In this document: positions 1 to 50,973 of the stretch, piece after piece
Layout: every line of letters starts with the position of its first letter
Position numbering within the stretch: the first letter of the stretch is position 1
Sequence record: SRR20825019_12
Direction: 5' to 3' (one strand)
DNA: 50,973 nucleotides
The notes under the pieces: model-generated
Databases searched by the model: none
Told to the model about the DNA's origin: nothing
What the model saw: only the letters and a program-made list of their open reading frames with translations
Made by a program: the position numbers and the translations under genes

Positions 1-1041
1 GGAACCTTTTTTGGGTTTATCAGCAGTTCTTGTAGTTTTTCTGCGCTCGCCACCTCCAAATCATTGTTTAAAAAGGGAGCAAGCTTTGTTTCTTCCATTG
101 CGTTTTTACTGGCATCCACCAATTTGGTCATCGAACTGGGAATTATCATATCCATCTTTTTGGGGTGGCAGTTCGTAGTCGGTGAATATGTCGGCGGGAT
201 ATTGTTGATCTTGTGCAGTTGGCTCCTGATACGCATCATCAATCCAAAAAAAATGATCGAGAACGCGCGAAAACGACTCGATGAATCCAGTGAAGACCAT
301 GCGGATAAAAAATCCTTGTCTGAAAAAATCAAATCACATGAAAATTGGGCCAAAGTGGGCAAACAATATGGCATGGAGTGGAAAATGGTCTGGAAAGATG
401 TCACCGTAGGTTTCACCATCGCAGGAATTGTTGCCGCTTTTGTTCCCGATTCCTTTTTTCAAACACTTTTTATCAATACAGGCCAGGGTCAACAATCCTT
501 TGGTTTTTTCACACTATTGGAACATGTAATCGTTGGTCCCGTTGCTGCGTTTTTAACGTTTATCGGGTCCATGGGAAATATCCCGCTCGCCGCGCTGCTG
601 TATGGCAAAGGGGTTAGTTTTGCAGGTGTCATGGCCTTTATTTTTAGCGATTTGGTCGTTTTTCCTGTATTGCGTATCAATGCAAAATATTACGGATGGA
701 AAATGTCGCTCTTTATCCTGTTCCTACTGTTTACGTCCTTGATTGCCGCGTCCCTGATACTACACTATGGCTTTGATATTTTCAATTTGATTCCACAAGG
801 CAAGGATAAAAGTATTACGGATCAACAACACTTTGCTATTGATTATACTTTTTTCTTGAATTTGGCCTTTGTGGTGCTGTCTGGATTGATGGTCTACTTT
901 GGCTTCTTTAAATGGAAAAGTGTGAAACACCATAAGGAAATGGCGCCAAAAAGTCCGTTGATGGAAAAAACATTGAAATGGATAGCGATGGTTTGCTATG
1001 TATGGTTGGCCGTTGGGATTGTTTTGAAGTTTACCGTTTAA
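1..1041 (+). CDS. Permease, ArsP/DUF318-like family (5' truncated by window edge)
   Basis: Frame is open from base 1 (GTFFGFISSSCSFSALATSKSLFKKGAS...). Multiple hydrophobic helices; ASTNLVIELG and FIGSMGNIPLA motifs typical of DUF318-type permeases. Confidence 0.75.
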   Translation, partial: GTFFGFISSSCSFSALATSKSLFKKGASFVSSIAFLLASTNLVIELGIIISIFLGWQFVVGEYVGGILLILCSWLLIRIINPKKMIENARKRLDESSEDHADKKSLSEKIKSHENWAKVGKQYGMEWKMVWKDVTVGFTIAGIVAAFVPDSFFQTLFINTGQGQQSFGFFTLLEHVIVGPVAAFLTFIGSMGNIPLAALLYGKGVSFAGVMAFIFSDLVVFPVLRINAKYYGWKMSLFILFLLFTSLIAASLILHYGFDIFNLIPQGKDKSITDQQHFAIDYTFFLNLAFVVLSGLMVYFGFFKWKSVKHHKEMAPKSPLMEKTLKWIAMVCYVWLAVGIVLKFTV

Positions 1042-1096
1042 TGTCGGAAAGAAACCATCTTCTTATCTTTATCAACCAAAGACAAAATTCAACCTC

Positions 1097-1552
1097 ATGA
1101 AACCAACCCGACCTATCATCTTATTTGCTCTGATGCTGATTTTATCTTCTTGCGCATTAAAGCCAATTTCCAGTGAACACGCCCTATTGAGAATGGAGAA
1201 AGAGGATATTTCTTCGGAAAGCTTGGGCAAAGGAAAAGTTTTGATTTACAATGATGCAAATATTCTTCACACGGGTGACAACACCGCTAGACTCAACATC
1301 GTACTAGATGATAAAAATCTAGGGCAATTAAAAGCCAAGGACTTTGTCATCGTAAAACTCGAAAATGGCAATCATGTTTTTAATATCAGGCATCTTGACG
1401 TGGTAAATATGCGGAGTACTCATAAAGTTGTTATAACAGACACGGTAAAAATAATAAGGGTGAAACCTACGATCACTTCAAACAAACTTGAAATAACCAA
1501 CGAATTTCCAAATAATTGGGATAAGTATGGTTTTATGTCAACCAACAACTAA
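1097..1552 (+). CDS. Hypothetical lipoprotein (DUF2846-like beta-rich domain possible)
   Basis: 151 aa; signal peptide ending LSSC lipobox; beta-rich pattern. Confidence 0.6.
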   Translation: MKPTRPIILFALMLILSSCALKPISSEHALLRMEKEDISSESLGKGKVLIYNDANILHTGDNTARLNIVLDDKNLGQLKAKDFVIVKLENGNHVFNIRHLDVVNMRSTHKVVITDTVKIIRVKPTITSNKLEITNEFPNNWDKYGFMSTNN

Positions 1553-1575
1553 TACGAACAGTTCCAAAACCAAAA

Positions 1576-1736
1576 TGGATTCCGCACCTGGTGCTCAATG
1601 AGAAAAAGCAATGTTAGGGTCATTTAGATAAGGAGAACGAAACGATGATTGAGAAATCTAGACTTCTCACACTCCCTCCTGTCGGTTCTAAATGACAAAA
1701 AAGACCTGCCTCATGGATTCCCGCCTTCGCGGGAAT
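1576..1736. repeat. Cluster of REP-like palindromic elements
   Basis: GTCATTTAGA(1619-1628)...GAGAAATCT...TCTAAATGAC(1687-1696) hairpin; ATTCCC-N8-GGGAAT at 1717-1736; degenerate TGGATTCCGCA..AATGA at ~1576-1602. Confidence 0.7.
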
Positions 1737-1742
1737 AAAAAA

Positions 1743-1785
1743 CAGCCGGCATCAAATGGTTGAACCCCACTTGAGCGGCCGACTG
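1743..1785 (-). terminator. 3' stem-loop downstream of cytolysin-like gene
   Basis: On the minus strand CAGTCGGC...GCCGGCTG and inner TCAAGTGG...CCATTTGA pair, with G-U pairs only on this strand; followed by a T run. Confidence 0.6.
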
Positions 1786-1795
1786 TCAGCACTAT

Positions 1796-3394
1796 TTAAT
1801 TACAGCTAATTGGTGATAGTGTAATCTGAAGAATAAAATTATTGGTGACTTCAAAACATTTTTGACTGCTCAGATATCCGTAAGACCGTGGACTGCCCAA
1901 TGCTCTCCAAACAAAAGCATCCTGAAACTGGAATTCCACTTCCACATCGTGCGCTCCGTCAGGTGGGCTTTTTACGGAACGTTGTCCATTGTTTACCGTA
2001 TGGTAGCCGCCAATAACCGTATTGTTTGTACCAGCGGTCTTATAAACAAACCTGTAACGAACATCAAAAATTGAATTGTTGTCTACATCGACACTGGCAT
2101 GGTCATACCTAAATGTTTGGCAACTTTCCACCCGATAATCTGTGGTGTACCCCATTTTGGCCAACGTATTGTCCTTTAAGTATCGGATAGTATAGGCAAT
2201 GGGCACTCCTGGATTTTCTCTACTATACACTGCATTCTCTCCTGTAATTACACTGTTCAAGGAACCATAGCCCGATTCAATATCCGCTAAATTGATGGCT
2301 TCGGAGGCTGCTTCCGCATTTCCGCCAATGGTAACCACTGTTATGTTGGACGTTTTCAAGATTTCATCGTAGTCAGAGTTCACCGTTCCTACACCGCTCA
2401 CACCACCGGCATATTCCAACACTGCATCCAACTCAATGGACGTATTGGTATTGGTAGTTTCCATACGCACCATAATGATACGCCCGTACGAAACGGAACT
2501 TACATAGGCTGGAGGCGTATCGGAATCCATGGCAGAAGCAACATCGGCTTGGGTTACCGAGTTGTCAAAAACACTGCCCGGAGAGCTTGGGGTGTCCATA
2601 GTTACAGTATAGAAAACTTGTTTAAACACTACCCCGGCGTATCGCTTCTCCGTTGAGCTTTCATAATCAAATTGGGAAGCCAATGATCCCGTGGCCCATT
2701 CCACATTCAGGCCAACATCCAAACTAAATTGTTTGGAAGAGTATGAAGTAGATGCTTGATAGGAAGAATTGGAAGCGTTCACATAACCCTCTTGGTACGC
2801 ATTGGCGTTCCACCACTCCAAGGCATCATCAATACTTGACTGTACCGATGAGTTTGTGGGATTATCCACCACAATATTCCCTTGTGATCCAATACCGGGT
2901 AGATCCAGCCGTAGAGTAACTGGTGCCCGACCTAATGTCAAAGGATCTGGAGCGCCATCCAACATGCCTTGGTTTCCAACGACCAAAGCTCCAGGGAATA
3001 CAATGCCATTGGTCGGACGCAAAATGGCCACATCATCAAAATTGGACTCCAAATTGTAGTCCTGTGTCCTACATTCAAAGCTCTCTCCCAAGGTAGGCCC
3101 CGTGTTTGTTGTATTATCATTGGTTACGGTACGTTCCGTGGCACCTCCTCCCGTATCCTGAACATTCAAAAGTTCATCGGAACTATACGATAGATTTTCA
3201 ACGTATGCATTGATGGCCTCGAGGTCATCATTTTCCTCACCGCCATTTTCACCACCGTTTTCGCCGCCGTTTTCACCCCCATTGTCAATAGGAGGGTCTG
3301 TACCTTCATCCTTGCTGCACGAAACAGCAATGCATAATGCCATGGACCATATCAACAGTGTCCATAAGCTGATTTTTTTAAGAATTGATTTCAT
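1796..3394 (-). CDS. Thiol-activated (cholesterol-dependent) cytolysin-like (CDCL) lipoprotein
   Basis: IVFPGALV, FKQVFYTV and PAYVSSVSYGR motifs of the CDC pore-forming core; GVPIAYT; lipobox AVSC followed by SKDE; no canonical ECTGLAWEWWR undecapeptide. Confidence 0.88.
   Translation of the reverse strand: MKSILKKISLWTLLIWSMALCIAVSCSKDEGTDPPIDNGGENGGENGGENGGEENDDLEAINAYVENLSYSSDELLNVQDTGGGATERTVTNDNTTNTGPTLGESFECRTQDYNLESNFDDVAILRPTNGIVFPGALVVGNQGMLDGAPDPLTLGRAPVTLRLDLPGIGSQGNIVVDNPTNSSVQSSIDDALEWWNANAYQEGYVNASNSSYQASTSYSSKQFSLDVGLNVEWATGSLASQFDYESSTEKRYAGVVFKQVFYTVTMDTPSSPGSVFDNSVTQADVASAMDSDTPPAYVSSVSYGRIIMVRMETTNTNTSIELDAVLEYAGGVSGVGTVNSDYDEILKTSNITVVTIGGNAEAASEAINLADIESGYGSLNSVITGENAVYSRENPGVPIAYTIRYLKDNTLAKMGYTTDYRVESCQTFRYDHASVDVDNNSIFDVRYRFVYKTAGTNNTVIGGYHTVNNGQRSVKSPPDGAHDVEVEFQFQDAFVWRALGSPRSYGYLSSQKCFEVTNNFILQITLSPISCN
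3236..3283 (-). repeat. Coding tandem repeat (NGGE)x4 linker in CDCL
   Basis: Translated DNGGENGGENGGENGGEEN; 12-bp units with synonymous variation. Confidence 0.8.
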
Positions 3395-3458
3395 AACTAT
3401 TTGGTTTTATGGGTTCAACGCTGTCGAAATTAGACCTCAAACCGCCACCAACCTATTT

Positions 3459-3653
3459 ATGGACATGGACAAAGTATGGACAACCAAGGAAACAAAGTGA
3501 GTTGGAGAGCATGGACAGTAATAGTACCGAAGATTTTCAAATAGAATACAATCAATTGATTTTTAAGCAATTAATTGTATTTCATATTTGTACGATTTAT
3601 TCTATACCATGGACAATGAATGGACAAAATGGTCCTGACACTGCAATTGGACA
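3459..3653. promoter_or_regulatory. TGGACA direct-repeat operator array between divergent CDCL and TPR-LuxR genes
   Basis: ATGGACA at 3459, 3465, 3476, 3511, 3609, 3620 and TTGGACA at 3647; two pairs spaced 11 bp. Confidence 0.65.
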
Positions 3654-3707
3654 GTTACAGCGCTCTGGATTATTTACTACTTTAGAAAGTATAAAAGCCA
3701 TAACCTC

Positions 3708-5609
3708 GTGAAACACAGTATCATTATTTTAAGTTTATTTTCCTGTTTTTGCCTATCCATCAACGCACAAGGCCGGGAAAAAGAATTGGATAGTTTGATC
3801 AATCATGCCGAGCAACTTCCAGAAAGCATTGAAAAAGCCCAAGTACTTTCCAGGATACACGAAAGGATGATGTTCTCGGACCCTGATCTGGCCCGGGACT
3901 ATGCCCAACAAGCATTTGACCTTTCAAAAAAACTGGACTACAAAAAAGGGGTTGGCAACGGGTATCTTCAATTCGGAAATTATTTTTCCAACCGTACAGA
4001 GAATGACTCTGCTACTTATTATTATAATCTCGCTTTGACCAAGTTCAAGGAAATAGAGTCCATCAGAGGGCAAATTTTCGCCAACCATTCCTTGGCCGGA
4101 ATTGAACGAGAAAAAGGAAACTACGATAAGGCCATTGAAATTACCCAAAGAAACATTGGTCTATATAATGATAAGAACCGGGATACTACAGATTTAAAGG
4201 AATTCAACTTGATCGGAGCAGAATATGAGGTTTTGGGGAGTGTCTACATGGACAAGGGCAATTATACCTTGGCACTAAATGAAACCTTGAATGCGCTACG
4301 TTTTTTTGAAGAGGTGGGAGACCAGGTACGAAAGGGCGATGCCCTATTGCAATTAGGACAGATTGAATACAAACTTGGAAATTTTGACGCATCCCTTACC
4401 TATGAAGAGGAGGCATTTGCCATTTATCGGGATGAAGGCGATAAGGTTTACCAATCCTACGCGGCAAACTATTCCGGGCTGGCCGCAGAAGCGCTCGGAA
4501 ATATGCAAAAAGCAGAGGAATACCAAAGAACTTCCATGGCCTTGGCAAAAGAAATGGGCGTAAAATCTGCACTGTCCACTGCCTTGCGGGATTTGGGTCG
4601 GATCTATGCTAAAAAAGGACAGTTAAATGATGCGAGGGCATTGCTCAAAGCGTCGTATCAGGAGGCTGAGGGCACTGGAATAAAATTGGACATGGCCTCC
4701 ACACTCAAAGAGTTGGCAAAAGTTGATTATAAAGCCAAAGAGTTTACTGAAGCGCTTAATAAAATGAACCGCGTAATTGAGATGGCCGAAGGTATTGGTG
4801 CGGCATCCATTCTAGGAGAATCTTACAAGGAACGTAGCGAGATCAATGAAAGCTTGGGCAAATACACCAATGCCATGACGGACCTAAAAACGTACCAAAT
4901 TATCAACGATAGTATTTTCAACAGTAAAAAGTCCCAACAAATCGAAGAACTAAAAACCATTTATGAAACCGAGAAAAAAGAAGCTGAAATTGCCCTGCAA
5001 GAAGAGGAAATCAACACCTTGAACGCAAAAGCCAAAGTGGACAAACTCACCAAAGGACTTTATGCCGGGGGCATGGCCTCTGCCCTGGCCCTCTCCGGAT
5101 TATTGGTATTCGGTTACCGACAAAGAATAAAGAAAAATAAAGTTGAACGCGAGAAGCAAGAGGAGATATACAAGCAGGAAATAGCCCACAAGAAAAAGGA
5201 ACTCACCAGTCAGACCCTGCATTTAGTGCAAAAGAACACCTTTATCCAAGAGTTGATGGAGAACTTGGAGAACATTAAAAATTCCCCGGAAAAGTTTAAA
5301 ATGGAGTTTAGGCGTATGGTAATGCTGCTCAAAAAAGAAAATGCCTCCGATAAGGATTGGGAAGTCTTCAAAACGTACTTTTCCGAGGTCCATAACGACT
5401 TTGACCAAAAACTCAAAACAATTTACCCCGACATCTCCGAAAAGGAAATCCGCTTGGCCGCCTTCCTGCGCATGAACCTGACTACTAAGGAAATAGCAGC
5501 AACTTTAAATGTACTTCCGGATAGCATCCTCAAGTCCAAGTACAGATTAAAAAAGAAGTTGGGATTGGAAAAGGATACCGATTTGTCCACTTTCCTAAAT
5601 ACGTTATAA
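3708..5609 (+). CDS. Membrane-anchored TPR-repeat sensor / LuxR-type HTH transcriptional regulator
   Basis: Signal peptide, TPR helices, TM segment (LYAGGMASALALSGLLVFGY), C-terminal ISEKEIRLAAFLRMNLTTKEIAATLNV...KYRLKKKL HTH; GTG start. Confidence 0.85.
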   Translation: MKHSIIILSLFSCFCLSINAQGREKELDSLINHAEQLPESIEKAQVLSRIHERMMFSDPDLARDYAQQAFDLSKKLDYKKGVGNGYLQFGNYFSNRTENDSATYYYNLALTKFKEIESIRGQIFANHSLAGIEREKGNYDKAIEITQRNIGLYNDKNRDTTDLKEFNLIGAEYEVLGSVYMDKGNYTLALNETLNALRFFEEVGDQVRKGDALLQLGQIEYKLGNFDASLTYEEEAFAIYRDEGDKVYQSYAANYSGLAAEALGNMQKAEEYQRTSMALAKEMGVKSALSTALRDLGRIYAKKGQLNDARALLKASYQEAEGTGIKLDMASTLKELAKVDYKAKEFTEALNKMNRVIEMAEGIGAASILGESYKERSEINESLGKYTNAMTDLKTYQIINDSIFNSKKSQQIEELKTIYETEKKEAEIALQEEEINTLNAKAKVDKLTKGLYAGGMASALALSGLLVFGYRQRIKKNKVEREKQEEIYKQEIAHKKKELTSQTLHLVQKNTFIQELMENLENIKNSPEKFKMEFRRMVMLLKKENASDKDWEVFKTYFSEVHNDFDQKLKTIYPDISEKEIRLAAFLRMNLTTKEIAATLNVLPDSILKSKYRLKKKLGLEKDTDLSTFLNTL

Positions 5610-5723
5610 AGTCATTTGTTCATTCTAGTTGTTGCTATCTAAAAGTACCTGCAAAACCATTGCACTGAGCTTTTGTTTTTCAAAGATATTTCAACGAACT
5701 TGGAAGCTAATAAAATCGACCAC

Positions 5724-7400
5724 TTGAAAACAACCAACTTTATCCTGCCCCTCCTCTTCTTATGTTTGATGAGCTGTCAAACCGAAAAGAAAGAGAACGC
5801 CACAGAAACCCCGACCAAAACCGAAAATTTCACTTCCAACGATTATCAAGATTTAGTAGCCTTATTTAAGGAATGGCGAACGTTCGAAAATCCTCCGATA
5901 TTGGACGGAGCTCCGGATTATACTGCCGAAACCTTCGAAAAGCGTTGGCCAACATTCAAAGAACTGCAATCCAAACTACAGGCCATCGACACCACCAATT
6001 GGTCCGTGGAAAACCAAGTGGATTGGATGATCGTTTGGGCCGAAATGAACGGCTACGACTTCAACCAGCGCGTTTTACAACCTTGGGTTCGCGATCCTGC
6101 TTTTTACAAAGTGGTCTGGACTGCCAAAAGCGATGTGCCCGCCCACGAAGGACCCACCAACCATGGCACCACGGAACTCTGGTCCTATAATTTTCCTTTA
6201 TCCACAGAGGAACGTTCCAGACTTCTGTCCGATTTAAAAGTGATTGCCCCTTTCTATACCCAAGCCAAGCAAAACTTGACAGGGAACGCTCGTGAGTTAT
6301 GGGTCACAGGAATCCGTGACATCAAAAACCAGAGCGAAGTGCTTACCGAGTTAAAAGAAAACGATGCCGTTACCAACGATACCGAATTGGTTGCCGTAAT
6401 CGACGAGGCCATTGCCTCCACCAACGACCTTGTTAGTTGGTTGGAGACCGAATCCGAGTCAAAAACCGGTCCATCGGGCATTGGCAAGGACAATTACACC
6501 TGGTATCTACAAAATGTACACTTGGTGCCGTTGACTTGGGAAGACGAAGTCATGATCCTAAAACGGGAACTCGCCCGTGCATGGACCTCCTTAAAATTGG
6601 TGGAACACAACAACAGGAACCTGCCGGAACTGGTGGATGCAGATTCTCCAGAGGCTTATGATAAAATGGCCGATGCATCCGCTAAAAGCCTGATGAACTT
6701 TTTGGAGCAACAGGACATTGTTACCGTAAAACCGTATTTCGACCCTGCCCTACGCGAGCATTTGGGCGAATTTGTCCCCAAGGCAAAACGGAATTTCTTC
6801 GCTATCGGGGAGCATTATGATGCCCGGCCCCTCTACTCCCATTTTTACCATTGGTTTGAGCTGGCGCGCATGGATTTGGAGCCCCATAAAAGTGAAATAC
6901 GGAAAGGTCCGTTATTGTACAATATTTGGGATTCCCGGAACGAAGGTACCGCCACGGCCGTGGAAGAAATGTTTATGCAGGCCGGTCTGTACAACGATAG
7001 CCCAAGAACCAAAGAAATCGTATACATAATGATCGCGCAGCGTGCGGCCAGAGGTTTGGGCTCATTGTACGCCCACGCCAACGAAATGACCATGGAAGAG
7101 GCCGGAGGCATCCACAGTGAATACACCCCGCGTGGTTGGATGAAGACCGAAAAGGAACTGCTCATTTTTGAGCAACACCTCTATTTGCGCCAACCGGGGT
7201 ATGGATCTAGCTATATTACCGGTAAATATTTATTGGAAGCCGCCTTGGCCGATTATGCCCGACAAAAAGAGCTACAGGGCGAGCCCTTTGCCCCAAAGGA
7301 CTTTTTTGATACGCTGAACAGCATTGGCAACATCCCGATTTCGTTGGGACATTGGCAAATGACGGGCTCCAAGGAGCATTTAAAGATAATTACAGAGTAA
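5724..7400 (+). CDS. DUF885-like lipoprotein (putative peptidase)
   Basis: TTG start giving lipobox [13 protein letters not shown] and [11 protein letters not shown] resemble DUF885 C-terminal motifs. Confidence 0.6.
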
Positions 7401-7423
7401 ACGCAGCATAAAACAAAAGGAAA

Positions 7424-7443
7424 GAGGGCCGTAAAAGGCCCTC
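7424..7443. terminator. Hairpin between convergent genes
   Basis: GAGGGCC-GTAAAA-GGCCCTC. Confidence 0.6.
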
Positions 7444-7449
7444 CCCCCT

Positions 7450-7491
7450 TAACCTTTCACCTTTTACCCTTCACCCTTTACCCATCACCCC
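7450..7491. repeat. Degenerate heptamer tandem repeat
   Basis: TAACCTT TCACCTT TTACCCT TCACCCT TTACCCA TCACCCC. Confidence 0.5.
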
Positions 7492-7762
7492 CCTCACCAA
7501 TAATCCACTCAATACACTCCCACAGCCCTTTTACGCTGAAGAGTGCATCCTTTTCTTCCTCATCAATAGGTTCGGTGGAGTGATACACGGCAATATCGTG
7601 CAGCAGTTTTAGGGATTGTACCAAATCGGGGCCATCCAAGGCATCGGCGTAGTCCAGCAATTGGATTTGTGCCGGGCTGAGCATTTGGGAAATTTTGGGA
7701 ACGCTTTGCGCATTGGCGCTACTGCAATATGGGCAGCTTTTTTGACCATCTTGTGTTGACAT
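7478..7762 (-). CDS. Small hypothetical protein (94 aa)
   Basis: ATG start preceded by an AT-rich leader; helical acidic C-half; lies downstream of a promoter-like TATATTTG. Confidence 0.55.
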   Translation of the reverse strand: MSTQDGQKSCPYCSSANAQSVPKISQMLSPAQIQLLDYADALDGPDLVQSLKLLHDIAVYHSTEPIDEEEKDALFSVKGLWECIEWIIGEGGDG

Positions 7763-7789
7763 AAGTAAGTAGGTTATTAATGAAACAAA

Positions 7790-7927
7790 AAGGGAAGGTC
7801 ACCGTCAACACATTCCAAGCAATGCTCAGATAGGTCTCGGGACTTACACCCGTATGCCTTCCCAGTTTTTTCTGTTTAAACCGATTTTGAAATTTTCGCA
7901 TTGCGAGATTATTAAAATGTGTTGACG
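7790..7927 (-). ncRNA. Putative structured leader/antisense RNA (C4/CI-like architecture)
   Basis: Closing stem GGGAAGG/CCTTCCC (7792-7798/7857-7863); hairpin CGGG-TGTAAGT-CCCG; internal AATGTGTTGACG complementary to both an upstream site and the start-codon site. Confidence 0.55.
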
Positions 7928-7930
7928 AAG

Positions 7931-7938
7931 CAAATATA
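7931..7938 (-). promoter_or_regulatory. Bacteroidota sigma70 -7 element
   Basis: TATATTTG on the minus strand matches TAnnTTTG, immediately before the RNA element. Confidence 0.55.
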
Positions 7939-8108
7939 CATTTTAAAATTATTGGTTAATAAATCTTGAAAAGTTTTGATTTTAACCTATTGGTTTTGAG
8001 GGAAATTTCGGTGAAATTAGAAAGCTAATAGTCGAAAGCAGCACTAATATTCCCATTTGGGGGTATAGAGATGTATTTTGTTTTTATATAAACGAGTTGC
8101 CATTAATT

Positions 8109-8768
8109 ATGGAAAAACCAGAAAATCCAAACAAAAAACTTGAATTAGTAATTAAAGATTCAGATTTGCCTTCACTTTCCAAAGATTTTGCCGAAGTAGC
8201 TATCGATGGAATAATGGATGAAGGAGTATTACAGGATTTACCATTAGTTGGAGGAATAGTTGGAGCCGTGAAATTTGGTAACTCAATCAACAAATACCTA
8301 TCTGCAAAAAAAATCTATAAATTTCTATTTGAACTTCATACAATTCCCCAGGAACAGAGGATAAAAAAGATTGACGAAATAAACAATTCTAGAAAATATC
8401 AAAGTAGTGTTGGAGAAATGATATTTGAACTTTTAGAGAAAATTGAGAGTGATGGAAAACCTGAAATACTCGGAAAATTATTCAAAGCGGTTATTGAGGA
8501 AAAAATAGATTATGAAACATATTTAAGACTTGCTCATATTGTCAAAAGATTATTCTATTATGATTTGGTTTGGCTAAAAAATAATTCTGAAGGTCTAAGA
8601 GTGAACGGAAGAATAAATGATGAATTATATACTAGCGGACTTATTACGCAGGATTTGGTTAACATCTACGAAAAAGCCAAGGAAATGAACAAAGACAGAA
8701 AACCGGATGTAAATGACCGAAGTTTGACTTATTTAGGAGATATGTTGATAAGTATCGGAATGAAATAA
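8109..8768 (+). CDS. Hypothetical protein (cassette-like, AT-rich)
   Basis: ATG 8109 directly after GTTGCCATTAATT; helical protein of ~219 aa; no confidently recognised family. Confidence 0.7.
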   Translation: MEKPENPNKKLELVIKDSDLPSLSKDFAEVAIDGIMDEGVLQDLPLVGGIVGAVKFGNSINKYLSAKKIYKFLFELHTIPQEQRIKKIDEINNSRKYQSSVGEMIFELLEKIESDGKPEILGKLFKAVIEEKIDYETYLRLAHIVKRLFYYDLVWLKNNSEGLRVNGRINDELYTSGLITQDLVNIYEKAKEMNKDRKPDVNDRSLTYLGDMLISIGMK

Positions 8769-8872
8769 CTACACACAACAATGCTATAAGTAATTGCTTG
8801 TCTTCTCCCCTAAACCAAATTCCCTACGTTTAAAAAACTAGACACGTATAGCCGAGGCCGCTACATACAATT
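8767..8872 (+). repeat. attC-like intergenic repeat copy A
   Basis: AACTACACACAAC-AATGCTATA...CCTAAACCAAATTCCCTA...TATAGCCGAGGCC-GCTACATACAATT. Confidence 0.65.
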
Positions 8873-8875
8873 ATT

Positions 8876-9571
8876 ATGAAAGACTCGATTTCATATTTTG
8901 AAAAGATAAATAAAGGAAGTGCTTTAATAGATCTTGGTTATAGAGATTATATTGCTGCTCGTGTATTACTTAATAAACATTTATTAGTTCAAGGATTAAC
9001 ACTTGCTAGTACCTCAGTTGAAAAATATCTTAAAGCAATAATTGTTTTAAATCTCAAAAAAAAAGAGCACTATCATTATCATTTAGACAGATTTGAATCA
9101 CTCAAAAAACTATTAAGTAAATTAAATAATGATGTGACCGAAGAATTTGATTCTATTTTCTTGGACATACTTCAAAATGCTTTTAGAATAAGATATTATG
9201 ATAAAATTAATAGACCAATTTTTATGGGATTCTATATAAATCAGTTTATTGGGGAATTAGATTTCACAGTTGACTTTATGGAAAAATATATCTATAGTTC
9301 TCAAAATGGTGGGTTTTCAATGACGAAATATTTTCAAGCAATTGAAAACAATGACACTCACCTTTATGAGAATAATTATATTCTTAAGAATGAAAATAAA
9401 AAAGAATTCATGGAAAGATCTGATATTGGATTTTCAATTTACATAAATACAGGACCTAAATTTCATAGAGAGAATGTCGTAAAAGGCGGTATTACAAAAA
9501 ATAAATATGATGGCGAAATATCAAAGTTCACTGATTTCAGTGAAACTATATTTTCAAATAATAGAAGATAA
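8876..9571 (+). CDS. HEPN-like domain protein
   Basis: RDYIAAR...LASTSVEKYLKA...HL..L...RY pattern typical of HEPN folds. Confidence 0.6.
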   Translation: MKDSISYFEKINKGSALIDLGYRDYIAARVLLNKHLLVQGLTLASTSVEKYLKAIIVLNLKKKEHYHYHLDRFESLKKLLSKLNNDVTEEFDSIFLDILQNAFRIRYYDKINRPIFMGFYINQFIGELDFTVDFMEKYIYSSQNGGFSMTKYFQAIENNDTHLYENNYILKNENKKEFMERSDIGFSIYINTGPKFHRENVVKGGITKNKYDGEISKFTDFSETIFSNNRR

Positions 9572-9618
9572 CATTGGCAATAATCCATTACCCCTCCTCC
9601 CCTAAACTAAAATTCCCT
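9560..9618 (+). repeat. attC-like intergenic repeat copy B (truncated)
   Basis: ..TAAC-ATTGGCAATAATCCATT..CCCTCCTCCCCTAAACTAAAATTCCCT, then interrupted by other repeats. Confidence 0.6.
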
Positions 9619-9666
9619 GCTACCGCAAGATTGTATCTTGTGTCCCACTTGGTTTACACCGTTCAT

Positions 9667-9759
9667 TGTCATTTCGACATGAGGAGCACTGCGACGATTG
9701 AGAAATCTCTTTTGCTTCTTCAGATTTCTCACACTCCCTTCGGTCGGTTCGAAATGACA
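9667..9759. repeat. REP-like hairpin element
   Basis: TGTCATTTCGA...GAGAAATCT...AGATTTCTC...TCGAAATGACA nested inverted repeats; homologous to 1619-1696 and 32781-32841. Confidence 0.8.
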
Positions 9760-9784
9760 ACGATTTTATTCCATTTAGGGAGGG

Positions 9785-9898
9785 TTACAACCAATGGCCA
9801 TAATCCATCGTCCCCTACCTCCTTAAACTAAATTCCCTATTTTTAAGAAAATAAATAACCAAAGGTCGAAATCATAGCCCAGACCGTTGTAAACAATT
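9785..9898 (+). repeat. attC-like intergenic repeat copy C
   Basis: TTACAAC-CAATGGCCATAATCCAT..CTTAAACTAAATTCCCTATTTTTAAG..CATAGCCCAGACC-GTTGTAAACAATT. Confidence 0.7.
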
Positions 9899-10312
9899 AT
9901 GAAAAAAATTATCATTCTTATTTTTCTAACTCAAATAGCTTATGGCCAAGACAGCTCTAATAACTCATTTGTTGGAAAGTGGGAAGTAGTTGAATCCTTC
10001 TCCAAAGGTCCTGACCAAGCGGTTTCAGATGAATATGAGCTCTCTCAAATATTCCTTGGCGGCTCAATTGATTTCAATTCTAATGGTAACTTCAAAATAG
10101 ACTTAAAAAGCGAAGGTGAGTTTGCCAAAGATTTAATCGAAATGACAATGGGCACAAAATGGAGATACAGTAAAGATTTGGACTGGATTATGGTGGGTAC
10201 AGAAGAGGATGACTATACTATTATCGGATTTCAACACTTTATTAAGGACAAAAAGTCTTATCTGAAAATACCTGAATCAGGAATTGTACTCCAAGTGAAA
10301 AAAATAAAATAA
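9899..10312 (+). CDS. Secreted hypothetical protein (lipocalin-like possible)
   Basis: Signal peptide; FVGKWEVV motif; beta-rich. Confidence 0.65.
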   Translation: MKKIIILIFLTQIAYGQDSSNNSFVGKWEVVESFSKGPDQAVSDEYELSQIFLGGSIDFNSNGNFKIDLKSEGEFAKDLIEMTMGTKWRYSKDLDWIMVGTEEDDYTIIGFQHFIKDKKSYLKIPESGIVLQVKKIK

Positions 10313-10385
10313 CTGTTTACAACACTGACCACAATTCATTGTTTCCCTCCTCCCCTAAACTAAATTCCCTACTTTTAAGAAAAGA
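10311..10385 (+). repeat. attC-like intergenic repeat copy D (left part)
   Basis: AACTGTTTACAAC-ACTGACCACAATTCATT..CCCTCCTCCCCTAAACTAAATTCCCTACTTTTAAG. Confidence 0.7.
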
Positions 10386-10391
10386 AGCATA

Positions 10392-10778
10392 ATGAAAATT
10401 GAACATATTGCTATTTGGACTTCAGATCTAGAAAAAATGAGAGATTTTTATCTGCGCTTTTTCGAATTGGAAGCCAACGAAAAATATTACAATCCAAAGA
10501 AAAAGTTCAGTTCCTATTTCCTCTCCTTTAAAAAAGGCGCACGCATCGAATTAATGCACAGGCCCGATATTTCAGAATTCATGGATAACAGGGACGCCCA
10601 ACTTGGCCTCACCCATTTTGCCATATCCGTGGGTTCAAAAGAAAAAGTGGATGCCCTTACCGAAACCATCCGCAAAAATGGATTTAAGGTCATCGGAGAA
10701 CCCAGAACCACTGGCGATGGCTATTACGAAAGTGTTATTGCCGACCCAGAGGGCAATTGGATTGAAATAACGGAGTAA
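10392..10778 (+). CDS. VOC/glyoxalase family protein
   Basis: MKIEHIAIW...IELM...HFAISVG...DPEGNWIEI motifs. Confidence 0.9.
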   Translation: MKIEHIAIWTSDLEKMRDFYLRFFELEANEKYYNPKKKFSSYFLSFKKGARIELMHRPDISEFMDNRDAQLGLTHFAISVGSKEKVDALTETIRKNGFKVIGEPRTTGDGYYESVIADPEGNWIEITE

Positions 10779-10835
10779 CTGGTTTTCGAAAACCCAAACA
10801 ATTACAGATAACAGCTACCCACAGCAACAATATAT

Positions 10836-11417
10836 ATGAAAGAGGGACTCATTACATCAATATCCCAATACATTACCTTAAGTTCCGAAGAAGCCCGTTC
10901 AATAGAAACGTTTTGGACGGAGAAAACCCTTAAGAAAGGAGATTATCTGTTGCGAAATGGGCAAACTTGCCGCACCGATAATTTTGTGGTGAACGGTGCT
11001 TTAAAGGCTTTTTACATCAACCCCGAAACGGGAAAGGAAGAGATCCTATATTTTGCGATTGAAAATTGGTGGGCAACGGATATTGAAAGTTTTCAAAAAC
11101 AAAAACCTTCCATCTACAACATTCAAGCCATTGAGGACACCACTTTGCTACAAATCAGCCACGGTTCTTTTCAGGAAATGCTAAGTCAGCTACCAAAATT
11201 GGAACGCTTTTTTAGAATCATCCTCGAAAATTATCTGGGAAGTTTGCAGAAAAGAATCATCTTGAATAAAACCCTCGACGCTGAAAAACGCTATTTGGAT
11301 TTTATGGAGAACTATCCCAAAATCGCCGAAAAAGTTCCCAACTATCTTATTGCTTCGTATTTGGGCATTTCTGCTGAATTTTTAAGCAGAATTCGAAAAA
11401 AAATCGATGCATCTTGA
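10836..11417 (+). CDS. Crp/Fnr family transcriptional regulator
   Basis: cNMP-binding region and C-terminal IASYLGISAEFLSRIRK HTH. Confidence 0.9.
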   Translation: MKEGLITSISQYITLSSEEARSIETFWTEKTLKKGDYLLRNGQTCRTDNFVVNGALKAFYINPETGKEEILYFAIENWWATDIESFQKQKPSIYNIQAIEDTTLLQISHGSFQEMLSQLPKLERFFRIILENYLGSLQKRIILNKTLDAEKRYLDFMENYPKIAEKVPNYLIASYLGISAEFLSRIRKKIDAS

Positions 11418-11427
11418 ACTAGGTCAA
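11414..11427. promoter_or_regulatory. Crp/Fnr-type palindromic site
   Basis: TTGA-ACTAGG-TCAA overlapping the regulator stop codon, upstream of the azoreductase. Confidence 0.65.
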
Positions 11428-11482
11428 TTTTTTTCATTTTCCGGATTCGGAATTTTGTCTCGTAATCAAAAATTTATGAATT

Positions 11483-12106
11483 ATGAACAAAGTATTGATC
11501 ATCAACGCAAGTGTGCGAAAGGAAAGATCGCACAGTAGAAAGCTGACACAACTTTTCGAAAAAAATTGGCAAAAGAAACACCCGAACGATGTTTTTACAT
11601 ACCGAGAAGTAGGACTGGAAGAAATACCGCCAATAAATGAAAAATGGATTTCGAGTGCATTCATCAAACCCAGTGAAAGAACAAAAGAAAACCAGTCAGG
11701 TGTTGCCCTTAGCGATGCATTGGTAAAAGAGTTCAAAGCTCATGATGTTTATGTTTTGGGAACACCCATGTACAATTGGTCCATTCCAAGCGGACTAAAG
11801 GCTTACATTGACCAACTTATGCGTATCAACGAAACTTGGAAATTTCGTTCAGGTAAACCCGACGGAAATTATGTGGGTATGCTTGAAAACAAGAAAATGT
11901 TCATACTATCAAGTCGTGGTGACACAGGTTATGGAGAAAACGAAAAAAATGGACATATGAATTTCCAAACAACCTATTTAAAGTTCGTTTTTGGAATTAT
12001 GGGCATAAAAGACATTTCGATAATCTCCTTGGACAACGAAGAGTTTGGTGGGGAACTATTTGAGAACTCAAAGAGAGAAATTTACCAAAAGATGGAACAG
12101 ATTTAA
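11483..12106 (+). CDS. azoR: FMN-dependent NADH-azoreductase (flavodoxin-like)
   Basis: INASVR..SHSR, PMYNWSIPSGLKAYID and SSRG motifs. Confidence 0.8.
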   Translation: MNKVLIINASVRKERSHSRKLTQLFEKNWQKKHPNDVFTYREVGLEEIPPINEKWISSAFIKPSERTKENQSGVALSDALVKEFKAHDVYVLGTPMYNWSIPSGLKAYIDQLMRINETWKFRSGKPDGNYVGMLENKKMFILSSRGDTGYGENEKNGHMNFQTTYLKFVFGIMGIKDISIISLDNEEFGGELFENSKREIYQKMEQI

Positions 12107-12148
12107 AACTGTTACGGAAAAAGAGATAATTGATTTTGCTCCACTTAA

Positions 12149-12175
12149 CCTAAACTTAATTCCCTAATTTTATGA
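12149..12175 (+). repeat. Degenerate core of the array repeat (copy E)
   Basis: CCTAAACTTAATTCCCTAATTTTATG. Confidence 0.5.
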
Positions 12176-12289
12176 AAATTAAGATTTCCTCCCATGGCAT
12201 TTGTGTTGGCCCGTTAGCCTTTGATGGCAAAGCTGCGTATCTTTGTGGAAAAGAAATTGGCTTTCCACTTCTTAGGGAATGACTGCATT

Positions 12290-12694
12290 ATGGAAAACAA
12301 AAAAATAATCTTGTTCGATGGCGTTTGCAACTTGTGCAACAGTTCTGTCCAGTTTGTGATCAAACGGGACAAAAAGGATGTGTTTCGTTATGCCGCATTG
12401 CAAAGTGAAATCGGTCAAGAATTGGTGAACCAACGTCAAATAGACACCAGTAAGGTGGATTCCATTATCCTAATTGAACCGGGTGTGGCCTACTACACCA
12501 AATCGGATGCCGCCTTGGAAATTGCCCAAGACCTCGGTGGATTATGGAAGCTGACCGCAATTTTTACATGGATACCCACTTCCATCAGAAACAGCATTTA
12601 CGATTTTGTGGCCCGAAATCGCTACAAATGGTTCGGAAAACAAGAGGCTTGTATGATTCCTACGCCCGAATTAAAGGCCAAGTTTTTGGACTGA
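12290..12694 (+). CDS. DCC family thiol-disulfide oxidoreductase (DUF393)
   Basis: ILFDGVCNLC and YDFVARNRYKWFG motifs. Confidence 0.9.
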   Translation: MENKKIILFDGVCNLCNSSVQFVIKRDKKDVFRYAALQSEIGQELVNQRQIDTSKVDSIILIEPGVAYYTKSDAALEIAQDLGGLWKLTAIFTWIPTSIRNSIYDFVARNRYKWFGKQEACMIPTPELKAKFLD

Positions 12695-12805
12695 CTCATC
12701 TAAACCCGACTTTCCCTAAGTCAATCGGCCCATTCACACCATTGCTGGTTTTAATTGGAATATGTGAATCATAGGTTTGGGTAAACAATTAAATATCCGA
12801 CTCTT

Positions 12806-14860
12806 ATGAAAAATACAGTTGTCCTATTTTTATTGGCTCCCTTGTTTTTATTGGCCAACTCAACTAAAACCCCTTCCAAGATCAAGGAAGTAACTGTTTA
12901 CCTGAATGGAGCCCAGATTACCCGAACAGCTTCTTGTACGCTCCATGAGGGTTCCAACGAAGTAATATTTACTGGACTGTCCCATAAAATTGATGAAAGT
13001 AGCATTCAAATCTCTGGCCTGGGTCACGTTTCCATTTTATCCATTGCTTACGACATCAATTACCTCGAAAAATCCGCAAGCAATCCTAAAATCAAAGAAT
13101 GGGAAGACCGCATAGAGGCATTGGAGTATGAAATCTCACTGCTAAAAAATACTATCGCTGGTCTCGAAGAAGAAGAAAAGGTGATTACCTCCAATCGAAT
13201 CGTAAACGGAGACAGCCAAGTATTGGATTTGGAGCGTATGAAACAAATTGGTGCCTACTATCGTGAGCGAATTACGAAAATCAAAAATGAAATATTCAAG
13301 ACCAACCTGAATATCAATAAATTCAATCTTGAAATCAATGATTTACGGCAACAACTGGCCGAAGCCAATAATGGTAGCCAAACTCCACAGGGAGAAATCA
13401 CCATCACTTTTGATGCACCTATTACCACAACTTTGAATGCTACGCTATCCTACTTGGTCAAAGACGCGGGATGGGTACCCAATTACGATATTAAATCCTC
13501 TGGTTTGAATGCTCCTATTTCTCTGGCATATAAAGGCAACGTATACCAAAATACGGGTCAGGATTGGAAGAACGTCAAAATTTCCCTCTCCACGGGAAAC
13601 CCTCAATATAATATCAGCAAACCTACTATTGAGGCACATTATTTGAATTTTGTAAGTGCTTATAACAAAAGAAATGCTGCAACTACAAGCAAAAAGGGAT
13701 ATGCTTTTAACCCCTACGTTAAAAAAGTTACAGGAACTGTGACGGACGAATCCGGTGCACCCCTACCCGGTGTCAATATTGTAGTCCAGGGAACCTCTAT
13801 GGGAACCACTTCGGATTTTGATGGAAATTATACGTTGGAGGTACCTTCCGGGAAAGAATTGACCTATTCCTACATTGGGATGCATACGCAAGAATTGCCC
13901 ATCTACTCTTCCATTATAAATGTTCGTATGGAAGAAGATGCACAAAGTTTGGATGAAGTTGTCGTAACCGGATACGGCACGGCAGCAGTCGGTTCGGTTT
14001 CTCCTGAAAGAGCCTTAAGCGGTCGTGCAGCAGGAATTTCCATTAGAGGTGCGTCATCTATTGATAGTACACCAGAACCCTTATATATTATTGATGGAGT
14101 TCCTATTGATAATTTTACCGAAGGTGATTTGGACGAGAACGAAATCCAGGACGTTGAGGTCTTAAAAGGTACTAATGCCTCCTCCATATATGGAAACCGG
14201 GGTGCAAATGGCGTTGTTGTGATAACAACCAAAAAAAGCCAAATGCAGGAAGGAGCAACCAAAACAGAATTCGCCATAAAAAAGCCGTACACTATTTTGG
14301 CAAATGGGGATATAACCGCCATTGAGGTGAATACATTTAAAATGCCGGCCACTTATGAATACTTTGCCGCACCCGTTCTAAATGATAATGTTTATCTCAC
14401 CGCAAGTTTCAAGGATTGGGAACAACATCAACTTTTACCGGGAGAAGCCAATATCTACTTTGAGGGAACCTATGCTGGTAAAACGGTAATAGACCCATAT
14501 ACCACTAAAAAAGAAATGATTCTATCCTTGGGCATTGAGCACAATATTTCCGTAACAAGGCAACAGGACCGAAATTTTAAAAGCAAACCCTTTGTTGGAA
14601 GCAATCGAATAGTGAATCGTACATATGTTTTGGAAGTTAAGAACAATAAAAATACCCCCATCAGTCTGAAGCTAATGGACCGAATACCAAAATCCCAGAA
14701 CAAAGAGATTAAAGTGGATGATGTTAGTACCAACAATGCCAAGTACGACGAAAGCAAAGGCTTGTTAACGTGGAACATGACACTCGGGCCCAAATCCGTC
14801 CAGAAAGAAATCTTCTCCTTTCAAGTTAAATTCCCAAAAGGAAGATATATCTCGCTCTAA
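12806..14860 (+). CDS. DUF4140/DUF4139 (MuiA-like) protein with inserted carboxypeptidase-regulatory-like and TonB plug-like domains
   Basis: VTVYLNGAQITR N-terminus, WVPNYDI, QNTGQDW; internal TGTVTDESGAPLPGVNI, LDEVVVTGYG, PLYIIDG, YGNRGANGVVVITTKK; C-terminal LLPGEANIYFEG. Confidence 0.85.
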   Translation: MKNTVVLFLLAPLFLLANSTKTPSKIKEVTVYLNGAQITRTASCTLHEGSNEVIFTGLSHKIDESSIQISGLGHVSILSIAYDINYLEKSASNPKIKEWEDRIEALEYEISLLKNTIAGLEEEEKVITSNRIVNGDSQVLDLERMKQIGAYYRERITKIKNEIFKTNLNINKFNLEINDLRQQLAEANNGSQTPQGEITITFDAPITTTLNATLSYLVKDAGWVPNYDIKSSGLNAPISLAYKGNVYQNTGQDWKNVKISLSTGNPQYNISKPTIEAHYLNFVSAYNKRNAATTSKKGYAFNPYVKKVTGTVTDESGAPLPGVNIVVQGTSMGTTSDFDGNYTLEVPSGKELTYSYIGMHTQELPIYSSIINVRMEEDAQSLDEVVVTGYGTAAVGSVSPERALSGRAAGISIRGASSIDSTPEPLYIIDGVPIDNFTEGDLDENEIQDVEVLKGTNASSIYGNRGANGVVVITTKKSQMQEGATKTEFAIKKPYTILANGDITAIEVNTFKMPATYEYFAAPVLNDNVYLTASFKDWEQHQLLPGEANIYFEGTYAGKTVIDPYTTKKEMILSLGIEHNISVTRQQDRNFKSKPFVGSNRIVNRTYVLEVKNNKNTPISLKLMDRIPKSQNKEIKVDDVSTNNAKYDESKGLLTWNMTLGPKSVQKEIFSFQVKFPKGRYISL

Positions 14861-14863
14861 AAC

Positions 14864-14896
14864 AAAAAAAGACCTCCTTAAAAGAGGTCTTTTTTT
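14864..14896. terminator. Bidirectional intrinsic terminator
   Basis: A7-GACCTC-loop-GAGGTC-T7 between convergent genes. Confidence 0.85.
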
Positions 14897-14914
14897 ACAA
14901 TTCTTAAATCTATT

Positions 14915-16222
14915 CTATTGTTCCTTTTGATAATTATCGTCCCAATTCCTCACTTTCGGCTCGCCCAATTTACCTACTGATTTTGCCACAACCATGGATA
15001 CGGTCGCATCTCCGGAAACATTTACCACGGTACGGCACATATCCAAAGGTCTGTCCACTGCAAAAATCAAAGCAAGTCCAGCTTCTGGAATACCCGCTTG
15101 TGCCAATACGATCACCAACATTACCATTCCCGCACCGGGAACCGCAGCACTACCAATAGATGCCAGCGTAGCCGTTACAATAATTCCAAGTTGTGCGGAA
15201 AGGCTCAGGTCCATACCAAATGCCTGTGCGATAAAAACAGCGGCAACAGCTTGGTACAAACTGGTTCCGTCCATATTAATGGTAGCGCCTATGGGCAGTA
15301 CAAAACTGGTAACCTCCTCCTCTACTCCCAAATGCTCCTCGACCCTTTCCATGGTCACGGGCAAGGTCGCCGCACTGGAACTCGTAGAAAATGCCAATAA
15401 TTGTGCAGGAGACATTCCTCTCATAAAAAAAGCAGGGCTTCTTTTTGTAAAAATCCAAGCAATCAAGAGGTAAACACATAACATTAAGGCCAGACCAAGC
15501 ACCACACAGAAGGAATACCAAGCCAATGCCTTGAACAAGTCAAAACTTGGCGATTCCACTACAAGTGCAGCCAATAGGGCAAATACACCGTATGGTGCGG
15601 CCAACATAATAATATCTATCAATTTGAGGATGACCTCATTAAAGCCATCAAAGAATTTTTTGACCGGTTCTGCGGTTTTTTCGGGAATCAAAATCAAACC
15701 TATTCCAAAGAAAATAGCGAAGAAAATGACCTGAAGCATGTTACCGTTATCGCTCGCAGCCTTGAATATGTTGCTTGGCACCAAATCTTCCAAAGCCTGC
15801 AAAGGTCCCGCTTCCTTCTGTTTGTCAGCGGCAGTCTTTATATTATCCGCATCGCCTTTATAGTTTTCGACCAATTCATTTCGGGTATCTTCGGTAATGG
15901 AACTTCCTGGTTTGATCGTATTTACTACCAATAAACCTATCGTAACCGCAATAACCGTGGTAATAATATAAATGCCAATGGTCCTACCCCCCATTTTGGA
16001 TAGCTTGGAGATATCCTTTAAATCTGAAACCCCTTTGATCAATGAAGCCAGAATCAAGGGCACTGCAATTAATTTTAAGGAGTTGATGAAAATATTTCCG
16101 AACGGCTTTACCCAATCTGATACAATCTTTGGGCCCCATTCAAATTGAACCATCAATAGCGCAAACAAAACACCTGCTGCCATTCCAATTAGGATCTGCC
16201 AGTGTAATTCCAGTTTCTTCAT
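14915..16222 (-). CDS. Dicarboxylate/amino acid:cation symporter (GltP family)
   Basis: AFSTSSSAATLP, GATINMDGT and DRPLDMCRTVVNVSGD motifs. Confidence 0.93.
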   Translation of the reverse strand: MKKLELHWQILIGMAAGVLFALLMVQFEWGPKIVSDWVKPFGNIFINSLKLIAVPLILASLIKGVSDLKDISKLSKMGGRTIGIYIITTVIAVTIGLLVVNTIKPGSSITEDTRNELVENYKGDADNIKTAADKQKEAGPLQALEDLVPSNIFKAASDNGNMLQVIFFAIFFGIGLILIPEKTAEPVKKFFDGFNEVILKLIDIIMLAAPYGVFALLAALVVESPSFDLFKALAWYSFCVVLGLALMLCVYLLIAWIFTKRSPAFFMRGMSPAQLLAFSTSSSAATLPVTMERVEEHLGVEEEVTSFVLPIGATINMDGTSLYQAVAAVFIAQAFGMDLSLSAQLGIIVTATLASIGSAAVPGAGMVMLVIVLAQAGIPEAGLALIFAVDRPLDMCRTVVNVSGDATVSMVVAKSVGKLGEPKVRNWDDNYQKEQ

Positions 16223-16281
16223 AAAGAGTTAAGTTAGGGACGGAAAGATACTTTATTGAATGGAAACGTCCTAACCTCTAC

Positions 16282-17346
16282 CTAGATTTTGTTGGTCCGG
16301 GCCAAAAGTGAATAATCTGCCAGTACCAGTGCGGCCATGGCCTCCACGATGGGAACTGCTCTTGGGACAACACATGGATCGTGCCTTCCCTTGCCTTGAG
16401 TGGTCACTTTTTCACCCTCTTTGTTGATGGTTTCATATGATTGTAGTACGGTCGCCACCGGTTTAAAGGCAACATTGAAATAAATATCCATACCATTGCT
16501 GATACCGCCTTGCACACCACCACTTCGATTGGTTTTGGTGGTTCCGTCCGTATTGAATGCATCGTTGTGCTCACTGCCCTTCATGGTTACCCCGGCAAAG
16601 CCGCTTCCATATTCAAAGCCTTTTACAGCGTTTATGGACAACATGGCTTCACCCAAGCGCGCATGCAACTTGTCAAAAACAGGTTCGCCAAGACCAATTG
16701 GTACATTTTGAATAACGCAAGTGATAACGCCACCAATGGTATCTCCCTCTTTTTTAATGGATTTGATATAGTCTTCCATTTTTTGCGCCATCTCGGTATC
16801 GGGACAACGAACGGCATTGGACTCAATCTTGGAAAAATCCAATTCTTTGTAGGGTTTGTCCAATTTCATTCCCCCAACCTGAGAAACAAAGGCGTTTATC
16901 TTGATTTCGCTCAAAAATTGTTTAGCTATGGCTCCGGCCACTACCCTACTGGCCGTTTCACGAGCCGAGCTTCTTCCACCACCACGGTAGTCACGAAAAC
17001 CATATTTTTGATCATACACGTAATCTGCATGCGATGGACGGTACGAGTCTTTGATATGCGAATAATCTTTCGACTTTTGATTGGTATTGTGAATGGCAAA
17101 ACCTATCGGCGTACCAGTGGTCTTACCCTCGAATATTCCAGAGTAAATTTCAACGGTATCGGGCTCTTTTCTTTGGGTTACAATGGCGGATTGTCCCGGT
17201 TTTCTACGATTCAATTCTTCTTGAATCTTATCCAAATCCAACACAATCCCGGCAGGACACCCATCAATGATGCCACCCAAAGCTTTTCCGTGAGATTCAC
17301 CAAAAGTGGTGAGCTTAAAAAGTTGTCCAAAAGAATTTCCAGCCAT
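16282..17346 (-). CDS. aroC: Chorismate synthase
   Basis: [23 protein letters not shown] and GRHDPCV motifs. Confidence 0.97.
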
Positions 17347-17540
17347 TCGGTATAAAAATTATATCGCCATCAAAGGTAGATGTTACAAAGCTAATTCAAA
17401 AACAGGGGTTTGACTTAATGTTATTGTAACATAATTCATCTTATGGTGATATTATTTTAACAATATGCTCATGAATTAATGATTTGGATTTGATTTTTAT
17501 TTTATTCCTACCGTTTTATTTTGTAATAAATCCTATACCA

Positions 17541-18461
17541 TTGAAAAAAAGGAAGATAGAATTGGCCGTAATCTCGGATGTCCATCTGGGAACCTATGGT
17601 TGCCACGCAGAAGAACTCATCACATACCTCAATAGTATTCAGCCCAAGAAGCTGATTTTGAACGGGGATATTATTGATATATGGCAGTTTAGCAAACGAT
17701 ATTTCCCTCCTTCCCATCTTAAGGTCCTGAGAAAGATAATAGGTATGGCCTCAAAAGGTGTAGAAGTTTACTATATTACTGGTAATCATGATGAAATGCT
17801 CCGTAAGTTCAGTAATACTTCAATGGGAAATTTTAAGGTGATGGATAAACTGGTACTTAATCTGGACGGTAAAAAAGCGTGGATATTCCATGGTGATGTG
17901 TTCGACGTTTCCATTCAAAATGCAAAATGGCTGGCAAAGTTGGGCGGCTATGGCTACGACCTTCTTATTTTGATCAACAGCTTCCTAAATTGGTGCCTGG
18001 CCAAAATGGGCCGTGAAAAATATTCCTTGTCCAAAAAAATCAAAAACAGCGTAAAGGGTGCCGTCAAATATATCAACAACTTTGAAAAAACCGCTGCAGA
18101 TCTTGCCATAGAAAATGAGTATGATTATGTGGTATGCGGACATATCCATCAACCCAAAAAAGAAGTGTACGAGAACAAATATGGCAGTTGCACCTATCTC
18201 AATTCCGGGGATTGGGTAGAAAATTTAACCGCCCTGGAATACTCCTTCAAACGATGGAAGATTTACCATTACAACCATGATAGGCTTTCCCCGTTTTTTA
18301 TGGACGAGGATCTAAAGGAAATGGATATGAACGACTTAATCGCTTCCATTACCGACAAGGAAGTGAACATGTATGATGTAACGGAAGAACACTTAAGCGA
18401 AACCGAAGAAGAGAATATCGAGAACGACTTCTTAGACGATAAGGGCCTGTCTCAAGATTGA
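17541..18461 (+). CDS. Calcineurin-like metallophosphoesterase (LpxH/PlcP-like)
   Basis: SDVHLG, GDIIDIW, GNHDE, HGDVFD, CGHIH, NSGDWVE; probable TTG start at 17541; acidic tail. Confidence 0.8.
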   Translation: MKKRKIELAVISDVHLGTYGCHAEELITYLNSIQPKKLILNGDIIDIWQFSKRYFPPSHLKVLRKIIGMASKGVEVYYITGNHDEMLRKFSNTSMGNFKVMDKLVLNLDGKKAWIFHGDVFDVSIQNAKWLAKLGGYGYDLLILINSFLNWCLAKMGREKYSLSKKIKNSVKGAVKYINNFEKTAADLAIENEYDYVVCGHIHQPKKEVYENKYGSCTYLNSGDWVENLTALEYSFKRWKIYHYNHDRLSPFFMDEDLKEMDMNDLIASITDKEVNMYDVTEEHLSETEEENIENDFLDDKGLSQD

Positions 18462-21347
18462 AACCGGGTGTTGCGCCTCCCTTTTCGTCCCATCTTTTAT
18501 TTGATGCCTACAACTGGTTCCGTTTGCCGCAATCAACGTATCCTCTGAACTCTTCTTCACTGCAGGGAACAGTTTTAACCCACCCACCTGCATACTAACC
18601 TCATAGTGTTCCTTCTCGTACCCGAACGAACCTGCCATACCACAACAACCGGAGGGTATAATGGTTACCGTATAGTTCTTGGGCAGATTTAAGATGTCAA
18701 AAGTTACTTTTTGATTGCTCAATGCCTTTTGATGACAATGCCCGTGTATTTTAATGGTCTTTTTCTCTTCGGTAAAACTACTAGCGGAGATATGGCCTTT
18801 AATTATCTCGCCAGCTAAAAACTCCTCGATCAAAAATGATTGTAAGGACAACTTTTGCAACTGTGCCTTATCATCGTGAAGACGCTGGTACTCATCCCTG
18901 AAAGATAAAATGGCCGATGGCTCCAATCCAACAATAGGGGTTCCTGAACTTAAAATATCCTTTAGGTTCTCCATGTTCTTGGCCACCAATTTCTTGGCCT
19001 GTTTCAGAAAACCTTTGGATAGATAGGTCCTGCCACTTTCCCCATAGAACAGTTCTACTTCATACCCCAATCGGCATAACAATTCAATGGCATCCTTACC
19101 CACCTGAATGTCCAAATACCTGACGAATTCATCAATATAAAGAACAACAGGTCGTTTGGAAACTCCCTTTTGCTTCGCAAGGTTATCTTTAAGATGCTCT
19201 TCAAAATTGAAACGTCCCACCTTCGGCAAACTACGCTCAGGGGCCACTCCGACCGCTTTTTTTAACATACCTCCCACGGTTTTGGACTCGTACATCCAAT
19301 TGGTGATACCGGCCACTTTGCTACCCATAGCATTGAGCTGTGTATTATGAGCAAACAATTTACTTCGCAAGCTGTATCCGTTCGCCTCCTGATAATTATA
19401 TAGGAATTCAGCTTTTAAAGCGGATACGTCCACATTACTGGGACATTCACTGGCACAGGCCTTGCAGCTCAAACACAGGTCGAATGCCGATTTTAGTTCT
19501 TGGTGGTCAAATCGATTGGTTTTATCGGAATTGGTCAAGAATTCGCGCAAGGCATTGGCTCGGGCACGAGTTGTGTCTTTTTCATCTTTAGTGGCTTGGT
19601 AGCTCGGGCACATGCCTCCGTTCATGTGGTGGCTTTTTCTACAGTCCCCACTACCGTTACATTTTTCAGCAGCTTTTAATATGCCTTCGCTGTCCGAAAA
19701 ATCCATAACGGTTTCAACATCCGGCTCCTTTCTATCGATTTCATAGCGAAGCGACTCATCCATGGGATAGGCTTCCACTATTTTTCCTGGATTTAGAATC
19801 AAGTTGGGGTCAAAAAAGGCTTTTACCCTTTTCAGCAGCTCATAATTCGCCTCTCCGATCATTAATGGGATAAATTCTGCACGAACGATACCATCTCCAT
19901 GTTCCCCGCTAAAGCTGCCGTTGTACTTCTTCGTCAACTTGGCCACATCGGTGGTAATGCTTCGAAAAAGCACTACATCTTCCGATTTCTTAAGATTCAA
20001 TATGGGCCTTAAATGAAGCTCACCTGCACCGGCGTGGGCGTAGTAAACTGCATCTTGGTTATATCCTTTCATAATTTGGGAGAACTCCGCAATAAAGTCC
20101 TTTAAATCTTCCAGGGCTACAGCGGTATCTTCGATACAGGCCACTGCCTTTTTATCGCCGACCATGTTGCCTAAAAGACCAAGGCCGGCTTTTCTCAATT
20201 CAATAGCTTTGTTGATGTCCTCACCATACAAAATTGGATTGGCATAGCTTAACCCTGATACTTCAATGGTCTTGAGGAGTGATTCAAGTTGTCTTTCCAG
20301 GTTTTTTTTGGAATTTGCTTTCACCTCCAACATCAAAATTCCGGCAGGATCTCCCTCTACAAAAAAACGGTTGGCCAGCTGGGCACGGTTATTTTTGGTG
20401 CAATCCAAAATCACCTTATCCATCATCTCGCACAAATGCAGGCTATGCTGCATTACTGGAGCAACATCGGTCAAGCAATCTTCCAAAGTTTTGTAGTGCG
20501 TGGCAACCATTGCCGCGAAGGGTGGCGGTAAATCATCCAACTGTAGCGTTATTTCCGTAGTAAAAGCCAATGTGCCCTCACTACCGGACAACAGCTTGCA
20601 CAAGTTAAAATCCGCTTCATTTTCTCCAAAAATGGAGTTGTTGAGCAGCTCATCCACCGCATAGCCCGTGTTTCGCCTGTGAATACTTGGCTTTGGAAAT
20701 TCTTCATGAATCTTATTCTGTGTTTCCGGGTCCGAAAGCTCTTCGTACAGTTTCCTATAAATGGTAGCTTCCAAGGAACTGCCTTCTTTTTTCTTTTCAA
20801 ACTCCTCTTTGGAAATATCGGAGAAGAATGCATCACTGCCATCGGACAGCACACATTGCATGGACAATACTTTATCCCGGGTCACACCATATTGTATGGA
20901 TGTGGTTCCCGATGAATTGTTCCCGACCATACCCCCTATCATGCATCTATTGGAGGTAGAGGTATTGGGTCCAAAAAAGAGACCGAATGGTTTTAAATAC
21001 TGATTGAGCTCATCGCGGACCACCCCAGGCTGAACGGTAACCTGTTTTTTATCCTTGTCCAAACTGATGATCTTGGTAAAATGTCGGCTAACATCCACCA
21101 CAATACCTTCGCCCACACATTGTCCGGCCAAAGAAGTTCCCGCAGTACGAGGTATAAGACCTACCTTATTTTTGGTTGCGAAAGCAAGCAAAGTTTTAAG
21201 GTCATCAGTGTTTTTTGGATATGCAACGGCTGTTGGCAACTTACGATATACCGAAGCATCCGTAGCGTAGATTGCCTTACTCAAATCATCGAACAACAAC
21301 TCACCTTTCAGATGTTCAGAAAGGTCTTTTAACAAATTTTTATTCAA
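18432..21347 (-). CDS. FAD-binding and Fe-S-binding oxidoreductase (GlcD/D-lactate dehydrogenase-like fusion)
   Basis: AGTSLAGQ, GSEGTL, SGEHGDG, CLSCKACASECP, HGHCHQ and CCGMAGSFG motifs. Confidence 0.9.
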   Translation of the reverse strand: MNKNLLKDLSEHLKGELLFDDLSKAIYATDASVYRKLPTAVAYPKNTDDLKTLLAFATKNKVGLIPRTAGTSLAGQCVGEGIVVDVSRHFTKIISLDKDKKQVTVQPGVVRDELNQYLKPFGLFFGPNTSTSNRCMIGGMVGNNSSGTTSIQYGVTRDKVLSMQCVLSDGSDAFFSDISKEEFEKKKEGSSLEATIYRKLYEELSDPETQNKIHEEFPKPSIHRRNTGYAVDELLNNSIFGENEADFNLCKLLSGSEGTLAFTTEITLQLDDLPPPFAAMVATHYKTLEDCLTDVAPVMQHSLHLCEMMDKVILDCTKNNRAQLANRFFVEGDPAGILMLEVKANSKKNLERQLESLLKTIEVSGLSYANPILYGEDINKAIELRKAGLGLLGNMVGDKKAVACIEDTAVALEDLKDFIAEFSQIMKGYNQDAVYYAHAGAGELHLRPILNLKKSEDVVLFRSITTDVAKLTKKYNGSFSGEHGDGIVRAEFIPLMIGEANYELLKRVKAFFDPNLILNPGKIVEAYPMDESLRYEIDRKEPDVETVMDFSDSEGILKAAEKCNGSGDCRKSHHMNGGMCPSYQATKDEKDTTRARANALREFLTNSDKTNRFDHQELKSAFDLCLSCKACASECPSNVDVSALKAEFLYNYQEANGYSLRSKLFAHNTQLNAMGSKVAGITNWMYESKTVGGMLKKAVGVAPERSLPKVGRFNFEEHLKDNLAKQKGVSKRPVVLYIDEFVRYLDIQVGKDAIELLCRLGYEVELFYGESGRTYLSKGFLKQAKKLVAKNMENLKDILSSGTPIVGLEPSAILSFRDEYQRLHDDKAQLQKLSLQSFLIEEFLAGEIIKGHISASSFTEEKKTIKIHGHCHQKALSNQKVTFDILNLPKNYTVTIIPSGCCGMAGSFGYEKEHYEVSMQVGGLKLFPAVKKSSEDTLIAANGTSCRHQIKDGTKREAQHPVSILRQALIV

Positions 21348-21436
21348 TTTGGAATACTTTTTGGGAACTAAAACGGTTTTTCAAACGTAAATCTAACACA
21401 AAACTATCTCTAATTTTTAACTTAAAAGAGAAACTC

Positions 21437-21928
21437 ATGAAGATTACCACATTATTTGCCGCTGTTATGTTATTTACAACAGCTAGCGTAAGCGCTCAAA
21501 GTATTTCCGAACATGCCTTGGGGCTACGATTGGGAGACAGCGATGGCTTTGGGGCCGAAATTTCGTACCAAAATGCCCTTGGAGCCAATAACAGGTTAGA
21601 AGTTGACCTTGGCTGGAGGGACAGCCGCCATTTTGATGCTTTTAAACTTGCCGGACTTTACCAATGGGTATTTCCTTTAGACGGCAATTTTAACTGGTAC
21701 GTTGGTGCCGGTGGTGGATTGGGAAGCGTTGACTTTGAAGATCCCATTTTTGACGACGATGAAGGACTATTCATTTTCGGGGCCGGTGATATTGGTATTG
21801 AATACAATTTCAATATCCCTTTACTGTTATCATTGGACTTTAGACCGGAAGTCGGGCTTGTAGGCTATGATGGCTTCGATAATGATTTTGATTTTGACAT
21901 TGCGCTAGGTATTAGATACCAATTCTAG
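21437..21928 (+). CDS. Small outer membrane beta-barrel protein
   Basis: Signal peptide, alternating beta strands, C-terminal GIRYQF. Confidence 0.8.
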   Translation: MKITTLFAAVMLFTTASVSAQSISEHALGLRLGDSDGFGAEISYQNALGANNRLEVDLGWRDSRHFDAFKLAGLYQWVFPLDGNFNWYVGAGGGLGSVDFEDPIFDDDEGLFIFGAGDIGIEYNFNIPLLLSLDFRPEVGLVGYDGFDNDFDFDIALGIRYQF

Positions 21929-21944
21929 TAGAGCACATATATGT

Positions 21945-21980
21945 AAAAACCCTTGGCCAATAAAAGTCAAGGGTTTTTTT
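21945..21980 (+). terminator. Intrinsic terminator
   Basis: AAAAACCCTTGGC...GTCAAGGGTTTTTTT. Confidence 0.8.
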
Positions 21981-22023
21981 ATGCCATAAACATTGAATAC
22001 CTTAGCAACTTAAACATTCTGAA

Positions 22024-23145
22024 ATGAAAAGACTTTTAGCAATAACCTTGGGAGTTTTGTTTTTATCATCATGTAATTCAGACCCTAAAGGATACACATT
22101 GAGCGGAACCATTACCGGAGAGCCCGAAAATGGAACAAAAATATTTTTGAAGACCACAGATTCCATCAATCAATTGATTGATATTGATACTACTACGGTA
22201 GAGAATGGACTGTTTAGTTTCAGCGGAAATCAGTCCGGTCCTAAAATGCACTACCTATTTGTGGATAAAGTTCGAGGAAACGTACCTGTAATTCTGGAAA
22301 ACGGTACCATAGAAGTAGAGTTTCCGAAAGATAGCATTGAGTATGCTAAACTAAAGGGTACAGAACAAAATGAATTGTTCATGGACTTTTTAGAAGAATC
22401 ACGAAAACTGTCCGAACGTGCAAGATCTATGCAAAACGATATGCGAGTGGCAGCCCAGCAACAAGATACGGCCACGGTGACTGCATTGCGTGAGGAGTTT
22501 ATCGAGTTCCAAGAAGATGCGAAAAACTTTAATATCGATTTTGCGAAAAATAATCCAAATGCTTTTGTTTCCGTATTGGTTATTGGCAACCTTTTAGCCA
22601 CAAAAGCAGTACCTGTTGATGAAATCAAATCAATGTTTGAGGGTCTTAGCCCTGAAATGAAGCAAACAGAGCCAGCGAAGAAAATTGCGGAACAGCTTGA
22701 AAATTTAAAGTCGACCGAAATCGGTGCAGTTGCCCCAGATTTCTCGGCCCCTACCCCATCTGGCGATGTTTTGGCGCTCAGTGATGTGACCAGTAAGGCT
22801 AAACTTACCTTGGTGGATTTTTGGGCCGGTTGGTGCAGACCTTGTCGTGCTGAAAATCCGAACATTGTATCGGTTTACAAAAAATACCACGATAAAGGTT
22901 TTGATGTATTGGGCGTTTCTTTGGACAACAAAGAAGACCTTTGGAAAAATGCCATTGCTTCAGATGGGTTGGAGTGGAACCATATTTCCAATCTACAACG
23001 TTTCCAAGACCCGATTGCTCGCCTGTACAATATCAACGCTATACCTGCAGCATTCTTATTGGATGAGAACGGTGTTATCGTAGCTCGGGATTTAAGAGGA
23101 CCTGCTCTGGAAGAAAAAGTAGCCGAAATACTTGGAAAGAGCTAA
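22024..23145 (+). CDS. TlpA/AhpC-TSA thioredoxin-like lipoprotein with DUF4369-type N-terminus
   Basis: Lipobox LSSC; DFWAGWCRPCRAENP. Confidence 0.9.
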   Translation: MKRLLAITLGVLFLSSCNSDPKGYTLSGTITGEPENGTKIFLKTTDSINQLIDIDTTTVENGLFSFSGNQSGPKMHYLFVDKVRGNVPVILENGTIEVEFPKDSIEYAKLKGTEQNELFMDFLEESRKLSERARSMQNDMRVAAQQQDTATVTALREEFIEFQEDAKNFNIDFAKNNPNAFVSVLVIGNLLATKAVPVDEIKSMFEGLSPEMKQTEPAKKIAEQLENLKSTEIGAVAPDFSAPTPSGDVLALSDVTSKAKLTLVDFWAGWCRPCRAENPNIVSVYKKYHDKGFDVLGVSLDNKEDLWKNAIASDGLEWNHISNLQRFQDPIARLYNINAIPAAFLLDENGVIVARDLRGPALEEKVAEILGKS

Positions 23146-23166
23146 ACAGTAAAATATATTTTAATG

Positions 23167-23200
23167 AAAGAAGGTCTTGATGGTTTCAAGGCCTTTTTTT
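23167..23200. terminator. Intrinsic terminator between convergent genes
   Basis: AAGGTCTTGA...TCAAGGCCTT followed by a T run. Confidence 0.75.
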
Positions 23201-23206
23201 ATTACG

Positions 23207-23857
23207 CTATATCTTGCCCATTTTATCCAACACAAAAAGAACGATTATAGGAATGGCGAGCAAAATCACAATCAAAGTATCCGTTACAAACAACCCTGGC
23301 ATAAACAATAGTGTGGTAGCGTACCCGCCAATGGCACCGCCAAAGTGAGCCGTATGACCGATATTGCCCATTCTACTCTTCATGCCCCAAATGGAATACA
23401 ATAAATAGGCTATACCCAATACGTAGGCAGGTAACGGAATCGGGATAAACATAATACCTAATTGCATATCCGGATTCAACAATATCGCGGCATAGAGAAC
23501 GCCCATTACTGCCCCACTGGCGCCCACAGCGCTGTAATATGGCTCATCTTTATGAAAAACAAGGGCCAAGAGACTTCCTGCTATCAAACTCACCAAATAA
23601 ATAATCAAAAATTTTATGGAACCGAACCAACTTATCACCACAGGAGCGAAAAAGTATAGGGTAAACATGTTCAAAAACAAATGCGAAATATCAACATGTA
23701 AAAAACCAGAAGTCAACATTCGTTCCTTTTGCCCCGCTTGTATGGCACTGATACTGAATTTATATCTATCAAAAAATATGTTATTGTTGAATCCGCGAAG
23801 GGAAACCAGAACATTGGCGGCCATAATAGCAATGGTAGCGATATGTAAATTGAGCAT
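23207..23857 (-). CDS. Rhomboid family intramembrane serine protease
   Basis: HLFLNM, GASG and AHFGGA motifs. Confidence 0.92.
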   Translation of the reverse strand: MLNLHIATIAIMAANVLVSLRGFNNNIFFDRYKFSISAIQAGQKERMLTSGFLHVDISHLFLNMFTLYFFAPVVISWFGSIKFLIIYLVSLIAGSLLALVFHKDEPYYSAVGASGAVMGVLYAAILLNPDMQLGIMFIPIPLPAYVLGIAYLLYSIWGMKSRMGNIGHTAHFGGAIGGYATTLLFMPGLFVTDTLIVILLAIPIIVLFVLDKMGKI

Positions 23858-23910
23858 GTAAATAAAGGTTTGGGTTCAAATATAGCTATATTTGCAGACA
23901 AGAATAGTCT

Positions 23911-24828
23911 ATGCAGCTGGTAGTTTATATCCTTGTTTATCCATTGCTCTGGTTGATTTCCAGACTTCCCTTTAAAGTCATTTATTTTATTTCGGATGGT
24001 GTTTATGTGCTTTTGTACCATATCATCGGATACCGTAAAAAAGTAGTACGGAATAACTTGGCCCTCGTTTTTCCCGAAAAAACCAAGGAAGAGCGATTAT
24101 TGATAGAAAAAAAATTCTTCAGGCACATGTGCGACATCTTTTTAGAGATGATGAAGACCATGGGCATGAGCAAAAAAGAAATCCAAGAAAGGTTTACCGT
24201 AACCAACATGGAAATGCTCAATGGACTGGAAAAAAAAGGCATCAATACCATGCTGATGCTCCCCCACTATGCCAGTTGGGAATGGGTGTTGTCCTTAAAC
24301 CTTCAAATTATATCCAAAGGATACGGTATATATCAAAAAGTGGAAAATAAATATTTTGATAAGTTAGTAAGGGACATCCGCGGTAAATACAATACTGAAC
24401 TAATCTCCACAAGGGAGTCCAGAAAAATCCTGGAGGCGGCCAAAGAAAGCAAAGAGTTGTTGATGGTGGGCATTATAAGTGACCAATCGCCCATGGTAAG
24501 CAGGGCCAAATATTGGACCGATTTTATGGGGATAGTGGTTCCGGCCCATGTCGGGGGCGAGGAAATTTGTAAAAACAACGACATAATCCCCGTGTACCTC
24601 AAGGTAAAGAAACTACGGAGGGGCTATTACCAAGGCACCTTTAAAATACTTACCGAAAACCCAACCGAAGTTCCTGACTACGGAATTACGGATGCCTTTT
24701 TGCGGGAAACGGAAAAATCCATCAGGGAAGCTCCCGAATATTATTTTTGGACGCACAAACGCTGGAAACACAAGGATAAAGTTCCAAAAGAGTTTCAACA
24801 AGAACCAGCAGAAGCAAGTAACGCTTAA
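23911..24828 (+). CDS. Lipid A biosynthesis acyltransferase (LpxL/HtrB family)
   Basis: HYASWE, SDQSP and PEYYFWTHKRWK motifs. Confidence 0.88.
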   Translation: MQLVVYILVYPLLWLISRLPFKVIYFISDGVYVLLYHIIGYRKKVVRNNLALVFPEKTKEERLLIEKKFFRHMCDIFLEMMKTMGMSKKEIQERFTVTNMEMLNGLEKKGINTMLMLPHYASWEWVLSLNLQIISKGYGIYQKVENKYFDKLVRDIRGKYNTELISTRESRKILEAAKESKELLMVGIISDQSPMVSRAKYWTDFMGIVVPAHVGGEEICKNNDIIPVYLKVKKLRRGYYQGTFKILTENPTEVPDYGITDAFLRETEKSIREAPEYYFWTHKRWKHKDKVPKEFQQEPAEASNA

Positions 24829-26213
24829 AGTCCCGCTACTTCTTTGATTTCACGTATGATTCTATCCGCCAAATCATCGGCTTTTTTCTGAGATTTAGCC
24901 TCGGTGTATATTCGAATAATGGGCTCTGTATTAGATTTTCTCAGGTGCACCCAGTTTTCAGGGAAATCAATCTTCACTCCATCAATTGTGGACACTTCTT
25001 CATCTTTATATTTGTTGTGCATAGCTTCCAAAAGGGCATCAACATCCAAATCAGGGGTGAGCTCGATTTTCTTTTTGCTCATAAAGTAGCTTGGGTAGCT
25101 GGCACGTAGCTCGGCAACCGTTCCTCCACGCTCCGCCATCAACATTAAGAACAAGGCCGTTCCGACCAATGCATCACGTCCATAATGACTTTCTGGATAA
25201 ATGATTCCACCGTTACCCTCACCGCCGATTATGGCATTGTTTGCCTTCATTTTGGTGACAACATTCACCTCTCCAACCGCTGCAGCTTCATAAGTTCCAC
25301 CGTGTTTTTCGGTAACATCTCGCAATGCTCTTGAAGATGATAGATTGGAGACTGTATTTCCCTTGGTTTTGGACAGGACATAATCGGCACAGGCCACCAA
25401 AGTATATTCTTCACCGAACATTTCACCCTTATTGCTAATGAATGCCAAGCGGTCCACATCGGGGTCGACCACAATACCAAAATCAGCCTTCTCCTCCACA
25501 ACTTTTTTACAGATGTCGCCCAAATGCTCCTTTAAAGGTTCCGGATTGTGTGGAAAATGTCCCGTTGGGTCACAGTAGAGTTTTACGACTTCCACCCCCA
25601 ATTCTTCAAGCAATTTGGGAATGGCAATGCCCCCTGTGGAGTTTACCCCATCAACAACCACTTTAAACCCAGCTTTTTTAATGGTTTCGGCATCCACCAA
25701 GGGCAATTCCAAGACTTCATCAATGTGGATATCGATATAGGAATCATTTGTAATGATCTCACCTAGGTCATCTACTTCGGCAAACTCAAAATCCTCTTTC
25801 TCGGCCAAGGCCAAAATCTTGGCACCTTGCTCCGCATCCAAAAACTCACCTTTTTCATTCAGCAATTTAAGTGCATTCCACTGCTTAGGGTTGTGACTGG
25901 CGGTCAGAATGATACCGCCATCTGCTTTTTCCAAAGGAACCGCTATTTCTACGGTCGGTGTGGTGGACAATCCTAAATCAATCACATCGATTCCAAGACC
26001 AACCAAGGTAGAGACCACCAAGTTTTGGATCATCTCTCCAGATAATCTAGCGTCACGTCCAATCACGACTTTCAAATTATCCGTGCCGGAATATGATTTT
26101 AACCATGTACCATAAGCCGCTGCAAATTTAACCGCATCAACAGGTGTTAAGTTGTCATTAGTTTGGCCTCCAATAGTGCCTCGTATTCCAGAAATTGATT
26201 TGATCAGTGTCAT
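24825..26213 (-). CDS. glmM: Phosphoglucosamine mutase / phosphohexomutase
   Basis: TASHNP, DPDVDR, GEGNGG and RKSNTEP motifs. Confidence 0.88.
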   Translation of the reverse strand: MTLIKSISGIRGTIGGQTNDNLTPVDAVKFAAAYGTWLKSYSGTDNLKVVIGRDARLSGEMIQNLVVSTLVGLGIDVIDLGLSTTPTVEIAVPLEKADGGIILTASHNPKQWNALKLLNEKGEFLDAEQGAKILALAEKEDFEFAEVDDLGEIITNDSYIDIHIDEVLELPLVDAETIKKAGFKVVVDGVNSTGGIAIPKLLEELGVEVVKLYCDPTGHFPHNPEPLKEHLGDICKKVVEEKADFGIVVDPDVDRLAFISNKGEMFGEEYTLVACADYVLSKTKGNTVSNLSSSRALRDVTEKHGGTYEAAAVGEVNVVTKMKANNAIIGGEGNGGIIYPESHYGRDALVGTALFLMLMAERGGTVAELRASYPSYFMSKKKIELTPDLDVDALLEAMHNKYKDEEVSTIDGVKIDFPENWVHLRKSNTEPIIRIYTEAKSQKKADDLADRIIREIKEVAGL

Positions 26214-26304
26214 AATTGTTAAAAAAGTTTTTGCAAATATAACTGGGCTTGGTCGATTCCATGTTTTGAATTTGTAAATTTCGACAGAAAAGGACTTTGC
26301 CCCG

Positions 26305-26898
26305 ATGAACTTCTTAGCTCACATTTATCTATCTTTTGGTGATGAGGAAATCACTTTGGGCAATTTCTTTGCCGACCATATACGCGGTAACAAATACAAG
26401 CATTTGCCCGATAGAATACAAAAAGGCATTCTTCTCCACAGAGAAATTGACACATTTACCGATGCACACCCCACGGCAAGACAAAGCAGCAAACGCCTAC
26501 ACAAAAACTACAGTCATTATAGCCGTGTGATCGTAGATATTTATTACGATCATTTTTTGGCCAAAAATTGGACCGATTATTCAGATGTGCCTTTGGATGA
26601 ATATGTAGAAAACTTCTATGATCTTTTAGAGGATAATTACGATATTCTCCCCATTGCCACCAAACGGATGATGCCCTATATGATGGCCGATAATTGGCTG
26701 CTCAACTACGCCAATCTAGCGGGAATCGACCGTGTTCTCAACGGCATGAACCGAAGAACAAAAAATAGGTCCAGAATGAATTTTGCCATTTTGGACCTCG
26801 AAGAACACTATACAGAATTTGAAAACGAGTTCACATCGTTTTTTGAAGAATTGATGACTTTTTCCAACCAAAAATTTATTTCCCTATGCGAAGACTGA
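26305..26898 (+). CDS. acpH: Acyl carrier protein phosphodiesterase
   Basis: [15 protein letters not shown] and DIYYDHFLA motifs. Confidence 0.88.
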
Positions 26899-28571
26899 TA
26901 CTCTTACTGCCCTTCCTTATCTTATTGATCAATTGTAAGCAACAGCCTGCAGAACCTACGGGGCTGGTCGCTGAAAAGGCCATGGTCGTCTCTGCCCGAA
27001 AAGAAGCGTCACAACTTGCGGTCGACATTATGAAAAAGGGCGGAAATGCCTTTGATGCCATGGTCGCAACAGAATTGACATTGGTTATTGCCTACCCTTT
27101 TGCAGGAAGTGTTGGCGGCGGCGGATTTATGGTCTATCGAAAAAGCAACGGCGAGGTCGGCGGAATCGATTATCGCGAAAAAGCACCACTTGCCGCCCAT
27201 AAGGACATGTATTTGGACTCATTGGGCAATGTGATCCCAGGTTTAAGCACTTCGGGCGGAACAGCTGTGGGAGTTCCCGGGACTGTTGCCGGGGTATTGG
27301 AAGTACACAAAAAGTTCGGAAAACTACCATTAAAAGAAATCATTGAACCTATTATCGCACTTGCCAATAAAGGAGTCGTAGTTACCAAGAAGCAGGCGGA
27401 CAGATTGAAGGGAACTCGGGAGCGATTTATCGAGGCCAATGGTGACAGCACCAAATTCGCAGGGCCATTTGCCGCGGGTGACACCATAAAATATCCAAAC
27501 TACGCCAAAACGCTCCAAAAAATAATGGAAGAAGGGCGTGATGGTTTCTATAAAGGCGAAGTGGCAGAAAAACTAGCTTCGTTTGTGCAGGAAAAAGGAG
27601 GTCTGATCACCACAGAAGATCTTGAAAAATACGAAGCCGTTTGGAGAGACCCCATTGTTTTTAGTTATAAGGATATTAAGGTGATTTCCATGAGTCCACC
27701 CAGTAGCGGTGGAGTTACCATCAATCAAATATTTAAAATGATGGAGCCCTATAATGTGTCCAAATTTGGACACAATTCCGCAAAAACCATTCAATTGTTC
27801 ACCGAAGCATCCCGAAGAGCCTACGCTGATAGAAACTTCTTCTTGGGAGATCCCGATTTTGTGGAGATACCGTACAATGTACTTTTGAGTGATGATTACC
27901 TGCAAGATAGAATGGGTAATTTCTCATTTGACAAGGCCACCTTGTCATCGGAGGTAAGCCATGGCGAAGTGGAAGTTATCGAAAGCGACCAGACCACGCA
28001 TTTTTCCATAGTGGATGGTGAAGGCAATGCCGTTTCTGTAACATCTACCTTAAATGGCGGTTATGGCTCCAAGTTGTTCTGCGAAGAGTTGGGCATTTTT
28101 TTGAATAATGAAATGGACGATTTTAGTGCCAAACCCGGAGTCCCGAACATGTTTGGGCTTATCGGTGCCGAGGCAAATAGCATTGAACCTGAAAAACGCA
28201 TGTTGAGCAGCATGACGCCTACAATTGTTGAAAAAGACGGTAAACTTTACATGGTCGTAGGAACCCCCGGAGGTTCTACCATTATCACGGCCGTAGCACA
28301 GACCATCTTAAACGTGTATGAGTTCAATTTGAGCATGCAAGAAGCCGTTAATGCCCCTCGTTTCCATCACCAATGGTTGCCCGATATGGTAATTTTTGAA
28401 CCAGAAGGATTCTCCGAAGAGCTGATTGAACAACTAAAAACCAAAGGTTACATCATCAACGAAGAACGTACGCCCATCATCGGAAAAGTAGATGCTATCC
28501 GTGTGCTTCCCAATGGTAAACTTGAAGGAGGAGCGGACAAACGTGGGGATGATACCGCAGTTGGTTATTAA
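26886..28571 (+). CDS. ggt: Gamma-glutamyltransferase
   Basis: [20 protein letters not shown] autocleavage site, [13 protein letters not shown] and GTPGG motifs. Confidence 0.95.
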
Positions 28572-28581
28572 CAATTGCACA

Positions 28582-29502
28582 ATGAAATTTGACGTAGTCG
28601 TTCTCACGGACCACCGTTACGTGGCCCCAGAGAAAAAAACACCGTACATTGAAAATGTGCTCCAAGAAGACCGACTGGTTCTGGAAGCGCTGCAAAGTCA
28701 AGGGTTAAAAACAGTAAGAAAAGCTTGGGACGACCCTGATTTTGACTGGTCGACGACCAAATACGCTCTGTTCCGAACTACTTGGGACTATTTTGACCGG
28801 TATGCCGAGTTTTCAAATTGGTTGGATAGAGCATCGCAACAAACAAAGTTTATCAACCCTAAAAAGCTAATTTATTGGAACATAGACAAACATTATTTAA
28901 AGGATTTGTTAATTGCCGGCGTTAATATTCCAAGAACGGTATTTATTGAACAAGGTGCTACCCCTACCCTTGCCGAGACCATAAAAATTTCAAAATCGGA
29001 ACATGGTTTTACTTCAAGCGAGTATATACTAAAACCCTGCGTATCCGGCGCTGCAAGACATACCTATAAAATAGATGATAGTAAGGTTGGGGACCACGAA
29101 GCAATCTTTAAGCAATTGGTATGTGAAGAGGCCATGATGCTCCAAGAATTTCAACATCACATTGTATCCGAAGGAGAAATTTCCATGATGGTTTTTAACG
29201 GAGCGTTTACCCATGCAGTTTTAAAAATTGCCAAACCAGGGGATTTTAGGGTTCAGGATGATTTTGGCGGCACCGTACATCCCTATTCCCCAAGCGCGGA
29301 GCAAATCGAATTTGCCAAAAGTGTGGTACAAACCGCTCCTGAACTCCCTGTCTATGCCAGAGTCGATATTTTTAAGGACAATAATGGCAAATGGGCACTG
29401 GCCGAACTTGAAATTTTTGAACCTGAACTATGGTTCCGCCTCAACCCCGTAGCAGCAAATGTTCTGGCAAAAGGAATCAGGGAAACCATCGCCTTCGATT
29501 GA
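28582..29502 (+). CDS. ATP-grasp ligase (RimK/glutathione synthetase-like)
   Basis: RTTWDY, KPCVSG, DFRVQDDFGG, YARVD and ELEIFEP motifs. Confidence 0.8.
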   Translation: MKFDVVVLTDHRYVAPEKKTPYIENVLQEDRLVLEALQSQGLKTVRKAWDDPDFDWSTTKYALFRTTWDYFDRYAEFSNWLDRASQQTKFINPKKLIYWNIDKHYLKDLLIAGVNIPRTVFIEQGATPTLAETIKISKSEHGFTSSEYILKPCVSGAARHTYKIDDSKVGDHEAIFKQLVCEEAMMLQEFQHHIVSEGEISMMVFNGAFTHAVLKIAKPGDFRVQDDFGGTVHPYSPSAEQIEFAKSVVQTAPELPVYARVDIFKDNNGKWALAELEIFEPELWFRLNPVAANVLAKGIRETIAFD

Positions 29503-29551
29503 AACCAACTGGGATTGATATATATTTTTATCTTTAAATAAACTTTTAGAA

Positions 29552-30547
29552 ATGAAAAACCTAGCCGTTATTCTATTGAGCATTTCCCTCGGGTGTTCCG
29601 CCCAGCAAAGCACCACGGGAGAGTTGGTGGCCAACGAAGATGCCTTTTTTGACTATGTGGATAAGAATGCAAAAATTGAAGTACTCGCTGAAGGATTTAT
29701 ATGGGCCGAAGGTCCTGTCTGGGTAAAAAAGGATGGGTTTCTTCTTTTTTCCGATGTTCCTCAAAACACCATTTTTAAATGGAACGAAGCTGAAGGCATT
29801 TCTGAATTCTTAAAACCATCCGGGTATACCGGTATCCTACCCTATAGTCGTGAGCCCGGGAGCAACGGGTTGATCATCAATAATCAAGGTGAGCTAGTGG
29901 CCAGTGAACATGGAGACCGTAGGATTTCCAAAATGCCATTGACCAAAGGCGGTAAAGTTACGATTGCCGATACTTGGCGGGGCAAACGGTTCCACAGTCC
30001 AAATGATATCGTACAGACCTCGACGGGCATTTATTATTTTACCGATCCCCCGTACGGTTTGCCAGAGCAACAAGATTCCCCTTTCCGTGAAATAGATGCA
30101 TTCGGTGTTTATAAAATAGATAACGATGGAAATGTGGAGATGGTAGTTTCCGATCTGAAAAGACCAAATGGCGTGGCACTTTCATTGGATGAAGATATAC
30201 TTTATGTCAACCAATCAGATTCCGATGAGCCCTACATTATGGCCTACGATATAAAAAGTGACGGCACATTGGATAATGGCCGAATCTTTTTTGACGCTTC
30301 TGAATTGCAAAAAGAGGGGCTAATAGGTTCTCTGGATGGACTTAAAATTGCCATGGACGGAACTATATTTTCGACCGGACCTAGTGGTGTTTTGGTCATC
30401 ACGCCGCAAGGAAAGCTGTTGGGACGCATAGCAACCGGACAACGAACCGCCAATTGTGCATGGGGCGATGATGGCTCGGTCCTTTATATGACCGCCCATA
30501 ACTATCTGATGAGAATTCAGACCAAAACAAAGGGGGTTGGTTTTTAG
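29552..30547 (+). CDS. SMP-30/gluconolactonase family lipoprotein
   Basis: AEGPVW, SPND, FTDPPYG, PNGVA and DGLK motifs. Confidence 0.9.
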   Translation: MKNLAVILLSISLGCSAQQSTTGELVANEDAFFDYVDKNAKIEVLAEGFIWAEGPVWVKKDGFLLFSDVPQNTIFKWNEAEGISEFLKPSGYTGILPYSREPGSNGLIINNQGELVASEHGDRRISKMPLTKGGKVTIADTWRGKRFHSPNDIVQTSTGIYYFTDPPYGLPEQQDSPFREIDAFGVYKIDNDGNVEMVVSDLKRPNGVALSLDEDILYVNQSDSDEPYIMAYDIKSDGTLDNGRIFFDASELQKEGLIGSLDGLKIAMDGTIFSTGPSGVLVITPQGKLLGRIATGQRTANCAWGDDGSVLYMTAHNYLMRIQTKTKGVGF

Positions 30548-30556
30548 AAAGTAATT

Positions 30557-31315
30557 CTAATTTCCTGCAATTTGCTTTTTCAGCTCCTCCATTGATTCCT
30601 GAAGCTGTCTGAGCAAGCCTGTTTCCGTGGTGGCATCCACATTAAAGGTCAATTTACTGCTTACTTCCCAAATTTCTTGGATTTGAAAGGGTTTGATTTC
30701 GTAGGGCGGGTAAGTTTCATTCAAAGAGACCAATGTGATGTCATTGGAATTGGGCTTACGTTCAATCTTTTTTACCATCACCGAATCCTGCAGCACCACC
30801 ACATACATTTTATTCGGACTCACATGGTCTATATGCTCGATTGCTCTTGCCAAAACCCAGTCATTGGGCCTTAAATTCGGCAACATACTGTCCCCTTCCA
30901 CCTGAAAACCACGATAAGTGGCATTTCTAAACTCTGGAATGGGCATATCAAAAGCGGGCAACTGCCTATACCAGCTTGTATCGGAAATATTCTGTGGATA
31001 CCCGGCCGCGGCTTTGGCATTTACCATTACCATGTTATCGTTGTCCGAATTATCAACTGTTACCACCTTTGGAATAACACTGGTTTTGGAGGTATCCAAG
31101 TGTTTCTGATCACTTTCACCGAACAACCAAAGTGGGTTAATCTTAAACTGTTTTAAAAGCTCGCTCACCACTTTGCCCGAAAGTTTGGTTCTCCCCCGCT
31201 CTATATCCGCTGTCGTGTTTTTAACACCAAGCAAATCGGCAAATTCAGTCTGTGTAAAACCAAGCTCCCTCCGTAGATCGGTAAATCGTTTTAAAGTTAT
31301 TTCATTTTCCATCAT
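30557..31315 (-). CDS. XRE-HTH + S24 peptidase repressor (non-canonical LexA-like)
   Basis: N-terminal HTH (LRRELGFTQTEFADLLG), Ala-Gly site (AAAGY), catalytic Ser (GDSM) and Lys (VKKI). Confidence 0.88.
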   Translation of the reverse strand: MMENEITLKRFTDLRRELGFTQTEFADLLGVKNTTADIERGRTKLSGKVVSELLKQFKINPLWLFGESDQKHLDTSKTSVIPKVVTVDNSDNDNMVMVNAKAAAGYPQNISDTSWYRQLPAFDMPIPEFRNATYRGFQVEGDSMLPNLRPNDWVLARAIEHIDHVSPNKMYVVVLQDSVMVKKIERKPNSNDITLVSLNETYPPYEIKPFQIQEIWEVSSKLTFNVDATTETGLLRQLQESMEELKKQIAGN

Positions 31316-31416
31316 CAGGTTGATAATGTCGTGACGAGCGTAGTCGAGATATAAAGCAGTATGTTAATTCTGGAATATGCTCATTCAGACAATCCATGCT
31401 CAAATATAGCTATTTT

Positions 31417-31491
31417 GGAATATTTCCAAAAATTTTTATGGAATATTTCCATATATTGGATTATTTCCATATTTTTGGTTGGAATATTTCC
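31417..31491. promoter_or_regulatory. Four GGA-N5-TCC operator boxes (SOS-box-like)
   Basis: GGAATATTTCC at 31417, 31440 and 31481; GGATTATTTCC at 31458; -7 elements TATTTTTG (+, 31470) and TATATTTG (-, 31401-31408). Confidence 0.85.
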
Positions 31492-31496
31492 AAGTT

Positions 31497-32759
31497 ATGA
31501 ATTTTGAACGGATACGAGAAAAACTAAATATATTGGCAGACGCTGCAAAGTACGATGTCTCTTGTGCGAGCAGCGGAAGTGACCGTTCCAATAAAAATAA
31601 CGGATTGGGCAATGCTTCCAAAATGGGAATTTGCCACACCTACACGGCAGATGGTCGATGCGTATCACTATTAAAGATTCTTTTGACCAATCACTGCATT
31701 TTTGATTGTGCCTATTGTGTTACCCGTAAATCGAACGATGTCCCAAGAGCTGCCTTTAAGGTGCAAGAAGTAGTGGACCTGACCATCAATTTTTACCGAA
31801 GAAATTATATCGAGGGACTTTTTCTGAGCTCGGGAATATTCAAAAGTCCCGACCATACCATGGAACGTTTGGTAGCGGTGGCCAAAAAACTGCGGGAAGA
31901 GGAAAATTTTAATGGGTACATCCATTTAAAATCAATCCCCGGCGCTAGCGACGAATTAATGTACCAGGCAGGGCTCTATGCCGACAGACTTTCGGTAAAC
32001 ATTGAAGTGCCGACCGTTTCAGGATTAAAATTATTGGCCCCGGACAAAAAGCATGAAGACTTTACCAAACCGATGGAAAAGGTGAAAAATGAAATCGTAC
32101 GATATACAACTGAACGAAAAATCATCAAAAGCACTCCCAAGTATGCCCCTGCGGGCCAAAGCACCCAAATGATTGTGGGTGCTTCCGGAGAATCGGATAA
32201 GGATATTATGTATTCTGCATCCTATTACTATAAAACCTACAATATGAAGCGTGTGTATTATTCCGGATATGTGCCCGTGACTCACGATTCCCGGTTACCC
32301 GCCATTGGCTCCAAAGTCCCCATGTTGCGAGAGAACAGGTTGTACCAAACCGATTGGCTGCTGCGTTTTTATGGTTTTTCTGTTGGAGAGCTTTTGAATA
32401 CCCAACATCCCAATTTGGATATGGACGTGGACCCTAAACTCTCATGGGCTTTGCGAAACTTACATCATTTTCCAGTGGATGTGAACTCGGCCGATAAGCA
32501 TCTATTGGCCCGAATTCCAGGGATTGGGATGCAATCGGTATATAAAATTATAAAAGCAAGAAAATTTCGAAAATTGAACTGGGACCATCTGAAAAAAATC
32601 GGTGTGGCCCTCAACCGTGCCCAATATTTTATGGTTTGTGATTCCCGACTTTGGGAACGTCGTGATATGGACGCGGAGAAAATAAAAGGCATGATCCTGC
32701 AAACTTCCTCTGGGAAATTTCGGAATCAGTACAGTACACAATTGTCATTGTTCAATTAG
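31497..32759 (+). CDS. Putative DNA modification/repair radical SAM protein (TIGR03916-like)
   Basis: AAKYDVSC, CIFDCAYC radical SAM motif, C-terminal HhH (LARIPGIG). Confidence 0.93.
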   Translation: MNFERIREKLNILADAAKYDVSCASSGSDRSNKNNGLGNASKMGICHTYTADGRCVSLLKILLTNHCIFDCAYCVTRKSNDVPRAAFKVQEVVDLTINFYRRNYIEGLFLSSGIFKSPDHTMERLVAVAKKLREEENFNGYIHLKSIPGASDELMYQAGLYADRLSVNIEVPTVSGLKLLAPDKKHEDFTKPMEKVKNEIVRYTTERKIIKSTPKYAPAGQSTQMIVGASGESDKDIMYSASYYYKTYNMKRVYYSGYVPVTHDSRLPAIGSKVPMLRENRLYQTDWLLRFYGFSVGELLNTQHPNLDMDVDPKLSWALRNLHHFPVDVNSADKHLLARIPGIGMQSVYKIIKARKFRKLNWDHLKKIGVALNRAQYFMVCDSRLWERRDMDAEKIKGMILQTSSGKFRNQYSTQLSLFN

Positions 32760-32780
32760 GAATTGGCAATTGATGAGTAA

Positions 32781-32841
32781 GTCATTTCGACCGAAGGGGA
32801 GAAATCTAGATTTCTCAGTTGTAAACTCCTTCGAAATGACA
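32781..32841. repeat. REP-like hairpin element
   Basis: GTCATTTCGA..GAGAAATCT-AGATTTCTC..TCGAAATGAC. Confidence 0.8.
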
Positions 32842-32863
32842 TAAAAGAAACTAAAAAGCAAAC

Positions 32864-33643
32864 ATGATGAATGCTTCAACAACCTTAGTTTATGACGGAA
32901 GTTTTAATGGATTTCTGACCGCCGTCTTCGTCGCCTTTGATGAAAAAATCAACGTGGCAGACATTCAAAAGAACAATCAATCCCAAAACGGATTGTTCTC
33001 AGAAACGGAAACAGTTTTTACAAACGTGGAGAAAGCGAAACGTGTATGGAACGGAATCCGTAACAAAAGCCACAATGCCATCTCCAATGTGTATTTTGCT
33101 TTTTTGAGCGAAGCCGAAGGTGTAGAAATGATGCTCTACAACTATATTCAAAAATTGATGCGCACCAAAAATGGGAAGTATTTGGACTATTCGGACAGTA
33201 CGGTGCTGCATATTGCCCAATTAGCTAAAAAAGTGGGGCGCGAAAAGCACCGTATGGAAGCCTTTGTACGGTTTCAATTGACCAAGGATGAAATTTATTT
33301 TGCCAATATCGAACCTGATTTTGATGTTTTACCCTTGATTTCCAAACATTTTCGTGACCGTTACGCAGACCAAAAATGGTTAATTTATGATGTGAGGCGT
33401 AAATATGGCATCTACTATGATTTGGACCATGTGGAGATGGTATCCTTGAACCTGAAAGATATCCATCATAATAAAACGGTAAAAAGTGATGCCTTCACCA
33501 ACGAGGAATACGAATACCAAACGCTGTGGAACGATTATTTTAAAAGCACTAACATTGCTTCACGGATTAATCCAAAATTGCACAAACAGCATGTACCAAA
33601 AAGGTATTGGAAGTATTTGAGCGAGAAGAAGGTTACAGCTTAA
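32864..33643 (+). CDS. TIGR03915/DUF4130 putative DNA repair protein
   Basis: YDGSFNGFLTAVF, EKHRMEAFVRF and PKRYWKYL motifs; usual partner of the radical SAM gene. Confidence 0.92.
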   Translation: MMNASTTLVYDGSFNGFLTAVFVAFDEKINVADIQKNNQSQNGLFSETETVFTNVEKAKRVWNGIRNKSHNAISNVYFAFLSEAEGVEMMLYNYIQKLMRTKNGKYLDYSDSTVLHIAQLAKKVGREKHRMEAFVRFQLTKDEIYFANIEPDFDVLPLISKHFRDRYADQKWLIYDVRRKYGIYYDLDHVEMVSLNLKDIHHNKTVKSDAFTNEEYEYQTLWNDYFKSTNIASRINPKLHKQHVPKRYWKYLSEKKVTA

Positions 33644-34015
33644 TGATTTGATAGTTTGAGCAGCAACTCGAAAAATGGATTCTTCCATTATCTCCAAACT
33701 TGAATTTAGCCCTTAAGAATCGATTGAGGCCAAAGATACCTGCAACTATCTTGTTTTTTCAATTTTCATGCCTCCATTCTGGATTTTTGATCCAAAAGAA
33801 TTTTTTATTGCTTCAAACATATCTTGAGCATACAGGTGTATCTTAAATTATCTAGGTTTATATTAAATAATGTCCTGCAATCACGAATGGTATTCAAGAT
33901 TTACTAATTCTTGGTCAATTATTTAGTTTTTGCATCTCATAACCCCTAGTAGCTTTTCTACCAAGTTGCAACATTACTTATAAACATTTGTGATACAGGC
34001 GAAAAGATCATAATT

Positions 34016-35437
34016 ATGTTAGAGTTACTTATAAAAAAGATTCAGGGGTTAAGTTCACAAAATGTAGAGCTTTTGCATGATGCGTATTTTAATCGTCTCA
34101 GAGCAAAAAACTATGAAAGGTTGGATAGGGACGGACACGTTTATTTAGATTATACGGGTGGAAGTTTGTACGCGAGCTCCCAATTAAATGAACATATGGA
34201 GTTATTGGCTTCAAATACCTTTGGAAACCCCCACTCCTCCAATCCAACTTCAGAATTATCCACCAACTTGGTGGAAGAGGCAAGGGATGCAATCATTTCA
34301 TTTTTTAAGGCCCATGACTATTACTGTGTTTTTACACCAAATGCCTCCGGTGCACTGAAAATTGTGGGAGAATGTTATCCATTTGAAAATGATGGACATT
34401 TTTTATTGCTAGCCGACAATCATAACTCAGTTAACGGTATAAGGGAATATTGTAAAAATGCTGGCGGTGTCAACGAATATGTGCCAATGAACAGAATCGA
34501 CCTAGGCGTTTCCAGAGATAAGCTATTTAATAGTCTGAAAAATTCCTCAAGAACATCAAAACTATTTGCTTATCCCGCACAATCGAACGTATCGGGCATC
34601 AAACATGATCTTCAATGGATTTCCACAGCCCAAAGTTATGGCTGGGATGTTTTATTGGATGCAGCGGCCTTTGCGCCTACCTCTCCTTTAGATTTGACGA
34701 AACACTCCCCTAACTTTGTTGCTGTCTCATTTTATAAAATGTTTGGTTATCCTACGGGATTGGGTTGCTTATTAATAAAAAAATCTTCATTCGGAAAACT
34801 GCAGAAAAAATGGTTTGCAGGAGGAACTGTTAATTTAGCTTCTGCAATGACCCCACATCACTTTTTGATGGACAATCATGAACGATTTGAAGATGGCACA
34901 CTCAACTATTTGGACATTCCTGCATTAAAAATTGGATTGGACTATTTGAAATCGATAGGGATGAAACGGCTTAATGAACGGGTGGGCTCATTAATGGAGT
35001 ACATTTTTTACAGATTGAAGGATTTAACACATAGCAATGGAGCACCTCAGTTGGAAATATTTGGGCATCCCAAAAGATTGAATACCGGGGGCACCATGAG
35101 TATGTGTTTTAAAAATCCCGATGGGTCGAAAATTGATTTTCACCAAATTGAGGAAATGGCCAACGATAGAAACATTTCCCTTCGTTCAGGTTGTTTTTGT
35201 AATCCGGGATTAGATGAAACCATCAATTGTATGAACACCAATGAAATAGATCAATATTTTAAAAGTCGTGTATCCGGAAATTATTTGGATATGATTGATT
35301 TTTTACAAGTAATGCGAGGTTCGATAAGAATTTCGGTGGGTATCGCCACCAACCGTGACGATTTGGATGCTTTTGTATCGTTGGTTCGTGGTTTGAAGGA
35401 CAAAACTATTTCTAAAGAAATTTTAAAAGCATCTTGA
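34016..35437 (+). CDS. Class V PLP enzyme, molybdenum-cofactor-sulfurase N-domain-like
   Basis: YLDYTG, GNPHS, DNHNSVNGIRE, LLDAAA, SFYKMFGYPTG and RSGCFCNPG motifs. Confidence 0.85.
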   Translation: MLELLIKKIQGLSSQNVELLHDAYFNRLRAKNYERLDRDGHVYLDYTGGSLYASSQLNEHMELLASNTFGNPHSSNPTSELSTNLVEEARDAIISFFKAHDYYCVFTPNASGALKIVGECYPFENDGHFLLLADNHNSVNGIREYCKNAGGVNEYVPMNRIDLGVSRDKLFNSLKNSSRTSKLFAYPAQSNVSGIKHDLQWISTAQSYGWDVLLDAAAFAPTSPLDLTKHSPNFVAVSFYKMFGYPTGLGCLLIKKSSFGKLQKKWFAGGTVNLASAMTPHHFLMDNHERFEDGTLNYLDIPALKIGLDYLKSIGMKRLNERVGSLMEYIFYRLKDLTHSNGAPQLEIFGHPKRLNTGGTMSMCFKNPDGSKIDFHQIEEMANDRNISLRSGCFCNPGLDETINCMNTNEIDQYFKSRVSGNYLDMIDFLQVMRGSIRISVGIATNRDDLDAFVSLVRGLKDKTISKEILKAS

Positions 35438-35450
35438 GAAACGCTAAAAG

Positions 35451-35483
35451 CAATGCCTTTTTATCATTGATAGAAAGGCATTG
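35451..35483. terminator. Hairpin between convergent genes
   Basis: CAATGCCTTT..TATCA/TGATA..AAAGGCATTG. Confidence 0.7.
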
Positions 35484-35527
35484 TTTATTGTTTAGGCAGA
35501 CATCCTGACCAAACATCTTGCTTATGC

Positions 35528-36052
35528 TTACCTACTCTTCTCCCCCACAAAATGGTCATTCTTGGTCTTGAACAGTACATTAAAACTGGTCAAACTACCA
35601 TAAATGCGGGTAATATATTGCTGTAGGTCCACCTTTTCTTGATCATCAAGGTTTTTACTGCTATTTATTTTTTGTTCCATCACGCGGATACGGTCCCGCA
35701 CCATCACAATTTTATGGAAAAAGGTCTCAATGGGCATTTCCTTGTTGGCCGTGCCATCATCGGGTTCCAAAACCAGTTTACCACCCTTCCATTTGTCAGC
35801 CATGGCTACTTTTTCGTGGGTATCGCTCCATTTTTCAAGAATCTTCACCAAGGATTGTTCCACATCAAAAAAGCTCACACTGTCCACTTCGTCCTCTACG
35901 CCTTCAATCACTTCGAATTCAGCATCCAAATCAATGGTTTCCAATCCATTTTCCAAAAAAGTGACCCAATAATGTTTGGACGATACGTTGGTGACCACCC
36001 CTTTGCCATATTCCGGATGGTCTATTCTAGAGCCTATGCCTAATATTTTCAT
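35528..36052 (-). CDS. Conserved hypothetical protein
   Basis: 174 aa; N-terminal SH3-like HPEYGKGVV; C-terminal helical FFHKIVMVRDR..YITRIYGSLT. Confidence 0.75.
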   Translation of the reverse strand: MKILGIGSRIDHPEYGKGVVTNVSSKHYWVTFLENGLETIDLDAEFEVIEGVEDEVDSVSFFDVEQSLVKILEKWSDTHEKVAMADKWKGGKLVLEPDDGTANKEMPIETFFHKIVMVRDRIRVMEQKINSSKNLDDQEKVDLQQYITRIYGSLTSFNVLFKTKNDHFVGEKSR

Positions 36053-36135
36053 AATTGTATTTGTTTTCTGTTCTCAAATTTAGATTTTTTGGTTGTAAGC
36101 CCTAACTTCGTTGTCGGTTTTTTAAACCAGTATTC

Positions 36136-37884
36136 ATGGAACCACGAAAAATAAGAGCAAAGCTCGGGGAGTTGGCTTCAACTTCCATCAGTGGTAACGA
36201 CATCAGTTCTTCTTGTCTTTACGTATCCGCTTTGGCCGTTTTGCACGCAGGCCAATATGCATGGATTTCCTTGTTGATCGTTGGTGTTGTTCTCTTTTTA
36301 TTTCGGAAAATTTACGGCGAAGTAGTCGGGGCACTACCTATGAACGGAGGGGCCTACAACGCCCTGTTGAACACCACCAGCAAGGGAATGGCATCTTTGG
36401 CTGCGTCCTTGACCTTATTATCGTATATGGCCACCGCGGTAATCTCCGCCAATGAGGCCATGGCTTATTTAAAGAACATTGTGCCACAACTGCCCGTGAT
36501 TTTGGCCACCATAGGCCTATTGGCCTTATTTATGGGACTGGTTATCATCGGTATTGGCGAATCTTCCAAAGTGGCCATTGCCATTTTTATTTTCCATTTG
36601 GCTTCTTTGGTTTTATTATCCTCATTCGCGGGCATCTATCTTTTCGAACATGGCTTGGATGTATTTGCCGACAACAACGCACTGCCCGTAAAGCACGGTG
36701 CGTTGCCCATGGCTCTGTTCTTTGGGTTTTCTGCGGCCATGTTGGGCATAAGCGGGTTCGAAAGCTCTGCTAACTTTGTTGAAGAGCAGAAAAAAGGCGT
36801 GTTTCCCAAAACCTTGCGCAATATGTGGGTGGTGGTCACCATTTTTAATCCCTTGATTGCCTTTTTGGCGCTGGCCGTTCTACCTATTTCAGATATAGAG
36901 TCCAATAGTGAAGCATTGCTATCCATAATGGGCAACCAAGTAAGTGGTTCTTGGTTATCCTTCTTGGTTTCTGTGGATGCCGTACTGGTTTTGAGCGGGG
37001 CCGTACTTACCTCTTTTGTGGGCGTGTCCGGTCTGGTGGAGCGTATCACTTTGGATAGAATCCTGCCCCCATTTTTATTAAAGCGTAACAAGAACGGAAG
37101 CACCTACCGGATTGCCATCGTGTTTTTTATGCTTTGTGTTTCCATTCTATTGATTACCGAAGGTGACTTGGAAGCTTTGGCCGGTGTATATACCATAGCC
37201 TTTTTGTCCGTAATGGCACTTTTTGGTATTGGTAATATTTTGCTTAAAGTAAGGCGAAAAAACCTGCCACGACCTGAACGCTCTGGTTGGTTGTCCTTGC
37301 TTGTTGCCATTGCTGCGGTTATTACGGCTTTAGTGGGAAATATTCTTTTGAACCCTGACTATTTGGTTGTGTTTATGGAATATTTTGTTCCGACCATAGC
37401 CCTGGTTTTGGTAATGCTCAATAGGACGGCCCTGTTAAAATTGTTATTACGTTTGATTCGGTATTTTCTTGACCCCATCAACCGGTTTTTGGTAAAATCC
37501 TATCGAGGTATCAATCGGGTAATCGACCACATCAACGACCAAGAGTTTGTCTATTTTACCAAGAAAGATGATGTGGCCGCTCTCAACAAAGTGCTGCTGT
37601 ATATCCGAAACAACGAGCATACCCGCAAATTAAAAATCGTATCTATTTTTCCGGAAGGAGAACAGGCCACCGACAGCTTTATATCTGATTTAAAAGTACT
37701 GGATAGGGAATATCCCGAAATTAAAATCGAATACATTCAATTGAAAGGAGAATTTACACCCAAAAAAATAAAAGAACTCTCCGAAAAATGGAATATCCCC
37801 ATCAATTTTATGTTTATTGGAAGCCCCAGCGATAAATTCCCATACCCTTTGCAGGAGCTCGGAGGCGTCCGCCTCATCATTTGA
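36136..37884 (+). CDS. APC family amino acid permease
   Basis: SGNDISSS and GISGFES motifs, about 12 TM helices, soluble C-terminal domain. Confidence 0.87.
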   Translation: MEPRKIRAKLGELASTSISGNDISSSCLYVSALAVLHAGQYAWISLLIVGVVLFLFRKIYGEVVGALPMNGGAYNALLNTTSKGMASLAASLTLLSYMATAVISANEAMAYLKNIVPQLPVILATIGLLALFMGLVIIGIGESSKVAIAIFIFHLASLVLLSSFAGIYLFEHGLDVFADNNALPVKHGALPMALFFGFSAAMLGISGFESSANFVEEQKKGVFPKTLRNMWVVVTIFNPLIAFLALAVLPISDIESNSEALLSIMGNQVSGSWLSFLVSVDAVLVLSGAVLTSFVGVSGLVERITLDRILPPFLLKRNKNGSTYRIAIVFFMLCVSILLITEGDLEALAGVYTIAFLSVMALFGIGNILLKVRRKNLPRPERSGWLSLLVAIAAVITALVGNILLNPDYLVVFMEYFVPTIALVLVMLNRTALLKLLLRLIRYFLDPINRFLVKSYRGINRVIDHINDQEFVYFTKKDDVAALNKVLLYIRNNEHTRKLKIVSIFPEGEQATDSFISDLKVLDREYPEIKIEYIQLKGEFTPKKIKELSEKWNIPINFMFIGSPSDKFPYPLQELGGVRLII

Positions 37885-37988
37885 TGGAAAGCATGGTACT
37901 TTAAACATCTTTCGTTAACAAAAACGAAACCAAAAGGCTACTTCCTTTTTAAATCCCAAATCGCTACATTTGAGGTTTGCTATGATTT

Positions 37989-40850
37989 ATGATCAATTAC
38001 GAAGAACATATTGAGGTTAAGGGCGCAAGGGTCCATAATCTTAAAAATATAGATGTTACAATTCCACGAGAAAAGCTTGTGGTCATTACCGGACTTTCGG
38101 GCAGTGGTAAATCCTCTTTGGCCTTTGATACCATTTATGCCGAAGGCCAACGCAGGTACATCGAAACCTTCTCGGCCTACGCCAGACAATTTTTGGGCGG
38201 TTTGGAACGACCCGATGTGGATAAAATAGATGGTCTTTCACCTGTAATCGCCATAGAACAGAAGACCACTTCAAAATCCCCTCGATCTACCGTGGGCACC
38301 ATTACGGAGGTTTACGACTTTTTAAGATTGCTGTTCGCTCGTGCTGGCGACGCCTACAGTTATAATACGGGCGAAAAAATGGTGAGCTACAGCGATGAGC
38401 AGATCAAAGATTTGATCATTGAATCGTACAAGGACAAGAAGATCAATGTGCTTGCCCCCGTAATTAAGTCACGTAAGGGACATTACCGTGAATTGTTCGA
38501 GCAAATTGCCAAGCAAGGGTTTGTAAAAGTTCGGGTAGATGGTGAGATTACCGACATCACCAAAGGGATGAAGGTAGACCGATACAAAACCCACGATATT
38601 GAGATTGTAATCGATCGTTTGAAGGTCGTCGATAGCGAAGATTTCCATAAACGCTTGAGCGAAACCATCAATACGGCCATGTACAGTGGGGACAATGTTC
38701 TGATGATTTTGGAAGAGGGCGAAACCGTTCCCCGGTATTTCAGCAGGGATTTAATGTGTCCATCATCGGGCATCTCCTATCCTACTCCTGAGCCAAACAC
38801 GTTTTCCTTCAACTCTCCGAAAGGAATGTGTCCGGAATGTAGTGGATTGGGCCACGTGTACCAGGTTAACGAGAATAAAATCATTCCCAACAAAAAAATA
38901 TCCATTAAATCTGGTGGACTTGCCCCCTTGGGCGAATACAAAAAATCTTGGGCCTTCAAACAACTGGAAACCATTGCGCAGCGCTATAATTTTGATTTGA
39001 CGGATGCCATTGAAAAGATTCCGGAAGAAGCCATGAACGTTATTTTGAACGGCGGCAAAGAAAGTTTTGAGGTCGATTCCAAAAGTCTGGGCGTAAAAAG
39101 ACAGTATAGAATTGATTACGAAGGCATTTCCAACTTCATCAAAACCCAGTACGAAGAAGCCAACTCCACTTCCATAAAAAGATGGGCCAAAGATTACATG
39201 GATAAAGTGGAGTGTCCTGCTTGCGAAGGCTCACGATTGCGAAAAGAGTCCCTCTATTTTAAGATAGACGGTAAGAACATTGCCGAACTGGCCCGAATGG
39301 ATATTGCCGAGCTTGCTGCTTTCTTCATGCATTTGGAAGGTTCGTTGGAAGGCAATCAGAAAAAGATTGCCGAAGAAATCATAAAAGAGATCAAAGCCCG
39401 TGTCGGGTTTTTGTTGGATGTGGGGCTGGACTATCTATCATTGAACCGAAGCTCCAAATCATTGTCAGGTGGTGAAGCGCAACGTATTCGACTGGCTACA
39501 CAGATTGGTTCTCAATTGGTAGGTGTCCTCTATATCTTAGACGAACCTAGTATTGGCTTACACCAACGCGACAACGAACGTTTGATTCATTCCTTGGAAG
39601 CACTGCGAGATATTGGAAATTCCGTAATTGTGGTAGAACACGACCGTGATATGATCGAGTGCGCGGACCATGTGATAGATATCGGCCCCAAGGCGGGCAA
39701 GCACGGTGGCAAGATTATTTCCGAAGGAAGTCCCAAGGATTTGGTGAACCAACAAACCTTGACCGCAAAATACATCACAGGGGAACTGGAAATCCCCGTC
39801 CCGAAAGAGAGGCGAAAGGGAACGGGTAAAAAAATTACGCTCTCTGGCTGTACCGGTAACAATCTTAAAAACGTGACGGTGGATTTTCCTTTGGGAAAAT
39901 TAATCGGTGTCACAGGTGTTTCGGGTAGTGGCAAATCCACTTTAGTGAATGAGACCCTCTACCCTATTATGAACGCCCATTACTTTAACGGCGTTAAGAA
40001 ACCAATGCCCTATAAAAAGATAAAGGGACTGGAGCATATTGACAAGGTAATCGACATCAACCAATCCCCGATTGGCCGAACGCCACGTTCAAATCCAGCC
40101 ACCTATACTGGCGTTTTTAGTGAAATACGTTCCTTGTTCTCCAAAACTACCGAAGCTACCATTCGTGGTTATAAACCCGGTCGTTTTAGCTTTAATGTGG
40201 CAGGGGGACGATGCGAAACTTGCCAAGGTGGCGGCCTTAAAGTCATTGAAATGAACTTTTTGCCCGATGTGTACGTGGAATGTGAAACCTGTAATGGTAA
40301 AAGGTTCAACAGGGAAACCTTGGAAATCCGTTACAAGGGCAAATCGATTGCCGATGTTTTGGAAATGACCATCAACGAAGCTGTGGATTTCTTTGAGAAT
40401 ATTCCAAAAATTCATCGTAAACTTAAAACAATAAAAGATGTAGGTTTGGGTTATATATCATTAGGGCAACAATCCACCACCCTCTCTGGTGGAGAGGCCC
40501 AACGGGTGAAATTGGCAACAGAACTCTCCAAAAGAGATACCGGAAACACCTTTTACATCCTCGACGAACCAACAACAGGCTTGCATTTTGAAGACATTAG
40601 AGTACTTATGGACGTACTCGACCGTTTAGTGGACAAGGGCAATACCATTTTGGTCATAGAACACAATATGGATGTCATTAAAATGATGGACTACATCATC
40701 GATATTGGTTACGAAGGTGGACGAGGCGGCGGAAAAGTTGTTGCTACAGGAACTCCCGAAGAAGTGGCCAAGGACAAGAAAAGTTACACCGCCAAATTTT
40801 TAAAGAAAGAATTGGAAAACACAAAACAAAAAATTGCACGAGCAGTTTAA
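37989..40850 (+). CDS. uvrA: Excinuclease ABC subunit A
   Basis: GARVHNLKN, two Walker A motifs ([16 protein letters not shown]), LSGGEAQR twice, zinc fingers. Confidence 0.98.
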
Positions 40851-40859
40851 ATAAAAGTT

Positions 40860-41552
40860 ATGCATATGCGAAGAGAACAACATTCCAAGGGGTGGAATGA
40901 GATAAAGACAAACGACTCATGGGCCATATTCAAAATTATGGGCGAGTTTGTCAATGGATTTGAAAAAATGAGCAGAATAGGCCCCTGTGTCTCCATTTTT
41001 GGGTCGGCAAGGGTACGTGAAGGACATGATTATTATGATTTAGCGGTAAAAATATCCCAAAAAATCGCCGAGGCGGGTTATGGGGTAATCACCGGTGGAG
41101 GTCCCGGAATTATGGAAGCTGGTAACAAAGGTGCCAGCTTAGCAGGTGGAACTTCCGTTGGGCTGAACATTGACTTACCATTTGAACAGCATGACAATCC
41201 CTACATTGATGATGATAAGAGCCTTGACTTTGATTACTTTTTTGTACGGAAAGTGATGTTTGTGAAGTATTCGCAAGGTTTTGTCGTAATGCCGGGAGGG
41301 TTCGGCACATTGGATGAATTCTTTGAAGCACTAACTCTTATCCAAACCCACAAAATACATACATTCCCTATTATACTTGTTGGTACCGAATTTTGGAAGG
41401 GGCTTTTGGATTGGATCAAAAATACGTTGGTCGAAGCCGGTAACATTAGTCCAAAAGACCTAGATTTGATCAAATTAGTAGACACAGAAGATGAGGTTGT
41501 TGAAATTATAGACGCTTTCTACAAAGGCAGAACATTGAGTCCAAATTTTTAA
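40860..41552 (+). CDS. LOG family protein (TIGR00730 Rossmann fold)
   Basis: TGGGPGIM and PGGFGTLDE motifs. Confidence 0.92.
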   Translation: MHMRREQHSKGWNEIKTNDSWAIFKIMGEFVNGFEKMSRIGPCVSIFGSARVREGHDYYDLAVKISQKIAEAGYGVITGGGPGIMEAGNKGASLAGGTSVGLNIDLPFEQHDNPYIDDDKSLDFDYFFVRKVMFVKYSQGFVVMPGGFGTLDEFFEALTLIQTHKIHTFPIILVGTEFWKGLLDWIKNTLVEAGNISPKDLDLIKLVDTEDEVVEIIDAFYKGRTLSPNF

Positions 41553-41562
41553 GCCTACTACA

Positions 41563-44397
41563 TTGATTATCCATCGAGCTTTACTTAGCGTTTCGCTGCT
41601 TATCATTATGGTGTGCCCCAAACTTTGGTCGCAACACCAAAATGAGATTGTGGCCATACTTGATGGACCCACCAATCAAATTCGTATACGACAACACTTC
41701 ACCTATGTGAATCAGTCCCAAAAGGGGCTCTCCACGTTGTATTTCAACGACTGGAACCATGCGTACTCCAACAAAAACACGGCACTGGCAAAGAGATTTG
41801 GTGAAGAATTCAATAGGAGCTTGCATTTGGCAAAGGACAGGGAACGCGGAAAAACCACTATAAAATCTATTGTTGACAGCAATTATGCAGGTTTGGATTG
41901 GAAACGCCGCGGCAATACGGATATCATTGCCGTCAACCTAAATGAAATCCTTAAACCCGGAGAGTCTGTTAAGCTATTTTTTACCTACACCATTAAATTG
42001 CCGGATGCCAAGTTTACTGGATATGGGCATACGGGCAACGGGTATAATTTAAAGGATTGGTACCTTACCCCTGCAGTTTTTACAAATGGAGACTGGGAAC
42101 TTTACGATAATATGAACCTGGACGATCTCTATACCGATATCACCGACACACGAATTAACTTCACTTTTCCGAACCTGCTATATGTTGCCTCTAATTATCG
42201 TATGTCCGTTGTTTCCAATTTCCCCGGGGGCAAACACGTACAGCTATTTGGTGACCAAAGAAAGAGTTGTGAAATTATCCTGACCATAGATGAAAGGTTC
42301 ACCAAGCACATCACCGGCCACCTTAATATCACCACCGATATCGAATCCAATAAATATGAAGAAATAGCCCAGGGCATATCCATAAACAATATTTCACAGT
42401 TTCTTTATGAGAACCTTGGGGAATACCCCCATGATAATCTTTTGGTAAGCGAATATGACTACAACAGGTCACCGCTGTACGGAATCAGCCAACTTCCATC
42501 TTTTATAAGGCCTTACGAGGAGCGATTCCAGTTTGAAATGAAATTTTTAAAAACGGCCATTCGAAATTATCTGAAGGAATCCTTATATCTAAATCCAAGG
42601 AAAGAACGATGGGTGAACGATGCCATTGGATATTATCTTATGATAAAATTTGTGGAGGAACATTACCCCAATCAAAAACTGATTGGAAAACTGTCCAGAA
42701 TCTGGGGGCTTAAGAACTTTCATCTCGCCCAAATGGATTTTAACGAACAATACTCTTTGTTCAGCATGTTGCCCGCACGAAAAAACATCGATCAAGCACT
42801 GACCACCTCCAACGATTCATTGATCAAGTTCAACGAAAAAATCGCCAATGGCTATAAAGCTGGGCTTGGGATGTCATATTTGTCTGCATACTTGGGCAAA
42901 AAAGAGATTGATAGCACAGTGCTGGACTTTTATAAAAATTACAAACAGAAGCAACAGGTTAGTGCTACTGACTTTAGGACAACCATTGAAAAATATGCTG
43001 ACAAAGATGTTGATTGGTTTTTTGATGAATATGTATCCACGGACAAGAAAATAGATTTCAAAATCAAAAAGATCCAAAAGTCTGAGGACTCTATCACCTT
43101 CACGCTAAAAAACAAGAGGGGCACCAATGTTCCCATATCTGTTTTTGGGTTGGAAAATGATACAGTGGTATCGCAGTATTGGTTTTCGGATATTGATAGT
43201 ACAAAAACCTTTACCATACCTAGAAAAAGTGAGGATAGACTGGTACTTAATTACGACCAAAAAATTCCGGAATTCAATCAACGTGATAACTGGAAGACCT
43301 TGAACGGGTGGCTGTCCAGCAATAAAAAATTGAAGTTTCAATTCTTTAAGGATACCGAAGACCCTTATTATAATCAGGTTTTTTATGTACCCATTGCAAA
43401 CTTCAACCTTTATGATGGTATTACACCTGGATTACGATTGTACAACAAAACCTTTTTAGAGCGTCAATTCCAGTATGACATCTCCCCTACTTATTCATTT
43501 CTAGAAAAAACAATGGTAGGGAAAGTTGGTTTTAGATATAGAAAATACCACAAGAAAACCGGGCTTTACGTCACCAATTATTCGTTTTCTGCTTCAACGT
43601 CGCACTTTCAGGAAAACTCTCGATTTACCACAATTACGCCAGCGGTGAGTTTTGGGTGGCGTCCGAACGACTTGCGTTCCAATCGCAGACAAAACCTTCT
43701 TTTTAGGTATCGCAGTGTTTACAGGAGCATAGATGAGAGCCTTGTTGGCGAGTTGGATACCGACCCAGACTATGGCGTCTTGAACGCTCGATATACCGAT
43801 GTGGACAACAACATCCTTAACTACTCCCTTTGGTCCATAGATGCTCAACATTCAAGCGAATTCACAAAGCTTGCTTTTGAATTCGAATACAGAAAGCTTT
43901 TTCAGAGCAACCGCCAGTTTAATCTACGTTTCTATGCAGGTAAATTTTTAAGGAACGACACAGAGTCCAATTTTTTCAGTTTTGCATTGGACAGACCAAC
44001 GGATTATATGTTCGACCTTGCTTATCTGGGTCGGTCAGAAGATTCCGGCATATACAGCCAACAAGTTATTATTGCCGAGGGAGGCTTTAAATCAAAGTTG
44101 GAAAACCCTTTTGCAAACGATTGGATCGCCACAACAAACGCCAGCACCAATATTTGGCGATGGGTCGAGGCGTATGGTGACTTAGGGTTCCTAAGGAACA
44201 AAGGCGACAACCCTCGTTTTGTTTACGATTCCGGTATCCGCTTAAATTTAGTGACGGATTATTTTGAACTCTACTTTCCAGTATACTCCAACCGGGGGTG
44301 GGAAATAGCTCAGGACAACTATGGAGAGCGTATTCGTTTTATAGTTACCATTAGTCCTAGAACCTTAACAGGTTTGTTTACACGAAAGTGGTTTTGA
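41563..44397 (+). CDS. M1/gluzincin-like protein with C-terminal outer-membrane beta-strand region
   Basis: LYFNDW, LKDWY, LGEYP, YKAG and DVDWFF M1-like scaffold; beta-rich C-terminus ending in WF. Confidence 0.7.
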   Translation: MIIHRALLSVSLLIIMVCPKLWSQHQNEIVAILDGPTNQIRIRQHFTYVNQSQKGLSTLYFNDWNHAYSNKNTALAKRFGEEFNRSLHLAKDRERGKTTIKSIVDSNYAGLDWKRRGNTDIIAVNLNEILKPGESVKLFFTYTIKLPDAKFTGYGHTGNGYNLKDWYLTPAVFTNGDWELYDNMNLDDLYTDITDTRINFTFPNLLYVASNYRMSVVSNFPGGKHVQLFGDQRKSCEIILTIDERFTKHITGHLNITTDIESNKYEEIAQGISINNISQFLYENLGEYPHDNLLVSEYDYNRSPLYGISQLPSFIRPYEERFQFEMKFLKTAIRNYLKESLYLNPRKERWVNDAIGYYLMIKFVEEHYPNQKLIGKLSRIWGLKNFHLAQMDFNEQYSLFSMLPARKNIDQALTTSNDSLIKFNEKIANGYKAGLGMSYLSAYLGKKEIDSTVLDFYKNYKQKQQVSATDFRTTIEKYADKDVDWFFDEYVSTDKKIDFKIKKIQKSEDSITFTLKNKRGTNVPISVFGLENDTVVSQYWFSDIDSTKTFTIPRKSEDRLVLNYDQKIPEFNQRDNWKTLNGWLSSNKKLKFQFFKDTEDPYYNQVFYVPIANFNLYDGITPGLRLYNKTFLERQFQYDISPTYSFLEKTMVGKVGFRYRKYHKKTGLYVTNYSFSASTSHFQENSRFTTITPAVSFGWRPNDLRSNRRQNLLFRYRSVYRSIDESLVGELDTDPDYGVLNARYTDVDNNILNYSLWSIDAQHSSEFTKLAFEFEYRKLFQSNRQFNLRFYAGKFLRNDTESNFFSFALDRPTDYMFDLAYLGRSEDSGIYSQQVIIAEGGFKSKLENPFANDWIATTNASTNIWRWVEAYGDLGFLRNKGDNPRFVYDSGIRLNLVTDYFELYFPVYSNRGWEIAQDNYGERIRFIVTISPRTLTGLFTRKWF

Positions 44398-44554
44398 TTG
44401 TCAAATCAATAATTCAACACACAATAAATCACCTATAATTAATATAAATTAATTTTTATTGCGTTTATTTTGATAAATTCTCATTTTATTAACAAGATTT
44501 GATGTTGCTATTTTGATGTATTTTTAATAGTTTTGCATAAATCTTCAAATTTCC

Positions 44555-46966
44555 ATGAAACCTAAACCTAGCACAAGTAACGACATCTCTTTTGACGATT
44601 TCAAATCTCAAATTCTTCAAGATTACGAGACTGCCGTTATGAGTAGGGAATGTAGTCTATTGGGACGTCGCGAAGTACTTTCGGGAAAAGCCAAGTTTGG
44701 AATATTCGGAGACGGCAAAGAGCTCCCCCAACTTGCAATGGCAAGAGCATTCCAGGATGGTGATTTTAGAAGCGGTTATTATCGTGACCAAACTTTTATG
44801 ATGGCTTTGGGCTACTTAAGCCCCAAAGCATTTTTTCATGGGCTTTATGCCACAACGGATCTGGAGAAGGAACCTATGAGTGCCGGAAGGCAAATGGGCG
44901 GGCATTTTGTGACCCATAGCCTAAATGAAGATGGAACATGGAAAAACCTGACCGAACAAAAGAACAGTAGCGCGGATATTTCCTGTACTGCAGGCCAAAT
45001 GCCTCGTTTGCTCGGTTTGGCCCAAGCTTCAAAAATATATCGCCATGTTGAAGGTATCGACCAGACCAATTTCTCCAAAAACGGAAATGAAGTAGCTTGG
45101 GGAACCATTGGTAATGCAAGTACCAGCGAAGGTCATTTTTTTGAAACCCTGAATGCAGCTGGGGTAATGCAGGTGCCCATGGTAATAAGCATTTGGGATG
45201 ATGAATACGGAATCTCCGTACCCTCCGAGTTCCATACCACCAAAGGTGACATTTCCGAAGCTTTGAGTGGATTACAGCGTGATGAAGAACATGATGGCTT
45301 TGAAATCTTAAAAGTCAAGGGATGGGATTATACCGCCTTGATACATGCTTTTGAAAACGCTTCGGACATTGCCCGCGAAGGTCATGTACCTGTGTTGGTC
45401 CATGTAACGGAATTGACCCAGCCCCAAGGTCACTCTACCTCTGGGTCGCACGAAAGGTATAAATCCTCCGAACGTTTGGAATGGGAACGAAAAAATGATT
45501 GCAACAAACGCTTTAGGGAATGGATCATTGAGAATGGTATAAGTACCGAAGATGAACTCAAAAAGGTGGAGCGCGACATAAAGCACAAAGTACGTTCCGC
45601 TAAAAAAGAAGCTTGGTCCGAGTTTTTGAAGCCACAATTGACCGCAAAAAAGGAATTGGTGCAACTATTAGAAAAAGTAGCCGCACAAAGCCCAAATAGA
45701 GCCTTCATCAATAAATTAAAGAATGATTTAATCGCAGTAGAGGAGCCATTAAGAAAAGACTTGGCATCGAAGGCGAGACAAGCACTACGTTACCTTTTGG
45801 GAGAATCTACCACGGAAAAAAAACAGCTTCAGCAGTGGATAGATGGCTTCTTGATAGAAAACCAACCCCATTACAGTTCGCATCTTTACAATGAGCTGGG
45901 CAACAAAGCCACAAAAATAGAGTCTGTAGCACCTTCTTATCCTGAAAAAACCGAGGAAGTCGACGGAAGAATCATTTTGAGGGACAATTTTGACGCTCTT
46001 TTCTCCAAGTATCCTGAGGCACTTATTTTTGGTGAGGACACTGGAAATATTGGCGATGTAAACCAAGGACTGGAAGGCCTTCAAAAGAAGTATGGCGAAC
46101 TAAGGATTGCCGATACTGGAATTCGTGAAACATCTATAATAGGCCAAGGAATCGGTATGGCACTCCGTGGATTACGGCCCATAGCCGAAATACAGTATCT
46201 GGATTATATCCTTTACGCAATTCAAACTTTGAGCGATGATTTGGCCACTTTGATGTACCGGACCGTGGGTAAGCAAAAAGCCCCGCTCATCGTCCGTACA
46301 CGAGGGCACCGCTTGGAAGGAATCTGGCACTCCGGGTCCCCTATGGGAGGATTGGTGCATTTATTAAGAGGAATGTACATTTTAGTACCAAGGAATATGA
46401 CCCAGGCAGCGGGATTCTACAATACACTTATGAAAAGTGACGAGCCAGCTTTGGTCATAGAAAGCCTTAACGGGTATCGCCTAAAAGAGCAAAAACCTGC
46501 CAATTTAGGAGAGTTCTGCACACCAATTGGCAAGGTGGAAACCCTTAAAGAAGGAACGGATATTACACTCTTATCATACGGTTCCACACTTCGTATTGTG
46601 GAAAAAGTAGCAAACGATTTATTGGAAGTAGGCATTGATGCCGAGGTTATCGATGCACAATCACTTCTTCCTTTTGATTTAGACCATGACGTAGTAAAAA
46701 GTCTTCAGAAAACCAATCGCTTTTTGGTGATTGATGAAGATGTTCCAGGTGGGTGTTCGGCATATTTGATGCAAGAAGTGGTCGAAAAGCAAGGTGGTTA
46801 CAAATATTTGGACAGTGCACCACAAACGTTATCGGCCAAGGAACATAGGCCAGCTTATGCTTCTGATGGGGATTATTTTTCCAAACCCAATGCCGAGGAT
46901 ATTTTTGAGAAAGTGTACCAAATTATGCATGAATCCAACCCTAAATCGTATCCGTCTTTGCGTTAG
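44555..46966 (+). CDS. 2-oxoacid dehydrogenase E1, fused alpha/beta subunits
   Basis: GYYRDQ, TPP-binding region, HSTSG, FGED, AEIQY and transketolase C-terminal domain. Confidence 0.92.
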   Translation: MKPKPSTSNDISFDDFKSQILQDYETAVMSRECSLLGRREVLSGKAKFGIFGDGKELPQLAMARAFQDGDFRSGYYRDQTFMMALGYLSPKAFFHGLYATTDLEKEPMSAGRQMGGHFVTHSLNEDGTWKNLTEQKNSSADISCTAGQMPRLLGLAQASKIYRHVEGIDQTNFSKNGNEVAWGTIGNASTSEGHFFETLNAAGVMQVPMVISIWDDEYGISVPSEFHTTKGDISEALSGLQRDEEHDGFEILKVKGWDYTALIHAFENASDIAREGHVPVLVHVTELTQPQGHSTSGSHERYKSSERLEWERKNDCNKRFREWIIENGISTEDELKKVERDIKHKVRSAKKEAWSEFLKPQLTAKKELVQLLEKVAAQSPNRAFINKLKNDLIAVEEPLRKDLASKARQALRYLLGESTTEKKQLQQWIDGFLIENQPHYSSHLYNELGNKATKIESVAPSYPEKTEEVDGRIILRDNFDALFSKYPEALIFGEDTGNIGDVNQGLEGLQKKYGELRIADTGIRETSIIGQGIGMALRGLRPIAEIQYLDYILYAIQTLSDDLATLMYRTVGKQKAPLIVRTRGHRLEGIWHSGSPMGGLVHLLRGMYILVPRNMTQAAGFYNTLMKSDEPALVIESLNGYRLKEQKPANLGEFCTPIGKVETLKEGTDITLLSYGSTLRIVEKVANDLLEVGIDAEVIDAQSLLPFDLDHDVVKSLQKTNRFLVIDEDVPGGCSAYLMQEVVEKQGGYKYLDSAPQTLSAKEHRPAYASDGDYFSKPNAEDIFEKVYQIMHESNPKSYPSLR

Positions 46967-47066
46967 TATTTCCTTATACGTCAATTCAAAAGCACTTTTC
47001 GTCAATTAATGTTACGTTTTTTAAAACATAATCTTTAATTTCACGGGGAATAATTTTACCCCTCGA

Positions 47067-47444
47067 ATGAAAAACAATACTCTGATCCACCTTGGTCTCG
47101 CATTGCTTAGAATTGTACCATCTGCATTTATGCTGACCCATGGTTATCCAAAACTTATGAAACTTATCAATGGCAACACGGAATTTGCCGATCCTTTTGG
47201 GATTGGACAAGCTCCTTCATTGTTTTTAGCTGTTATTGGTGAATTTATCTGCCCCCTATTAATGATCATCGGATTTAAAACACGATGGGCCGCTATTCCC
47301 GCAGCCATTACAATGTTTGTTGCTGCTTTTATTGCCCATGGTTCAGATCCTTTCGGAAGAAAAGAGTTGCCATTGCTTTACCTTACAATTTTTGTGATCA
47401 TCATGCTATTGGGTCCGGGCAAGTACAGTGTGGATAAAAAGTAA
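47067..47444 (+). CDS. DoxX family membrane protein
   Basis: LRI..HG.PK, E...L...G..TR and GPGKYSVD motifs. Confidence 0.9.
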   Translation: MKNNTLIHLGLALLRIVPSAFMLTHGYPKLMKLINGNTEFADPFGIGQAPSLFLAVIGEFICPLLMIIGFKTRWAAIPAAITMFVAAFIAHGSDPFGRKELPLLYLTIFVIIMLLGPGKYSVDKK

Positions 47445-47447
47445 TCT

Positions 47448-48449
47448 TTAGATTATTTCGGATAGTAGTTCTTTCAGCAAATCGGCCTGTCCCATATTGC
47501 TGGCACCTACCCCTTTTCCCTTTAAATCTAAATTCCTTAAGCTGGAAATAATGCCGCTCACTCTTTTCATTGGGTAATTTTTTGCGGCCACTACATACTC
47601 GTTTACAAAATATGGGTTAACGCCAAGTACCTTGGCCACATTTCCCGGAGAATGGTCCTTGAGCCCATGATATTGCAAAAGTTGGGTGAAAAAGGTGTTA
47701 AGTAGTGTAACCGTAACCACAAAGGGATTGTCCTTTGGGTTCTGTACGAAATAATCAATGATTCGTGATGCCTTTTTAACATCACGCTCCCCAATCGCTT
47801 TTTTCAGCTCAAAATTATTGAAGTCTTTGCTTATCCCAATATGCTCTTCGATAAGATCAGGGGTTATTTCCGTAGCAGGCGGGACAATCAAAGCCAATTT
47901 ATCAAGTTCGTTGCTGATTTTGCTCAAATCAGTTCCAAGATACTCCACCAGCATTACACAGGATTTGGGGGAAATCTTGTACTTTTTACTCGCTAAGGTC
48001 CTTCGAATCCAATCCGCCACTTGATTATCGTAGAGTTTTTTACTTTCGAACAGCTCGCCACTTTTGTTAATGGCCTTGTACAGTTTTTTACGCTTATCCA
48101 GCTTCTTGTATTTGTAGCAAAGCACCAAAATTGTGGTCGGCTGTGGGTTCTCTGCGTAAGAAACAAGGTTTTCGATAGTTCTTGACAAATGTTGGGCTTC
48201 CTTTACAATTACCACTTGGTACTGGGCCATCATAGGAAATCGTTTGGCGTTCGCAACTATGTCATCCACAGAGGTGTCCTTACCGTACAATACCATTTGA
48301 TTAAAGCCTTTCTCATCTTCCGTAAGTACATTTTCGGCTATATATTGAGAAATCCTATCAATATAATAGGGCTCCTCCCCCATTAAAAAATATATAGGTT
48401 TTGGATTTCCCTTGTTGATTTCCGATACAATCTCCTTTACTTTGTCCAT
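47448..48449 (-). CDS. holA: DNA polymerase III subunit delta
   Basis: PIYFLMGEEPYYID, FPMM...VIVKEAQ and ELDKL motifs. Confidence 0.93.
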   Translation of the reverse strand: MDKVKEIVSEINKGNPKPIYFLMGEEPYYIDRISQYIAENVLTEDEKGFNQMVLYGKDTSVDDIVANAKRFPMMAQYQVVIVKEAQHLSRTIENLVSYAENPQPTTILVLCYKYKKLDKRKKLYKAINKSGELFESKKLYDNQVADWIRRTLASKKYKISPKSCVMLVEYLGTDLSKISNELDKLALIVPPATEITPDLIEEHIGISKDFNNFELKKAIGERDVKKASRIIDYFVQNPKDNPFVVTVTLLNTFFTQLLQYHGLKDHSPGNVAKVLGVNPYFVNEYVVAAKNYPMKRVSGIISSLRNLDLKGKGVGASNMGQADLLKELLSEII

Positions 48450-48475
48450 TCAAATTATATCATCAGTTTTGTAGA

Positions 48476-48922
48476 ATGCAAGATTTGAATTTTCCACCCT
48501 ATTCGTTTCGAATCAAAAATAGCCAAAATAGGCAGTACATTTTTGATGGGCTACGTAAAAAATTTGTAGTCCTCCAACCGGAAGAATGGGTTCGCCAGCA
48601 CGTGCTCAGATATTTGGTCTTTACCAAAAATTATCCGAAGAGCTTGATCAATGTTGAAAAACAGTTGACGGTCAACAACCTAAAGAAGCGATACGATGTT
48701 GTCGTGTTCAACCCTGATGGCTCTATTTTTCTTTTAATCGAATGCAAGGGGCCGGATGTAAAAATCACTCAGGATACTTTTGACCAAATAGCCCGCTACA
48801 ATTATGAGTTAAAGGCTGAATACTTAATGGTGACCAACGGCCTGGATCATTATTATTGTAAAATGGACCATGAGAATGAAAAGTATACGTTTTTGAAGGA
48901 TATTCCTGATTTTAGCCGTTAA
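48476..48922 (+). CDS. Stand-alone HsdR N-terminal-like (PD-(D/E)XK) protein
   Basis: PEEWVRQ, RYD, IECK, QIARY and VTNG motifs. Confidence 0.85.
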   Translation: MQDLNFPPYSFRIKNSQNRQYIFDGLRKKFVVLQPEEWVRQHVLRYLVFTKNYPKSLINVEKQLTVNNLKKRYDVVVFNPDGSIFLLIECKGPDVKITQDTFDQIARYNYELKAEYLMVTNGLDHYYCKMDHENEKYTFLKDIPDFSR

Positions 48923-48934
48923 TTTGCCTCCGTT

Positions 48935-49936
48935 TTGAAAATCGCCGTCGTCATACTCAACTGGAATGGAGAAGCCTTGCTCGAAAGGTTCCTGCCTTCT
49001 GTTATGAAGCATTCGGATGGAGCCGATATATATGTGGTGGACAATGCCAGCACCGACGGATCGGTTGATTTCTTACAACAGCACTACCCTACCATTGGAA
49101 TAGTTCAAAACAGCTCTAATGGTGGTTTTGCCAAGGGATATAACGATGGCCTTGAACATATTGAAGCTGACATATTCTGTTTATTGAATTCTGACGTGGA
49201 AGTAACTCCCAATTGGCTGGAGCCTATCAAAGATGCCTTTAAGTCGATTCCCGAAGCATCCATTATTCAACCAAAAATTTTGGACCTAATCCAAAAAGAC
49301 CACTTTGAATATGCTGGTGCAGCAGGTGGATTTATTGATATGTTCGGATATCCATTTTGTAGGGGGCGTATTTTTCAGACCATCGAAAAAGACGAAGGAC
49401 AGTACAACGATATTAGAGAAGTATTTTGGGCCACGGGCGCCTGTATGTTCATTAAAAGTGACGTGTTTCAGAAATTAGGAGGGTTTGACGAGGACTACTT
49501 TGCCCACCAAGAAGAGATTGATTTATGTTGGCGCGCAAAAAATGCTGGTCATAAAGTATATTATGTAGGCCTCAGCAGCGTGTATCATTTGGGCGGGAGC
49601 ACCCTTTCCAATATGAACCCGAAGAAAACATTTCTCAACTTTAGGAACTCGCTGTACTCCATCACAAAAAATCTTCCCAGAAAAAAAGCAATCCCTTTGG
49701 TGCTTGCCCGATTAGTTTTGGACGCTTTGGCCGCATTGCGTTTTGTGTTCCAATTAAAATTCGACCATTGTTTCGCCATTTTGCAGGCCCATCTTAGCTT
49801 TTATGCTAACTTTATAAAAATGTATAGAAAACGCGAAAAAGCTAATTTTATATTAAAATACCATATTACGACATCCATAGTATGGTCCTACTTCGTACAT
49901 CAAGTAGAGAATTTTAACATTTTAGTAAAAGATTAA
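48935..49936 (+). CDS. Glycosyltransferase family 2
   Basis: VILNWNG, VDNASTDGS, LLNSD and EEIDLCWR motifs; TTG start. Confidence 0.92.
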   Translation: MKIAVVILNWNGEALLERFLPSVMKHSDGADIYVVDNASTDGSVDFLQQHYPTIGIVQNSSNGGFAKGYNDGLEHIEADIFCLLNSDVEVTPNWLEPIKDAFKSIPEASIIQPKILDLIQKDHFEYAGAAGGFIDMFGYPFCRGRIFQTIEKDEGQYNDIREVFWATGACMFIKSDVFQKLGGFDEDYFAHQEEIDLCWRAKNAGHKVYYVGLSSVYHLGGSTLSNMNPKKTFLNFRNSLYSITKNLPRKKAIPLVLARLVLDALAALRFVFQLKFDHCFAILQAHLSFYANFIKMYRKREKANFILKYHITTSIVWSYFVHQVENFNILVKD

Positions 49937-50032
49937 CGAAGCCGAAATATAGGTACTTTGCTTTTTATCTAATTTTGGTATAGTTTTTTAACATTTGATA
50001 TATCTAACAATCCTTAAATTATAATCTGAACT

Positions 50033-50905
50033 ATGAAAAAAGTTTTTCTAGGAACATTGGCAATGACGATTCTATTATCCTCTTGCGTATCGCAAAAGAA
50101 ATATGCCGAATTGGAGGCCAAGCACAAAGAAACACAAGACCTATTAAATTCCGCAACCGTTAAATTGAACGATTGTTTGGAAGATAAAGCAACCGCTGAC
50201 TCTAGGTTGAAAACTCTCGAAGACCAAAATGCATTCCTTAAAGCGAACAACCAAGAACTCATAAACAATATGGGCAACTTGACTACGCTTACCACAAAAG
50301 GTGCTGAAAACCTTGAAAAGTCTTTGGAAAGCCTTAAAGAAAAAGACCTTACCATTAGAAAACTGCAAGATGCCGTTACACGTAGAGATTCTGTTAACCT
50401 TTCTTTGGTACAGAGCTTAAAAGGTGTATTGGGCAACTTGGACGATGAAGACATCGAAATCAGTGTTGAAAAAGGTGTTGTATTCGTTTCTATCTCTGAC
50501 AAACTATTGTTTAGAAGCGGAAGCTACAACGTAACCAACGCTGCTAAAGAAGTACTTGGCAAAGTAGCCAAAGTAGTGAACAACAAGCCTGATTTTGAAT
50601 TTATGGTAGAAGGTCACACAGATAACGTACCTTACAGAAGCGGTGTTCTACTTGACAACTGGGATTTGAGTGCCAAAAGAGCAACATCCGTTGTTAGAAT
50701 ACTACAAGATGATTTTGGTGTAGATCCTGCAAGAATGACTGCTGCCGGACGTAGCTACTACGTGCCACTAGTAGGTAACGATACTTCTGCAAACAGAGCC
50801 AAAAACAGAAGAACAAGAATTGTTGTACTTCCAAAAATCGATCAGTTCTATAGCATGATCGAAGAAGGAATGAAGGATCCAGCAATCGGTGGTTCTGGTA
50901 AATAA
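50033..50905 (+). CDS. OmpA/MotB-family peptidoglycan-binding lipoprotein
   Basis: Lipobox LSSC, coiled coil, VEGHTD, NWDLSAKRA and NRR motifs. Confidence 0.9.
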   Translation: MKKVFLGTLAMTILLSSCVSQKKYAELEAKHKETQDLLNSATVKLNDCLEDKATADSRLKTLEDQNAFLKANNQELINNMGNLTTLTTKGAENLEKSLESLKEKDLTIRKLQDAVTRRDSVNLSLVQSLKGVLGNLDDEDIEISVEKGVVFVSISDKLLFRSGSYNVTNAAKEVLGKVAKVVNNKPDFEFMVEGHTDNVPYRSGVLLDNWDLSAKRATSVVRILQDDFGVDPARMTAAGRSYYVPLVGNDTSANRAKNRRTRIVVLPKIDQFYSMIEEGMKDPAIGGSGK

Positions 50906-50973
50906 GAAATAAGCTTAAGCTTTAAAAGAAAAGCGGCCAAATTGGCAGTCATGGTCGGAAGATTATTCTTCCG

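Follow-up and report, generated by a model that had tools for sequence, protein, structure and literature searches.

The window, i.e. the whole stretch of 50,973 nucleotides of sequence record SRR20825019_12 that was analysed, very probably carries, at 8034-12219, a cassette array that is orphaned and in part decayed and that belongs to an integron-like gene-capture system. This system is found in marine flavobacteria and their relatives and works with an enzyme other than the classical integron integrase. The likely enzyme is a recombinase of a Xer/XerA/IntI-like family that lacks the IntI-specific domain, an assignment made by association only. The first-pass annotation had proposed an integron-like array without an integrase in the window, which is confirmed, the nearest recombinase of the family lying 190 kb away and being broken.

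The repeats of the array are attC-like recombination sites with the layout R''(..AAC)-L''...L'-R'(GTT..), as observed in their relatives, and sites of the system are about 100-190 nt long. The positions given by that annotation for the five elements hold, and each element is on the + strand (A 8762-8875, B 9555-9625, C 9780-9898, D 10305-10390 and E 12105-12185; see Table 1 for the boundaries of sites and genes). With up to 3 mismatches allowed, an 18-nt core of the repeat gives 4 matches where 0.06 are expected; 0 of 100 shuffles reach 4, and nhmmer E-values of the copies run from 1e-7 to 3.5e-15. Only 8 copies of the window-type element are present in the 4.4-Mb genome, 5 in the window and 3 in a second array (C1:313-315.5 kb), ~190 kb from the first. 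All array genes in the window are on the + strand, and the G+C content is 27-41% across 8000-12200, going down to 27-33% across the first cassettes, compared to 40-50% in the left flank.

Concerning the individual sites, the AAC left ends that overlap or abut stop codons are found at 8779, 9572 and 10323, as had been described, and the inner pair GCTATA/TATAGC proves to be the conserved L''/L' stem. The right ends proposed at 8096, 8860 and 9886 are real, though of different kinds: 9886 opens a GTT R' box, 8860 a degenerate one (GCT), while 8096 is an attI-like junction and not part of an attC-like site. The view of all elements as attC-like sites holds with both arms for C and, weakly, A only, B, D and E being left halves. 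The hairpin model R2 finds C with 35.1 bits (E 1.2e-7) and A with 16.2 bits (E 0.007) and gives no match for B; none of B, D and E was met as a two-armed site in the window. Cores seen are GTTGTAA, GTTGGCA, GTTAGCA and GTTGGGC, and an Rfam search returned zero matches. A separate observation is that the type-1 centre (CCTAAACTAAATTCCCTAC..) is conserved yet non-palindromic, which the cassette reading does not explain.

Table 1. Coordinates of the array, its sites and the adjoining genes in the window.
Feature	Position	Strand	Remarks
Small conserved ORF, 94 aa	7478..7762	-	Marks left chromosomal flank of hotspot; divergent from array
Putative attI-like site	8034..8098	+	Conserved up to ...TATATAAACGA|GTT; junction G8096/T8097
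Cassette 1 ORF, 219 aa	8109..8768	+	No known family; DNA 27-33% G+C
Site A	8769..8868	+	R'' CTACACACAAC ends 8779, then L'' GCTATAAGTAATTGC
Site A, inner parts	8806-8840 (type-1 centre)	+	L' ..GTATAGCCGAGGCC ends 8859
Site A, degenerate R'	8860-8868	+	GCTACATAC
Cassette 2 ORF, 231 aa	8876..9571	+	Weak HEPN-like match, Pfam E 0.0036, below cut-off
Site B, left half only	9560..9618	+	R'' ..AGATAAC ends 9572, then L'' and centre; without L' and R'
Palindromic REP/MITE-like repeat, unrelated	9619..9782		Inserted between B and C; arms 9666-9675 and 9751-9760 (inverted repeat I16)
Site C, sole site with both arms intact	9783..9894	+	R'' GGTTACAAC 9783-9791; L'' 9792-9810
Site C, right arm	9866-9885 (L'); 9886-9894 (R')	+	R' GTTGTAAAC; rbox and lbox HMM matches
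Intact cassette	9887..10323	+	5' end TTGTAAAC.. exactly complementary to 3' end ..GTTTACAAC
ORF in intact cassette, 137 aa	9899-10312	+	N-terminal hydrophobic leader
Site D, left half and centre	10313..10385	+	Joined directly to glyoxalase gene; L' and R' deleted
Three-gene block	10392..12106	+	No sites between genes; Pfam matches
Glyoxalase/VOC	10392-10778	+	Pfam
cNMP-binding Crp-like regulator	10836-11417	+	Pfam
Flavodoxin-like FMN reductase	11483-12106	+	Pfam
Site E, degenerate	12105..12219	+	Centre 12149-12166; 33.8 bits by nhmmer
R'-like sequence at right edge of array	12211-12219	+	CCGTTAGCC; read by eye
DCC1-like thiol-disulfide oxidoreductase	12290..12694	+	Pfam PF04134, 1.9e-33

The prediction of further copies flanking variable single genes is borne out, since 21 of the 36 further genomes searched within the genus have the window-type element, and model R2 has matches in 53 of the 151 order genomes, own genome included; G023 has 6 same-strand matches within ~8.5 kb and G018 has, among the matches listed, 10, of which 9 lie in one same-strand array of ~9.5 kb. 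Gene content and order vary as had been anticipated: in six species the cassettes differ, while the chromosomal site and the genes that flank it (families F01/F00 on the left, F04, F05, F06 and F07 on the right) are shared, and all array genes are on one strand. The small ORF at the left (family F00), for which a Pfam search gave zero matches, has homologues at the array start in 6/6 hotspot loci compared, and a homologue of the cassette 1 ORF is absent from the other five hotspot arrays. The ORF of the intact cassette has a homologue (family F11) in G009 in a different array context, and the glyoxalase cassette is found in five arrays, each time with different neighbours. Truncation as in site B is also seen in G023 (L041), and the terminal element E recurs together with its downstream sequence in G019 (L045). 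The DCC1-like gene (family F04), syntenic in 3 loci, either forms the conserved flank on the right or is a fixed cassette, the last of the array. As the genomes are relatives of each other, these counts overstate independence. Neither excision nor insertion was seen directly; contigs of four public runs break at the repeats, and the single joint seen in these runs, from 8020 to 9614 (one contig, side 34), is not at R boxes.

The region 8034-8098 is an attI-like site judged by alignment alone, there being no binding or recombination data, and in the window it has no adjacent recombinase gene. In alignment A3 (mean column identity 78%) it matches the sequence that immediately follows recombinase genes in five loci (L062, L063, L067, L050 and L048) as well as hotspot sites in four (L043, L014, L035 and L019), and the homology to the recombinase-adjacent sites stops after GTT. 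Cassette 1 does not match the attI junction in the window. A predicted cassette 5' end lies between the recombinase gene and R'' in 9/9 recombinase loci, and in eight of them, own genome included, the cassette concerned is the first one and its 5' end follows the recombinase stop codon by 40-125 nt.

The recombinase, left unidentified by the first-pass annotation, does co-occur with the arrays and adjoins them, and can now be placed by association in the family named above. Its long form, with an extra N-terminal domain, precedes the array in the same orientation and has same-strand sites 0.9-5 kb downstream in 7/7 cases; the short form is divergent from the array, with divergent sites detected by HMM scan in 4/5 cases and only by motif search in the fifth (L053/L058). 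In a single sample of the order (151 genomes), sites and recombinase occur together in 29, recombinase alone in 7, sites alone in 24, and both are lacking in 91 (odds ratio ~16), and 11 of the 13 cases with both on one contig are co-oriented and within 12 kb. By sequence, the relatives' recombinase is closest to XerA (146 bits; VchIntIA 138, XerD 96), its fold resembles those of XerA and VchIntIA (E about 1e-16 to 1e-17), and its best score is against NF040815, the NCBIfam model 'site-specific tyrosine recombinase/integron integrase' (206-229 bits, cut-off 220). Against TIGR02249, the canonical IntI model, array-adjacent recombinases align in two pieces, leaving out model positions ~180-238, and reach 197-216 bits where the cut-off is 265; the region of the IntI-specific segment measures 26 aa in the array recombinase and 69 aa in VchIntIA (2a3v).

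The alternative that survives best, although we hold it to be quite improbable, accepts the cassette logic and assigns it to a different enzyme, housekeeping XerC/XerD or another, with the neighbouring Xer-like gene a passenger or the first cassette. XerC/XerD do act on dif-like modules of Acinetobacter plasmids, and two or three Xer-like genes of ~300 aa are present in every genome examined. Moreover, the family recombinase was not found in 24 of the 53 site-bearing genomes, G018, G016 and G242 have only Xer-like proteins (about 100-117 bits), and the hotspot arrays with attI have no recombinase nearby in six genomes. What speaks for the array-adjacent family is, besides the co-occurrence, a position and orientation relative to attI that is fixed in the nine loci, and the finding that in another order recombinases 39-41% identical to it head arrays of unrelated, GC-rich hairpin sites showing the same end complementarity.

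A passive repeat family, of REP/MITE-like or duplicated promoter/5' UTR modules, with array differences arising by homologous recombination and indels, is a reading that we regard as very unlikely. It would suit the window copies, with their conserved centre just upstream of start codons and no folding of their own (z -2.4 to +1.3 against shuffles; site A, z -0.3 and 0.0), and the truncated D element, which accompanies the glyoxalase gene like a 5' UTR in 5/5 species carrying that gene; a true REP-like repeat, with at least 22 copies genome-wide, also lies in the same region, between B and C. The element itself, however, is limited to same-strand arrays and not scattered, and its L stem covaries: over 21 sites 92.6% of it is paired, 8 of 16 pairs are compensatory (changed on both sides), the covariation score is reached by 0/500 shuffles, and slid controls pair 30-53% of cells vs 80% observed. 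Bottom-strand hairpin folding, also suggested by the first-pass annotation, is borne out for full-length sites in relatives (L027: bottom strand -32.8 kcal/mol, z -7.2; top strand -26.7 kcal/mol, z -6.0) but not for the window's own sites; as these do not outfold shuffles and only C convincingly passes the structured model, the hairpin reading rests on the relatives.

The outer bases of the sites weigh against passive repeats as well, since a MITE is expected to have inverted repeats inside one element and direct target duplications, whereas here pairing occurs between neighbouring sites: the six outer bases of R'(n) and R''(n+1) are perfect complements in 9/17 adjacent pairs (the other 8, a point against the cassette reading, are not complementary), compared to only 2/21 within one site and 1.7% of all-against-all pairs, and the observed mean is reached by 0/10000 permutations. 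The perfect cases include one pair from the window, 9886-9894 / 10315-10323, where the ends of the intact cassette form a 15-nt inverted repeat with 1 mismatch (I17) whose outer bases are 6/6 complementary. This between-site complementarity after GTT is the integron G|TT cassette signature, and the exact stop of the attI homology at GTT likewise argues against a passive origin.

Under the gene-capture reading, a cassette would be a single promoterless gene ending in a site R''(nnnnnnAAC) - L'' - centre - L' - R'(GTTnnnnnn). The site is presumed to fold in vivo as a single-stranded hairpin, with the bottom strand as the better folder, and a tyrosine recombinase would cut beside the GTT/AAC triplet, the exact cleavage point and the identity of the acting enzyme being inferred. 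The GTT at which the circular cassette may then enter is that of either another attC-like site or the attI-like site; the bases 3' of GTT would afterwards be part of the cassette downstream and match the R'' of that cassette.

The closest published relatives are integrons, with their CALINs, and the rAID arrays of gut Bacteroidales. As in integrons, cassettes are co-oriented, mostly single-gene and promoterless, each ends in an imperfect palindrome that has AAC...GTT triplets besides the R''/L''/L'/R' boxes, a putative attI-like insertion point is present, and an IS110-family element is found inserted in a site; a crossover beside GTT, inferred for the present sites, makes each cassette's 5' end complement its own R'' in both systems. 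Shared cargo comprises glyoxalase, GNAT, DinB and SRPBCC, which are typical of chromosomal integrons. Integrase-less integron clusters have reportedly been described as CALIN by Cury et al. in 2016, and what characterises them, at least 2 closely spaced attC sites and no integrase in the vicinity, is present here, with two two-armed sites (A and C) and three half-sites within 4.1 kb, by analogy only, because the window sites may not be attC in IntegronFinder's sense. The canonical attC core is generally given as GTTRRRY / RYYYAAC. The weakest rival, that the window holds a classical integron remnant of ordinary attC sites moved by a canonical IntI since lost or elsewhere, can draw on the classical box layout, triplets, better-folding bottom strand and end complementarity, and on integrase-less clusters being common among integrons as far as the available text of PMC9024848 goes, but is hardly tenable given that IntI above the TIGR02249 cut-off is found in 0/1 own genome, 0/101 genus genomes and 0/151 order genomes, though 53 of the latter carry sites, that arrays start at a putative attI directly behind a recombinase without the IntI segment, that R-L spacers of 3 and 6 nt leave a bulge of 3 nt, and that cores are GTTGTAA or GTTGGCA and not the canonical one. 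The long form's extra N-terminal domain and co-orientation with the array also differ from integrons. For the host group, the available part of Neron et al. 2022 (PMC9024848) reports no more than In0 elements and one complete integron (Salinibacter).

This kind of system is partly in print already for another order, as rAID arrays. With these it shares the host class, in which the homologous recombinase family is present in 101/201 genomes sampled (E <= 1e-45; the count takes in one genome flagged unpublished, G342). According to the accessible portions of the sources, rAID arrays are defined in Bacteroidales by a 5' XerD-like recombinase with an identity of 44% or more to BF9343_RS08045 and at least 2 co-oriented downstream genes of G+C <=41%, with orphan immunity genes against secreted toxins as cargo (Ross et al. 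2019, 10.1101/471110; PMC12247911). The gene and G+C criterion is met in the window, which has no recombinase. Its cargo is metabolic, regulatory or unknown, unlike that of rAID: Pfam identifies glyoxalase, cNMP-binding, flavodoxin-like, DCC1 and weak HEPN matches and leaves two ORFs without family, and no orphan immunity cargo was found with Pfam families, no immunity-family profiles being included. As far as they are described in those same texts (10.1101/471110, PMC12247911), rAID arrays have no stated hairpin, R-box or crossover model, and the seen part of the 2025 preprint PMC12247911 gives the mechanism of their formation as an open question. Sequence and fold further liken the relatives' recombinase to archaeal XerA and Xer recombinases (PDB 4a8e, 5hxy, 1a0p). 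Xer proteins act in chromosome-dimer resolution at dif, whereas the present genes head cassette arrays and carry the extra N-terminal domain.

The partial decay that had been suspected is evident, B, D and E being reduced to half-sites. Loss of the right halves in 3/5 window sites has fused neighbouring genes into immobile blocks. The window array is now most likely frozen, because the genome's only family recombinase has an internal deletion (in frame, ~80 residues with respect to an 80%-identical relative) and sits beside the second array. Array recombinases are otherwise 78-96% identical across genera, which suggests horizontal spread of the recombinase.

Between positions 8081 and 12180, the window harbors eight genes on one strand with five homologous elements (A to E) between them. 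Their repetition is well beyond chance, the 18-nt core occurring 4 times at up to 3 mismatches against 0.06 expected, with 0 of 100 shuffles reaching 4. With an HMM of their left part, the 4.4-Mb genome yields exactly 8 copies (E-values from 1e-7 to 3.5e-15, next matches at E >= 2), five of them in the window and three at a second locus on contig C1 (313-315.5 kb). Rfam at gathering thresholds gave no matches over the whole window. The first-pass annotation had taken these elements for attC-like sites of an integron-like cassette array, with left ends in AAC lying on stop codons, right ends of the form G(T/C)T-N6-AATT ahead of an ATG, and an inner inverted pair GCTATA/TATAGC; all three traits hold on re-inspection. 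The array reading itself is supported by the sites of relatives, the complementarity of cassette ends, the variable gene content and the linkage to a recombinase, and the feature is a real array, decayed and recombinase-less, with an attI-like site.

Positions of the array elements in the window and of the features of the second array of the same genome (locus L009, 190 kb away)
Feature	Locus	Position	Remark
Insertion site (attI-like, putative)	window	8034-8098	
Element A	window	8762-8875	same strand as genes
Element B	window	9555-9625	same strand as genes
Palindromic repeat	window	9619-9782	between half-site B and site C
Element C	window	9780-9898	same strand as genes
Element D	window	10305-10390	same strand as genes
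Glyoxalase gene	window	10392-10778	
Element E	window	12105-12185	same strand as genes
Recombinase gene	L009	2257-3135	heads second array
attI junction	L009	about 3247	
attC	L009	4181-4318	
Cassette with attC	L009		split by IS110-family element
IS110-family element	L009	4834-6171	G000:C1:306833-308170
Its transposase	L009	4899-5834	minus strand
DinB cassette	L009		
Mini site	L009	6681-6715	35 nt, between DinB and GNAT cassettes
GNAT cassette	L009		
attC	L009	7214-7352	
Methyltransferase-like frame	L009	10412-11014	just before type-1 site F
Three type-1 sites	L009	further on	among glyoxalase, YjbR and AHSA1 genes

A structured hairpin model (R2) scores C at 35.1 and A at 16.2 bits, and finds no match at B, D or E. 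The truncation of D is common to all five species with the glyoxalase gene, and that of B, together with the inserted palindromic repeat, is also present in the relative G023, hence both are old. G+C drops to 27-33% across the first cassettes. The inserted repeat is REP/MITE-like, with arms GTCATTTCGA / TCGAAATGAC and an inner pair of GAGAAATCT; at least 22 copies with exact arms exist in the genome, some of them in tandem (contig C46:42930-43278), and the arrangement of B, repeat and C is identical in G023. One 14-nt arm (9664-9677) is perfectly complementary to 10137-10150, inside the ORF of the next cassette (9899-10312), and we cannot tell chance from a target relationship here. It should also be noted that window positions 14781-50972 differ from the genome contig C1 at 23 positions, at least 5 of which lie in the last 30 bases of the window.

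Concerning site structure, when A, C and the full-length second-locus copies F and H were folded as single-stranded DNA, z ranged from -2.4 to +1.3, with no attC-like hairpin among these four, and the idea that the window copies are functional hairpins was dropped after these poor folds. The window alone would leave the attC idea open; it is the relatives that settle the attC reading. An anatomy set from the fetched loci (61 distinct elements; 37 full-length ones kept of 41 found) is built to one layout: R'' (nnnnnnAAC) and L'' (GGCTATAA..) with 3 nt between them, a variable centre, then L' (..TCATAGCC) and R' (GTTnnnnnn) separated by 6 nt (GAGACC). Two centre types exist, type 1, that of the window, being non-palindromic and genus-specific, and type 2 being palindromic and about 138 nt long. 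One type-2 site reaches -26.7 kcal/mol (z -6.0) when its top strand is folded and -32.8 (z -7.2) for the bottom strand, with an R stem of 9-12 bp, a 3-nt bulge and an L stem of 16 bp. Bottom-strand hairpin folding, a check proposed in the first-pass annotation, fails for the window's own A and C but is seen in this type-2 site from a relative, whose bottom strand is the better one. Over 21 aligned sites, pairing in the L stem amounts to 92.6%, with both partners changed in 8 of its 16 pairs, and its covariation score was reached by 0 of 500 shuffles; sliding the partner by 1-3 columns lowers pairing from 80% to 30-53%. Since the aligned sites are related, the shuffle control overstates the case, and more weight rests on the slid control and on how many distinct compensatory pairs there are.

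In integrons, the sequence just after GTT is part of the next cassette downstream and matches the R'' of that same cassette. For every pair of adjacent sites in the fetched loci, we compared the six bases that follow GTT in one site with the six that precede AAC in the next, having excluded 14 of 70 left boxes without AAC and 8 of 43 right boxes without GTT. They are perfect complements in 9 of 17 adjacent pairs, against 2 of 21 inside a single site and 1.7% of all-against-all pairs, and the observed mean complementarity of adjacent sites was reached by none of 10000 permutations. The window cassette 9887-10323 is among the perfect cases (GTTGTAAAC / GTTTACAAC; also found as inverted repeat I17). 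An origin of the elements as MITE or REP sequences is disfavoured, because such elements would give the opposite pattern, that is, pairing inside one site. A promoter in the type-1 centre is not supported, judging by eye only: the Bacteroidetes promoter consensus consists of -33/-7 boxes, and TACTTTTA is like a -7 box but has no TTG at the required spacing.

Of 36 further genomes in the genus, 21 contain the element according to the sequence model (R1), and a single weak match was obtained among 24 genomes outside it. Same-strand arrays reach 9 copies in about 9.5 kb (genome G018) and 6 in about 8.5 kb (G023). Six arrays were fetched and their ORFs clustered. All six loci have in common a left flank, with a gene of about 547 aa and a small divergent ORF, and three of them (the window, L043 and L045) have a common right flank within the stretch fetched, formed by DCC1, 435-aa, 354-aa and 238-aa genes. 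Between the flanks the six loci carry different genes in different order, on one strand throughout, so that the variability in gene content and order expected of cassettes is borne out. The glyoxalase gene is the sole gene common to five arrays, its neighbours differing each time.

Between the small divergent ORF and the first cassette, the six hotspot loci are conserved as far as ...TATATAAACGA|GTT and diverge beyond it. The same 55-60 nt lie directly 3' of the recombinase gene in five loci (L062, L063, L067, L050 and L048; mean column identity 78%), and this homology also stops at GTT, which on sequence grounds makes the attI-like stretch of the window a putative insertion site whose recombinase is missing. 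In 9 of 9 recombinase loci, the first detected site is preceded upstream by the reverse complement of its own R'' 9-mer, which marks the 5' boundary of a cassette; in eight of them, our own second locus included, this boundary falls 40-125 nt past the recombinase stop codon, so it belongs to the first cassette, and at L062 it belongs to a later one. Cassette 1 of the window does not match the attI junction, hence that end is decayed or rearranged. The small divergent ORF (7478-7762, 94 aa, no family) was rejected as a hidden recombinase.

As regards the enzyme, the canonical integron integrase model TIGR02249 is above its cut-off in none of 101 genus and none of 151 order genomes. For array-adjacent recombinases the best-scoring model is NF040815 (206-229 bits, cut-off 220), named 'site-specific tyrosine recombinase/integron integrase'; against the IntI model (cut-off 265) they reach 197-216 bits. 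By fold the nearest are XerA and VchIntIA; the latter (2a3v) aligns in two pieces, with 26 residues between them where IntI has 69, hence these recombinases lack the IntI-specific segment. A long form (375-417 aa) carries an extra N-terminal alpha/beta domain in a confident model, and 7 of 7 genes of this form that were examined are followed, 0.9-5 kb downstream, by sites on the same strand. Short-form genes (about 284 aa) have divergent sites in 4 of 5 cases by HMM scan, the fifth by motif search only. The N-terminal domain (L046 1162-1476 and homologues) has roughly 75 residues in the order beta-beta-alpha-beta-beta-alpha-beta, with a pLDDT of about 90; searches to E 10 gave no Pfam family apart from a DUF at chance level, and no PDB fold at E <= 0.001 (best E 0.048), the weak XPB-DRD and HARP-like fold rows not being evidence. 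With neither a family nor a significant fold match, the domain may be a new DNA-recognition module. Close homologues are named in databases from Maribacter, Lacinutrix, Croceitalea, Cellulophaga, Arenibacter and Pricia, and their 78-96% identity across these genera suggests horizontal spread.

Of 151 genomes of the order, 53 contain matches to the hairpin model, spread over 33 of 59 genera. The same 151 genomes were searched for an IntI-like recombinase: 29 have sites and recombinase, 24 sites only, 7 recombinase only and 91 neither, an odds ratio of about 16 which supports the anticipated co-occurrence with a tyrosine recombinase, with the caveat that related genomes are not independent and that many assemblies are broken at the repeats. 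In 13 cases both are found on a single contig, and in 11 of these they are co-oriented and no more than 12 kb apart. The array-rich genomes G018, G016 and G242 contain no member of the recombinase family, hence arrays can be retained in its absence, or be served in trans. Across the class the family is found in 101 of 201 genomes at E <= 1e-45, one of them (G342) flagged unpublished. In another order (loci L092 and L093), a recombinase with 39-41% identity heads arrays of GC-rich hairpin sites, which are unrelated in sequence to the flavobacterial ones yet show the complementarity between R' of one site and R'' of the next, e.g. GTTGTCGCAA then TTGCGACAAC.

The sole family member in this genome, 80% identical to a relative, heads the second array and lacks about 80 residues of its core-binding domain, which makes it most likely that the window's array is frozen. 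In that second array, the IS110-family element is inserted between R'' and L'' of an attC-like site, and the same right-hand junction in two other genomes (L011 and L032) points to an insertion sequence that targets attC-like sites, much as the IS1111-attC group does in integrons. The mini site keeps R'', an L'' stub and R', its whole stem-loop being gone, and the DinB and GNAT cassettes beside it both have perfect end complementarity. The methyltransferase-like frame has an in-frame stop and is probably a pseudogene. Direct evidence of cassette movement was sought in contigs of public runs (X16-X19) and not obtained: aligned to 7700-12300, they break at repeats and contain no cassette-precise joint. 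One ambiguous joint, 8020 to 9614 (single contig, side 34), is not at R boxes; both this joint and several loose contig ends at 10333 and 10382 reflect the repeat in other contexts and are no proof of excision. None of the 24 public runs listed provides RNA data.

Integrons are the textbook route for bacterial capture and shuffling of single genes, and are defined by one special integrase; to our knowledge, this phylum is considered to be almost without them. The IntegronFinder 2 paper reports, for Bacteroidetes, only In0 elements and one complete integron, in Salinibacter (PMC9024848), and a review counts Bacteroidota among integron-bearing phyla without detail (PMC8618304). The closest description in print is rAID-1 of gut Bacteroidales (recombinase-associated acquired interbacterial defence), in which a XerD-like recombinase stands at the 5' end of co-oriented genes of low G+C, with intergenic repeats that are 'reminiscent of integrons' (10.1101/471110); a 2025 preprint still treats the mechanism of rAID formation as an open question (PMC12247911). 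No description of the flavobacterial arrays was found in the literature, subscription journals and supplements being outside the search.

The window's array is functionally an integron, with no movement seen directly. It is not one by definition, since the defining feature of integrons is the IntI-specific domain, whereas the array-linked recombinases proved to lack it when tested. We lean, by a modest margin over an even bet, to the proposal that Bacteroidia have a second great integron lineage, with an Xer/XerA/IntI-like recombinase devoid of the IntI-specific domain (the long form with its own N-terminal domain), attI, and hairpin attC-like sites cut beside GTT, in which marine flavobacterial arrays, orphan attI hotspots such as the window and rAID arrays are one system. 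On the array reading, the window's low-G+C, species-specific block of small genes is explained as a frozen cassette array whose insertion site is still recognisable. If the proposal is true, standard integron finders would miss these arrays, and rAID immunity arrays would gain a testable formation mechanism (hairpin sites, GTT crossover, attI). The IntI-specific domain would not be needed for integron-type cassette capture, and in a large part of the Bacteroidia a different recombinase would be driving the same cassette logic, as gauged from the 53 of 151 order genomes with sites and the 101 of 201 class genomes with the recombinase family.
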